64,000 nt of DNA from Podarcis erhardii (lineage: Eukaryota). Shown here in pieces: positions 1 through 64,000 of this stretch. The stretch is taken from NCBI GenBank assembly GCA_964252035.1, contig OZ176201.1; one strand, 5' to 3'. The first letter of the stretch is position 1; every line of letters begins with the position of its first letter. The notes beneath the pieces are model-generated. The model did not search any database and had not been told where the DNA came from. It worked only from the letters and a program-made list of their open reading frames with translations. The translations under genes were made by a program, and so were the position numbers.

Positions 1-10
1 TAAATAACAA

Positions 11-57
<47 letters not shown>
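11..57. repeat. (ATT)n microsatellite, about 15 units
   Basis: Uninterrupted ATT run from 11 to 55. Confidence 0.95.
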
Positions 58-257
58 CATCAAATTTAATTTACTCTAAAACAAAGAAAATGAGGTTATG
101 TTATTAACAATATTTCTAATAATATCATCAAAAACCTGAGTTGATAGTTTACTTTTGGCTCAAATTAGGGAGGGGATATATTTTGCTTTCCTCTTATTTT
201 CAACTCCACCCCCCACCCCCCGCTACCAGTTTTGCAGGGTTGATATCAAATGATACA

Positions 258-520
258 CTTTTTTATTTTTAAAAATATTTTTTATTGATTTTCCAATATC
301 ATTCCAATAGCAGCCTCACTATAACAACAGCATTCTTCATATCGAACACATTCCTTTGTGGATAATGGAGGTTAGGGTGGATTTTGCTCTTTATTTTCAT
401 AGCATCGGGTTTCTCACCCCCTTCCCTCTCAGTTCCTTTCTCTCTCACACACAGTTCCAATTTTGTTAAATTCCATTTATATTCCAATTTCTTCCATCCT
501 CACTTGTTCAGATATTTTTA
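258..520 (-). mobile_element. Possible L1-like LINE 3' end (antisense)
   Basis: T-rich tail on + at 258-292, followed by minus-strand A-rich coding-like sequence (WKKLEYKWNL...). Weak resemblance only. Confidence 0.3.
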
Positions 521-1924
521 AATAAAACTTGCATTCCAGGGAGGATTGCCGTATCAAAAATGAAGAGAAAAACTTTAAATAAGCAAACCATGTGCTCCCC
601 TCCCTCCATCGTCTCTCTCACCGAATCGTATCCACTCTCAGTCCAAACCTTTTACATCCTTGTAGCTGGGTTGTTTTTGCAGTTTCTTATCATCTCTGGC
701 ACGCACCTGTAGTTTACTCCAATTAGAATCCAATTAACAGGATAGCCTGTGCTTCCAGGAAAGGGGTGGGGGGCGTTGCAGTAGCCAGAGTGCTCTGTGC
801 ACCCAGTGTCTTTGCCTGCCCTCGCATTCCATGGGGAAGTGAGTGCCATACCACCAGGCAAACTGCGAGTGAGAGCCTGGTTCCTCTTCCAACTGAAGAG
901 GAATGCAGATAATGAAATTCCCCCATCATTTTCTGATTATCTCCATCTGTGTCTATTCCACAGTGTTAAGAGAGGCTCTATTGCTGGTGCACTGGAAGCA
1001 GGAAGACGATATCAAATGATATACTTAATCACAAAGCATTGTTCTTAGAGATACTATTGGGTGGAAGAGTGGCCGCAGCCCCACTCCCCTGAAACATTAA
1101 AAAGCCCTCCCTCTACTTTTTCAGCTTCCAAAATAGTTTGCAAATTAGGGGGTGGGCTTTTTGGCTGAGCCCTAATATACTTCTCTCGAGTCTTTATAAA
1201 AGGTCCATGAATCAGAATGACAATGTAATCCAAATAAATCTACAATGAATATGATGTAAATATATCTAGCACAATAAGTGAAAGTTTTCACAGTCACCAC
1301 CACGAATGCTATTTAGTCTGGAGAGGAAGAGGGAAGCAATATATATTTTACTCCAAGCCTCAGCCTTTGTAGCAACTAAAGTTTACAGCCAGCTGTTATT
1401 GTAGGATTCCTGCCACTGTAGGTCACATCCAAGCAGCCAAGAGCTTTCCAGCTGATCTTCACATCCTTCAGTTTTCCTGGATGTATAGAGATGGTCCCAG
1501 TTCTCCAGAGATGGCGCTAACTCTCCCTGCTCAGTTGAAAATTTTGTCAGGTAACTTGATGGTATCCCACACTCTTTAGAGATACTTAGATAGAAGTGGC
1601 TGCAGACATGATCTGGTGCTCTTGGACAGTGGCAGGGAAACATCTGTTACAAATTTCAGCCTCCTGTCTCCTTCACCCACAGAACCTTATGCAAATTTTG
1701 AAACTTAATGCTTCTTACAGAGCCTTATGCATTAAAGGGGTAATACACACCCTACATTTAGTTTGGACAAATACCACCGTCCTTGACCATTTCCCTTCCA
1801 TCTTCAAATTATCAGAGTTTCCCTCATTTCTTTGAAAGAAAAAGAACCTGATTTTGCTCAAATTTATCCATTCGCCATTTGCTACTTTCTTCTGCTTGTT
1901 ACTTTGTTATACATTTTTGTGGTT

Positions 1925-2500
1925 TATATATATATATATTTGTAAATAATTTTTATTAATTTTCAATTAATAATATTCCAGTTGGTAATAAATCAAATCA
2001 AATCTTTCCACATCATACAAACAATAATATGAATTATACATCCGAATTTAAAAAAATAATTCAAGGGAGCTTCCCATATTCTGGATGTCTAGAGAAAGTC
2101 TCTTTCAGTTGTTCCTGCGTTCGTCTCTCTTATTTCCCCCCCCCCCCCAGTTTCATCATTCCAATTTTAACGTCTTCTTCCAATCACTGGTGTGCGGCTT
2201 TCTATCGCGATTCATAAATCCATAAGTCTGTTCGAATGTGAAGCATTTCCCCTGTATTGATCTTCTTTAAATGGTTTAAGCGTAGTCATCCCAGTTGACC
2301 CTTCCTTCATCCCAGTTTTATCTTTGTTTTCCAATGCTCTGAGCACTCCTCCAACTCTTCTTTAATTAGTAAGATTTATAGCACAGCGACCTTCCAGGTC
2401 TTTTAACCAGTTGTTGCTCCAAATACAAATTTTCCGTAGAAAAACAATGCCACAGGCTATATCTCACAGTTTCAGTAATTATTTGTTGATTGTTGTTCCT
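1925..2500 (-). mobile_element. Possible degraded L1-like LINE 3' end (antisense)
   Basis: T/TA-rich tail at 1925-1975. The minus strand gives broken motifs (ATT..KTWK, LEE, FKED) that resemble the L1 ORF2 C-terminus. Confidence 0.35.
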
Positions 2501-3358
2501 CTGGGATCCAAGCCAGCTCCCCCTGGGCCCTGGGGGGGGGGGGAGAGCGAGCCACAAACCACAAATTCACCTTCACTTTTATAAAGATAGTCCATGCAGG
2601 CAAAATGCAGTTTTTGCATGAGATATTCCCAGTCCATTGAATGTATTTTGCTTCCCCTAAGGGGAGTTCATTTATTTTCCTTCTGCATCACAACCACCAC
2701 AGCCACTGCCATATTTCTCAGCCTGAGCCTCCTTCTTATCAAGTCATTATTTTTGCCTTGGGGTTCTCCGCAGATGGCTATGCAGCCAAATATCAAATTG
2801 ATTTTAACAGTTCCTCCCACATTCTTTTTGAGTAATTAATTCTTTCTTGGTGAGGTTCACCAAAGTAGCAAATGAGAAATAAAAGAGAAAGTCGCTCACC
2901 CCACTTAAATCAAAGCACAGTGATGAATGTCCATTTCAAGTCCACACCTTGGCATCCAATGATTGTTTTCTTTAGCAGGTCTTTTTTATCTCCTTCTTTC
3001 CAGAACACGCCTGTTTCTTAGTCCAAATTTTAATGATTTTAGGAAACAGGGATCTCCCGCTCATGGCGATGACATTAGAGCATTGCCAACTCATGCAGTG
3101 CTTGCACCCAGCATCCCTGCCCCCGCATTCTGTAGCGAGCAGCAGTTATCGGACAAACCGCGGGTGATGGCCAGTCCACCCCTACCCTGGGGCGGGGGGC
3201 GGCAGGGCCAATTACCCCCATATTAACCCTGAAAACCTGCACGATTGGGGTCCAGTATTCTGGGAAAGCAGCCAATGGCCATGGCAGAAAACTGGAAGCT
3301 GGTTTGTGTTTTTATATTGTAAACCGCCCTGTGATCTTTGAATGAAGGGCAGTGTAGA

Positions 3359-3406
<48 letters not shown>
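3359..3406. repeat. (AAT)16 microsatellite
   Basis: Perfect AAT run. It produces the spurious poly-Ile ORF 3212..3484. Confidence 0.95.
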
Positions 3407-3407
<1 letters not shown>

Positions 3408-4021
3408 TATTTTGATGGAGAAGACAGACTGTTTCTGACCTTCCACAAGTCTGGGTACCTCATTACCTCATAGAGCTGCCTCAAGATTCTGTCGACAATT
3501 TCTTACGATGCCAATAAAATTATAAGTGTGTTTGGGTGTAGGCTATAAAGCTATAATTGGACAAATCTAGCTTTTTTCAAACCATGACAAAATATCCATT
3601 GAAAATCAGAGTCTACAATCTTGAGGGGTGAAATAATTTTTTACAGGAATTCCACAGGAGCTTATTCTGGGATAATGAAGAACTTACTGGAATGAAAAAA
3701 GAGGGTGGGTTGATGCAGAGATATCCCATTTATCATATGAAAAGAAAAGTAGGAATTTCCTGAATTCTCAGAAGCATCATACATCATGTCTGGAGTTCTG
3801 AACTGAGTCTCAAGCTTTTATCAATAAATGAAGTTACAGTGATTTAGAATCAAGAACTTTCTGACCTATACTGGAAAAGAACTTTCCTGCTTAGCAGCCT
3901 CAGCAATTGGTCCATTTCATAAGGCAGAGTAGCCAGCCTGGTGCCATCCAGATTTGTGGACCACTGTAACACCCACACCATGCAGTTAGAGCACTGTTCA
4001 CTTGAAGAGTCATGGCTTTCC

Positions 4022-4200
4022 CCCCCCCCAAAAAAAAACACGCCCTGAGAACTGTAGTTTGGTAAGGAATTCTAACTCTGTGAGGGATGGCCTAACAACT
4101 CTAAGCACCCTTAACAAACCACAGTTCCAAGGATTCTTTGAGGGAAGCCATGATAGTTAAAGTGGTATAAGAATGCTTTTAATGTGTGGTGTGAATGTAA
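4022..4200. mobile_element. Partial copy (one arm) of the squamate hairpin/MITE-like repeat also seen at 54474-54684
   Basis: Shares acagttccaaggattctttgagggaagccatg...tttaatgtgtggtgtgaat with the right arm of the 54474 element. Confidence 0.6.
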
Positions 4201-4300
4201 CCTACAACTCCAATCATCCCTGATCATTTGCTATGTTGGGACTGATGGGAATTTGAGTCATAAGCACCAAAATGTCACCAGGTTGGCTATCCCTATCATA
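4201..4300. mobile_element. Degenerate short hAT-like MITE copy (caactcccatcatccctgac family)
   Basis: ctacaactccaatcatccctgatc...gatgggaatttgagtc matches the copies at 24481, 48333 and 54079. Confidence 0.5.
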
Positions 4301-6703
4301 GGGCTTGACTGAACTGGTCCCAGCTCCTGATTTCCTTTGCTCCCACATGGAACAAGGAAGTCAAAGGGAAGAAACAAGCAGAGACTTTTTAGTATTGGGG
4401 AACCTCACACCTGTGTCATGTGTCTGCGGTTCAGCTGAAAATTGGGTGCGCACAGTGTGTAGTGGTGATTGATTCAGAGCACGTTGGACAGGATTTGAAT
4501 GTCTTAATTGCTTCCAAGGGTAACTAGTTCTAAAGGTACAGATTTATATTCATTTTCCCTCCTAGAAATAATTTTAGGAGCTTGGACCAAGGTGTAGTAG
4601 AAGAGGAAAGAACAATCTAATAGATTGCCACTTCTGTTGTTTGTTCATGTTATAGCTCTATTAACACACATGGCAATCTGAAGGCTTATCCACACTTCCT
4701 CTTGTCCTGCTGCTTTCTTCATGGGGAAACTGCTCTTTAGTGGATTTCCCCCAGATTGCCATTTGTTCTGTTTATTGAATAAGAGCAGGTGTTCCCTTGG
4801 AAAGGAGCGGGTCAAGGGGAAACCACTCAGACTCATTCCTAGAAAGAGCAGGTCAAGCGGAAAAGCACTCAGCCCTGTGCTTTCTAGGCAGAGTCGTAGC
4901 TACAGGGGAGCTAGCCAGGTTTTTGCACAGGGTAAAGGCTCCAGAGAGGGGCACTATTGAGGCTCCCAGGTGAAATAAAGCCTAGTTTCACCCTGTTTCT
5001 AGGCACAGGACAAGCAGAAGTGCAGATGAGCCCTAAGCTGCAATCCAGTCCACTTGGCTGGAGGGGAGGTTGGATGAGGCAGAGGTGAGCCTCTGTCCAA
5101 CCCTGCCAGCAGAGATGTTTCACCGCTGTAGAGTATTGTACCTCAATGTGACTGCACAAATGGCAGTCAGGCAGAAGCTACCACCAGCAATATCACCACT
5201 GGTTGTAGTCAGGGTAAACCCCATAACAGGGAAAGGTCAGAGTCAGTCTAGCAAGGGATCTGCTGGATACTGAACTAGCCCTGCTGCCATCACATGATGC
5301 CAATAGGCCCAATCTGGGCCTCTTCACTCTGCCAGCTTGGGAGTTGGCATAGCAATAGGGCATTTTTTTCTTTGCCACTCCCTTTCTGGCTGGAGTGAGT
5401 GGTGGGGCTGTGTCGATGTGGTGGTGGCCATGTCATTTGGTTAAGCCCTGCCACTGCAATCCATGAAGAAGAAACAATCCTTCAGCCCCAGTGATCTTAC
5501 CATTTAAATTGTGGTTAGAAAAACAGGGAGTTGGGGGTGAAGTGGGAGCAAGTGTAACAAGGTCTTCTGAGTATGCAAGCAGGTGAAGTTTCATATGCAT
5601 TTGCAGTGGGAGGAATGCAACATAGCACTAAGGAAATTGCTTCATCAGGGCAAGCATTGCTGCCTGATGGAACGTCCTCTCTCCTCCGCTATTGTGCTGT
5701 CCTGAGGGTTCTCTCAGTACCCACCCTCCAAGCCAATTTGGGGGTTATGTGGAGGGAGAAGAGCAGGAAAGCCCCGTAGCAGTTGGGGTTGTGCAGGCTT
5801 CTGCTAGTGAACAGTTAGTTGCCTAGTAGCTTTATCCCAAAATTCATCAAAGCCAGAAATCTTGAAGTTCAAGGGCAGTTTTTCTGCGGTGCTCTGCACT
5901 CCATCATTCAGCATCAGGCTCTTGTGATGCATGAGAAAAATTTTATTAATGCAACCTTATCTCATATTTTCTATCTACAAACCACAAGGATGGTAGGAGA
6001 TTCCACAGCAACCCAAAGGTTACCAGATTAGTGCAGTCAGCCTTTCTCCTGGAATAGCCACCTTATTTCCTCCCTACCTGCATGCCTTGCACCCATTTTC
6101 CAGCTCTTCCGTGCATCTGCAACTTTCTTCTATAGTTTTTGGCTCTCTGCATGAACCTAGGAACGTGCTGTGGCCTCCTCAAAAGTGCTTGCACTCATGC
6201 ACTGGGGTCTCAGGGTTGCTGTCTCCGGTCATGCCCAGGTGAGATTTAATCTGGAGGTGTTTCAACCTCCTTTCCCAGATCACACACCTGTAACAGCATG
6301 TTATTCTTACATTTTTTTCCCATCCTGAGGCGATGGGCAAAGCAGCCTGAATACAGAGTGGGCATTTGAAACCTTCAGTTCTCGCCTGAGGCCGCAATGC
6401 TTCGCTTACGGACCCCTCCATATGTCCTTTTTATTCATGATTATTTGTTGTCATGATGGTACTGCGAGTTCCTCTGTAGCCGTCTCAGGTGAAGGTAGTC
6501 TTACAGTTCTAGCATATCTCTTAAGTAGCTAGACATAGAACAAGCTTGGGGAAGAACTGAGGCTGAAATCCTGGAATGGTGACTAAGGTTTCTAGTCAGG
6601 TGTCACATATGCAGCACGTGGCACTGAGCCAGTGCCATCACATGGAAAGGCAAGCTCCAGCAGTGTTGTGAACTTTTGACTAAGGCAAGTTTATGTCCCT
6701 GTA

Positions 6704-7063
6704 GGGAAGCGGGTGGCGCTGTGGGTAAAACCTCAGCGCCTAGGACTTGCCAATCGTATGGTCGGCGGTTCGAATCCCCGCGGCGGGGTGAGCTCCCGTC
6801 TTTCGGTCCCAGCTCCTGCCCACCTAGCAGTTCGAAAGCACCCCTAAGTGCAAGTAGATAAATAGGTACCGCTTTATAGCGGGAAGGTAAAGGGCGTTTC
6901 CGTGTGCTGCGGTGGTGCTGGCTCGCCAGAGCAGCTTCATCACGCTGGCCACATGACCTGGAAGTGTCTCCGGACAGCGCTGGCTCCTGGCCTCTTAAGT
7001 GAGATGAGCGCACAACCCTAGAGTCGGACACGACTGGCCCGCACGGGCAGGGGTACCTTTACC
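6704..7063 (+). mobile_element. Full-length Sauria SINE (Squam1-type), young
   Basis: tRNA-like head (gggtggcgctgtgg A-box, ggttcgaatccc B-box), body, and (accttt)n tail. 14-bp TSD tttatgtccctgta at 6690-6703 and 7064-7077. CpG-rich. Confidence 0.93.
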
Positions 7064-9052
7064 TTTATGTCCCTGTAAGGCAAGCCTATGTACCTGGGTT
7101 GTGTAGCAGGGTGAAAGTGTAATTGTCTCTAAGGCCTGCCGTAGCTCCCTCTTCCAGATATCCCATTTTTTAAAATATCTTAACACAATGGAACTTGGCC
7201 CTGTACCTGCAGGACTGAAGAATGGGAGCTGGGAATTCACCTTGCAATAGATTAGCGTTTATTCTACTGATCCAACATGCACATGCTTATGTACTCAGCC
7301 TTGGAGCTCTGACTAGGACAGTGCTTCTGCTTCAAAAACAATAAGGGCAGCAAGAGCTATGGAAGAGAATATGGGGTGCACTACTAGAGATGAAGGGTAT
7401 CTGACAAATTTATCAGAGATTTGGGGCTCCTGGAGACCATGGGTCTCATTTTCTTTTATAATCTTCTGACAACTGCCACCATAGAAGAGTGTTGGAATAG
7501 AATTAATGTCTGACATAACTGGCATTTTAAAAGTCAGTGCAAACAACTTTGCAGCGACATTGTTGGTGATTGTGTTTCCCAGTCATTTATTACTCTGATG
7601 GAACTTGCCACCCTCTACTGCAGTTTTCCTTTCCTCTCTTTCTTATGCATTCTATATCACTGGTGATCTGGTTTGTTCTTCTCTCATCTCTCATCAGTTT
7701 CATTAAAATTTTCATCAGCATATAGAAAATGTTTTTGAGCCAATCATGCCAGCTTCAATTAAATGTACAAGGGTCTGTATTGTTTTTCAGCTGTGTTGCT
7801 GTCATCTGACTGTATAAACTGCTCTGTAGTCCACCACGTTATGTTTATTCATACTATTGCATCAGTAGCAGCCACACCAGTATGTTAAGCAACTAGTTTC
7901 TGGATTGTAAACTCATTTCATAGCCACTGTTCTAGACTTGAACTTGGGATCACTGGAGGAGTGTCAAGATAATTGCTATTACCCCACCTAGGTCCAAAAA
8001 AATTGTGCCGATGAGAGCTTGGCCTCCCCCACCACTATTGCTATCTGTATTTGGACAAAAGAATGATCACCTTGATAGGGAAAGTTAGTAGAGCTTCATG
8101 AAACAATAGTTTTTATTTGTACTAGCTTAGAGGTAAGGACTGAGAATTGTTAAACAGTGTCCCAGACCTAAACAGCCTAATTAGCTTCCCATGTCATGTG
8201 GTGAGGCATGCAACCTGATCCCACATATGTTTATTTGGAACCAAGTCGCACTTAAAATCCTAACCATGCCTACTATAAAATATGTCCTATTGAATCAGTG
8301 GTGCTTAATCTCAGTTAGGTGGGGTTAGGATTGCAGCCTTTGTCCCTACTAAGCGTGCTTAAGTACGAAGACTTGATATTTCAATCAAACTCCTCTTCAT
8401 TTTCATTCCTTAGTCAGGATTTGTGTAACCATTGGAATTTGACGCCTCAATTTTTATGTCAGTGGAAATTAGGAGTATATAAATCCAAGTAAGCACATCA
8501 AGAAATGGATGCTGAATGAAAGACCGAAAAGCTTTAAAGAATAAGGATATGTAAATTTAGGGTAAAGATTAAGCCTTGAATAAAAACCAAGTACAATCTG
8601 AATGTGAGTAAGCTCCACATAAGAGATGAATAAGATTTTTTGAAGCACCTTTGGCTGCTGCCCTTTGCCCTCAGGTGGTTTTTTGTGTTTGTTGTTTGTT
8701 TTTGGATGAGCAAGGGCAGACAGGTTTGTTTTCTTTGTAAGAAATGCTTTGTCCAGTGATGCTGGAAACTTCCCAGGTTTCCAACTGAGCTGGCATGAAG
8801 GATTTTCTCAACACCAAGGCTTTGATCTTGTTTAGCCTAAGATCTGTAGCTAAACAGTTGTAGCACATTACTACCCTATGTTTCAAGGCAGCTGCCAAAG
8901 AAGGGTGCAGGAAAAACCTATTTGTTTCAGAAACTTCCCTGAACAGAGCCAGCATGTGGTATTGGGTTCGTTTGGGGTTTATGTTGTGTGTTCTCTTTCT
9001 TAATGTTACTCACTTTCCTTGTCTCTTCCCTTTCACTGCCACTTCACAACAG

Positions 9053-9064
9053 GAGCAGCACACG
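9053..9064 (+). CDS. CACNA1A: CACNA1A alternative microexon e24a (12 nt, phase 2/2, adds S-S-T-R to the IIIS3-S4 linker)
   Basis: acaacag|GAGCAGCACACG|gtaaag reads (xx)G AGC AGC ACA CG(A), joining the A at 12670. It has a 98-nt AG-free zone, TGC at 9037-9039, and matches the SSTR e24a known in mammals. Confidence 0.88.
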
Positions 9065-9070
9065 GTAAAG

Positions 9071-9104
9071 TCTTTCTGTCTGTCTCTTTCTTTCTCTCTT
9101 TCTC

Positions 9105-9143
<39 letters not shown>
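9071..9143 (+). repeat. (CTTT)n/(CT)n compound microsatellite
   Basis: Starts right after the 6-nt e24a donor motif (gtaaag). Confidence 0.9.
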
Positions 9144-11513
9144 CACTCATTCTCTGGTACACATTCTATTTATCTATGTTATCTTGGTTATGCATCACTT
9201 TGGCTAATGTGGTTGGAAGGGAAGACATTTTAGAGCTCCTTTCATCTCTCCAAACATCAGTCATTCAGTTGGTACTGTTGTAGGTTGCATCACTGAGTTG
9301 GGATCATTGTATTTTACTGTCAGGATTTCACTTTCTGGGACTCTGCAATGGCCATGATGTGCACTGAACAGAACATTCTACTGCAACCTGCTTGAAATAT
9401 ATTGAAATCCTACTTGTGCCAGGAACTCATGATATGCTAATGTTGTCAAGGATGAAGGACAAGGATGGTGATTAGAAATAACATCAGCTTTAAAAAGAAA
9501 GCCCCCACGTGCTAGAGACTTTGGGAACATCCAACTGCACTGAGCAATCATAGTACAGGGTGCTACTTCCTAGAGGCCTGTTGCCATCTACACACAACAG
9601 CAACAAAAACGGCCCTGGGGCATATGCTTGGGAGTTGTTGTTTTTTATTAAAAAAAACCTAGCCTCCCTTGTGCTTTTGTTCTGTCAAGGAGAGAGTTGG
9701 AGAGCATAGTTTGCTTGGCTGTAAAGCCTGGGGCTCACTGTTGTTCGAAGGAAAGTCTTCTGGTGAATAGAGATATAACGCAAATAAGCAGGGCATTCTC
9801 ACAACTATGGAAATATGTTATGCCCAAACAGACAATCCTCCTCTCTCTTTGTTCTGCAGGCTAGCTATTTTCAGTAATGTTAAACATTTATGCTGGGAAA
9901 TGACAATGTTTGGGAATGTCATGGCCAGAGAGTGCTAATAGGATCAAGCTGGAATATGTCACTACTAGGCATCCGTTTTGCATTTTCTGGCATCTAAAAC
10001 TGTCATTTTATTAAAAGTGTCATGAGAGATTATCTAGCTGTCAGAACTCAGAGGTTTCTAGCTAGAACTCTTTCCCTTTGTGTCTGACTTTTGGAAGGAT
10101 TATAATCAGGAGCTCTTCTCCAAGTGGCTTTGTTGGCTCTCCATTGAATATATGTTCACTCAAAAGTTTGAAAACCATCTCTCCAGCAGTGCATTTCTGA
10201 GAAAAGGTTTTGCCACTCTCTTTATAGTATGAGGCTATTCACATGTGTTGAATCAGAAGTGTAAAAGAAAGAGTGCTCCTCGCACAAGTGTATATTAGAT
10301 AGCAGGGCCTGTGAAGCAGCTGTAGTTATAATAGCTCTCCTGCAATATAGTCATGTTGCTTAAATGTTTCCTTAAATTATAACTATAATTTATTATATAG
10401 ATGTCTCAAATAAACCCACTATTAGAAAAGCTGTGTTGTAGTGGACTTGCAGTGGTTTATTGTAGACATATACAAGTTTCTCTTACTACCCTAGCTGGTA
10501 AAAATACAACAACATTAATAAATTAAATAGCTAACAATTTGCTGCATATTCACGATTTCCAAAATCAGCTGCCCTGCTCTGCCTAATGGTGGGGCTGGCT
10601 TTCAGTGGCTTCTTGTAGAAGATGAGAAGAGGTTATATATTTCTCCAAACTAGGAATCGATTCCAGGAATATGTCCTTGTCGTCTTCTTTTTCACTTTTT
10701 CACCCAATAAGAAAAATTGACAAGGTGGAGCTAAATGGGACTGAAGAACTTTAGCATATTGCTACTCTCACCTTTGCATGTGTGTTGTGCACTGAAGGCA
10801 GAGATGGAATTCTATCTTACTGCTGGAGAGAAGGTTCTAGGTTATCTGGATGCAAACAGAATGTGAGCCAGTGGATAGGTTAAGGAAAAGCATACTGAAC
10901 AGTCATCCAACGACAGGACTACTTCAGAATAAACTTTTAATTCTCCCCATACCAAAAATTCTCTGGGATTGGAAAACTAATGTGTAATGGAGAAGGATAG
11001 GCTAGAACAATTCTCATAGATGTGCAAGCATTCTCACTGGGGTGCTGGCTTTCAACATACAAGAATTTTTGTCATGAAATATGCCATGCCACCCATCTGC
11101 ATTCTGAAGTACAGTAGTACAGTCCCAGGAAGGCTTTACTACATGATATAATAACAGCTACAACTACTACTACAACAACAACCAAAGCACCCAGTATGTT
11201 TGAATATGTGTTTTCTTATGCCTCAGGGCTATAAAGATTCTGTAGGTGTACTTTGTATTCTTTCAGTTTGTAGCAGGTCTGTAAGGGGCTTCCCACATTT
11301 CTGTGTTCTGTTGGTTCTGTATAAGTTATCTGCATAAAGCTAGTATATTTTTCTAACAGCATCAACATATTCTGCTTTGCTTCGGCATGGGTTCCTGAAG
11401 CAGCACAGTGAGAGCATTAATTCAGGCTGCAACTTCTTCCTTTGTTATTTTCCCCATTCTTAGGAGAATCCTATTTTAAAATGCCCCCCTTCATTTGATA
11501 TGATGTACACACA

Positions 11514-11872
11514 GTGTGGGTGGCGCTGTGGGTTAAACCACAGAGCCTAGGACTTGCTGATCAGAAGGTCGGCGGTCCGAATCCCCGCGACGGGGTGAGC
11601 TCTCGTTGCTCGGTCCCTGCTCCTGCCCACCTAGCAGTTCGAAAGCATGTCAAAGTGCAAGTAGATAAATAGGTACCGCTCTGGCGGGATGGTAAACGGT
11701 GTTTCCGTGCGCTGCTCTGGTTCACTAGAAGCGGCTTAGTCATGCTGGCCACATGACCTGGAATCTGTACGCCGGCTCCCTCGGCCAATAAAGCGAGATG
11801 AGCGCCACAACCCCAGAGTCGGTCACGACTGGACCTAATGGTCAGGGGTCCCTTTACCTTTTACCTTTACCT
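11514..11872 (+). mobile_element. Full-length Sauria SINE (second, lacertid-type subfamily)
   Basis: A/B boxes, ggacctaatggtcaggggtccctttacc 3' end and (ttacct)n tail. 8-bp TSD tacacaca at 11506-11513 and 11873-11880. Confidence 0.93.
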
Positions 11873-12610
11873 TACACACAAATGCATAGCCAGTTATGAT
11901 CTGAGAAATGTAAACCTTAGTAAGGCTGTAATGATTCTTGGCATTGTATGTGTGTACACTTTACAAAACTGGGAGAAGACAACTTTAGTAGCACAGGAGA
12001 TGAGGGGAAACTAATATAGGGTAGCATAAAAACAGGCAGGATAACTTGACTGGCAAGGTTTGAACTTTAAAGGAAATTGAAACTGAGTTGAGAACTGCTG
12101 TTGAATACTTTAGTGCTGTGTATCAGCTGGTATCAATGAGTGCCATTGCCTTGTAACACTCCAATACACCTCACAGCACCTTCTATGCTTTATCAGTGAA
12201 TCTGGTAACAACAGTTAAAAAATACATCCAGCAATACTTGAACCCCCTTTGAAAATGTTACTTCTAGACCAGGCTATTTTCTTTTTTGAGGAGCACATGC
12301 CTTGGGACGGAGCATTCCAACTTCTTAGCACCTTGAGGAATTCTTCACAAGGAATCCAAATCCTATGGTGCTGGTGAACAGAAAGGGTATGAGCTGAAAG
12401 GGTACCAATACAGATGAAGTGATGGGTGGAATCAAAAGCATATAAAAAAGGGTAAAGCAGCTTAAGGAATGGAAAGAATGGAGTGGTAACTGGAAAAGGT
12501 AGATGCGACTGTTACAACAGAACCTTAAAAGTAGTATGGATGACAAAAAGGGTAGCGAATAGCATGAGTATATATCTCCCTTTGGCAGTCCTCTGTCTAG
12601 AACAGTATAA

Positions 12611-12778
<168 letters not shown>

Positions 12779-13611
12779 TAGCAGTAAAAAAAGATGGAGA
12801 TGTACATTGATGGAACTATATAATCATTGTTGTTTTGGGGGGATGTAAATCAACAGTTTAATAAAGAAAATGTGGGTGTGGTTAGAGTGAGAAGAAGGTT
12901 GGACCCAGCTTTCAGACCCTTTCATGCATGAGATCTAGTGAAACAAAGGGAGGGGTTTCTCTATTTTCTCTCCATAGGCATCTCTCAGTGTCATTTGAAT
13001 TGGATCATAGTTAGGGATGGAGGAAGAATCCACCCTACCCTTATACAATCCAGACAGATCATGCATGACCTGGATCATCTTCAGAATCCACAGTCCAGTG
13101 AATTCCATTATGAGGGGATCTGCAGGTTCTGTGCTGCCTCCAACCCCTCTCTGAACTTCCCTCCCTTTAAAATTCATGTAAACATTGGGGCAGCCATTTC
13201 CCCCCATACAGTTCTCTCTGGGAGTGACAGAATGATATCAAGTACTGTTGCTCCCAGGGAGTCTTGCTCTATGCATATTGGAAGCAAGGAGCCCCCCCAT
13301 GCTAGCTGTTTAGGCTCCGGGTGGTTGCATACACTTATTCCTGAAGCTATAAATAGAAAAATGGGTGGGCCGGGGGGAACTGGAGAGAGTATGCAACCAT
13401 CAGACTGCCTTATAAGTACTTTAATGTGTGTTTCTAGGTGCATTTTAAATAATTTTCCATTTAAAATCTGCCTGGAAAGGGGATGGGATGAATTTAGTCC
13501 CATCACCTGTGAGAACTGGGATGGACCAGACTTTAATGGGTCCATCTATACCTAAGCATAGTTGTGCCTGTTTTCCAACCATAATTCTGCAAAATGAGGA
13601 TAACATTTCAT

Positions 13612-13660
13612 GCATCTGATTAAGTGGACTCTAATCCATGAAGATTTGTGTAATAAATAA
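13612..13660 (+). mobile_element. Degenerate Penelope-like LTR fragment with a dead hammerhead core
   Basis: gcat-CTGATTA-A-gtgga-ctctaa-tccat-GAAG-atttgtg-taataaa: hammerhead layout with core mutations. Confidence 0.4.
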
Positions 13661-14295
13661 GAGAGCTAGACTCTCTCTTGCTACAATAGAATAACACAGC
13701 TTTATCTACAAGTAGCAAAAAAGATGGAATCCTCTTGGTGGGGACGAGTTATTGCTCTGTTCTGGAGGAACTTGAAATTATTTTTGGATGGGCTGAGGAT
13801 TTTCAAGAAATAGGTACTTCTGTGGTTATGCAGACAGCTTGGGACTTGGCTTCCTCAGAAGTTGCCTGCTCCCACAGTGATTTCTCAGCCCTTGAGAGGC
13901 TGTGCTTTCATATAGGCAGCTGCAAGAGAGAGAGGTGGTGGAAGCAAGATAGTGGAGTATCCTCTGTGGGAATCCACTGGATTTCTATCTGTTTTTAAAG
14001 GGCTTTTGAATATTTCTACTTACTTATTTTAATAAATGTTTCACATCAAATTGAATCGCTGTGTTCTGCAATTTTATGGTCTGCAGCTCTTAAAATAGTT
14101 TTTATTCATTTGTTTAGTGCTGATATTTTAGTGCTGCATACAATTGTTAATTTAGCTTGATTTTATATTTGGTGTTGTATGTCCTTTTTTTTTGCAAGCT
14201 GATTTGGAGTTTTCTTTAAGCCACTTCGGTTGGCTGGATATACATTATAATAAGTTATCTAGCAAACCCTTACCAGAACCCTGTGTTCTTTCTAG

Positions 14296-14505
<210 letters not shown>

Positions 14506-15178
14506 TGACACCATTCCCATTCTAACATTTTCTAAGAACTTTTATGTCTCTTCTCTAGAGTTATAGACTCAAAACCCAAATAAGGTTGGAGCCTGCAGGT
14601 TGCATTTCTCATGTTGCGTTTCCTGCTACATCAGTGAATGAATTCTAATGAATTCTAATGCTGTAGTTCCTGGTTTATATTTTGCTGTGTACTTGTTAGT
14701 ATTGTTTGTTATGCTGATTTTATATCTCACCATTAAGTAAATATAATCAAGAATAATAATACAAATAACCCAGATCCATAGTGAAATCACAGCATAGCTC
14801 AGTTATTATCTTACTAATAACACAGCCAAATCTTAAACTGGTGTACTGTACATCAGTGTCAGTCAAGTTAATGAAATAACTGTGGTTTATACAGATCAGA
14901 CCTATTAAGAGCTATTGTGTTGGAGCGAAGTGAATCAGCTCCACTTAAGCACCCTGAAATGAGGCTGTTATACCACCTAAAGTGTGATCTTTAACTATCT
15001 GGATTAACTTTTGTGTGATAACATGAATAAAAGGTTCAGACACACCTTATATTCACACAGAGACTGAAGCTCCAATCACTGGCAAAGCAACCATTTGCAC
15101 CATAACATATCCTTGCTAAATTGCCCACTTCATTGTTGTAGCATGTCCCTGAATGTTTCTCTTGATCTCCTTCATCAG

Positions 15179-15316
15179 GGGAGAGTACTTAGTCTATGAG
15201 AAGGATGACGTGAAGGCTGAGAAACGAGAATGGAAGAAATATGAGTTCCATTATGACAACGTGTTGTGGGCGCTCCTTACTCTTTTCACTGTATCTACAG
15301 GAGAAGGCTGGCCAGA
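15179..15316 (+). CDS. CACNA1A: CACNA1A exon 27 (III pore loop, ...TVSTGEGWP, selectivity-filter Glu)
   Basis: catcag|G...CCAGA|gtaagt; 138 nt. Confidence 0.98.
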
Positions 15317-17233
15317 GTAAGTGATTCAGGAAAATGAGTGTCTGTTACTATGCTAGGCTGCTGGGTATCTGGTTGGCCTCTGCTAGAAACTAGATTGGTC
15401 CCTAGACAGAACTAGTCTAGCCTTTTTGGATTAGCTTCATCACTAAGACACTTTTGTCACATAGAAGTCCAGGCTTATCAGCCATAGTTTGCCCTTGCCA
15501 TATATATAAAAAAAAAAGCCACTAAATGAGGCAAAATGTAATTAAGATTGGGGCTTGTGATTCATGAACTTTACCTTCTGGGAACCCAAGGTCCATTGTG
15601 GGCATGCACATAGGTATTTGTTTACCTGTGCATATGTCCCATTTTTATTTTAAAAAATGTTTTGTCTGTGGAATAGTGCAAGAGCGGTTGTACACAAAAC
15701 AGCTGTTTTAGAAAATTAAACTAAAGTGGACGTGCCTCCAGCTAGATTGTGCTCAGACAACAAGCAAATGGGAAGAGGGGATGTGGAAATAAATAGCACT
15801 GAGAAAAATAGCTTTACCCATGTTAAAACAACAACAAACCAGCCACACAATGCACTTCAGTGGGTTGCATGCTATTTTATGCCAGATTTCCCACCTCCAT
15901 TACTACATTATCAATAGAGTGGGAAATGCAAATTAAATGGGGGGGCTGCCATTGGGATGATGATGTGTAGATAACATGAAAACCTTAAAAACATACGTTG
16001 CATCAAATTCACTGTAAAATGCCCTATACATAACCCCTTTGCCAGAGAAACAATTTCTCTTGTGACCTATAACTGTGATCAGCTTACCGTAGACCTCCAG
16101 TGCCAACACCCCACATTAATATAGCTGTGCCATTGGTATGAGATTTAGAGGCAGATGTCCAGGGCTCAGTTCAGAAGAATGAGTAGAAGGGCCCCCAGAT
16201 ATTTTAAACCACATTTTAAAATCAGAGAAATAATACACGTTACCATCTAAAAGCCTTGCCCCTCCATAAGGTAACATCTAGAGTTTAAAATCACCTATAT
16301 CCAGCATTGTGCAAATAGCAGGGGTTGCTTCTAGTGCCCTAGAAGAATTGTTACAAAGACAGGTCTTTCTTTAAAATGGAAAGAATCAGCAATCCCTAAG
16401 ATTAAAAACTGGCTATTAACAAACTGGAGAACTTACTGCATATAACACTAATGTCTCACAGCAAATGTAACTGATCTGTAGAATACAGAACCTGAAAAAA
16501 GAGATAATGAATGTACTTTTGTAAACTAAGAAAATATTTAATAAAATTTGTTTTTTAAAAATAATCTGGGGAACTGCTGTGATGGATGGTAGGGGTAATA
16601 CAGTATGTTAAGATGAGAGAGCCCAAAGCATACATATACCAGCTATTTTCAAACAAAATGGAGTTCATGAATTTCTGAGAGATACATGCACAGACAAATG
16701 GTTTTGAAATTGCAGAAGAATGTTTGGAATGTAATGTTTTATGTTTCAGACTAATCTCTGGTTCTGGAAAGTCTAACGTTTTGTTTTGTTGACTTACAGA
16801 TTTGTAAATATAATTTTTGTTAATTAAAAAAACAGAACTGTTAGAAGGTGTCTCCATTTCAAAAGTACCAGTGCTTGCATTGACAACCACATGGGAAAGA
16901 GAACCAGAACAAATGACTGCATCTTCCTCTTCCTCTATGCACCCAAGAGGAAGAGGTAAGTGCTGCCTTCCCATCCATCTCTTTCCCACTTGCTATGAAT
17001 TTTGCCAGCTGCCATCTCAGACCTTGAGCTTAGTAAGATTCATCTCACTGTGTGATGAGAATCTCAAAAGCTACAAAAGACTTTACAGACACTTTGATGT
17101 GATTACAGCTGATTTGGGATTTTAAATAGTCCATGTCAGAAAAACCTTCATGGAGCAGACTATCTCAAATCTTCTTAAATTTTGAGTATTAGGAACCTAT
17201 CTCAGAAATCATAGGGTTTTACTACTATTTTAG

Positions 17234-17592
<359 letters not shown>

Positions 17593-18484
17593 AACCCAGC
17601 CAGCTTCCTGAAGTTTCTATTCCATTCCTTTATGATAGTTTCAAAACTTTGATTTGTTAAAAGATGGTGGGGTGGGGGCAGTGGATAACTGAATCTGTGT
17701 TTACTAGCAGTGAAAGTTAAATGACAAAAAGTCAACAGATTTCAAAAACAGATATGTTATAGAATACCCAAGAAGCTCATTCCCATTTTGAACTGCATCC
17801 ATCTCCTCCTCTTGAGAAATTCTAAGAAGTTAACAATAACATCAAAATCCTTTAAAGAATACCCAACACAGAGATTTAAAAGCAACGCCACCACACACAT
17901 ACAAAAGTACACATAAGGGACAATGCACCATGTACTAGAAGTCTTTAGAGTTTTATTGATGTATCCTCTACTTCTGCCATCTATAAGGTTGGAGGAAACT
18001 GGAATTTGTGATAGTTTAAGGTTCAGTTGATATCATTTGTTTTTTTCCTCCACTCCTTGCAACATGAACAAGATTCTGCTCCTAGTTTTGTGGTGCACAA
18101 TCCTTTTTTCCCCCTTCTTCTACAAATAGTAATAGCCCACCTCAAGCAGCTGCCCTGGGGGGAATATTGATGTCCTCTGAAAGCAGGAGTGCCTAATCTT
18201 CAGCCTGATTCAGTCACAATTTTCCATGACTGAGCATAATATTCCACATACCCCACCCAAAAAAACCCCAGAAACCTATGACGGATGCTCCACCATGCAA
18301 TGGTAGAAGTGAAGTGAAGTTGGGAGGGATTCTTTTATTTTTAAAGTAAGGCAAGATAATTATTCCTCTGAGGATCCTGTAGAAAGCAGACCTCACTGAA
18401 CTGGTTGGGTGAACTGAATAGTATTTAGCTCATTGAGGTTAGGATTTCCAAGTCATGCTGCTGGGATGGGAATAAAGCAGCCTT

Positions 18485-18546
18485 CACCAGCCTAGCCCAG
18501 TCTAGATGTTTTGGATTGCAACTCCCATCAGCCCCAGCCAGCATGG
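18485..18546. mobile_element. Half copy of the short hAT-like MITE family
   Basis: tctagatgttttggattgcaactcccatcagccccagccagcatgg. Confidence 0.55.
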
Positions 18547-19002
18547 GAAGGACCAAGTTGATGACAGCTGGACTGAAGACTTCATAGGTGATAATTAGTT
18601 GTGCTTCATTTATTTTAGTGAAATAACCTTAGGGCCATTCACCACATTGCTTTTTGAAGGCATGTGTACATAGACTCATGTCTTAGACCAACTTCATGTA
18701 GGAAAGCAGACATTCATCTACTTCCTAGGTAAGACTTGGGTTTAGAAGCACTTATTGGGTATTTGCATCTTCCTTGACATATAGATGCATGTTTCAACCT
18801 TGCAACATTATGTTTTCTGGCATCTTAAGATACCAATGTGCACAACCTTGCCTTCAAAATTAATGTCATATACAGCAGGCATTTTGCTACTGGTGCTAAA
18901 GTAAGGCCACATTAAATGTCTTGAGTCAGTACAAGGAAGGATTAGAGGGAAGAGCAAACATTTTGGTCAAAGCAGACTCTAAAGTGATCCAGTCAGAAGG
19001 AA

Positions 19003-19195
19003 AGAATATAACACCATAGGAATCTGCCTTATGCCAAGTCAGACTATTGATCCTTGTAGCTCAGTACTTTTCATGCTGATTTGCAGCTGCATTCCAGGGT
19101 TTCAGGCAAGAATCTTTCCTAGCTCTGCCTGGAGAAACCAAGGATTGGGCCTGGGACCTTTAGCATTCAAAGCATGCACTCTGTCCCTGATTTAT
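19003..19195 (-). mobile_element. Squam2-like tRNA-SINE (antisense), diverged
   Basis: ataggaatctgccttatgccaagtcagactattg...ggattgggcctgggacctt...caaagcatgcactct, typical of the reverse complement of this SINE. Confidence 0.6.
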
Positions 19196-19248
19196 GTACA
19201 TTTCCTATGAATCCAAGCTTGTTTTTTCTCCTTGGCATCTTCTCTTGA

Positions 19249-19509
<261 letters not shown>

Positions 19510-19837
19510 TGACTAACGTGGGGGTATGATGCTGAGCTACGTAGGTCTGAGTACCATCGTAGTGGACATTGTCCAAACCCATTGTTATTCAGAGTCATTT
19601 GTGCTCCTATTGAGCTGACCTCATTTGTCTGTAATTACCCCTGTTGAATAGCTGTGACACTGAAGTAGCAACTAAACTAGATTTTTATAGTATTAACTGG
19701 GGGGGTGTCTCGCTTTTACCCTGGCCTAGTGCAGCATTGTTTCAGCTCCCCCAGTTTCCCTATCCTAACCCTACCTCCATCTTCATGACTGTGCTTTCTC
19801 TCTTTCTATTTCTCTCTCTATCCCACCCCCTCAATAG

Positions 19838-19948
19838 TTCTACAATGCCACACCTGTATATGATCATCTGCTAAGGATGTTCAACATTGTCTTCACTTCC
19901 CTGTTCTCATTGGAGTGCATTCTGAAAATCATCGCCTTTGGATTGTTG
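19838..19948 (+). CDS. CACNA1A: CACNA1A exon 30 (IVS2: [37 protein letters not shown])
   Basis: aatag|TTC...TTG|gtaagt; 111 nt. Confidence 0.97.
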
Positions 19949-21019
19949 GTAAGTGTCACTCTTGCTAAACTTCATGAGAAATAATCATGAAGGCCTCCAC
20001 TACAGAGTGGGAGGAATATGACCCCCTTCCTCATGAAACAGGAAGGCGTATATTGCACCTTGGTTAGTTGTTGTTTTTAAAGAAAATTTTAATTTATTTG
20101 ATAATAATAATAATTTATTATTTATACCCTGCCCATCTGTCCCTCTACATGACTTAACAGAGCTCACAGGGCCCTCAGAGATCACACTGCTTATGGAAGC
20201 ATGGGAAGTAACAACATCTCACTCCTCCAGAGACAAACTGTACGTCTGCTGGAGGCCATGGATATAAACGGACTCATTTACAAAGGAGTCTGAAAAAAAT
20301 CACCAAATTTAGACTTTAGCTTCTCTTGCAACAGGGCTGCTCATGCCAGGACTCTTGGCTTCCTGTACAGGAAGCTATTTATTCACATTCAACTCTAGTT
20401 AAACTCTGACTTTTGCTACGCCCATGATTTAGAGAAGAGTATTTTTGGGCAGTGTCCAGGCTTGAATGTCGTAGTCAGAGAAAGAAAGAGGGGGCCTCCT
20501 AGGAGAGTGAGAAAGCAATAAATCTATACAAAGGTCAGTTAGTTGTTAGCTTCTTCTGCAACATGAATGTTCCATTCCAAGGGGTCCATCTCACCTCTCA
20601 TTTGAAAACTTTAATGCTCAGCAGCCAAACTTCAGAGCAGAAACTAAGTTGGTCTCTAGAAACACCATAGGTTCATGTGAATAATAAGTTTTCTTGTTAC
20701 ATGCAATATTGTGATAATAGCAGCTTTAGGAAATCTGATCACTGAAGGTTTTCTTCTAACATAGAGGCCAGCACCTGACAACACTTGGGCCAAATGCAAT
20801 CCCCTAAGCCATGTCATCTCTCTGTCTGCATCTCTGGTTGCTAAAACCAGAGGAAACACAAGGGTTTAAATGACCAGTGTCTATAGCAATGGAATGGTAG
20901 CAGATAGCAATGGGTAGCAGAACATTTTGAGGTGTTGGGCTTAGGGTCCATGGATAGCTGCCACTCCCAACTTCTCTACTCATCTTAAAGTGACCCTCCA
21001 AAAATAATAATCTTAATTT

Positions 21020-21115
21020 TAATTTAATTCTATTATAGATTCACCCACCCTTCACCACAAGGTCCCAGGGCAAGTTACAACAATATAAAAATACAATATT
21101 AAAACAATTTAGACC
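21020..21115 (-). mobile_element. L2-type 3' tail (antisense)
   Basis: atttaattctattatag...cccacccttcaccacaaggtcccagggcaagttacaac is the reverse complement of the tail seen at 42240-42318. Confidence 0.45.
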
Positions 21116-21881
21116 AAATTGCTGGCAAGGACTCTTTCAAGAACTTACTCATTCCTGACCCTGAACCACACTATTTGATATTCACTGTGATTGATGAGCT
21201 GAATTAATTTGCTTAGTAATAGCTCTGCCATTACTTAGTTAGGCTTTGGAGACAACTGGCATTCTCTCCTTAGAGAAGCCGAGCTGAAAAATGGAATAGT
21301 CCCCAGGTGTAGTCTTATTATTAGGCTTGTGTGTGTTGTATTTACTTTTATAGATGTTCTTGTGATTGTCCATGCAAATAACTGAGGAAGGGGAAAGATG
21401 TACAACTGCTTGCTCCTTGCTTGAGAGTGTCACAGCCCTTGGTCTCACTGGGCAGTTGCAATGCCTTAAGCGTTCACAGGGAGCAAATTGAAAGAAAACA
21501 ACCCTTCCCTCTCATCCTACTCTCACTCACTGAGGTCTGTTTCTGGCCAGTGGAAACAAATCCCATCGGCCTCTGAAAATTTGAGCTCAGCTGTTTTCAC
21601 TGACATAAGGTGACAAGACCTGCCACTTTATCCCCATTTCAGGAGGCAAAATGCATAAAGAAAAGCCCCCTAGCTAGTTTAGTTTTGCAATCCCCATCAC
21701 AAGAGCTGGAATGCACCCAAAAGGTAATCAGGACCTGAGTGGGGCAGGAGGGTGGGGGAATAGAAAAGGTGGATATTTCTCTGTTCTCGTTGCTGTTGCT
21801 TCCGTCGTGATTGAATGTTGTCACCTGTTTGCTGCTGTGTGGCTGTTCCTTTTCGTCCTTTGTTTTGTTCTTTCTTTATAG

Positions 21882-21977
<96 letters not shown>

Positions 21978-22705
21978 TGATGGTGGGGATGGCATTCTGG
22001 GGGTGGGAGGCATTCTGCAGGGAGTGGGAAGCAAGAACTGAAACATGAGGTTTTTATCCCATTGAACTGCATCCTTAACTAGGATAGGGGCTGGAGAATC
22101 CAGAGAATGGCAGTAAACATTATTTATTGGCTGCCAATGAACATAGTGCAGTGTTCCCTTTCTTCTTCAAGAACAGATTCTCAAAAGTGCATAACAGCCG
22201 CTCCCACATTTTCAATAACTCTTCAGTAAAATATGTATATTTGTGACAATCCTTGCTGTTGCTCAGCAAAAGGTGTAGGCTTCTTCTAAGGCCTTGACAC
22301 TGGTATTTATTGGGAATTTATTGGGAATTTCTCAAATTAGATAGTTACAGACTTAAAGATGCCAAAGTCACTCCATCGTATTGTTTACACCAGCATTAAC
22401 CCATAATCTTTGTAATAAGTTATAAATGCTGTATCCTTTCATTATGGCATTTGCCATCACCTGAAACAATAGAGTACGAAGGGCCACTTTGCACTTTACA
22501 GTGTGGATGCACAAATTAAAAGAATTAGTAACTAATACTATCGTTTCCAAACCAGTGGGCCAGAGCATTCTAGTGTGCCAAAAGAGAATCATTGATATGC
22601 TTCCAGAAATGAAATGATTCAGTTTCTTACTGTGAGCCCAAAGTTCCTGCCCACAACAGAGGAGGCTACCCACTTCAGCCCTCCATCCTTCATTACTCAG
22701 GTGTT

Positions 22706-22890
22706 CATAGAATCATAGATTTGGAAGGGATCCCAAGGGTTATCTAGTTCAACACCCTGCAATACAGAAATCTCATCTAGAGCGTCCATGATAGATGTCC
22801 ATCCAGCCTCTGCTTAAAAACCTCCAGGGAGGGAGAGTCCACAACCTCCCAAAGATGATCGTTCCACTGTCAAACAGCACTGTCAAACAG
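22706..22890 (-). mobile_element. CR1 LINE 3' end (antisense)
   Basis: catagaatcatag is the reverse complement of the (attctatg)n CR1 tail, followed by ttggaagggatcccaagggttatctagttcaac. Confidence 0.8.
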
Positions 22891-23436
22891 TGTTGCTTCT
22901 TTCCAAGCAGCTTCTGTTAAGAATCTATAATTCTACCACATCTCTCCATCTGGTGTGATTGGATTATTCAAGCACTCCTCAGTGCAGAGATGCAGCAGAA
23001 ACACATGTCCTTGGTGGAAGCTGCATGTTACATCTCTGCACTTGTTACTGTTCTGGGAAGCTGTTCTCCTTCTAGTCAGGAAGCCTGGCCAAAACAGTGA
23101 CTCTCAGAGAACACAACAGGGTGGGTTCCTTGGCAGGCAGGCAGGAAGGCAGGCAGGCAGTTTTTACTCTTACACATAATAAAATTCAACATATGGGGGG
23201 GGGTGTATGAGTCAGTGTACTTCCCATTTTAACTCAGAAACGTGTATCTCCCTTTTAAAACATTTAGAAATACTGATATACTCACTTCTATTCCATAGCA
23301 TGTTAGGTCATGTCTACACATGTTTGTATATCATAGACATATGTGTCAGGGGAAGGAGAGGGTAACCATGATCATCTGCAAAATGTTGGATTTCCTCAGT
23401 GTAACTGCAGTCGAAAGTAAAAGGCATTTTATCAGA

Positions 23437-23490
23437 CTAATACACCGTATTATACACCATATTATACACCGACTAATACACTAGGTACAC
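23437..23490. repeat. Short degenerate 12-bp tandem repeat (gactaatacacc / gtattatacacc)
   Basis: About four imperfect units seen directly. Confidence 0.6.
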
Positions 23491-24269
23491 CGTAAATCTT
23501 TAATGTGTACCTCCTTTTGCTGTAATGTGTGGAGTGGCCCCAAGTGGGATATACATGGTCAAATCTAAAGCCACTTTACAGAGGTTTTTTATAGAGGCAA
23601 CAACGAGGGTGAATCTTAATCCAAATAGATGCCATCACACAACAGAGCTTGTCCTCATGACTTCCAAAGAAGATTGTGTAAGGGCTGGCAGACTGTGCTT
23701 GGCATGGCAGCAGCTGGGGTGCCCAACTCCCTGCAGAAATCCTCTGAATTAGTTTTTCTCATGCACATCCCTCTATAACAGAGTTCAAGTTGCAGAAGGG
23801 GCTTGCAATCAGCATTCCCTCATTTTTTCCTCTCACCCTTATCCAGCCTTCAGAATGTAACAGGTGGCTGGGAGAGGGACATACTAGGCATGCCTTGGGG
23901 CTAAACTGTGCATGACTTGGAAGCCCCATGACCAGATCTCCCAATATCTTCTTTCTTTTTTCTTCAAAGCTGCATCTGAGAGTGGGGAGGGTTTCTAATT
24001 TGAGATGGGGGGGATTCCTATTTTACCTTTATGTAGTTATCAAAATGTATGTATTATTCACTTGGCAGAAAATCACTAAGCAGCTTACCAAAAAAATCAT
24101 TTTAAAAAGTCAATAAAAGCAAACAAGTTGACTTTTTTATCAAAATATAGATAAAATCAACCATTTTAATAAAATTACATGCGAAAGCTGCATGTTAAAA
24201 TTACAGGCTATTAGCAGGCAGAGAAAAATATACAACAAAGGTGCCTGCCTAATGTTCATGGGAAGAAAG

Positions 24270-24637
24270 TTGTTTATTTATTGCATTTCTATCCCACCTT
24301 TTTCTCCAAGGAGCTCAAATTGGCATACATGATTTTTCCCTTCCTCATTTAATGCCCTTCAACAATCCTGTGAGGTAGATTAGGTTAAGAGGCAGCAACT
24401 GACCCAGGGTCACCCAGTGAGATTCATGGGTAAGTGAAGATTTGAACCCTGTTCTCCCAGGTCCTGGTCCAACACTGACCCAGCCTTTCTTAACCTTGGG
24501 TTCCCAGATGTTCTTAAATTACAACTCCCACCATCCCTGACCATGCTGGCTAGGAATGATGGAAGTTGTAGCCCAACAACACCTGGGAACCCAAGGTTGA
24601 GAAAGGCTGCTCCAATCACTTCACTACACTGGCTCCC
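24270..24637 (-). mobile_element. Squam3-like SINE (antisense), interrupted by a MITE
   Basis: ttgtttatttattgcatttctatcccacc...gatttgaaccctg...ccaacactgacc | MITE | ...cactacactggctc (head resumes after the MITE). Confidence 0.7.
24481..24609. mobile_element. Short MITE with about 32-bp TIRs, nested in the SINE
   Basis: cagcctttcttaaccttgggttcccagatgtt ... aacacctgggaacccaaggttgagaaaggctg. Confidence 0.8.
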
Positions 24638-27285
24638 AGTGCTGCCATACTGAAGGATCAATTCCATGTGAGTCCTTCCTACCACCGTGAAGTTTCCCCA
24701 TTCAAACAAAGGTCTCTCCCTCTAAGCTACTGGGAAAAGTCCATATTGTACTTGTATTTTTGCCTCAGCTGGGCTAAAACCAACTGAGAGGTAATTTCAC
24801 TCAAGGAAACAGCATAGAGAGAATTTATCTCCTTCAATGTTGCTCCCTTATGCTGTTTCCCTAGTCAAAATAACAGTCCCTTTAAGTAGCTTTGAAGAAA
24901 AGTAAAAGAGCTTAGGGAGATTTGATCACGGATCTCCCATGTCATAAGTAGCTTAGCCCACAGTGAGATGTGGAGCAGGGGAAGATATCTGAATGAACAT
25001 CCTGAAATGATACAGAGCCATGACAAATTCAGGGAATTGGCAGAACAACCCACCCATTCAAAGGCTAATGTGCTTCCAGCAGGAATAGACCAGGGAAACT
25101 GAGGCATTAACCTTGGAAAGGCTTCCATAAGTTTTATGGCACAACCAGGCATGGAGAGACTTGTTTCCAATTGCCTACAATAACTGCAAAATCCTTCTGT
25201 CAGTTTTGTCCAGAACGCTTTGATGGTGATAATTTTCTTTACCCTTGGTCTTGGGAAGTACACAGCACAGCAAACTCTTTCTTACTAAAATTATTCTGTC
25301 ATGGCCTTTGGCTAGAACATGAAACATGTGAACTACTAAAATTATCAGGAAAGGTCTTTCCCAGAGAATATGCATGCATGGCAAACTATTCCAAAATGCC
25401 CATGTGTGTGCACTGTATGTGTACCAAGGGAGCATATGTATTACTTATGCACATTTCCTCACAGGTGATGAGGGTGTTTAAAGAACACCCATTCTTCTAG
25501 ATTTCTCAATATGGCATAGTGATTCATTTCTGTTTGACCTAAAGGGTTATTTAAATTTACTTTGACAAAGGAATGGCACTACACTGAACAGTTTAGCTAT
25601 GTACTGAGAACACTTCAAATGAGGATTGCAAAAGCTAGTGCTGGCCTTCAAAGTGTCTTGTCAAAGCAAAATGTTGCAATGTGGAGTGTTGTTGCTCAGG
25701 ACACTAACCACTTGGTTCCATCGCAGCCTCGGTTCCTACCCTCCAATAGTCTGTTAATGTTCTGTGGCCACTAAATATGCTCAGGAACCCCCCAGACTGC
25801 TGTGGGTGGGGGGTTTCCATATGTGTTCTGCAACACGTCATTGATGCTTTAATAGTGCATTAGTGGTGGATTTATATTGTACCAGCCGCACATCTTCTGT
25901 TTTTTTAAGTTATTCTACGATTCTTTCCCAGTGTTTTCTGGAGGGGCACTCTTGCACTATAACACAACAAAAATGGGACCAACACCCTACCCCCTGAACA
26001 GCTGGTATAAAAAGTTACAGGATTTTGGCAAGACACTATAGGACATGGATAGACTGGAAACGAAGCAATATGTCTGCCCCAAATTTTTTGTAAGCGTGAA
26101 CAGTATCAAAAGCAGAGTAGCTGCCCCAGCATAGTCATGAGCACAAATCATAAATGCACAATAAAAAGGCATCTAGAGGTGCAGGAAATCTCCCCCCACC
26201 ATCCAAGAGCAGAACGTCAGTTAGGAGATAAAATCTGAGACCTTCCAGAGACAATGCAAAACTTCCAGTATAAATAGGTATGAACTCCTCATTGTGCTCC
26301 ACATTCTGAATGGATCTCTTTCTTTAGCGCAAGTTGTACAACCACCAATACCATTTTGGGTTATTATGCCTTTTTTCAGTCTTTTATCTTGGGGCCAAAC
26401 TAGACCTGATGTAGGAGATTCATGATCAGGATCTTCCATGGTTTAGGCTTCTGTTTTGTTTTTTTTCTAATTAGACTAGCAGTCCCATATGGGAAAGGCC
26501 TGTATGGGAAGTGGGTTTCCCAATCTAAATTCCCACCATCCAAAGGAGATTTAAAATGAACCCATACGTTCTGCTTAGAACACAGTAGGTATTTCAACCC
26601 TGTGGTTGCTAGGTCATCTCTTTTACTACAGCTGTGGTGTACATTTGTTCTGCCACTTATTTGTATATGGGTGATCTTTTCCAAGTAGTTAGGCTTCCAC
26701 ACATTTCCAGTATGCTTGGATGGCCATTTGTATGGCTGCTCTAAGAGCAAGTGAAAGTTACCTACAAGTAGCTTGAATTACAAGGGGCCTTCCTGTAATT
26801 GTACTGTTTGCTTTGAATGCCCAAACTCTTTGAACATTGCAACTTTGTATTATGCAACTTTGTTCATATAGCATTTCTTTGAGTACTTACCACACTGAAA
26901 GATGGGGAAATTAGGTCACTCCAACAAGTTTCACATTTTAGAAGGTGGTAGTCTAAGGACACATAGTGCTCAGACTCAGAGAAGTGACCTCACAGATGGG
27001 TTTTGAAGAACTGTGTTGGTAAGTAACTTTCATTAATAGCACTGACTCATGGAAGTCCCTGTTCCAATATGTGCCTCAGTTTCCCTCTCTCACTTACCTC
27101 CCAGAATAATATGGATGGGTCAACAAAAGTTTTGTTTATGCTGGAAGCCTGTAGGTAAAGCCAAACGTGTAGATATTTTGGTTAGGAAGATCAGAATGCT
27201 AAAGTCATGGATTCCCTAAATTCCAGAAAGACAGATGAAAGGGGTGAGTGTGGGAGAAGGGTGGGCTAGGGGTCTCCTTCCCCAG

Positions 27286-27615
27286 GGCTATGTATGATAT
27301 ATAATGACTTTGTCTTTTGTCTTCTTTCCATGCTGTCTCTTTATATTGTTCTATTTTGGCGCAACACCCTCTGAAAATCTCATCCAATCAAAATGCACTA
27401 TGAAAAATCCATCTGTCCATCCATGAACTGGTCTGTGTGTCCATGCTAATGAATATTTCTGAACTTCCCTGCCCTGATCCCTCTCCCATCACCAAAAATG
27501 AAATCACTGCCTTCTGCATTTCTCCATTTGCTGGTTGGAACTCAACTTGCGGTATTAAAACACCCACCCTTCCCTGACCTTCTCTGATCCTCTCCATCTC
27601 AATGTTTGCATCTAG
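27286..27615 (+). promoter_or_regulatory. AG-exclusion zone, YCAY cluster and 3' splice site of microexon e31a
   Basis: No AG between 27286 and 27613, about 11 YCAY between 27380 and 27597, and TGC at 27607-27609. Confidence 0.7.
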
Positions 27616-27621
27616 GATCCG
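27616..27621 (+). CDS. CACNA1A: CACNA1A alternative microexon e31a (6 nt, phase 0, GAT CCG = Asp-Pro) in the IVS3-S4 linker
   Basis: tttgcatctag|GATCCG|gttggt, located in the intron between exons 31 and 32; homologous to the mammalian NP (AATCCG) exon. Confidence 0.8.
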
Positions 27622-30600
27622 GTTGGTTTGATTACTTTCTCAAGCCTAAGTGCCTTACATTAATCAAAAGCATCTTCTTGGCGCATTGCATGATCTTTTG
27701 AGCCAAAGATGCCTGCAGTTTACTGGGCAGCTTCCGCTTTTAGTCCCCCCACTTACCCCATTTTGTGTCACTTATTTTATTCAGATTCACATCTGGCTTC
27801 CAGTAACCCCATAGCAGGGATGTGGTATATATGCTGGCTGTTTGCCATAATAAACATTGATTGATTGATTGGTGATGCCAATCTCTGAAGAGATGATTGC
27901 ATTTAATCTAAGACTTGCATCAGTATGGATAGGCTTTCTAAAAGGATATGGTGGTAGATAGAAAGCTGTATCTGCAAGTTGCTGGGTTCTGACCCAGGGC
28001 CAGTGTCAGTTTCTGTCTGGGGGAAAACGTGGGATGGGAATTCAACATGCAAGTGCCTTACTTGATGACATACAAAACCTGATGACAGTTTGCATGGGTG
28101 GAGCATCCACCACAGTTGAAATACTACAGATACTTTGCATAGCATCTGGCATCACCTCCAGGCACATAGTTTTTGCAGTGTGTGCGCAGTCAAATAGAAG
28201 ACCTAAAAATCCCACTTGTCAATAGCTATCTGAACAAGTACAGAAAAGCCCTGCACCCCCAGCTTCATTCTGCGTGCCCAGGCATGCCCATTCACTCAAA
28301 ACTTTTCACATTTAACCTTCCCTTAATGCATACAACTTTAGCTGGGTATCCACTTACCACCTAAACACAACACACAACACAACACATTTCCTCACACATG
28401 AACTGACCCTAAGGTCCTCTCAGCGATATTAAGATTCTCCATACACTTTCAGCCATGCACAGACAACCTCTGCTTTGGTCAGTTGAGGTAGAACAATTCC
28501 TTAGAAGAAGTAAAATATCATTATAACTATGGAAATTAGCCCAAGCCCATTTAGGAGTATTGAGAGGGATATTAACATCCCTTTTCCTGAGAGTCAGTTG
28601 TGGAGGGTGAGTCAAAGAGAAATCCTTAATTTTATTTCTGTGGGCCACATTCAGTCTTACTTTTCTAACACACACCAATACTCCTCTTAAGATTAGGGTA
28701 GACATTAATTTTGAAAGATTGCATGTGCGTCCGTTTCACATATTTAACAAAATCTCAAGAGGAATCTGTTGAGAAAACTTCTTCAAAATGAAACAGACAT
28801 ATATATAATAAATATAAATCAAATTGAAACAGACATACATCACAGACACAATGCATAGCTTGAAGCAGTGATGCCTCCTATACTGGTTGGCTGACTTGGT
28901 ACAATGATCTAAATATTCAGTTGCTGAAAGGACATTGCTACTTAAAAGTCCAGCTTTTCTGAGGGAGGGTAAATTGACAGTTTGACTGAAGAAATCTTGG
29001 CCTGTAGTGAAGCTTAGTGATAAAGTGTTCAGAAGAAGGGAGGCAGAATGAATGGTACAGAGTAGGAAATGGACCGAAAGCAGGGAATCTGAAGGAAGGG
29101 TAGGTGAGCTAGGAAAAAGCAGCAACGGGAGTTGAGGCAAAAAAGAAAAGGAGGAGGCGGCAGTGAAGAAATTCTACAATGTGTAAGATCAAGAGGCAGG
29201 TGTATGGTGTATGTTTGGGGCAGGAGAGTGCTAGGACTGTTAGCCAAAAGAGGCAGGATGAATAAAAAGTGTGGGGCAAAGTAGAGTGGACTGAAAAAAT
29301 GCAATAAAATTTGTAGCTGGAGACATGGAATGGAACTGAAGAAAGTAGGTTACAAGAAGAAAGCTGAGCTAGGACTGTGGATTTTGTCTGAAAGGAAATG
29401 AGCAGGCAAGAGAGGTTTGGAGGCCTAGAGACAGTGGAACTGGGGGGGGGGGGCGTGTTTCTAGATCTAGTCTGACACAGGTTTCCACCGGTTAAATAGT
29501 TTACTTTCACTGCATTATTGTGTCCTGGAATAAGATTCAAAAGGCAAGGGGCAGAGCTGAAATATATATATTGGTTTAAACAAAAGAGCTAAATATTTTG
29601 GCTGAAAGATTGTCCACTTAAGATAGTGACCTTAGAATAGGCTTAAAAAGTAATGTAGGAAGTGAACTTTGGAATAAAGGTGGTTAATAGGAAAGAGAGA
29701 ATGGTGTGTGGCACCATTCCTAATGGTCTGTGTGGGCATATATTTCCAACTGGAAATGGGTGTGGGTCCCCTGCCTGTCTCTCTTTCCCTCTGCATGAAT
29801 ATCATTCTTTGTTTGTCCTGCATGATCTGAGCATGGCAGTTTTAATAAACTGGTTTCACCCCATTGTATGTGTCACAGAGCCACCTCCACTACTGCCACC
29901 ATGCATGTCCACTGAAATCCCAATTAGAGGAACAGCCTTTTTGGAGGGTTGGAGAAGGATGGGCTTATAGCTTCTGGGAACACACATGCAAACACATGCA
30001 TATAAAGAGTGAAGATGCAGCAATTAGGTTTCTTTTTGGAAGAGAAAATAAATCCTATTACAGTACATGGATATATTTGGCTGCAAGAACCACACTGTAT
30101 GTCCACTGTGTTATCACACACTTATAATGTCCACTGTGTAACTGCATGGCAATTCCTCAGTCTTTGTTTTATAATTATAGAGCAAGGCATTTGGCAAGCC
30201 GGTACATGTTGAGTGGTCACACCAATCTTTTGGCATGTGTATTGCCTGAGTCTTTTTCGTGCAGTTTTCTTTGGAGTTTGTGTATGAGGGGCGCTGTAGC
30301 ACAGGTACTTTCATGAGTCTTGAGGGAGATGTTGGTGCAACTACATTCATTCCTGTGATGCATGTTGCATAGGTATCCCTACACACTCAATCCGCCAGAT
30401 CACTTGCACTGTTTAGTGTACTATGGTGAAGCCACATGGTAATTCTCTTTGGAACTGTTAGAGCCAGCCAGGTTGTCCCTTTACAGTGTTCTCATTGCTT
30501 GAACATGCAATTCTGGTTCCAGTGAGATCAAAGTGTGGTTCCATTGAGTTCAATATCGAAACCCAGGGAAGGTCCATGGTGCATAGATTACTAAATCACT

Positions 30601-31492
30601 TAACCGTTCATACTGGGGCTAAAATACAGGTTCCTGTTCAAGGGCTTTTGCCCAGGGATAAAGCTCATGTGTTTCTTACATGAGTTTCTTACATGTTTCT
30701 TACATTTTGTATCTAAGTTTATCTTTTTCTGTGCTAGGCCCTTCTTCCAACCTTTACTGGAACTCTTTTTTAGAAAGTGTCTGAAGGTCTCAGTGGTAGT
30801 TACTAGAGATACACAAACACATACATCAATATTCTATTGTCCAAACTCAGGTGATATCCTAACCCTCAGAAACCTTGGGCATCTTTCGCCCTCAGGGGCT
30901 GTGGGTGTCTGGCCATAGAACACTTTGCAACTAAGAAGTACATTGTCACACTTCAATGTATTCATTTTATCCCAGAAGCTTATATGCCATTTCCTCTGAA
31001 GGAGACAGATAAAAATGCATCTTGGTGAACCCAACAGGAGAATGTTTTTCCTATCTTGCCAGAATCACAAATCCTTCTTTTAGCTACAAATTTGTTGAAC
31101 TAAGCTCTTCCTTCAGAGCTTGGGGTGTGGCCCAACACCTGTTGGTTGCACAGAACAGATGCATTTTCCATTGAGAATGATATGATAGCAAGTCTCCAGA
31201 CATTTCTCAGCTCTCCTCTTCCTCACTGGCACTTGTCTTGCTTTCTCCTCTCTCCAGATTTGTGTGCACAGAACATGTGTGATGTGAGGCCACACAATAA
31301 TGTTCTGTCTGCTTGTGTCAAAAAATATCAGTGCATTTGGTTGTGGGTATATTTTTAAAAAATGTAATCATGTGCTAATGAATTATCACTGATTTTCCAA
31401 ATGGATGATTTTCCAAGTAGAGGGGTGGCCTTATTATCATGCTAATTTTCTTCATGTGTGTGATCCCTCTCCCTTTCTTTGCTATTCAGTGA

Positions 31493-31771
<279 letters not shown>

Positions 31772-32347
31772 TGAGATTTGAAGTTGTGGGTGGTTGAGAG
31801 AGAAAGGGAGGGAAGTAGTAGGAGTGCAGAAAGTTTAGGAGATTATAGCTAGAGACATCCAACCTCATCCATCTACCTGTTTATTTCTCCATTCATTCAC
31901 CACCTCTTATCATGCACTTTGAATCATGAATACTTTCTTTCATGTTGTTGAAGTTGAATCATGTTTCATGAGTAGCTTTCCATTAACTCACCCTTTTGCA
32001 TGGGTAAGTAATCACTGCAAGATTTCTGTAGTCAGGATGGGATGTGGCAGGGATTGGAGGAAGAGTGATAGAGTCTACAACAGCCTTCTTCAACATGGTG
32101 CCCTCCAGTTGACTCCCATCCTCCTTCATTCCTGACCATTGACCATACTGACTGAGGCTGATGGTAGTTGTAGGGCAGCAGGATGGGGAAGATTGGCCTA
32201 CAAGCAATCTCTTTCATTGATTCAGTGACAGCAATCAGTTTGTAAGAAGAAGGGAGCCATATTCCCAGTAAAACAAGTGTGGTACACACACACAAAATGT
32301 GAAACTTAAAAAAATAATAATGTATGCTCATGTTTTTCCCTCACTAG

Positions 32348-32413
32348 GCCCTTCCGTATGTGTGTCTGCTGATTGCAATGCTCTTCTTCATTTATGCGAT
32401 TATTGGAATGCAG
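32348..32413 (+). CDS. CACNA1A: CACNA1A exon 33 (IVS5: [22 protein letters not shown])
   Basis: cactag|GCC...CAG|gtaagt; 66 nt. Confidence 0.98.
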
Positions 32414-33291
32414 GTAAGTGCCAGTAAGCTACTATCCCATGCTGGGTTTCACCATGAATGCTGCAATGCCTCTAGTGCTTAGCTTAGGTACAATAACATA
32501 CTGCTGTTTTTGTGCTGGAGCCTTTGAATTTGTAAAGTGAGGACCAGCCTAGTTGGGAGCTGCCTCCAAACTGCAGAAGACTTAACTTATGGAGCACTCT
32601 AGCACATTGTAGTGTCAATGTCAAGAACATCTACCTCACCCTTGCAACATGCCTGAGGTCTTCCTGCTTGTACAATAAACCCTAGTACAAGCTGAAGACA
32701 GACAGCTTGGTGCCCTTCATCCTCATTGTTATAACAGCATTCCAGGTTAGGATGAGTGTTGTCCCTGTAGTATTGCCTTACCTTGCCTTATAAAAGCTTA
32801 GTGTACAACTGCACTGTCCCACTCCTGCTATCAGAAGAGATTTGATGTCAGAGAATGAGGCACATCCCCTTTAAGTATTCATCCTGAAGCACCCACTTTG
32901 CTGCAGGACTATTTAAGGTGACTGGTACTGGAAAAATTCTGCAAGTTGTTTTTTGCTGGGATACCTTACATTCAGTCTGTCCTTGTAAACAGCCCCACAG
33001 TAAACTGCCTGGGGTTGGTTTCAACTGGCAGCCTGTTCTGGCCTTTTGTTGTCCCTAGTCCGTGTAGGCTGTGGTCAGGAACAGATTACCTTTTCATTTC
33101 TTCTCCAAACATGAAAATGAGCCCCACCTAGCCTCGCTGATAGGTGACCTACATCCATTGCTACAAGCAATGGCTCTACCACCACTAGATAGCAATGTTT
33201 GGAAACCTACTCTTTCCTGATGTTTTCTTTTTGGATCTTTTGTATTTCAAGGCTTTTTCTTCATTTTGTTTTTATTTGTTTGTCTTCTCAG

Positions 33292-33407
33292 GTCTTTGGT
33301 AACATTAGCATTGAGATTGATGAAGATATGTCCGAAGATGAGAAACCTGCCATCACCGAGCACAACAATTTCCGCACATTCTTTCAAGCCCTAATGCTTC
33401 TCTTTAG
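33292..33407 (+). CDS. CACNA1A: CACNA1A exon 34 (VFGNISIEIDEDMSEDEKPAITEHNNFRTFFQALMLLFR)
   Basis: tctcag|GTC...TTTAG|gtgagg; 116 nt. Confidence 0.98.
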
Positions 33408-33828
33408 GTGAGGCCCAGACCTTATTCATGCGCAGGAAGCCCACTTCATCTAGCCAAGGCCCTGCCCAATGCAAAAGATGTACAGTCTCCTAGATGCGGG
33501 GCAGTAACTGTACCTAAAACAAACTGAGTATTTCATTAAAGGATCAGAGATTGCACTATACAATACTTCTTTTGCTCATCCAAAAAGTGACTGAATCAAC
33601 AGGCTAAATGAAAAATCCCTGTATTAACAAGCTTCTACATCACAGTCAAGGGATTTTTCTGTAACTACCACCCATGTGTTCTGAAGGTAGCTGCAGTTCT
33701 CTTGTGAGACCCCAAAACTTATGGACCTTTATTGGTTGTTATGGACCTTTACTGAGATGGAGATGCTGCCATCCCAGCTGTGATGGATCCCCAATGCTCA
33801 CTGTCTTTTTCTCTTCTCGCTTTCTTAG

Positions 33829-33979
33829 AAGTGCCACAGGTGAGGCTTGGCATGAGATCATGCTCTCCTGTCTGAGTGGAAAGCTCTGTGATGAGAAAGC
33901 AGACCTCAAAGGCAGAGAGTGTGGCAATGAATTTGCATACTTCTATTTTGTTTCCTTCATCTTCTTGTGCTCTTTCCTG
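33829..33979 (+). CDS. CACNA1A: CACNA1A exon 35 (IV pore loop [14 protein letters not shown]...FLCSFL)
   Basis: cttag|A...CTG|gtgagt; 151 nt. Confidence 0.98.
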
Positions 33980-34549
33980 GTGAGTCAAAATTCATAAAGG
34001 GGAGCGGGGCGGGGGGGGGGGGCACATAGGACTGTGATACACAGTTTGATAGAACCAGGATGCCAGCAGACCACCTTTCTAAGATGACAGTTTCATTATG
34101 CAGTAGTAAACACTTGTTTTGGGGATTAGGACATCTTTCCACAACATGATGCTGGAGTTACAGGGCTGTTTGTTTTTAGAGACAACGTTTTTTATTATTA
34201 TCAACCGTACAGTAACAGAATAAGCAAAGGGGATGAATGGGGAAGGTGGGTAAATAGGTATTGTGTGCTTTTAGTGTGTTAGATTGGCACGCACATATTT
34301 TTAAGTGACATAAGTGTCAATCAGAGAAGGCATTCCTAATAGCATTATAGACATTTGGGTGTTTTGCCAGAGGAAGATCGCTTTTTTCTAGCATTCAAAT
34401 ATTAATCACATGGAGAATGCAACTTTCCCTCCAGTGAGCACTTCTGTGGTTGTGCAACTATCATATACTTTTATTAGCTGGTACCTGTACAATCCCTGTT
34501 GATGAACAATACACTTCTCCCCACATAGTCTTGTACCATGTGAGAGTTT

Positions 34550-35270
34550 GATTTTTTTAATTATTAGTATTTTTATTGACATATCTTGTAAAAGTGCAAT
34601 CAGTTGAAAGCATCATATATACATTGCCCTGTTATTTATAATTCTAGAACATAATGAACATTGCCCATTTTTCCATGATTTTGTTTGATTGGTTTACATG
34701 TGTTCTGTTAAAATAAGTTAAGTCATTGTTATGATAGACCATACCTTCTCTATCCACTCTAATAAAGATGGTGTATTCCGCTTTTCCAATACTTGGCAAT
34801 TGTTATTTTTGTGGCTGTTAATAAATTAACTACCACCTCCAAGTCATTTTATGAAATTAAATGTTTTAAAAATCCTAAAAATACAGTCCTAAAATAATGA
34901 GGCATAAGATAATCCATAGTAGTATTAAGGATTGTTTTCAAAACAGATTGAATAATAGGACACACACCAAAAATATGTATAAAGTCTGCTTTTCTTTCCC
35001 CACATCTCCAACAGTTTGTCCTCATTAGTATTCTATATCAAATTCAACTTATAAGGGGCACAGTCCCATTAATACTGATTTTTATAATAATTTTACTTTA
35101 AATCAGCTGATAACATTTGAAGACTATGAGCTCATATTTATTTCCATTTATATGTATTTATTTCATACCCATATGCTTTCCATTTTTTTCCATAAAATTA
35201 CTGGTTGTTTGTTCAGTATCTTGAATCAGATCATAAAATTTACTTATATTCCCCCTTCTCTCTGCATTTG
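34550..35270 (-). mobile_element. Old L1 ORF2 3' fragment (antisense)
   Basis: The minus strand encodes CWRCGERKADFIHIF (zinc knuckle, CWRC at 35013-35002) and LLTATKITIAKYWKS..TPSLLEWIEKVW, with frameshifts. T-rich tail at about 34550-34580. Confidence 0.75.
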
Positions 35271-36509
35271 TAAAAAGAGCTGTTTTTAATGGTTTTTAAG
35301 TGTGTTTTTTTACTGCTGTAGATACTGAGCAATTCCAGCAGGAACACTCAAGTATCTTTATCTGTCTCCCAGGAATATAGGCACTCTAGGCAGCTGCTTA
35401 GTTTGCCTCTATGGTTGGTCAGTCCTGATTGGTGAAGGGAGGAGCTTGGGCAATGGCTCCAACATTGGTCAACATCTGTTCTCTCACCAATTAATGGTAC
35501 TAGTGGGAGAGGATACCTGAAGCTCTGAAGCAATAAAACCCAGTGTGGTATCTCCACTCGAATGAAGAGCTGCTGTATTTTGTAGCTAACAAGTAGTACC
35601 AGTAACAAGTAGTACTTGCAGTATGGAGTCTTCCAGTTCAGGATTTTAGTCAGCTAGCCAAGAGCTCTTTGAGGATACCCCATTCAATTTCCCCTCCCTT
35701 CTGATTTTCCATGTTGTTTTTCCTCCCACCATCAGGCAACATTCCATGGCTACTGAGCAAGTTTAGTCCTCATTGAACTGTTGATTCCTCTGCAACACAC
35801 ACTGAGGGCTATGCTTGCTCAGGAATGCTAGCTGGTGGTTGTTGCAGGCCAGGGAACACAAAAATGGGAAATTATGGTTTTAAAAAAGGAGCTTTTTTGT
35901 CCTTCTGCAAACCTTGGGTTTTCACACCTGCTTGTGTGCGGATTATACCGTTTTGGCTTCATAAGCCAATATTTAGAGAATTCAGTTAGCTGTTAGTATA
36001 TGATTTTCTGCCACTTGCACTCTAGAGTCAGGGAAGGACAGCTTTTGAGTGAATTGCAGCTTCATTTCTCAAATGAGGAACAGGTTGTTTGGTAGCTGCA
36101 AGAAGGACCTGCAGCTCCCAAGCATGATCTAGTGTGGCAGTGGTGGTTTCAACCACAGGAGGTGGCTTGAGGTAAGCAGCAGCCTTTGCTTTGTGGCAAA
36201 TTGTATGTATGTGTAAGAGAGAATGTCAGCAGGTAAATGGTAAGTTGTATTGTTCTACTCACAGGTATGCTCATTCCAAGTTTTAAAATGTTACTTTTGT
36301 GCCTGCATATCTGCATATATAAGTTTGTTCGTGTTACCATTGCTAATATGCAATGTGGGGGGGGGGGGAGAGGCGAAGGGGTGTGCCACCATTTGCCATG
36401 TTGGTCCCTCTCTCTAGTTACTTGAGGTCACATAGACTCTGGGCCTAAGCCTTGGTTTGCAGCAAGATGATAATTCTCAGCATTATTGAGCATTTCACCA
36501 GTTACTTAA

Positions 36510-36677
<168 letters not shown>

Positions 36678-37563
36678 TAAGGACATGCCTACCTGGCCAT
36701 TCCCAATACTGTACTCACAGCCATTGTCCCACACCAAGCAAAAGCTTGGGAAAGTGGATCAAATTGATCCATGCTTGGGGAAAACTCTCCTTAGTAAGGA
36801 AAACAGGGGCAGGGGATGGAGAAGAATTAGGCCTTAGAAGCTGGACAGGGAGGCTACAGCTTAAGATTCCTGGGTCCTGCTGATTCCAACTCTATTAGGA
36901 AAGAGATTTAGCAGTCTGAAAGCTAAGGCACCTATGCTCTCTACATTACTTTCACACAAGAAGTGCATTGGCTGGTAGGAGCATCGACTCCTGTGTTTTT
37001 GTTCATCTCAGGAAGGGAAACAATATTTAGGACTACAAAAGAAAAATAGTCTTATGCTTGTTCTACTCTAACAGAGCGAAGATATGATGTCATATTGGTA
37101 GATACAGTCCTTATTTGTAATGATGTGAGAGAAAGGCAGAAGCCTAATCTGAGGCAGAGACTGGAGCCACTGCCCCTGTTTGCATGCAGCTCCATTGTGA
37201 GTCACCCACCTTAGCTGAGTTCCAGTCAGTGTGGATCTGTGGCCACTGCCACTCTGCCATTCCCATTCCTGTTGGCTAATTTCTGTGGGTCTCACTAGGA
37301 ACAAGAGATTGCAAGAAGCAGATATGGGGGGGTTTATCTCTGATTAACATTTCCTCTTTTAATTTTAGGTTTTTGCAGCTGGACTCTGTCAACTCCACAC
37401 ACACCCACACCCTTACATTATCCCATATGTTCAAAAGGGCATGATGTATGGCCCCTTGTGCCCAGGGATACCTGTTGCCATTTCCCTATTCTACCTAGTG
37501 GGCTATGTAGCCCCTACTGTAGGAAAACTGAGTAACATCACTAGTGTCACTTGAGCCAGACAT

Positions 37564-37660
37564 GTGTATCTGAAGAAGTGTGCATGCACACAAAAGCTTA
37601 CACCCAGAACAAACTTAGTTGGACTCTAAGGTGCTACTGGACAATTTTTAATTTTTATTT
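37564..37660 (+). mobile_element. Penelope-like LTR fragment with a mutated hammerhead
   Basis: Colinear with 53535-53635: gtatctgaagaagtgtgcatgcacacAaaagcttacac...aaggtgctactgg. Confidence 0.8.
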
Positions 37661-38757
37661 ATTTATTGAGCCAGACAGTTATCTCAGTGAAGCCCCTGAT
37701 GGTAGCAGCTATGCTTCATGTTTTGTGTCATGTTAGTAGTATGTGAGCTAAAAAAGGGTTATTGTGGTACTGACATGGAAGCCGTCACAGAACCTACCAG
37801 TGTTACGTATTGTTCAGCCATCAAAGAAATGTGCTCAATAGCTCTGTTAGTTATAAATGACACACTTCTCAAATGTTGGCCTGTAGGGAGGTGTTTGTTT
37901 GTTTGTATGTTTGTGTATGTATGTGAGACAGAGAGAGAGAGCATGTGTATGTGTGTGCCAGCTAGGGCCTGGCCTACCATTCTGGTGTGTAACTATTCTT
38001 GTAATTTTTTTATGGTTTGCTGGGGAGGAGGCCAAACACTCTGCTGCTGCAAGCAGGCACAGTGAGCAGAGTTGTGATAATTGGCACCTAACAGAAGGTC
38101 CACCCAGCGTTCTCTTGGTATCGTTTGTCACCCCTGTGCCCTGTTGAGAATGAATGCCCGTTGTGTCCAGGTTTAATGTGTTTGTTTACGCTGCCAGCCC
38201 TAACTGGCAAAACCTGCCAAGCCCAGCTGAGGGAGTGTTCATCAGGGAGCCTGTGCCATGCAGGGGCAGGAAAACCAGGTCTGCCCCCGCCTGAGCACTG
38301 GTTTCTATGCATTTATTAATAAGGAAGAAAAAATGTTGGAATGGGAAGCCCAGGGCTCCTAGAGTCCATGGCACAATGACTGGTTTTAAAGCGTCCATTG
38401 TGAGTTACAGAAAGGCAGCAATGCCTAATGGAAGACATACCCAAGTTGGGACCTCAGCTCACACTTGACACATGATCTTTGATAAATCTCACCATGCTGC
38501 ATAGTTGTGTGTCATTCCCCTATCTTCCTGTCACCCTATATATTAATGAAAATGGTACTGGCTCATCTTCTTTCCCAGTACTGATGGAGAACCCAATAGA
38601 GCTGCAGCAAAACATGGGCTGCACAGCTCTGAGAAGCCCCTTTCCCCCTGCTGCCACCTATGGGAATGTACAGTTTCTCCATAAGCCCTGTGGGGGGTGG
38701 TATGGCTGGACTGAAGGTCTCTAGCCGGCAGTCCTGCTATGTTCTGTGTGTTCATGA

Positions 38758-38919
<162 letters not shown>

Positions 38920-39856
38920 TGACTTACACTAAAACCTGCTAGCATCAACGGAATGAATGTTGCTTATGATTTCTTTAATATATATATTTCATATATATAT
39001 ATCTATATATATCTGTACACATACCTATCTATATATATTGCACTTTCAAGAGTAATTTAATGTAATTAGCCAACAGAATGCGTGAAATGATGCTGCCACC
39101 CAGACCAGTAACGCATGGAGCATACCGGTTACCTTGAACCATCTCTGCTTGCTGTTAGCTGGAGCTAGGCCTGGAGGGTTCTATGAGTCTCTCTCTCTCT
39201 ACTCACCTCCACCACTCTCTGCACATTAATACTTCATTTGGGGAGGACAGAGACTCCATTGACACCTCTGCCATTTCCCCCCCTCCCCTCCCCACTTCTT
39301 TCCACCCCCCTTTCCCTCCACCTTCTCTTCCTGCACTCTGCCCTCCTCCCACATTGGCAAAGAGGGGCTTTCTCATCTCAATCTGTCTTTCTCTTTCTCT
39401 CCTTCTTTCTGTGGATCTTCATTACTAAGAGGACCTGACTCTGCACTCCTTGGCCCTATAAGCCCATGGAGGATTGTGATCTGCATTTATAACCTGAGGC
39501 TGAGTAAACTAGATGGAGGCACATGCTTAAGTTAAACCTGTCCCTTTTGCAATGGGAACGCTAGCTCTGTAAGTACGGAGCTTGCACTTAAGCATTTTGC
39601 TGGATCAAGGCAGTTTGAGGAGCCATCTTTCTACTCCCAGTCGTCCATGAAGATCAAGCATATTTGAACTCTTGGCTGACAAGCAGCACAGTAATCTTTA
39701 CATTTTTATCTTCCATTTTTTTCTTTTCCAATTGATTTCCAATATTTTTCTCTTCTTTGCATCTCTCTCTCTTTTCTATTTTTCTGTGTATTTTTTCCTT
39801 TTTTAATTATTATTAATTTTTTTTGGTTGTTTTTATTTTTAATTTTTTGCTCCCAG

Positions 39857-39953
39857 GGGCCGGATGACTTTCATGGACATGTATGAGATGCTGAGACACA
39901 TGTCTCCACCCCTGGGGCTAGGGAAGAAATGCCCTGCCCGTGTTGCTTATAAG
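39857..39953 (+). CDS. CACNA1A: CACNA1A mutually exclusive exon 37b (EFb: [33 protein letters not shown])
   Basis: tcccag|G...AAG|gtagaa; 97 nt; paralogous to 37a. Confidence 0.97.
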
Positions 39954-41699
39954 GTAGAATAATTTTTAAGAAATAAACAAGGCATATTTCAAGTTAGCTT
40001 CATTTTTAATTATTTTTTTTCAACAACAAAAATGCAAAAGCTATAATTTTTGTACATTTCTTCCCCCTTCTCAATACAATTTCTTGAGCAGTAACAGTGT
40101 GTCCGTTCAGTACCGTTAGCGTTTCATGTTTCAGAGACTCCATTATGGCCAATAAATGTTGGGTGGGTAAGAAACAACTCAAAGGTGCATGGTCCTACTC
40201 AAAATCCTCCATCAAAGTGCCACCACCCTGTCCTCCTGCATCTAGCAGAAGAGACATTGCTTTTAAAATGTTTCACCTCCCATTCCCTTTGCCACCGCCC
40301 CCCCCCCCCCCGCCCAAACAATTTAAACAGCTGTGATTGCTCTGAAACTATCCAGCCAATACAGATACCCCAAATGAACTGGGAAGAACAAAGCCGGAAG
40401 GGGAAGAGAGACCAAAGATCCAAAACACATTTAAGGGCACTATGAGTACTTTTGATCAGGCCAGTGTGTCCGCTTCTAGTGCGGGGGATCAAAATGATAT
40501 TAGTCACCATTACCTGCACTCTCCAGAAAGAACTGATGCCATTGGATTGAAATGTTTTCTAAATAAGTAAAATGCATGGCCCTGTGCATCTATTCATCAG
40601 TTTTCCTCTACCTGGGCAATCTTTCCCTTTGACACTGTGGTGGAGCTCCTGAATCTCTGTTAAAATTCACTTAACCACATTGCAGGGGTAGGTTGCAGCA
40701 TAGTACATATGACTGTTGATGAGCTTTTTGGTGTCAATATAGTGAACACTGCTGAGAAAATTAATGTTATACCCATTAGTTAAAAGCATATGATGCACTT
40801 GAACTGCCCATATATGCAGGTGAACAATGTAGCATATAACTAGAAGTTTGCCCACACTCATCCATTTCAGACAAAATCCCCCCAATGAGATGAACCCCCG
40901 AGGGGTTCTGGCTCAGTCTTGTAAGCTCTTACATCAGTTTCTGTCTGTGTCAAGAAACATAAAAGCCCAGGAACATTTGTGCAGCAAATGGTATCATCCC
41001 TTAAGGAGCTCCATTGGGAGTTCCCAGGGCTTTTTTTCCAGTTCTGGCACCTCTCTTTTGGGCTCCATTGCCTTTCTGATAGAACAGGGGAGGTGTTCGT
41101 GGTGAGTTCTGGCACCTCTTTTTAAGAAGAATAGCACTGTGAGTCCCTAGGACAAAGGCAGTGCCCCCATCTATCCCCACCCCCCTGCATCCTGGAGACA
41201 TTGGATAGTGTGAAGGGACCAGAATGCATGTGTGGTTTCCTGCACATGATGAGAGCCTATGCAATGATAAGACAAAGTCACCTTCAGTTTCAGTGAGGGA
41301 GATAAAGCCATGGAAAAGTGATAGGTCACCAAGGAAGGTGAGGACAATGCAATTTACCCCATGGTCCTCTTTGCCACCCCTCCCAACTATAGTTCATAGT
41401 TGCTCCTGAGTGTCCTCCCAGGCATTGCGGAGCCTGTTCTGCACCTAATGACAAGTGGTCATTAGGAGATTTGGGGTGAGGTGGTCTCAGTATGCTGATG
41501 CTACCCAGCTCTGCTCTGTAACATCAGGAGAGAACTGTGCAAGCTATAGATTGGTACCTGGACTAGGGGCTGGATAAGAGCCAGTAAACCAGCTCTGAAT
41601 CCTAGCAAGGCAAAGGTGCTGTAGTGAGTGTTTCCCAAGTCCAGATAATTGGTCAATTGCCTGTTTTGGATAGGGTCATACTCCCCCCCCCCCCAAAAA

Positions 41700-42318
41700 A
41701 AAAGCAGGTTTGTAGCTGGGGATACTCCTGGATCCATCTTTATCATTAGAGGCCCAGGTGACCTCAGTGGCTAGGAATGCCTTCTCCCAGCTTCAACTGG
41801 TAAGACAGCTACAGCCATTTCTGGATCAGAATATCCTGACCGCCAGGCTGGATTACTTACTTCAGTGTACTTGCCTTTGGGGTTGGTCCAGAAGCTGCAG
41901 CTGTTGCAAAATCTGGTGCTTAGCTACCAGGCTAAATTCGTGGTGCTGGTTTTGCTGTATAAAGACCTATACAGCATGGGACCAGGATACCCAAAGGATT
42001 GTCTTACACCTTAGATACCTAGTCAATCATTGTGCTTTGCAGGTGAGGGCCTCCTCAGAAGGTCCATCCTGTACAATGTCAGAATTGGGCCCTACCATTT
42101 GGAATTCCCTTTCCTTAAATAGTAGATAGGTGCACCTAACGAAGATCTTCCTCTTTCATCAGGCCTTTTAAGATGAGATCTTTACCAGTCTGCATCTGTA
42201 CTTGAATTGTTTTAAAGATGGTTTTATTATTTTATCCCTTGTGGTTCACTGCCTTGGGCTTCTTTGAAAGGAAGGGCAGGGTATAAATTTAATTAATAAA
42301 TAATAAATAAAATAAATA
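41700..42318 (+). mobile_element. L2 LINE 3' fragment with internal deletions
   Basis: LDPSLSLEAQVTSVARNAF..LQLVRQL, RLDY, LVQKLQLLQN remnants; tail gggcagggtataaat(ttaataaa)n. Confidence 0.75.
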
Positions 42319-42586
42319 ACATCACATCTAGTTTGGTGCTGATAATGATTTATAAAGCTCGTTCTGAGCATTTAAATCAGTATTTAACCAGTATGCAATT
42401 AGAGTTCTCACTTGCTATGCATTTTTTTTTCATAATTGAAGTTTTTCTGTTGTATGTATCCTAGAGATCACTTTTGATCTACACCACTCTCCTTAACCAT
42501 GGCATAAGCATGGCCACTTGGTGCTGCATTCATATGGCAGCAGCTGATAATGCAATTTAGTACTGAAGCATAAATTTAGGAAACAA

Positions 42587-42670
42587 TACTGAATAATGAA
42601 AAATAGGATTTTGATTGATGGTCCTTTTTACTGAATAATGAAAAATAGGATTTTGAATGATGGTCCTTTT
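42587..42670. repeat. 42-bp tandem duplication (one mismatch)
   Basis: tactgaataatgaaaaataggattttga(t/a)tgatggtcctttt at 42587-42628 and 42629-42670. Confidence 0.92.
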
Positions 42671-45138
42671 TCAGTACACTAGGGTATGCTACCCATGTTA
42701 AGCCTGCTCGGTCACCAACCTGCCATTTGAGCTTGTGGGAATCATTGTCCGGATTAGAACACATGGCACATGACTTGCAGGTGTTAGTGTGCTTGGCACT
42801 TGAAAAACCATCTGTCTGGAAATGAATTGAAACTGGTAGAATTGGGCTTGTATTATGCGGGTCTTCACAGAGTTTTATTATGGTTTAAGCACCAGTTTAC
42901 TAGTTCAGACTTTTGTGCAAGACAGACAGTATTCACCTTCAGCTGCCAGTTAACAAGAGCCTAGAAGTGCAGGACTATACTCATTACCTCTTACACATGT
43001 ACAGGCTAGCAACAGAACACATGCCCAGGTAGAGCTACTTCTGGGTAAAAGTTAGACTCAAGTCTTGGGCTCCATCAACCAACTTGCCTATGGGTTGCAG
43101 TTCATTCTGCAGTTGGGATTGCTCTCTCATGCCCTTCCGGCTGCCCATAAAAGAATAAGGGAGGTGGGGAAGTTCTTGTAGTTGTTCTAATGGCTCTTTT
43201 GATCTCTTTGCATAACTTAAAACAGACACCCATGCCTTTTCAGTGCTTCTGCCTCCATAATGGTGTAACTTCCTACAAAAGAACACAACCCAAGGGGAAG
43301 TAGTTCACTACTCTTAACCAGAGACGAATTAACAGCAACTAACCTTTTTCTCTGCCCCCTTCTCTCTGCTGCTCCATGCCTCCTTCTCTGTCAATGCAGT
43401 TCTAACCTATCAGAAGCTTTTCCCTTCTGCTCCTCCATAACTTCATATTCTAACCCTAAACCTTTTATGCATCTCAGCAGCTGATCATCAAGCTACATCT
43501 TCTTTCTCCTTTTCTTCCCTAAGTCTACCACTCATACCCAGAGCTTCCCCTCTCACATTTTCTATGTTATGTGTGTGATCTCTCTTTCACCCTTCTGAAC
43601 CATTGGGTTTCTATTGCTGGTTCATGGCACAGGTATTGAAAAGCTCACTCTCACTTGAAAGGGTCCTTGGATTCTGCAAGTTTAGTGTGGGGAGAAGGGG
43701 GAAGATACAAAACTCTGCCAGTTTTATCAGTGGGGATAGACTCTGTAGTAAAGGTTTCAGTGCAGTCTGATGCCACAGAAACTGTGTAGTGAACATGCCA
43801 CTATAGGATGAGAAATGTAGGAAGATTTGGGGAGAGGATACTCAAATCCACCCAAGCAAGAGCAGTAAGTAAAGATGAATGTTTGAAAAGGCCATGGTGA
43901 GTAGGAGGCAGTAACTGAAATAGGTTTTTCAGATGAAAGATTATACTACTGTATCCTGATGGCAGCCAGCAACTAATACTTCCTTCAGACTATAATATCA
44001 GACCAGTCGTTGTACTAAAACATACGTGAAATGATCAGAGTGCTGGGAGAGATGAGGTCAGTTTGCTCACATTGCTCTGCCAATGGAAGAACCTTGTGGG
44101 AGGGGTGACTTGCACAGCTATGCAAGTGCCACCACACCTTTCCTATCTCTGGTGCTTGTGTGGTTCTTCACATGTAATTCTACCCCTCCCACATGGTTCC
44201 AGCCCTTTTAGGTTACCAAAGTGGAAGCCATAAGAGAAGTGTGATCATTTAAAAACAATTACATTTAAAAACAATATGATCAAATACAGAATCAAGGACT
44301 AAAAATTATTGAGTTCATCTTACAATGAAGTGTTCACTTCAGCTATATATTCAGCTATATTTCATGCACAAAAACCTGTCTGATTTTTGCAGGACAGGCA
44401 AAATCTGGATATGATGTTAGGCTCTCATCTGTCCAGTGACTTTAGGTTTGTCTTTAAAGTTCAGGTTTCTTAAAAGTGAGCCAAGCAGTTCATTCCTGCT
44501 GTTCATTCATCAAATTATAATATAGCAGATAAAATAACTCTAAAGTTTCAGTGCGGTAGAGATGTGACCACACTGTCTGCCTACATGAAGTTGGAGAAAC
44601 ACTCTTCACACAAACAATTTGTCATTCATCCATACACACCGCCCAGGCTTGCGCCCCAGGGATGTCACTTCAGTGCTGCTAATGCAGAGTTTGACTTCAC
44701 CCCTGGATATGCGCTGCATTGACTTGCAAGACTGATGGATGCCAACATGGAGAATGCTCTCATTCTGCACAGATGCAGGGAGGATATGTTGTCTGTAAAC
44801 ACAAATATCTTCTTCCACAAGTTGGAGTGACTGCTGTGCCAATGACACACAGAATCCTGAACATCTTTGACATTATTAAAAAGCAAAAATGTGCTGAACA
44901 TGATAAATATGGAGATCATAGATTTTCAGCTTATTAGGTTCATCCATTGTAACAGGAACAAAGATAATGCAGATATGTACCTTTCACACTGATTTTTTCC
45001 GTCACTTTTTGAGTGGCAGAAGCCATTAGCATGTGATTTCCATGTAATTCAAGATTCACACCCACTTTTAGTATAAATTGTCTTGCTTTGTTAATTATGG
45101 GCGTGTGAATAGGCTCCATGAGAAGACCCTGATTTATA

Positions 45139-45658
45139 TTTTTTATATATATATAAATATTTTTTAAAGTTTTTAAATATAAATGCACAAATAATAAACA
45201 ATCTTACTTCTGTCACAAACATAGTTTCATCACTTCTTTGGACTCCCTCACGTCTCCCGCTCCCATTTACATCATTAAAAGTTTTTTTCCCAAACAAATT
45301 ATCAACTTGTTTACAATCTCATATCCACTCATTCAAATATAATCTAGCAATTCTTCCAAAAAATTTTTATATTTTCTTTAGTCTCACTTATCATCAAATT
45401 TAAATCTAATTTAGTGGTGGCCAATTTTTTATAATCTAGCATCCTTCTTAACATTCAACCAAATTACAATGTTTTTGTAGATACATCTTAAATTTCTTCC
45501 AGTCTTCCTCCATTTTCTCTTCTCCCAGGTCTCGGATTCTGCCAGTCATCTCGGCCAGTTGCATATAGTCCATCAGCTGCATCTGCCACTCTTCCAGTGT
45601 GGGTAGATCTTGAGTTTTCCAGTTTTTTGCGATGAGTATCCTTGCTGCCGTTGTTGCA
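45139..45658 (-). mobile_element. 5'-truncated young L1 insertion (antisense)
   Basis: Open ORF2 C-terminus 45657->45448 (ATTAARILIAKNWKTQDLPTLEEWQMQLMDYMQLAEMTGRIRD...EDWKKFKMYL...VEC*). 19-bp TSD gagaagaccctgatttata at 45120-45138 and 45659-45677. Confidence 0.9.
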
Positions 45659-46829
45659 GAGAAGACCCTGATTTATAAACCAGTGCCTCTGTGTAATCTC
45701 CAAAAGGGTGCAAGTCTGCCAGCAACTCCATAAGGAATTGTATGTTGGCTTTCATTGAACCATGACTGTTTCTGAGATTTGAGCTAAAAGTGAATCTGAA
45801 TTGCTGCAGGCATTGCTTTGTCACATTCATACTGGTTCTTAACAACTACCCCAGTTCTTAATAATTGGTTCAAAAACTGATGCTAATATTTTTACCCCAC
45901 ACATGGAGGTTTCAAAAATGCTTTCTAGTTTGATTTTTGTCTTATATTGATATCAGCACATCTACAATGTGGGTCAGACAATTAAATCTTCATATGAAGA
46001 TTTGGAAAATGTATTTGCCAGTCACTTGTCAATTAGGTGGCTTAAACAAGTGAAGAATCTCCATGGTAGTTGCTCCGCAGGAAAATAAATTATCCAGTCA
46101 CTGCTTTGCACCACCAGACTACTTTGCCAGCCTATATTTGAACAGAAAATCAGGTCCTCAATCTTCCTACAGTTTGATTAAAAGGAAGAAGAGGCCAAAT
46201 GCCCTGGCAGGCTGCCTATTTATCTTGGCACTGAGTGCAGGGTCAAGTGCCACCATTGGGCAGTTGTTCCCATGCCCAGGGGAACACCCACAAGGCCCTG
46301 CTGCCATTGGTCAATTTGGCAGCAGAGAGCAATCCAGCCTGCCATATGCCGGTTCATGAGAACGGCTTGGGGCCTGCCTGCAAAGCCGCCCATCCCAGAA
46401 GGGCAAACGGACTTTCTCTTCAATGCAAATCTCCATATATATATTTTTTGCTGTACTAACCTGCCATTGATTATTGCTTTGAATTTGAAGAAATTAGAAC
46501 ATACACACTTCTTTTTATATATATATTTTTTAAAAACCTGCCCAAACTTTTAAAGAAAGTTTGCACCTATGGGACTACTATAAGAAGAACTGCAACCTGA
46601 TATTGTTACTGTTGAAATTCCAAATTCTATTCCTCTATCATTGGTGGGAAACCAAGTGTTCTCTTTCCACTCATCTTTTTGTCACAGCTCTTGAGTTCTT
46701 GGATACTTCAATGCACTCTCAGTATTGCCTTTCATCTCGTTTCGCTCAGTTCCTGCAGCCAAAGAGGCAGAAGAGTTCGTAGGCTGATAACACTGCATAA
46801 CAATTTTTGACAAAAGTCATGCCTCTGAG

Positions 46830-46990
46830 ATAAAAGTAGCCATTTCTTATAGATTTTGAGGTGCTGAATACGAATATGACAATGAAAACGCAAAATCGGC
46901 TACAGTTTCTCAGAGATCTGCAATCATTTATTATAATTTGAGTATGACTATATGCTACTAAAACAGTAGCTGTTTGAGAAACGTGAGTTA
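46830..46990. mobile_element. Possible Chapaev-like DNA transposon subterminal fragment
   Basis: tttcttatagattttgaggtgctgaatacgaat resembles, from memory, a motif near Chapaev-type ends. No TIR pair or TSD identified. Confidence 0.35.
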
Positions 46991-47574
46991 TTTGGCTTGA
47001 ATACTATCTAACTGAAGAAGCAATACATTGGATAGTGGATATGGAAGATATGGAAAGAGGGCAGGTGAAAGGTAAAAAAATGTGCTTTAAAAAACCCAAC
47101 CACCAGTTAACAACTAGAAGATTTGAAAGGCTACAAAGAAAATGTTATCCTGCCCTGTCAGGCACATACACATTAATAGTCAGCCCAGTGTTGAATATAT
47201 ATCTATGAACAATCTGGATTTCATATGCTTACCTGAAGCCCAGTATTGTTTGCTCACTTACTTTGATTGGAAGTGGCTTTTCAAGGTCTTAGGTAGAAGT
47301 TTCCCCCCATCATCTGCTTCCTCATCCTTTTAACTGCATATGCATGTGAATGAACTTGGGACATTCTATGTACAAAGCATATACTCCACCACTGACCTAT
47401 GTCCTGTCTCCTGGAACACTCAAAAGCTAAAGCCTGTGAGTACCAACAAACTATACTGTATTGCCATACTTGCTAAGGTGCTGATACAGATGGAAGGCCC
47501 TCCACACAAATTAAATATGCTGTGACAGTCATAGTAACTGCTGTTTGCTGCACACAAATGTCAAAAAGGAGCAT

Positions 47575-47637
47575 TGCAGGGAGTTTAACTAGATTACCCT
47601 TTGGGTCTCTTCCAACTCTACAATTCTATAAGAATAT
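47575..47637 (+). mobile_element. CR1 3' tail
   Basis: aactagattaccctttgggtctcttccaactctacaattctataagaatatg. Confidence 0.6.
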
Positions 47638-48332
47638 GCAAAGTTGCAGTAAATCACGTCTACCTAGCCCAAGTGTGTGGCAGAGGTTCTTCAAGGTATT
47701 GGGCTAATGGCTTTCCCAGCTTTTGTTTCCTGAGACCCTTCAACCAGAGATGCCAGAGATTGAATCCAAGACCTGCAAACAATTTGTTGTACTACTAAGC
47801 TAAGCCCTTTTTCCCACCTAGAGGGAAAGTCATCCTTGGTATCTAACTACTTTCATGCCTCAGTTAATTGCGACAACCCCAGGATAAGAAAAACAACTCA
47901 ACTAAGTACATGCTGGTCAGAGAAGAATAAAATTCCTTAGGAGGAATTTGAAGGGACTTGGTGGTATTGCAGTTAGGGTGCAGGCTGCGTTCGCAGAATA
48001 CCTCTTGCATTTTTGCTATTCTTCAGACAGGAGGCACAAGTGACCATGTTTTGAAAAAACCACCACTATGCTAACTTCTCAATGAAATATTGAAATCTAG
48101 TCCTAAGTTGTGGAGAGTCACAGGAAGATACGGAACCATTGTGAGTCCGCACTGCAGTCCATGCCTCCTGTCACGGGATGATTTGCAATGATCATGTTAT
48201 GGCTGGAGAAGAGCAGCACACTGATGAATCGTTTCTGAATGGGGGCAAAAATCTAATTAGCCTTGATGCAGATGGAGTTGTTAAAAGTGGTTAATGGCAG
48301 TATTAGGCTCATCATGTAAGGCTAAGCAATTA

Positions 48333-48465
48333 GGTAGGGCGGGGTAAAAAATCTAGTACCCTCCAGATGTTTTTGGACTATGGTTCCCATCATCCCTGAC
48401 AATTAGCAATGTTGCCTTGGGGAGTTGTAGCCCAAAAACATCTGGAGAGTATAGGAAAGCTTTGT
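48333..48465. mobile_element. Short hAT-like MITE copy
   Basis: Inverted arms ctccagatgtttttggacta (48361-48380) and tagcccaaaaacatctggag (48428-48447). Confidence 0.7.
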
Positions 48466-50243
48466 TTGTACCATGTTGACTTTTTACATAAGGAAATGCA
48501 CATAGCTACCTGTGCCTTAGACCCTGGTAAGGCATCTGGTTTCAAAAGAGACTGTATGCAGGAGCTTGTATTGGGTGTCAGGAATCCCAGGTTAGCATAG
48601 ACTTGGTGAAAGGAGGATGAAGAGATGGGAGAAGGAATGTGGTGTGTGGAGCTCAAGGTAAATGAACTTTAGGCTAGAGGCCTTGGTGTCAAGACTCATA
48701 GGTCTCATTCCTAGCTGTGCTATTTCCATATCTGTGCTTTACGTCCCAGCTTTACAAAACCCTTTGAGTAAAAATAATCTTTTCAGTGCAATACACTATA
48801 ATAATCTCTCTCCTCTGTAATGGCCCACTCCTCTGTAAATCTTCCATGTCCTTCCCATTCGCTACCATTGTCCATAAATCCCTTGGTTCATTCAACCATG
48901 ACATCAGCTGTCCAGAAAACCAGAGAGAGATAAATTTGTTCTGCAGTTCCCTTACATATTTGTGGGGAAGAGAATTGGGATTTCTGAGTGCCCTATTTGC
49001 CCTGGTAAAGAATTGCTGCCTGTATCCATTCACCCCCACCATTATCCCTTATTCACTGTTGCTGTCCCTAATCATACAGAGATCCCAGGGTTTATTCTGC
49101 ATGAGACAGCAATCCAAGGGACCCAATTCTCCTACAGAATTGGCATTTTCATAATCATTAGCCTACATACACTATGGCTAACATGATTTGGCTCTTTCAT
49201 CTCCCTTACTGTTGCAATCCATGCTTGCTCCAGTGCATGGAAAAGCTAGGGCGCTGTCCCCAAATAAGCGCACTGTGAATTCTGTGCCATTGAAACACAC
49301 ACACATGCACACATACAGAAATTCAAATTCAGTAAGCAGAAACTACAAACTATAAGTGAATTTTTTTATGAACAATACAAATCTGTATGAATATTTCTAT
49401 AACATTTTGTTTTTGTTTTGGTTGGCATTGAGATATTTTGGGTCAATACAAGAAATGCTTCAGGGAATTGAATGCAGCAAAACAATAGGGGGAAAGTGGA
49501 TATAGAATGACTCTGGAAGAAGGGCATGTGGTATGGGTGTGGGGAGGAGGGGAGCCACAAGCAACTGCTACACCCAGGCCTAATATCACAGTTTGTGATA
49601 TAAGAATAGCTGCAGTGTGGTAACATTTGAAGGAAGACAATTCTGTGGGTGGAAGCAGCAAGGTAGTTTACAAACCCATAAAAGTTCTGCAGGTCCTGGG
49701 AGAGGTCACTGCTCCTATGGGAGGTAACTATGCTGCTGGCCCCAGCCACATGAATCCATTGTTACTAGAGGTCACCCATGCTGTAGCAGTTCCTATGCCA
49801 TTCATAAAAGCAAAGTAACACTCATGGTTTATCTACAGTTATATTTCCTCTACTTCTTCCAGGCACAGTCTGCGCTTTAAAACACCACATTCAAGTGCTC
49901 TCTCTTTTTTTGCCCCATCGCATTCCCTGCAAAAACCCACTCTTTAAAGTTCAATCAGAGCAAACAGCAATCTGCTGGGAAACACAAATTGATGCTTGCT
50001 CCAATTGGGTTCTAAAGAGCAGGTTTTCACAGGGAAAGCTTCAAAGGGGGCAGGGACCCAACAACTCTTGGACATGGAGCTTTTGAGTGCAAACCTGTGT
50101 CTGGAAAGAGCAGGAGAAATGGTAGCTGTGGATAATCCCCCAGTCTTGTAGACTGCCAGAATCCTGGGGTATCCACTGAGGGTTTATCCACACTTTCTCT
50201 TGTCCCGCTGCTTTCCTCCAGGGAAAACTGCTCTTTAGGGCTC

Positions 50244-50795
50244 AAGTTATCTCTCGCTTGGACTACTGCAATGTGCTCTATGTGGGGCTACCTTTGAAGG
50301 TGACCCAGAAACTACAGCTAATCCAGAATGCGGCAGCTTGACTGGTGACTGGGAGCGGCCGCTGAGACTACATAACACCGGTCTTGAAAGACCTACATTG
50401 GCTCCCAGTACGTTTCCGAGCACAATTCAAAGTGTTGGTGCTGACCTTTAAAGCCCTAAATGGCCTCGGTCCAGTATATCTGAAGGAGCATCTCCACCCC
50501 CATTGTTCTGCCCAGACATTGAGGTCCAGCGCCGAGGGCCTTCTAGCGGTTCCCTCACTGTGAGAAGCCAAGTTACAGGGAACCAGTCAGAGGGCCTTCT
50601 CAGTAGTGGCACCCGCCCTGTGGAATGTCCTCCCACCAGATGTCAAAGAGAAAAACAACTACCAGACTTTTAGAAGACATCTGAAGGCACCCCTGTTTAG
50701 GGAAGCTTTTAATGTTTAATAGACTATTGTATTTTAATATTTTGTTGGAAGCCACCCAGATGGGCGGGGTATAAATAATAAATAATTATTATTAT
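50244..50795 (+). mobile_element. L2 LINE 3' end, relatively well preserved
   Basis: Encodes VISRLDYCNVLYVGLPLKVTQKLQLIQNAAA...ITPVLKDLHWLPVRFRAQFKVLVLTFKALNGLGP...FRRHLKAPLFREAF with stops; tail gatgggcggggtataaat(aat)n. Confidence 0.9.
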
Positions 50796-51890
50796 ATTGT
50801 AATCCGAGCAAATAACAATTGAGGTTCCCCCCAAATTGCCATTTGTTCCAATCTATCGCTAAAGAGCATGTTTTCCCTTGGAAAGGAACAGGGCAAGGGA
50901 AAACTTCTTGGACCCGTGCTTTCTAGGCACGGCACAAGTGGAAAAGTCGACAAGCCCTGAGTGAGGCAGTCACCAAGAGGTGTGGCTATTGAGTTCTGGT
51001 TGCAAAGCAAAAATATAATTTCTACAACTACTGTTAAACTTTTGGTCAACTGCCAAAAAGTCCAGAGAGTCCATCCCCAGTCCTCTGTGAATTCTGAATG
51101 TAATGCAAAAGAAAGGTCTAAGGGATGAGAAGGAAAATAAGGTTGCTTCATCTTGTTTTATGAGGTGCCTCACCTTTGGGATCCACAACAGATCCTGCAT
51201 ATGGCCCAAAAGAAAGGCTTGACTCTGCAAGATCTTCTGACAGGTTGAATTAAGTTATGTGACAGAAATGGATTTGATGCACAGGCCATGTACCTTGTTC
51301 ATGGACAGCTCAGGAACACAAGGTAATGTGAGGGCACAGGCAGCATTCTTACCAAATTGCCAAAGAGGAGGAAATTCTGAGCACCCAAGTACGAAGCACT
51401 GAGGAAGATCTGTTCAGTCTAATGCAGGCTGCTCTCCCAAGATTTACAGGTTTTCTGGACATCAGATTCCTGAGGGATCTTCCTACTTAATGTGTCATCA
51501 TCATTATCATTACCATCATCTATATGTGTGTCTCCCTCTTTCTTTCTCCTCTTCCTTCAGAGTTTTTGATCTCATCTGTCATTCTGTGCACCTCTGTTCA
51601 GTGACATCCACTTAATGAACCCCAAGGACCCTGACCGTCTAACCCCCATTTCCATTGGTCCTATCTCAGCTAATGCACTAGCTGGTCAAGCCCCACCCTG
51701 AGCATCTTGTGTGATCTCCAGCCCACAGCCTTGGCTCAGGAATGGCACATGGCCCATAGTCTGTCAATTTCATTTCTTTCTTTTCTACCTTAAGGATGCA
51801 CCCATTTTTTGCACCAAGAGCCCACAATCCGGATCTCTCCCTTAGAGCAATCTATACCAGAGCTATGAATGAGTCTCAACGTGTTCTCTG

Positions 51891-51936
51891 TGCATGCTTT
51901 TGCACTGTGCTGCATGCTGCATGCTCTTTTTGCATG
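51891..51936 (+). promoter_or_regulatory. Cluster of four TGCATG (RBFOX-type) motifs
   Basis: TGCATG at 51891, 51911, 51918 and 51931. Confidence 0.65.
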
Positions 51937-52094
51937 CTCTAGTCTTGCGCATTTGATGAAATCTGTTCTGTTGAATGTTTGTGTGCATTCTCCTTGGACC
52001 CCATCCCTTTACCACTGCTGTCTACTGCTGTCTTGGATAGTTGGGATTTTATTTGGGTTTTTCCTTTGTTTTACACTTTTTTACTTTTATATAG

Positions 52095-52122
52095 ACAATG
52101 AGCTCTTTGGGGAGAACTCTGT
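52095..52122 (+). other. Candidate 28-nt frameshifting (poison) microexon
   Basis: T-rich tract, tatag|ACAATGAGCTCTTTGGGGAGAACTCTGT|gtaagt. No transcript evidence. Confidence 0.4.
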
Positions 52123-52772
52123 GTAAGTTTGGAAGAGGACCTTAAAAGGGATACATTCTGGAGAGGAGAGATTACATCATGAGAGACTTAGTTGGATAGG
52201 ACACATGGGACTCATCTACAGCTAGGGGATGAGAGTAGCTCTAGTGACCCAAACTAGGAGTCTAGAATATTCCTATTTCTGAAAACTGATTGGGATACAG
52301 TGGGCTAGAACAGAAGCCAGGAAACTGCCTCCAGTGTCTCCTTGCAGAGGTCTTCAGACTACAGTCATCTCTGGCTAAAGTCATTGGCAAAAACCCAGTA
52401 GATAATCTTGCAGAATGTTTATGGTAAATTTCAGTGGGATGAATTTCTAAGCAACACGTTTAGGAGTGCAACCAGGTCCATACAGTTATTATGTGGGGTT
52501 ATTTCCAGGCCCATCTTCTAGTAGCTGATGTGGAATCCACATACCAGTATCTGAAAGCAGTTGGGTGAAAGCAAAATAAAGTGTGATAAAAGCCAAGTAT
52601 AGAGATAATACCATATTTCAACTGGGCTCTGGTCCTCATGAAATTGGGTGGGAAGTGAGGTTAATTCATGAATAAGAGGATTCAATGCAAGACAAAGTTA
52701 TTGAACTCAGAGTTCTCCCCAGAGCTCATATACTCCTCTGTGCATGATAACCTGGGTGGTGGGGAGTTGTGA

Positions 52773-52913
<141 letters not shown>

Positions 52914-53436
52914 TGACACCCCCATAAACACAGCAAGAGAGAGCAGTTTCTTTCCTGACAGATTAGAGAATTCTGGGAAATAATTAAATATTTTGGAAAG
53001 CAAAGCCTGGGAAAAGTCTTCAATTAGCAATAATTTTGCCTCAGATTAACCGCTACACTACTACCACTGCACAATTATAGTACCTGCTAGTTCTTTTATA
53101 TAGATGATACATTGCACATAAATATTAATGCAAATGCCTATAGGACAAACAAGGCTCCCTGGACCAGATATTCCCCAGGGAGTAGTAGTAAGGGGTAGGC
53201 ATTCTGCCTCTTAATTGGTCAAACATCCCAGTACCAGCCTATGCATGAAGAAAGCAGTTATGTTAAAGACCCATCAGAAGAGTGATACTGCCTTTAAAAC
53301 CAAGGAACATTTCACTGTAGAGTTTTACACAGGATGAAATGTTACAGATAGGTAGCCGTGTTGGTCTGCCATGGTCAAAACAAAATAAAAAAATTCCTTC
53401 CAGTAGCACCTTAAAGACCAACTGAGTTAGTTCTAG

Positions 53437-53474
53437 GTATGAGCTTTCGTGTGCATGCACACTTCTTCAGATAC
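53437..53474 (-). ncRNA. Mirror-image minimal hammerhead ribozyme on the - strand
   Basis: Exact reverse complement of 53535-53572 within the palindrome. Confidence 0.7.
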
Positions 53475-53534
53475 ACTGAAACAGAAGTCACCGGACCTTT
53501 CTATATAGAAAGGTCCGGTGACTTCTGTTTCAGT

Positions 53535-53572
53535 GTATCTGAAGAAGTGTGCATGCACACGAAAGCTCATAC
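53535..53572 (+). ncRNA. Minimal type I hammerhead ribozyme (Penelope-type), intact core
   Basis: GUAU-CUGAAGA-A-GUGUGC/AU/GCACAC-GAAA-GCUC^AUAC: 4-bp stem I, 6-bp stem II, palindromic AGCU stem III. Predicted cleavage after C53568. Confidence 0.75.
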
Positions 53573-53658
53573 CTAGAACTAACTCAGTTGGTCTTTAAGG
53601 TGCTACTGGAAGGAATTTTTTTATTTTGTTTTGACAGGATGAAATGTACTTGTCATTA

Positions 53659-53900
53659 CAGTGGTACCTCGGGTTACATACGCTTCAGGTTACATACGCT
53701 TCAGGTTATAGACTCCGCTAACCCAGAAATATTACCTCGGGTTAAGAACTTTGCTTCAGGATGAGAACAGAAATCGTGCTCCGGCGGCACGGCGGCAGCG
53801 ATAGGCCCCATTAGCTAAAGTGGTGCTTCAGGTTAAGAACAGTTTCAGGTTAAGTAAGGACCTCTGGAACAAATTAAGTACTTAACCCGAGGTACCACTG
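53659..53900. mobile_element. Tc1/mariner(pogo)-type MITE
   Basis: TIRs cagtggtacctcgggtta / taacccgaggtaccactg with TA on both sides. Confidence 0.92.
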
Positions 53901-54078
53901 TATTAAAAGCTCCAAGGCCCCTTTTCTGACTCGCTTGGGTTGGAGATCTTTCTGGTTATTTTGCCATGGTAGTTTGTCTCTTTGCCCCCCACAGCTGAGG
54001 TCAGGGAGCACAGAAATCTCCCATGGAGCAGAATGCCCCAGGGTGCATTCCACATCTCTCAGGAAGACTTCTCCCAAA

Positions 54079-54227
54079 GTGTAGATAAGGGTTGCAGAAC
54101 CTGTGGCCTTCCAGATGCTGCTGGACTCTGACTCAGCTTCAGCCAATATGGCTAATAGTCGGGGATGATGGGAGTTGTAATCCAGCAACATATGGAGGGC
54201 CACAGGTTCCCCATCTCTGATCTACAT
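54079..54227. mobile_element. Short hAT-like MITE copy
   Basis: Inverted arms gaacctgtggccttccagatgctgctgga / tccagcaacatatggagggccacaggttc. Confidence 0.75.
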
Positions 54228-54473
54228 GCAAGGAGTCACCTTACTGAGTGGTATGGAAAGCACCCTGACCAATAATAATAATAATGATGATGATGATATA
54301 GAATAGAACTTTAGAATGTTAAGGAGAAAACTGTTCTAGAATCCTCTCTGACTTGCCAGCTTTCTGTGTACCAGGAAATGTTGAGGGCAGCAGTGGTCAA
54401 ACATACCAACTAACACCTACAATGTGAAGTGTGACTCATTCAACTCTGATATAGAGTGGCTGTAACAGCAACA

Positions 54474-54684
54474 GGGCACATCCATACTGTACATTTAAAG
54501 CACATCCAATGCACATTTAAAGCACACAACTTCCCCCAAAGAATCCTGGAAACTGTAGTTTGTTAAGGCTGCTAGGAACCGTACCTCTGTAAGGGAAAAC
54601 TACAGTTCCCAGGAATCCTTGGGGGAAGTCATATGCTGTAAATGTGCACTGAATATACTTTAAAGGTATGGTGTGGATCTGACC
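54474..54684. mobile_element. Hairpin MITE-like repeat
   Basis: Arms 54530-54561 and 54597-54628 are reverse complements (3 mismatches in 32). The termini are also inverted-similar. Confidence 0.7.
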
Positions 54685-54687
54685 TAA

Positions 54688-54978
<291 letters not shown>

Positions 54979-55369
54979 TGACATTCATTCTGTCCACACT
55001 GAGTTCATGCAGATACTCACTTCTTTATGGAAATAACTTTGTGGAAATTACTGTTGCAGTGTCATCTTGGCAATGGAGAGAACTGTGTTATTTCCACATG
55101 GATAGTCTCACAGGGAACACAATGGTAAAGCAGCACTCAGCAGGACTGAACCGTGCTCATCAGCTGTCACCCAGTGATGTCAACTGATAGACAGATGGGC
55201 ATGGTTTGGGGAAAACAGCCTCATGGATAAACTTAGATCCCATGGTGGGACAAGAGTTCCTCATGGTCCAGACGTTCCCCACCCCACCGTAAAAGATCAA
55301 GTGCATAGTCGGAAGTTACTCTGTAATGCCACCTTGTCACTGAAGGCTGATTATTGACAGTGGTTATTG

Positions 55370-56040
55370 ACAGCTATGGCTGATTCATCACATATGTCCA
55401 TGTCTGGACAGGGATAGCCTGGCCACACTAATTCACACCCTAGTAGCTTCCTGGATTAACTACTGTAATGCACTTTACATAGGGCAACTCCTGAACACAG
55501 TTCAAAGATTGTCACTAGTTCAGAATGCCAGTTTTTTTAAAGCATCTGCAATGGCTATATGTCACCAAGTCCAGTTCAGACAGTTGACTTTGACGTATAA
55601 AGCTCTGAGTGGCTTGGGCCCGAATTAACTAAAAGAGCACCTCTTGCAATATTGTCCTGCCCATGTGCTGAGATATGTCAGGGAGGCTGTGTTGGTAGTA
55701 GCACCATTAATGGATACCTGATTGACTGAAACTTGGAGATAGGTGCTCTTGGTCATAGCACCACAACTCTGGAGGACTTTCCTCGAGATCAGACAGCTAT
55801 CAATGCAGATGTCCGGTAAAGACATTTCTCTTTAATTAGCTTTCAGACAGCAGGTGTTTTCAGGTAAAGGAACTTGTATATTTTGTATATTGTGATTTTT
55901 TATTAATTTTACTTTTTGAAAGTCTTAAATTGTTATTAATTCTTACAAATTATTTGTTGTTTCATCTTTTTTGTAAACCAATTTGCGGTTTCTTACAATC
56001 AAGTGGTATATAAATTTTAAAAAATAAAAAATAAAATTGA
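55370..56040 (+). mobile_element. Degraded L2 LINE 3' end
   Basis: LDRDSLATLIHTLVASWINYCNALY..LVQNA, TYKALSGLGP remnants; A-rich tail at 56000-56040. Confidence 0.7.
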
Positions 56041-56048
56041 TTAATCAT

Positions 56049-56051
<3 letters not shown>

Positions 56052-56093
<42 letters not shown>
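56052..56093. repeat. (AC)n microsatellite, about 21 units
   Basis: Seen directly. Confidence 0.95.
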
Positions 56094-56099
<6 letters not shown>

Positions 56100-56589
56100 C
56101 TGCATTGTTGTTGTGTACTTTGATTTTATTGGAACCTGCCCTGAGGTGACATGGTAAAGGGTAAAATAAAAATTCCGCAAATAAATAAATAAATACCTTT
56201 CCTATTATTTTATTACAGAGGAGAAAGAGCTGTTCTATAATATGCCTTCTTGAAAAGCCTCCTCCAACTTGTGGAGGGTGATTAGAATGATTGCAAGAAG
56301 GTAGAGCTAATGCACTTACCTATATGCCCCTTGTGTTTACTTTGCCAAAAGAGGGCTAATGAGGCCATGTTCAACTCTCCATGTGGTGTCTGAGACTAGC
56401 AATTTAAATTTGGGAACTTACCCTCAGATATCTACCTGAGCTGCAACTGCAAAGCCCATGAAGGAATTAACAATTTTACATGCAGACACACACAGACTTA
56501 CAGTGATGGCACCCCACCAGCCAAGAAATCTAAGCCCAAACTGAAGGCAGAGTTCATCTTTAGACAAACGTAAGGGAAGGATAAGCTGA

Positions 56590-56817
<228 letters not shown>

Positions 56818-56829
56818 TGAACTAATGTA

Positions 56830-57069
56830 CAGTGGTATCTCGGGTTACATACGCTTCAGGTTACAGACACTTCAGGTTACAGACTCTGCTAACCCAGAAA
56901 TAGTACCTCGGGTTAAGAACTTTGCTTCAGGATGAGAACACAAATCGCACAGCAGTGGCATGGCAGCAGTGGGAGGCCCCATTAGCTAAAGTTTCTTCAG
57001 GTTAAAAACAGTTTCAGGTTAAGAACGGACCTCCGGAACAAATTACGTTCTTAACCCGAGGTACCACTG
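56830..57069. mobile_element. Second copy of the Tc1/mariner-type MITE
   Basis: TA|cagtggtatctcgggtta ... taacccgaggtaccactg|TA; colinear with 53659-53900. Confidence 0.92.
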
Positions 57070-57673
57070 TATTTTAAGGGGGGCCGAGGGATGTATGATA
57101 CTGTATTTGTGCAGTTGTGTGTGTGTAGTCATGCAGATGTACATGTGCCAAATAATTTTGATGCAATGTGCATCAAAGGCAGGGTTGGAGGAGAATCTTG
57201 AGATGCCTTCTTGCAATTGTGAAGGAACTGGAGCTAAGTAAAATCAGGGGAAAAACTCCCTGGCAAGGAGGAAATACTCAAACTTCAGTGCCATTTCTTA
57301 AGTACAAGTTCTCATAATGCCAATTCAAGGCAAGGAAGAGCCAGTGGTTGCTAGACTCTCAGCTGCATCAATGGAGTGCCCCTAGAACTCCTCTCTCCCC
57401 ACCTACCCTGTTACAGCCTGATAAAATGACTGCTGCCAATTGACAGTTGATAGAGGGAAGAGGGTGGCTTCTCAGTAAAGCCAATAGGCAATGTATCAGT
57501 CTGTGAGCAAGGTTTCACTCACAGTTCAAAGCATGCAGGGATTGTCTTGTCACTGACAGCTTTTCAAATGGTCTGAACTGTTACTCGAGGAAAAGAAGCT
57601 ATTTAATAGCTGCATGTATTTTCCAACAGATATCTAAATACCAACTTGTGCATCATTCTGTGCTTTCCTGTAG

Positions 57674-57783
57674 AATCGGACACCACTTATGTTCCAGCGC
57701 ATGGATCTAGCATCCCCATCCCAGGAAGGTGGCCCAGGACAGAATGCTCTCCCTTCTTCACAACTGGATCAAGGGGATGGAAC
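57674..57783 (+). CDS. CACNA1A: CACNA1A exon 41 ([36 protein letters not shown])
   Basis: ctgtag|AAT...GGAAC|gtgagt; 110 nt. Confidence 0.96.
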
Positions 57784-57872
57784 GTGAGTCTTAATCAATA
57801 TAGCTTTCAGACCTGCTATATTCAAAAAGACAACTCAGAAGCAGAATGTGCAGAATCAGACACCTTGTAGAA

Positions 57873-58119
57873 CATGGGTAGGCAAACTAAGGCCCAGGGG
57901 CCGGATCCAGCCCAATCGCCTTCTAAATCCAGCCTGCAGATGGTCTGGGAATCAGTGTGTTTGTACATGAGTAGAATGTGTCCTTTTATTAAAAATGCAT
58001 CTCTGGGTTATTTGTGGGGCATAGGAATTCGTTCATCCCCCCCAAAAAAAATATATGAAAAAAATAGTCTGGCCCCCCACAAGGACTGGCCCCCTGCTGA
58101 AAAAGTTTGCTGACCCCTG
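57873..58119. mobile_element. hAT-type MITE
   Basis: Ends catgggtaggcaaact / agtttgctgacccctg; 8-bp TSD ttgtagaa / ttttagaa (7 of 8 match). Confidence 0.8.
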
Positions 58120-58571
58120 TTTTAGAACCATTATCATAGATTACTAGAAACCCACACAATGATTACCACATCAATAGACATAACTGAAGTCTTCAGCCCA
58201 GAAACACTATAGTGTATTTTTATAGATATTTTCTGCTTTAGATGTTTGTATACAAGCCTTTACTAAATATTATCAAGGGAGTTTATGTCTCGGGTTTTCA
58301 GTATGTCAACTTGAGTGGGGGCTTTTCCTGATTTGGTTCTGTACATGATTGATCCCTGCTGTATTCTTTCCAGGTACTGTATAAGAGATCCTGAAACTAT
58401 CAGATTCTGGCTGTGTTTACTTAGCTGGGAAACTCTTGGGTTTTGAATAGCAGGGAACCTGAAAAGGCAGCTATTGTAGCTATTTCCACAACCCTAATGA
58501 TTCTGTGTCATCAGACTCTGTTTGTGACTGTGCAGCAACTTGTTATAGTCTGACTATTCTTTCTGCTCCAG

Positions 58572-58710
58572 GACCATGCAGGAAGGAGGAATGAAAGAAA
58601 GTGAATCCTGGGTCACACAACGAGCGCAAGAAATGTTCCAGAAGACAGGAACCTGGAGCCCAGAGCCAGGGCGCCCGGAAGAGATACCCAATAGCCGGAC
58701 CAATTCCCAG
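58572..58710 (+). CDS. CACNA1A: CACNA1A exon 42 ([46 protein letters not shown])
   Basis: ctccag|G...CAG|gtggtt; 139 nt. [16 protein letters not shown] is Cav2.1-like. Confidence 0.96.
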
Positions 58711-60089
58711 GTGGTTTGTGTGCCAGCTACGTGCTTGGACTGGCACTTGCCTATCTCTCAATCTTTCTCTCTTCTCTGACCCAGTTTGTCCTCTTGAAAT
58801 CTTTTTAAAGTCTGTTATAATATGCAATCTTTCACTAGAATCATGTTTTGAAAATTCCAGAATCATAGGTCCAGTTCAGGGGAGCAAATAGTTAAGATGT
58901 GGGTCAGGCCAATATGGGTTGAGCTTCAGCTGAAGTTGAAGGAATCGTGTGACACTTGGATCTCATGACAGCCCACATTTACAGCACCCTGTGCAACCTA
59001 CTCTATGAAGTTTTGGTAGCATGACAAAAGGGAGATGAGTTGCAAATTGTACTTGTAGTGAATCAGCTGCAATATCTTTTTGCCATAAACTGAACTCAGC
59101 CTGTGCTTGCTCATATTGCCTTCTTGCCATGCTAATTTAATCATATGAATTCACCTTACCTTAAACAAAGGGGGAGGGGACTCCAAAGGTGAAGCAAAAC
59201 CTCACCACCACCACCACCTAGATTGTAGGGGCTCCACATGAGTTAAATGGAGAAGTATGAATTTTGATGCTCAGTGTTCTTATGGCTTTTCTCAAAATAT
59301 TTGTCCTAAAGATAAAATTGCAGTTATGCTCTGTATCATGAACACAGTGTCATTTGAGAGGTAAATCCATCCTGGCACATTACATGTCATTTTCAGTCAC
59401 AATCTACTGATTTCTTTCCATGGTCATAAGTCTACTACGTTATTGGTACAGATGTTCCTCCGTAGTGTGCATTTGGCTCTCAGCCTATGAACTGGGAGAA
59501 TAGGAGTGATTTCTCCAAGAATACTAGCAATGCCCTCTTTCCTTGCATGATTTTATATGTGGCAGCCTTAGGAGAAAGCGCCTTAGGAGAATTCACCCCT
59601 GCCTCTTGCTGTGTCCTGCAGGCTCCAAAGACTTTGCACAGCATATTTGAACCATTTGTATATCAATGGAGGCTGCTCCATTAAGGCAAATGGGATGCTG
59701 CCCCACCAATGTCTATCTGCCCTCAGCCAGCCCCCATCTGCCTGCCTTCCTCCTTACATCCAGTCCAGAGAATAGCAATGGCTGTCAGCTTCTTCCTCTC
59801 AGTGTTGCCTTTGTAGTACTCACCAGGAAGGAGGTTGAGGAAAAAACCAGAATTAGTTTGTTCTGGCTCCAGTTGCATTTGGTTTCTCTGCCTTCTACCA
59901 CACCAGTCCACACCAGTCACCACTTGTATATGGGGTTCCACAGGACACAGCAGCAATATAACAGCCTGCAGATCCAGAATCTAAAATGTTCATTGCCTCT
60001 GACTTGTATTCCTGGATTTGGGTAGGAAATATATTTATGAGAGGTAGAGAGGAGGAGGTCAAATCACGTTTAGCAGAAGAATACTTAAT

Positions 60090-60473
60090 GACTAGAGGTT
60101 GCCAGCAGCATGAGGCCAGAATAAGTAGATTCTATGTTTGAAGTCCATTGAGTCCTTTAATCTTTGGTCAGTTGTTCCACATCTGTCCCTCCCAGCTCCC
60201 CCAAATCTGGCATCCCATGTGTCGTGACCCCATTGCTTCAGACATGGTATAAAAATGTATCTTTTTGCCCAGGCTTTCTCTGACCCATAAGATTGCCCCC
60301 TTTTTTTTACTTGTATGAATTCTCTAAATTCCTGTTTCTCCTTGGTACTGTTTTACTTGTTTTATGTTGTATTTCTATTTTAATTATGTTGTTTACTGTT
60401 TTTTATGTTGTGCACTTCTTAGAGGCTTTTCAAATACTAAGAGGTTTATAAATGTTTTAAATAAATCAATAAA
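60090..60473 (+). mobile_element. L2 3' end ending 23 nt before exon 43
   Basis: FRHGIKMYLFAQAF remnant, then an AT-rich 3' UTR and tail aataaatcaataaa. Confidence 0.6.
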
Positions 60474-60496
60474 TTCATCTGCTTTGCCTAATCCAG

Positions 60497-60610
60497 TCTG
60501 TAGAGATGCGGGAGATGGCAAGGGAGGGCTACTCAGACAGTGACCAGTACCTGCCCATGGAAGGTCATGGACGTGCTGCCTCCATGCCACGACTGCCTGC
60601 TGAAAACCAG
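60497..60610 (+). CDS. CACNA1A: CACNA1A exon 43 ([38 protein letters not shown])
   Basis: atccag|TCT...CAG|gtgagg; 114 nt; frame-neutral. Confidence 0.96.
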
Positions 60611-61989
60611 GTGAGGGTTTTTTTATCCAGCCCATTTTGAACTTGAGGGCTGTGATGACCTCCCCTTCCTTGCACTCTCTTTTGCCTATAGGGGTAGCAG
60701 TGATCCTCGCTGTCACATGCACATCAAGGATGTAGCAATGTTGGGCTTAGTGCTACCTGGTACTGGTGCAAACTGAAAGAATCCTTGAGTCTTCCTGCTA
60801 CACATCTGTTTCTTAAGGGTGTGTATATCACTCTAAGGAACAGCATGCTCTTTCCAGGAATCGTTTCGGCTTATTAACATGTGCTGAAGGCTTTGCTTTC
60901 ACACAGGAAATGAAAGCCCTGGGCAAGATGAAGGTTCCACAAAGGGGCACCTGAACAAAGAATATTACATATTCTGTAGGGGAGATGCAGGTCAATGGCC
61001 TGTGTGCATCTCCCCATTATGTGTAGTTTAGGTCTAAATGGCATACTGAACCCACCCCCCACCCCCAAGAAAGGGCTAGACTTTATAATACTACCTTTCC
61101 TGCATCCTCTTCATCCTGCAGATTCTCCCCACCCACTTCATGTTAAACCCTTTAAATTCACGGAAGATGCTCATGAAATGATACTTCCTAGCAATACATC
61201 ACAGAATAATGTCTTACATACAAGACAGCAGGTGCCTGTCATCACAATTTATTGGTCCAAATATTAGGGGAAAGCTATCAGGCTTTCTCATTAAAGTCAG
61301 CATTCTGCTGTAGAAGTCATCCCTTATATTTCCAATGCTACCACTGCCTTTTCCTGCAGTGATTCCAATGTAATGGGTCCTCTCCAAGTCCCTTTAGGCA
61401 GCGAATTCCCTCAATACTTTTACAACCTTCTGATCTTTAGCATCTAGTTAGTAGAATACCAAGTAATTCAGACAGCTCAGTTAAACAGCTGGGTAGCAGC
61501 AAGACTGAAGTGGATATTTTCTTCCAGCCTAGTGGCAGTCAGAATCACATGATGAAAATGAAGTCGGAGCAGATGTGTGTAGGCTGTTTGGCCTCCTCGC
61601 TGCCACCAGTCCAACTAAGATCATAGAGTTATACCCTGGTGCATTTATGCCCTGAGGGCATTGAGTGCCTGCTACACATTTCTTTCAATTTGCATCAGTA
61701 GCAGGTGCACAGCAGGAGCAGCATTTGCTGCAATACACGTGTCAGCTCTCCATTAGCAGATCCAGCCCGCTGTGTCTAAGGATGCAGATGTTAAAGAGGA
61801 GAATGAGACATTTCCCTTAAGAAGCATAGAAATATTGGCATGTGAATGTAGTAAAGCAACAAATCCTTCCTGAGAAGGGAAATTGCACCTCTTTGCCAAG
61901 GAAGGTGGGAAGGAGGGTCCTCTGAGTAAGTAACATATGCCATGAATCCCAGCCATGGGACAGAGCACCCTATCAGACAGGAATGTGGA

Positions 61990-62075
61990 ACTCTGGGCCT
62001 CTAGATGTTGTTAGATTTCAACTCCCATTAGCCCATTAGCCAGTGGTCAAGGATGATGGCAGTTGTAGTCCCAAG
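61990..62075. mobile_element. Degenerate short hAT-like MITE copy
   Basis: ctctagatgttgttagatttcaactcccattag...gatgatggcagttgtagtcc. Confidence 0.55.
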
Positions 62076-64000
62076 GCCTTCCCTATTTCTGCTCTGAGAC
62101 CTGGGATCTGGGAATCAGGTTTCTGATCTTGTCTTTGCACTTCTGCTTTCCTACTGGGTTTTCACTGGGGCAATTACCTGTTGTTGTCTTAAGTGGTCTT
62201 GTTTTGAAGGCATAATTTCTGCTAACTTGTTGCTTTGACCAGGCTGGAATTTTATTTTACTTCCTTGGCCCCTGGAGGGCTGTTTTGGTATGCTAGCCTT
62301 GTGCTCAGTCTTCACTTCTCTGATGGGGAGTGGAGGAAAAGGCTAAATTAAACTGTGGCCTGTCACAGCACAGCTGCTGTCAAAGCAAAGCCCGCGTCCT
62401 TCTGCAGCTACTGTCCAGCTAGTAATGTACGCTTCCTGATCTGGCATGAAGCATGCTTTATAGTAGCAAACTTTACAGGGTTGTGAGATGCTATTTCAGC
62501 AGCCAGTGTTGTGCAAGGCGGAAGGTGGGGATGGGATAATGGGCTGGGGGTGAGTGCTCTTTGCTAAGCATGTGCCCAGCAGCAGTCGCTCTTAGCATGC
62601 TCCGCTGTGTGGCAGCATTTACTGCCGTACCAGCAGGCTAAGCATATTTGTGTCTCTGTGTATATGTGTGCAAGTGAGAGCTTGGGCATATTATGAGGTG
62701 AAGACCATGGACAAAATAAATACATTATCTGCTACAATTAGTTTATAACTGTGCCTCCCAATTCTAATAGGGTCTAAATTGTAACTCATAAGTATCTTAG
62801 CAGACACAACTTGTTGAAAACATCAGCTATGGCAACCTAGCTACAAAACACAGACCTTCCCTTTAAGTCAGAGATACATAAATCATGGTTGTCTCGCACC
62901 AAAGCTCAGCATCCTGGACAGCTCCCTGGGCAAGCTGTCCTTCAACCTAGTGGGCCCACTGGTCTTGGAAAGGTCCCAGCAGTAGGCTGCTTGGCATCAT
63001 CCACACTGCATTTTCAACAGTAGGTTTTATTACTCTTAAGATAGTTGTTTTCAAACCTGTTCTGGAGACTCAGGTTCCTCAATGGGTTCCTCAGTAGAAG
63101 AATAGTAATGACAGATAGACCTTAAAGATAACTTGCCAGCCACTTGCAGTACAGAGCCTCAGCGGAATTCTAAGCAGCACATTTTCCTCATATGTGGGCT
63201 TTGTGAAGCAACCCAGCTGGTCTGACAAGTGCACTATGTGAACTAAATGTGCTCCCTAAAACTCTCAGCACAATTTTTTGCAATATACAGATGTTCCTTG
63301 TCAGAAAGGTCAGTGTGATCAGGGTTCTCTGAAGGCGAAGAACTTGAAACAATGGCTTTAAGGCATAGGTTGCCAACCTCTGACACAAGCAGTAGGAGTT
63401 TGTAGTACATGTCGATGGGAAATGGACCTAACAATGGCATGGAATCACAGTGCTCCTACCTGGCTCTCTCATGCTGTGCTATTGTCTACTCCAGTAGACA
63501 GAAGCAAAACAGTTCCATGACACTAGAACATTTTATTATGTACTGCAGAGTGGGGCTGAGTAGCACTGTATTATTCTTTAGATTTGATTTGTGGTTGTAC
63601 ACTTGCCAAAAAAAAAAAGTTGGCCACTGCTGCTTTAAAGCATTTTAGGCTTTTTATCGCTGCCGGATGCTTGCCTGCTATGCCTGTCTGCTGGAGTTGG
63701 ACTGATAAGACCTTCTATGCAGTCTTGATCCAACATCAGCACAGCTCCTAGAAGACGATCCAGTATGTAATAGAAAGTGTTGCTTTCAGCACAGCTGTGA
63801 TGATGAGTTACAGTGCAGAAAGGGGGCATCTGTTTGCAGGGAAGGAGGTGAATGGCGTTGGTTCTCCTTTACTTTTTTGCATGAGCTTTGCATCTGGTAA
63901 TCAAACCTCAAAACGACAGAGGGAGTTATGGCGGGATGAAGCTGCTAAATGCTGCACATCTACTGCCCAAAATAAGGACAGGCTAGAACTTCCTAAAACC

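What the first reader, a model, noticed from the sequence alone, without database searches (positions are those of the whole stretch)
27616..27621. The P/Q-type switch microexon encodes Asp-Pro instead of Asn-Pro
Seen: tag|GATCCG|gttggt. Established: in mammals the 6-nt e31a (AATCCG, NP) in the IVS3-S4 paddle lowers omega-agatoxin IVA affinity and shifts gating, contributing to the P versus Q distinction. Inference: this lizard inserts a negatively charged Asp at a gating-modifier toxin site, which could change voltage sensing and spider-toxin sensitivity in a probably arthropod-eating animal. The G also improves the acceptor context (AG|G).
Basis: partly seen in the sequence, partly recalled or inferred. 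Interest (0 to 1): 0.75.

Follow-up and report, generated by a model that had tools for sequence, protein, structure and literature searches.

The report
Lizard Cav2.1 microexon encodes Asp-Pro

Summary

The match alone is weak: the chance of such a site in this intron is about 0.2. Comparison settles it.
- The exon sits in the best-conserved island of the intron.
- A Gekko genome has the same ag|GATCCG|gttgg.
- A snapping turtle has ag|AATCCG|gttgg in alignable flanks (E 1e-176 and 5e-65).
- A UGC at -9 of the acceptor and a UGCAUG about 65 nt downstream are invariant in all three.
- Two public RefSeq models carry TEFG-DP-NNFI: Gekko japonicus XP_015274358.1 and Lacerta agilis X23 XP_032995645.1.

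So the G is not a sequencing error. Asp-Pro is squamate-wide, and Asn-Pro is the older state (turtle codons, mammal proteins).

Two birds have lost the exon (introns of 96 and 145 nt). One rattlesnake has no trace of the island.

The toxin and gating idea is untested. It is weakened by the paralogue Cav2.2, which carries an acidic residue (ET or DT) at the same site.

This is a new member of a known kind, of modest interest.

The parts
21882..21965 (+). IVS3 exon of Cav2.1 (mammalian exon 31 equivalent), ends ..DILVTEFG, donor gtaagt
   Evidence: tblastn of Lacerta agilis Cav2.1 X23 ends here at residue 1736.
27298..27469 (+). Almost invariant upstream intronic block (lizard, gecko, turtle) holding several position-conserved YCAY motifs; candidate splicing-regulator platform
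   Evidence: Alignment A1; blastn E 1e-176 to gecko and 5e-65 to turtle. The YCAY count is only modestly above background.
27573..27615 (+). Pyrimidine-rich acceptor region with candidate branch points (ctgac, ctgat), a UGC at 27607-27609 (-9 of the exon) and the acceptor AG
   Evidence: UGC at -9 and the AG are invariant in all three species.
27616..27621 (+). 6-nt microexon GATCCG = Asp-Pro; positions 2-6 are invariant, position 1 is G in lizard and gecko and A in turtle
   Evidence: DP is present in protein models P0490 and P0507.
27622..27629 (+). Weak donor gttggttt (GTTGG invariant in three species)
27687..27692 (+). UGCAUG (RBFOX-type motif) 66 nt downstream of the donor, inside an invariant GCATTGCATGA
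   Evidence: offsets +66, +61 and +64 in lizard, gecko and turtle.
31610..31726 (+). IVS4 exon of Cav2.1 (exon 32 equivalent), [39 protein letters not shown]
   Evidence: tblastn of P0507 resumes here at residue 1739.

Best explanation
GATCCG at 27616-27621 is the squamate orthologue of the 6-nt cassette microexon e31a of CACNA1A. When included between the IVS3 and IVS4 exons it inserts Asp-Pro after ..TEFG in the extracellular S3-S4 linker of voltage-sensor domain IV. This is the position where mammals insert Asn-Pro.

The exon is recognised through a conserved architecture:
- a pyrimidine tract with a UGC 9 nt before the acceptor (the SRRM4-type microexon signal);
- a deliberately weak donor (GTTGG);
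- a UGCAUG about 65 nt downstream (RBFOX-type enhancer position);
- a roughly 170-nt nearly invariant upstream block that contains YCAY motifs (NOVA-type silencer position).

The A-to-G change that turns Asn into Asp arose on the squamate stem, at or before the gecko-lacertid split, and has been kept since. The turtle keeps the Asn-Pro codons.

Shown here: the sequence, the frame, orthology within reptiles, conservation, and presence in two public protein models.

Inferred: that the exon is alternatively included in neurons, which factors control it, and that DP acts like NP (slower activation, lower omega-agatoxin IVA affinity) mainly by lengthening the linker.
For: - Sequence and frame.
- Only [N/D]P-coding ag|N6|gt site in the intron.
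- Turtle (Chelydra, L004 22815) has ...catctcaacatctgcatctag|AATCCG|gttggttt. Gekko (L005 27236) has ...catctcaacatctgcacctag|GATCCG|gttggtta.
- Island alignments: window 26989-27777 to Gekko (76% over 824 nt, E 1e-176) and window 27259-27658 to turtle (73% over 427 nt, E 5e-65). These are among very few alignable parts of the intron.
- Invariant AG, GT, UGC at -9 and UGCAUG at +61 to +66.
- Protein models with TEFG-DP-NNFI: Gekko japonicus XP_015274358.1 (P0490) and Lacerta agilis X23 XP_032995645.1 (P0507). In P0507, DP sits exactly between the two window exons.
- Mammal Cav2.1 representatives with TEFG-NP-NNFIN: 47.
- PMC5279877: e31a is 6 bases coding NP in Cav2.1 and ET in Cav2.2, and both slow activation.
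- PMC5633781: Nova2 promotes e31a exclusion in Cacna1b.
- PMC7235277: nSR100 acts through UGC elements near 3' splice sites.
Against:
- RefSeq models can be driven by homology, so they do not prove expression.
- Most annotated squamate isoforms seen here lack the insert (Heteronotia X1-X4, Thamnophis, Crotalus, Liasis, Zootoca X1, Anolis). So do all turtle, alligator and salamander models.
- Flank homology to the mammalian exon was not shown directly. Mammal loci exceed the 100-kb limit.
- YCAY enrichment is weak: 6-7 per 211 nt against an intron mean of about 4.
- One snake and two birds lack the exon, so it is dispensable in some sauropsids.
Confidence: 0.85

Rival explanations
1. The conserved island is an intronic regulatory element (a splicing or transcription control region, or a relic of the exon). 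In squamates the 6 nt are no longer spliced into mRNA. The DP in the two RefSeq models is then an artefact of homology-guided prediction.
For: - No read evidence.
- Most squamate and all turtle models lack the insert, even though the turtle genome keeps a perfect ag|AATCCG|gt.
- The strongest conservation lies 150-320 nt upstream of the exon rather than on it.
Against: - AG, GT, the exact 6-nt spacing, five of six exon bases, the UGC at -9 and the downstream UGCAUG are all invariant over roughly 270 My. That pattern is expected for a used exon and not required for a mere enhancer.
- Gene predictors routinely miss 6-nt exons, so absence from models is weak evidence.
- Lineages that really lost the exon (birds, rattlesnake) lost the whole island.
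Confidence: 0.08
2. Chance occurrence: one of about 51 random ag|N6|gt sites in a long intron happens to resemble AATCCG.
For: The expected number of sites within one mismatch of AATCCG is about 0.24.
Against: The site is orthologous and embedded in an island conserved with gecko and turtle at E 1e-176 and 5e-65. nhmmer with a profile built from the three-species alignment re-finds the gecko and turtle islands (its own members) and nothing else in the fetched loci.
Confidence: 0.01
3. The Asn-to-Asp change is adaptive. The added negative charge on the domain IV paddle alters gating or the binding of spider gating-modifier toxins in squamates. This rival concerns function only and is compatible with the best explanation of what the element is.
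For: - Position 1 is the only variable base of an otherwise frozen exon, and G has been kept in two squamate lineages that split about 190 My ago.
- The insert lies next to the Glu of TEFG, which is needed for high-affinity omega-agatoxin IVA block (PMC7939481).
Against: - Cav2.2 carries Glu or Asp at the same inserted position in all amniotes seen, so an acidic residue here is ordinary for the family.
- From memory (Lin et al. 1999, not held): NP substitutes functionally for ET in Cav2.2.
- Other lineages vary at this site without a known consequence: NS in Pipistrellus, SP in Latimeria.
- Birds and a rattlesnake do without the exon.
Confidence: 0.12

Closest known systems
Mammalian CACNA1A exon 31a (also written 31*), the 6-nt NP cassette of the IVS3-S4 linker that contributes to the P-type versus Q-type difference
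   Same: - Same gene and same intron (between the IVS3 and IVS4 exons).
- Same 6-nt length and phase, same Pro codon position, and insertion after TEFG.
- The turtle orthologue codes NP, exactly as the mammalian proteins do.
   Different: - The first codon is GAT (Asp) rather than Asn.
- Inclusion, tissue pattern and functional effect are not measured in any reptile.
- Homology of the flanking intron to mammals was not shown here.
CACNA1B (Cav2.2) exon 31a, the 6-nt ET cassette at the paralogous site
   Same: - Paralogous position and length.
- An acidic first residue: ET in therians, DT in platypus and sauropsids.
- Slows activation (PMC5279877).
- Repressed by Nova2 (PMC5633781).
   Different: - A different gene: the linker context is TEIA rather than TEFG.
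- The second residue is Thr, not Pro.
- Cav2.2 is not the omega-agatoxin IVA target.
SRRM4/nSR100-dependent neuronal microexons
   Same: Length within 3-27 nt, frame-preserving, located in a surface loop, with a UGC immediately upstream of the acceptor and deeply conserved flanking intron (PMC7235277).
   Different: SRRM4 dependence was not tested. At 6 nt it is at the extreme short end of the class.

Membership tests
CACNA1A (Cav2.1) gene | Exon sequences and the TEFG linker signature of Cav2.1 rather than Cav2.2 (TEIA) | tested here: met
   - Window exons are about 100% identical to Lacerta agilis Cav2.1 X23.
- TEFG appears in Cav2.1 and TEIA in Cav2.2 across 120 proteins.
- The best PDB match of that model is Cav2.1, entries 8x90, 8x91 and 8x93.
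Cav2 exon 31a microexon | Lies in the intron between the IVS3 and IVS4 exons, 6 nt, phase 0, AG/GT flanks | tested here: met
Cav2 exon 31a microexon | Codes Asn-Pro (the Cav2.1 form) | tested here: not met
   It codes Asp-Pro (GAT CCG). Pro is kept and Asn is replaced. The turtle orthologue codes Asn-Pro.
Cav2 exon 31a microexon | Orthology shown by conserved flanking intron | tested here: met
   Met within reptiles: gecko E 1e-176, turtle E 5e-65. Not testable against mammals, because their loci are over 100 kb and no DNA was returned.
Cav2 exon 31a microexon | Alternatively included in neuronal mRNA | tested here: inconclusive
   Two RefSeq models include DP and many squamate models do not. 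Read-level evidence was unavailable.
Cav2 exon 31a microexon | Inclusion slows activation and lowers omega-agatoxin IVA affinity | not testable with these tools
   Needs electrophysiology. Only literature for mammalian NP and ET is available (PMC5279877).
SRRM4-type neuronal microexon | UGC motif within about 20 nt upstream of the acceptor, length 3-27 nt, frame-preserving | tested here: met
   UGC at -9 is invariant in lizard, gecko and turtle.
SRRM4-type neuronal microexon | Inclusion depends on SRRM4 | not testable with these tools
   No expression or perturbation data are available here.

The most novel reading that the evidence does not exclude
Squamates have run for about 190 My a Q-type-like Cav2.1 isoform whose domain IV paddle carries an extra acidic residue. 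This changes gating or the affinity of spider-type gating-modifier toxins relative to the Asn-Pro form kept by turtles and mammals. Snakes and birds then dispensed with the switch altogether.
Probability: 0.12. Interest if true: 0.55.

Novelty: new member of a known kind. Interest (0 to 1): 0.3.

Why it matters
The finding shows that the two-residue P/Q switch exon, studied only in mammals, is an old amniote feature. Its splice sites and nearby motifs have stayed frozen for about 270 My.

It gives a natural single-residue variant (Asp for Asn) and natural knock-outs (birds, a rattlesnake). These could be used to ask whether insert length or insert chemistry sets gating and omega-agatoxin sensitivity.

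For annotation, it flags a real coding microexon that most reptile gene models omit, including every turtle model seen here.

It does not reveal a new mechanism.

Tried and rejected
- Joined model: the exon31-microexon-exon32 model was not built or searched. Exons were handled one by one, by reference.
- Read-through ORF fragments around the IVS4 exon: the relative P0016 sits on a 1.5-kb Logan contig that does not reach the microexon.
- Loci that returned no DNA because the gene range exceeds 100 kb: Gekko japonicus, Galeopterus, Alligator. Anolis X12 was not on record.
- Skink Lerista (L006): the 10 kb upstream of the IVS4 exon holds neither the IVS3 exon nor the island, so it is inconclusive.
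- A whole-length protein search timed out and was not counted.
- The second cluster look-up was largely redundant.
- Papers not held: Allen 2010, Li 2024, Lin 1999 and a Lipscombe review.
- No paper linking lizards, Cav2.1 and agatoxin to this site was found.
- Rfam finds nothing in the island.
- The NOVA-cluster idea is only weakly supported, because the YCAY count is near background.
- No contig was taken for human, and none was fetched.

Full report
**Observation**

The window reads ...caatgtttgcatctag|GATCCG|gttggtttg... with GATCCG at 27616-27621.

Motif scans of the six-frame translation place two Cav2-type exons on the + strand:
- One ends at 21965...GAG TTT GGG|gtaagt, translating to [28 protein letters not shown].
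- One starts at 31610: AAC AAC TTC..., translating to [39 protein letters not shown].

The intron between them is 9644 nt.

**Is it more than chance?**

On its own, no. The intron contains 51 ag|N6|gt sites. About 0.24 sites within one mismatch of AATCCG are expected, a chance of roughly 0.2.

The site is the only one that codes [N/D]-P. The single AATCCG in the intron (30389) has no splice-site flanks, which removes the 'different AATCCG exon' alternative. The case therefore rests on comparison with other genomes.

**Gene identity**

Exons across the window match Lacerta agilis Cav2.1 isoform X23 at essentially 100% (54/54, 67/67, 36/36, 37/37 and so on). The window is therefore from a lacertid-like lizard.

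Among 120 Cav2 proteins, TEFG marks Cav2.1 and TEIA marks Cav2.2. The solved structures closest to that model are Cav2.1 entries 8x90, 8x91 and 8x93.

**Protein survey**

A search with a mammalian +NP Cav2.1 (Echinops, region of the two exons) listed every cluster representative scoring at or above the no-insert level. The linkers were:

| Group | Linker | Count or source |
|---|---|---|
| Mammalian Cav2.1 | TEFG-NP-NNFIN | 47 representatives, all mammals |
| Pipistrellus kuhlii Cav2.1 | TEFG-NS-NN | 5 isoforms |
| Latimeria cacna1a-b X3 | TEIG-SP-NN | 1 |
| Sorex, Vombatus Cav2.1 | TEFG-VS-NN (read-through of the GTAAGT donor) | 2 |
| Sauropsid Cav2.1 representatives | no insert | all those listed |
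| Any representative with DP | none | 0 |

Opening the squamate clusters then showed two public models with TEFG-DP-NNFI:
- Gekko japonicus XP_015274358.1 (P0490);
- Lacerta agilis X23 XP_032995645.1 (P0507).

In P0507 the DP (residues 1737-1738) falls exactly between the two window exons.

Other squamate models lack the insert: Heteronotia X1-X4, Thamnophis, Crotalus, Liasis, Zootoca X1 and Anolis. All turtle, alligator and salamander models seen also lack it.

In Cav2.2 the paralogous insert is ET in therian mammals and DT in platypus, turtles, crocodilians, lizards and birds.

**Genomic comparison**

Orthologous DNA could be fetched for six loci:

| Species | Locus | Intron | Result |
|---|---|---|---|
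| Gekko sp. (GCA_051903775.1) | L005 | 20410-32406 | ...catctcaacatctgcacctag\|GATCCG\|gttggtta at 27236 |
| Chelydra serpentina | L004 | 19649-27215 | ...catctcaacatctgcatctag\|AATCCG\|gttggttt at 22815 |
| Crotalus adamanteus | L003 | 14.3 kb, complete, no N | no [N/D]P candidate and no trace of the island |
| Eudromia elegans | L002 | 145 nt | no room for a microexon |
| Passer montanus | L007 | 96 nt | no room for a microexon |
| Lerista edwardsae | L006 | not reached | inconclusive: 10 kb upstream reaches neither the IVS3 exon nor the island |

The lizard region 26989-27777 aligns to Gekko at 76% over 824 nt (E 1e-176). The region 27259-27658 aligns to turtle at 73% over 427 nt (E 5e-65). 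Almost nothing else in the intron aligns to turtle.

For the rattlesnake, local alignment scored no better than shuffled sequence. An nhmmer profile of the island found nothing at E of 10 or less. Flanking parts of that intron do align.

**Anatomy**

The three-way alignment (A1) and motif positions show:
- a roughly 170-nt nearly invariant block at window 27298-27469, 150-320 nt upstream of the exon;
- an invariant acceptor context with a UGC at -9;
- exon positions 2-6 invariant, including the silent third base of the Pro codon;
- an invariant weak donor GTTGG;
- an invariant GCATTGCATGA holding a UGCAUG at +66, +61 and +64 in lizard, gecko and turtle.

Exon position 1 is the only variable exon base: G in both squamates, A in turtle.

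YCAY motifs are position-conserved in the upstream block. Their count (6-7 per 211 nt) is only modestly above the intron mean of about 4, so a NOVA cluster is a lead and not a finding. Rfam finds no known RNA family here.

**Mechanism**

Shown:
- a phase-0, 6-nt exon with conserved splice sites;
- conserved over the lepidosaur-turtle split (about 270 My, from general knowledge of amniote divergence times);
- coded into two public squamate protein models.

Inferred:
- It is a neuron-regulated cassette.
- The UGC at -9 is the signal through which nSR100/SRRM4 promotes microexons (PMC7235277).
- A UGCAUG about 65 nt downstream is in the position where RBFOX proteins enhance inclusion (general knowledge).
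- Nova2 is reported to promote exclusion of e31a in Cacna1b (PMC5633781, citing Allen 2010, which is not held).

At protein level the insert lengthens the IVS3-S4 linker just after the Glu of TEFG. That Glu is needed for high-affinity omega-agatoxin IVA block (PMC7939481). e31a is described as six bases coding NP in Cav2.1 and ET in Cav2.2, and both slow activation (PMC5279877).

**Asp versus Asn**

Parsimony makes Asn-Pro ancestral for amniotes: NP in mammal proteins, AATCCG in turtle, GATCCG in gecko and lizard. The change to Asp is then a squamate-stem substitution, kept at least since the gecko-lacertid split (about 190 My, general knowledge).

It is therefore not a trait of 'this lizard' and not a sequencing error.

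Whether the charge matters is open:
- For: it is the only base that changed in a frozen exon, and it lies next to a toxin-binding residue.
- Against: the paralogue carries Glu or Asp at the same place.
- Against: other lineages show NS and SP.
- Against: by my recollection of the abstract of Lin et al. 1999 (J Neurosci 19:5322, not held, so unverified here), NP can functionally replace ET in Cav2.2. That points to length rather than chemistry.

I put about 0.12 on a distinct functional effect of Asp.

**Limits**

- I did not build or search the joined exon-microexon-exon model.
- RefSeq models may be guided by homology.
- Homology of the island to the mammalian e31a flanks was not shown, because mammal loci were too long to be returned.
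I confirmed only the NP residues.
- No human contig was fetched or used.

**Verdict**

This is a real, deeply conserved orthologue of a known microexon. Its Asp-for-Asn variant is squamate-wide, already present in public gene models, and apparently undescribed in the papers searched. It is a new member of a known kind, of modest interest. The comparative pattern (NP in turtle, DP in squamates, loss in birds and a rattlesnake) is a useful by-product.

Noticed in passing
L003:47273-61536 (Crotalus adamanteus, intron between the IVS3 and IVS4 exons): The rattlesnake intron is complete (14.3 kb, no N) but holds no e31a-like microexon and no trace of the conserved island. This suggests loss of the P/Q switch exon in at least this snake.
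   Followed up: partly
L002:18928-19072 (Eudromia elegans) and L007:2134-2229 (Passer montanus): In two birds the same intron has collapsed to 145 and 96 nt with no microexon. The whole tinamou CACNA1A gene spans only about 32 kb.
   Followed up: yes
L004:22815-22820 (Chelydra serpentina): The turtle genome keeps a perfect ag|AATCCG|gt (Asn-Pro) with conserved flanks, yet none of the turtle gene models seen includes it. It is probably an unannotated coding microexon.
   Followed up: partly
window 31800-32060: The densest YCAY cluster of the whole 64-kb window (14 per 200 nt, against a mean of 3.9) lies just downstream of the IVS4 exon. It is a possible NOVA-type site.
   Followed up: no
window 31228-31408: This is the second of only two intron blocks that align between lizard and turtle (75% over 182 nt, E 2e-25), about 200-380 nt upstream of the IVS4 exon.
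   Followed up: no
proteins P0316-P0320, P0321, P0334, P0350: Other natural variants occur at the same site: NS in Pipistrellus kuhlii and SP in Latimeria cacna1a-b X3. Sorex and Vombatus models show VS, which looks like use of a donor 6 nt downstream (read-through of GTAAGT) and gives the same 2-residue lengthening by another route.
   Followed up: no
Cav2.2 proteins (for example P0266, P0330, P0373, P0374, P0382): The paralogous Cav2.2 insert is ET in therian mammals but DT, followed by DN instead of NN, in sauropsids. Platypus has DT followed by NN.
   Followed up: no
window 38821-38916 and 39849-39953: Two tandem exons match the same residues of Cav2.1 (about 1929-1963 of the Lacerta model). 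These are the known mutually exclusive EF-hand exons 37a and 37b.
   Followed up: no

Follow-up and report, generated by a model that had tools for sequence, protein, structure and literature searches.

Endonuclease-bearing Penelope-like elements (PLEs) insert in a layout which consists of an inverted pLTR, a tail of 30-40 nt on one side only and a target-site duplication (TSD), as described for Pen2a_Av of Adineta (PMC3846280) and for PLEs in general (PMC8557442; this and all other papers and the preprint named here are drawn on in excerpt). These two papers attribute the inverted structure either to an antisense template on which self-priming takes place or to resolution by the endonuclease. 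For the PLE of the green anole, PAc (Poseidon_Ac), it was shown in vitro that both strands are cleaved and extended and that two adjacent reverse transcriptase (RT) start sites bound the tail (PMC11167929); that element belongs to the Poseidon clade, whereas the element described below is Neptune-type. The excerpts of PMC11167929 and PMC8557442 leave the insertion step of PLEs open, and by term counts inverted or palindromic insertions are not discussed in the available text of PMC11167929. Furthermore, palindromic repeats that are hyper-edited have been described for frog Harbinger and lizard Penelope elements, the latter with >40,000 editing sites (PMC5625713).

The window analysed here, i.e. 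the whole stretch of 64,000 nt of Podarcis erhardii DNA, contains an insertion with this known anatomy, and all family features that were tested are present at the locus or in its parent element. It lies in an intron of CACNA1A and is composed, together with its surroundings, of the following features:

52803..52908, plus strand: CACNA1A (Cav2.1) exon upstream of the insertion, identical at 36/36 positions to human Cav2.1 1919-1954
52909..54841, plus strand: host intron of 1,933 nt, GC-AG by reading-frame fit
53329..53342, plus strand: left TSD copy, present as a single copy in the contig of organism B; its last 2 nt are also element letters
53343..53373, minus strand: PLE tail with the start of the element ORF (ATG 53372-53370), on one arm only
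53374..53504, minus strand: left arm, a partial pLTR with the element sense on minus, 100% identical to the natural copies L013 and L033
53501..53508, no strand: self-complementary octamer, an 8-nt microhomology of both arms and outward TATA-like box, as seen from the continuation in L013, L006 and L029
53505..53635, plus strand: right arm, by arm comparison the same stretch of pLTR in inverted form and without the tail, with the element sense on plus
53528..53535, plus strand: initiator-like motif by position, 30 nt from the TATA-like box; mirror at 53474-53481, minus strand
53535..53572, plus strand: minimal type I hammerhead motif after the descriptor in the excerpt of PMC4209133, predicted cut after 53568; mirror at 53437-53474, minus strand
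53634..53647, plus strand: right TSD copy; its first 2 nt are also letters of the arm
53657..53902, no strand: older, unrelated high-copy inverted-repeat element, MITE-like and TA-flanked, present in organism B too

The two arms of 131 nt each are 100% complementary with 0 nt between them, and the next longest perfect palindrome in the window has arms of 10 bp. A sequence-only reading of the window had described this palindrome of 262 bp without spacer or mismatch, the 31 additional Penelope nucleotides on its left and a 14-bp TSD around the whole, and all of this is borne out, as the nucleotides at 53343-53373 match the element and a relative holds the empty site. In organism B a contig of 2,241 nt aligns with record positions 1767-2209 to 52900-53342 and with 2196-2241 to 53634-53679. 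The two matches have exactly 14 letters in common, with 443 letters to one side and 32 to the other. The contig, which runs into the MITE-like element 10 nt downstream of the insertion, represents the empty site and carries the duplicated sequence once. Since it holds exactly one 14-nt copy, the TSD is 14 nt long, and an extended direct repeat of 19 nt as TSD is ruled out. Contigs of organisms C and E also stop matching at 53342 and continue beyond, and only organism B is counted as a confirmed empty site. The flank differs from organism B at 4 of 443 letters (0.9%), and the insertion either postdates the split from this organism or is unsorted across it. From the sequence alone it had been called very recent. 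Its youth is supported by its absence in organism B and by the 100% identity of left arm and tail to the natural copy L033 over 168 nt, whereas the identity of the arms dates it weakly and is ruled out as proof, because 0 differences in 131 nt would have a probability of 0.31 even were the insertion as old as the split. The insertion is usable as a presence/absence marker between close species.

Like other insertions of endonuclease-bearing PLEs, the CACNA1A copy has head-to-head partial pLTRs, a 31-nt tail with the ORF start on one arm, a TSD around the whole and an overlap at the inverted junction; with the rotifer pLTRs (excerpt of PMC3846280) it shares a TATA-like box that is readable both ways and a downstream initiator. 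In contrast to them it has no ORF body between the repeats, and its junction lies on the TATA-like word itself, which makes it spacer-less. It resembles PAc in the position of the hammerhead in the pLTR near the ORF start and in two fixed start positions that bound the tail, PAc being the one for which extension of both DNA strands in vitro is reported (PMC11167929, excerpt). However, the PLE family of this insertion has the CX2-5CxxC linker of Neptune/Nematis, and its ribozyme is predicted to cut upstream of the ATG and not 26 nt downstream of it.

The family from which the arms derive is abundant. Using an exact-word pattern search, 23,508 matches of an arm 23-mer and 5,964 matches of a 28-mer of the young subfamily were counted in the 1.5-Gb genome, and the reversed control gave 0 in both cases. 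The family has a tandem/pLTR organisation, as 3,010-bp tandem units are found in L031, where an ORF of 910 aa contains RVT_1 (438-586) and GIY-YIG (808-856), both over the Pfam cut-off, and a CX4CX2C linker at residue 770. The palindrome arm is 93% identical to the pLTR of L031 and 100% to L033. A CX2-5CxxC linker between RT and endonuclease is given as diagnostic of Neptune/Nematis in the excerpt of PMC8557442, and the vertebrate PLE clades in that of a 2026 retrozyme preprint are Neptune and Poseidon only. By its sequence, the element is thus almost certainly a 5'-truncated insertion of a Neptune-type PLE, and the Penelope-like origin with an inverted segment, as first proposed, is confirmed by the copies with RT and GIY-YIG. 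L031 (G000:C1:960000-969999) itself comprises four near-identical full-length units of 3,010 bp in two tandems arranged head to head, which is a multi-kilobase inverted repeat with intact ORFs.

In element coordinates (R1 = 53341), the minimal hammerhead spans R96-134, the initiator-like A is R137 and the TATA-like octamer lies 30 nt upstream at R161-168; the region of R137 is likely, from these motifs, to be the 5' end of the element RNA. Core, bulge, the G-C first pair of helix II, a palindromic two-base helix III and a 4-bp helix I of the hammerhead motif were located, and helix II is palindromic. An Rfam search gave 23 matches, none of which reached the gathering score and none of which was a hammerhead family; the best score for a miRNA precursor was 63.7 against a gathering score of 90, with generic hairpin matches. 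No hammerhead fold is predicted for the element motif alone, and minimal hammerhead motifs are described as dependent on dimers or protein (PMC4209133 and PMC11167929, excerpts). With about 10 ORF codons and two ribozyme motifs that are opposed and not in tandem, the insertion encodes nothing and cannot move by itself.

To see how common this layout is, all insertions behind the first 100 matches of the young 28-mer (first 15.5 Mb of contig C1) were collected, which gave 67 young insertions, 41 inverted head to head and 26 single. The inverted layout is therefore the commonest one for this family, and 41/67 is a lower bound, since the singles L116 and L139 are degenerate inverted insertions. 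All counts refer to this set of 67; the underlying table has 75 rows, of which L001, the first L067 row, L150 and L151 are mis-paired or degenerate. A subfamily-neutral list of 100 matches of the 23-mer gave 20 head-to-head pairs and 1 tail-to-tail pair. An inverted 5'-truncated copy with a tail at one end and a TSD was found at the CACNA1A locus and in 41/41 inverted insertions, with a TSD of 12-14 bp in 35 of the 41. One of the 41 is spacer-less (82-bp arms), and three have perfect arms of 243-381 bp with spacers of 1-5 nt; values for spacers >60 nt are unreliable. Perfect arms of 381 and 363 bp with a 1-nt spacer, longer than those of the CACNA1A palindrome, occur in the region 804-1843 of L097 and at 413-1172 of L136. 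Extrapolated to the whole genome, there would be about 4,000 young insertions, 2,400 of them inverted and 180 with perfect arms of at least 131 bp and spacers of at most 5 nt. The CACNA1A locus is consequently one of thousands and belongs to the upper tail for cleanness without being unique; its value is that of a clean record of PLE insertion.

As the locus is symmetric, it cannot itself separate priming from two ends from fold-back, and the family has to be consulted. In 41/41 inverted insertions one arm has the tail and the other one lacks it, and the outer end of the tail-less arm lies at R29-63, mostly at 31-46. Single insertions start at the tail in 14/26 cases and at R33-59 in 12/26, and therefore both positions act as start sites on their own. 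The tail-less arm reaches further in by at least 5 nt in 19/41 insertions (up to 773 nt); the tail arm does so in 6 and neither arm in 16, with the reservation that secondary central deletions could have made some of the asymmetric junctions; the arms of L103 and L132 do not overlap. As a copy cannot exceed its template, tail-less arms that are longer than their partner are not copies of the tail arm. Among the 82 inner arm ends, 28 lie at R134-137 and only 3 at R138-150, as if cDNA had run off at the 5' end of the RNA. Both arms extend past R150 in 11 insertions, one arm in 1 and neither in 29 (p = 4e-9), and in the subfamily-neutral sample the subfamily alleles are common to both arms in 32/34 pairs, compared to 27% if independent, a concordance that would be inflated if the subfamilies were active in separate waves. 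That the arms pass R150 together and share subfamily alleles points to one template. The two discordant pairs, L036 at two positions and L038 at one, fit two RNAs or later conversion and not one RNA; in L036 the two diagnostic positions at which the arms differ lie in the region 537-760.

The 41 junctions comprise 12 overlaps, 4 blunt joints and 25 insertions, and the long inserts are copied from nearby arm sequence, as in microhomology-type end-joining. Junction inserts templated from nearby sequence are a signature of polymerase-theta joining. In L096, L109, L110, L160 and L164 short templated repeats are iterated at the inner ends of the arms, and these are the clearest signs of repeated anneal-extend cycles in joining. 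A known parallel is the twin priming of L1, whose 5' inversions arise when cDNA synthesis on one RNA is primed from either target end and the products are joined by microhomology within a TSD. The internal position at which the second primer anneals varies in L1, the cDNAs do not overlap, and no palindrome results. By contrast, the two starts in the PLE family keep a fixed distance of about 35 nt and for the most part the cDNAs overlap completely, while the non-overlapping arms of L103 and L132 are L1-like, as in classic twin priming.

Why the CACNA1A copy has no spacer can be read from uninverted copies. L013, L006 and L029 continue through the whole octamer, which is therefore native to the element and shared by both arms, so that the junction is an 8-nt overlap and not blunt. 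The spacer is absent because the arms meet inside the self-complementary TATA-like word of the element itself, which forms the palindrome centre. Joints centred on this octamer exist at six places in the genome, the CACNA1A locus included. One is a near twin on another contig (L053/L163), whose perfect arms measure 129 bp and which has flanks of its own and a 12-bp duplication; among the others, three have short repeated synthesis between the arms and one is a single arm with about 8 nt copied back. Spacer-less joints at a 14-nt self-complementary word, helix II of the ribozyme, are found 321 times. The pattern of a blunt joint at the RNA start has 33 matches, at least one of which belongs to a longer templated junction (L125).

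Taken together, the locus is a head-to-head insertion of a Neptune-type PLE joined at the octamer, with two-ended priming on one RNA and end-joining as its probable origin. The endonuclease would have made a staggered cut with nicks about 12-14 nt apart. From one target 3' end, cDNA synthesis would then have begun at the outer limit of the tail, the putative first RT start site, and from the other target end at a second site about 33-45 nt further in, now presumably marked by the outer end of the right arm. The two cDNAs would have copied the same sequence in opposite genomic orientation with the tail on only one of them, and as both arms run past the likely RNA start, the template was probably a read-through or full-length RNA. 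The cDNA ends would have annealed via the 8-nt word, which is present in the sequence, and fill-in would then yield the perfect palindrome and the duplication. Two-ended priming at this very locus is held with somewhat less assurance, as the better bet, and that PLEs in general integrate by fixed-site double priming on one RNA with the host joining the cDNAs is favoured with a little more caution still. If true, double priming would account alike for the inversion of the pLTR, the tail on one side only, the cDNA run-off where the RNA starts and the spacer-less palindromes at self-complementary words, and PLEs would continually give rise to thousands of perfect intronic hairpins and to the heavy editing of Penelope in the lizard brain. 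A literature search in which subscription journals were thinly covered returned no double-priming account of PLE inversions. Within the excerpts at hand, PMC5753468 and PMC12910113 contain nothing on palindromic Penelope insertions, and the 2026 retrozyme preprint does not treat an origin of inverted insertions by double priming.

In fold-back, the tail-primed cDNA would have stopped at the octamer, snapped back on itself, been copied back to about R35 and been joined to the other target end. This is in line with the excerpt of PMC3846280, where junction palindromes are read as self-priming, and it would account for the symmetric arms and the single template. Short snap-back does occur at the octamer, since the single arm of L159 ends there with about 8 further nt copied back, and L160, L162 and L164 show short repeated synthesis at the same word. 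Moreover, in 5 of the 11 pairs with both arms past R150 the arms end within 15 nt of each other, the tail arm being equal or longer in all; such level ends are predicted by fold-back, but a shared broken RNA end would also give them. On the other hand, the copying of the second strand must stop exactly where 12 of the 26 singles start, and fold-back gives neither the 19 insertions with a longer tail-less arm nor the arms of L103 and L132. In addition, the 8-nt word on its own forms a hairpin stem of only 2-3 bp, compared to a full duplex of 8 bp between two cDNAs. The family statistics thus favour priming from both ends on one RNA over the published self-priming, and we consider fold-back rather unlikely for this insertion. 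With these counts, double priming and fold-back can be tested against each other as the origin of inverted pLTR and tail.

It is far less probable that a longer inverted insertion with a spacer was cut back to the self-complementary word at a later time, when a cruciform broke and was repaired. Inverted repeats that are long and have little spacer are generally prone to breakage (PMC7999016, excerpt) and longer inverted insertions exist, yet the insertion is young and intact in its TSD and at both outer ends, the inner ends in the family mostly cluster at the likely RNA start and are not random, and no second allele was seen. Scarcely credible is an artefact of assembly or of a fold-back read. 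The junction contigs of organism A, one reaching from the flank 19 letters into the tail and the other holding 25 letters of the right arm before it continues into the flank, enter the element by less than the bridging threshold of 31 letters and may derive from the source sample of the assembly. Nevertheless, the two contigs show opposite orientations of the element, the flanks are unique and collinear, the duplication is an exact one of a 14-bp site that is single in organism B, and the same anatomy recurs in 41 of 67 insertions that are independent and have TSDs of their own. The empty site also settles in favour of a real insertion what the sequence-only reading had argued from the TSD. 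Two-ended priming followed by joining at the octamer remains the preferred reading.

In the CACNA1A pre-mRNA the insertion is predicted to fold into a stem of 129 bp with a 4-nt loop (-254.6 kcal/mol for a 341-nt stretch; z = -37, with 0/100 shuffles equally stable), and both strands are able to fold. A long dsRNA hairpin had been expected from the palindrome, and the prediction agrees apart from a stem slightly shorter than the full 131 bp. The editing reported for lizard Penelope is a family property which makes ADAR editing of this hairpin likely in kind, and for the CACNA1A pre-mRNA it is plausible by analogy. As in the hyper-edited repeats, a self-folding repeat in a pre-mRNA would be the ADAR target, with editing of this copy as a candidate case; unlike them, the palindrome was built at insertion and is not part of the element consensus. 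Inverted PLE insertions may thereby offer a structural reason for the mass A-to-I editing of lizard Penelope repeats. Self-cleavage of the intron is, according to the fold model, unlikely, because the sense hammerhead emerges after its complement and is predicted to be buried in the long hairpin, and because minimal motifs cleave poorly without dimer or protein. Dicer processing of the hairpin has no locus-specific support. The same is true for the suggested fragile site: a long palindrome without a spacer is generally a site at risk (PMC7999016, excerpt), but hundreds of spacer-less joints of the family, including those of an older subfamily, persist in the assembly.

An effect of the insertion on CACNA1A is unsupported, and the insertion is probably near neutral. 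The exon upstream is presumably exon 38 by human numbering. Two alternative exons of the 37a/37b type lie further upstream at about 38.9 and 39.9 kb, and with these and the match to Cav2.1 1919-1954 the proposed location in intron 38 is consistent. The donor of the host intron appears to be GC, because only that cut holds the frame into the exon at 54842. The insertion begins about 430 nt past this donor, and if splicing were affected at all, this would most likely come about through a weak GC donor lying at that distance before a long hairpin. The same intron contains further inverted-repeat elements at 53657-53902, 54039-54267 and 54473-54685 with arms of 25, 96 and 89 nt and complementarities of 92%, 73% and 81%, respectively, and therefore imperfect hairpins were already present there; the element at 53657-53902 is, as we assume, of the Tc1/mariner type. 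The left arm puts an AATAAA hexamer (53384-53389) on the pre-mRNA strand, which would pair within the hairpin. Finally, an older single fragment of the same PLE family (87% identical) is found at 37564-37649 near the alternative exon pair.
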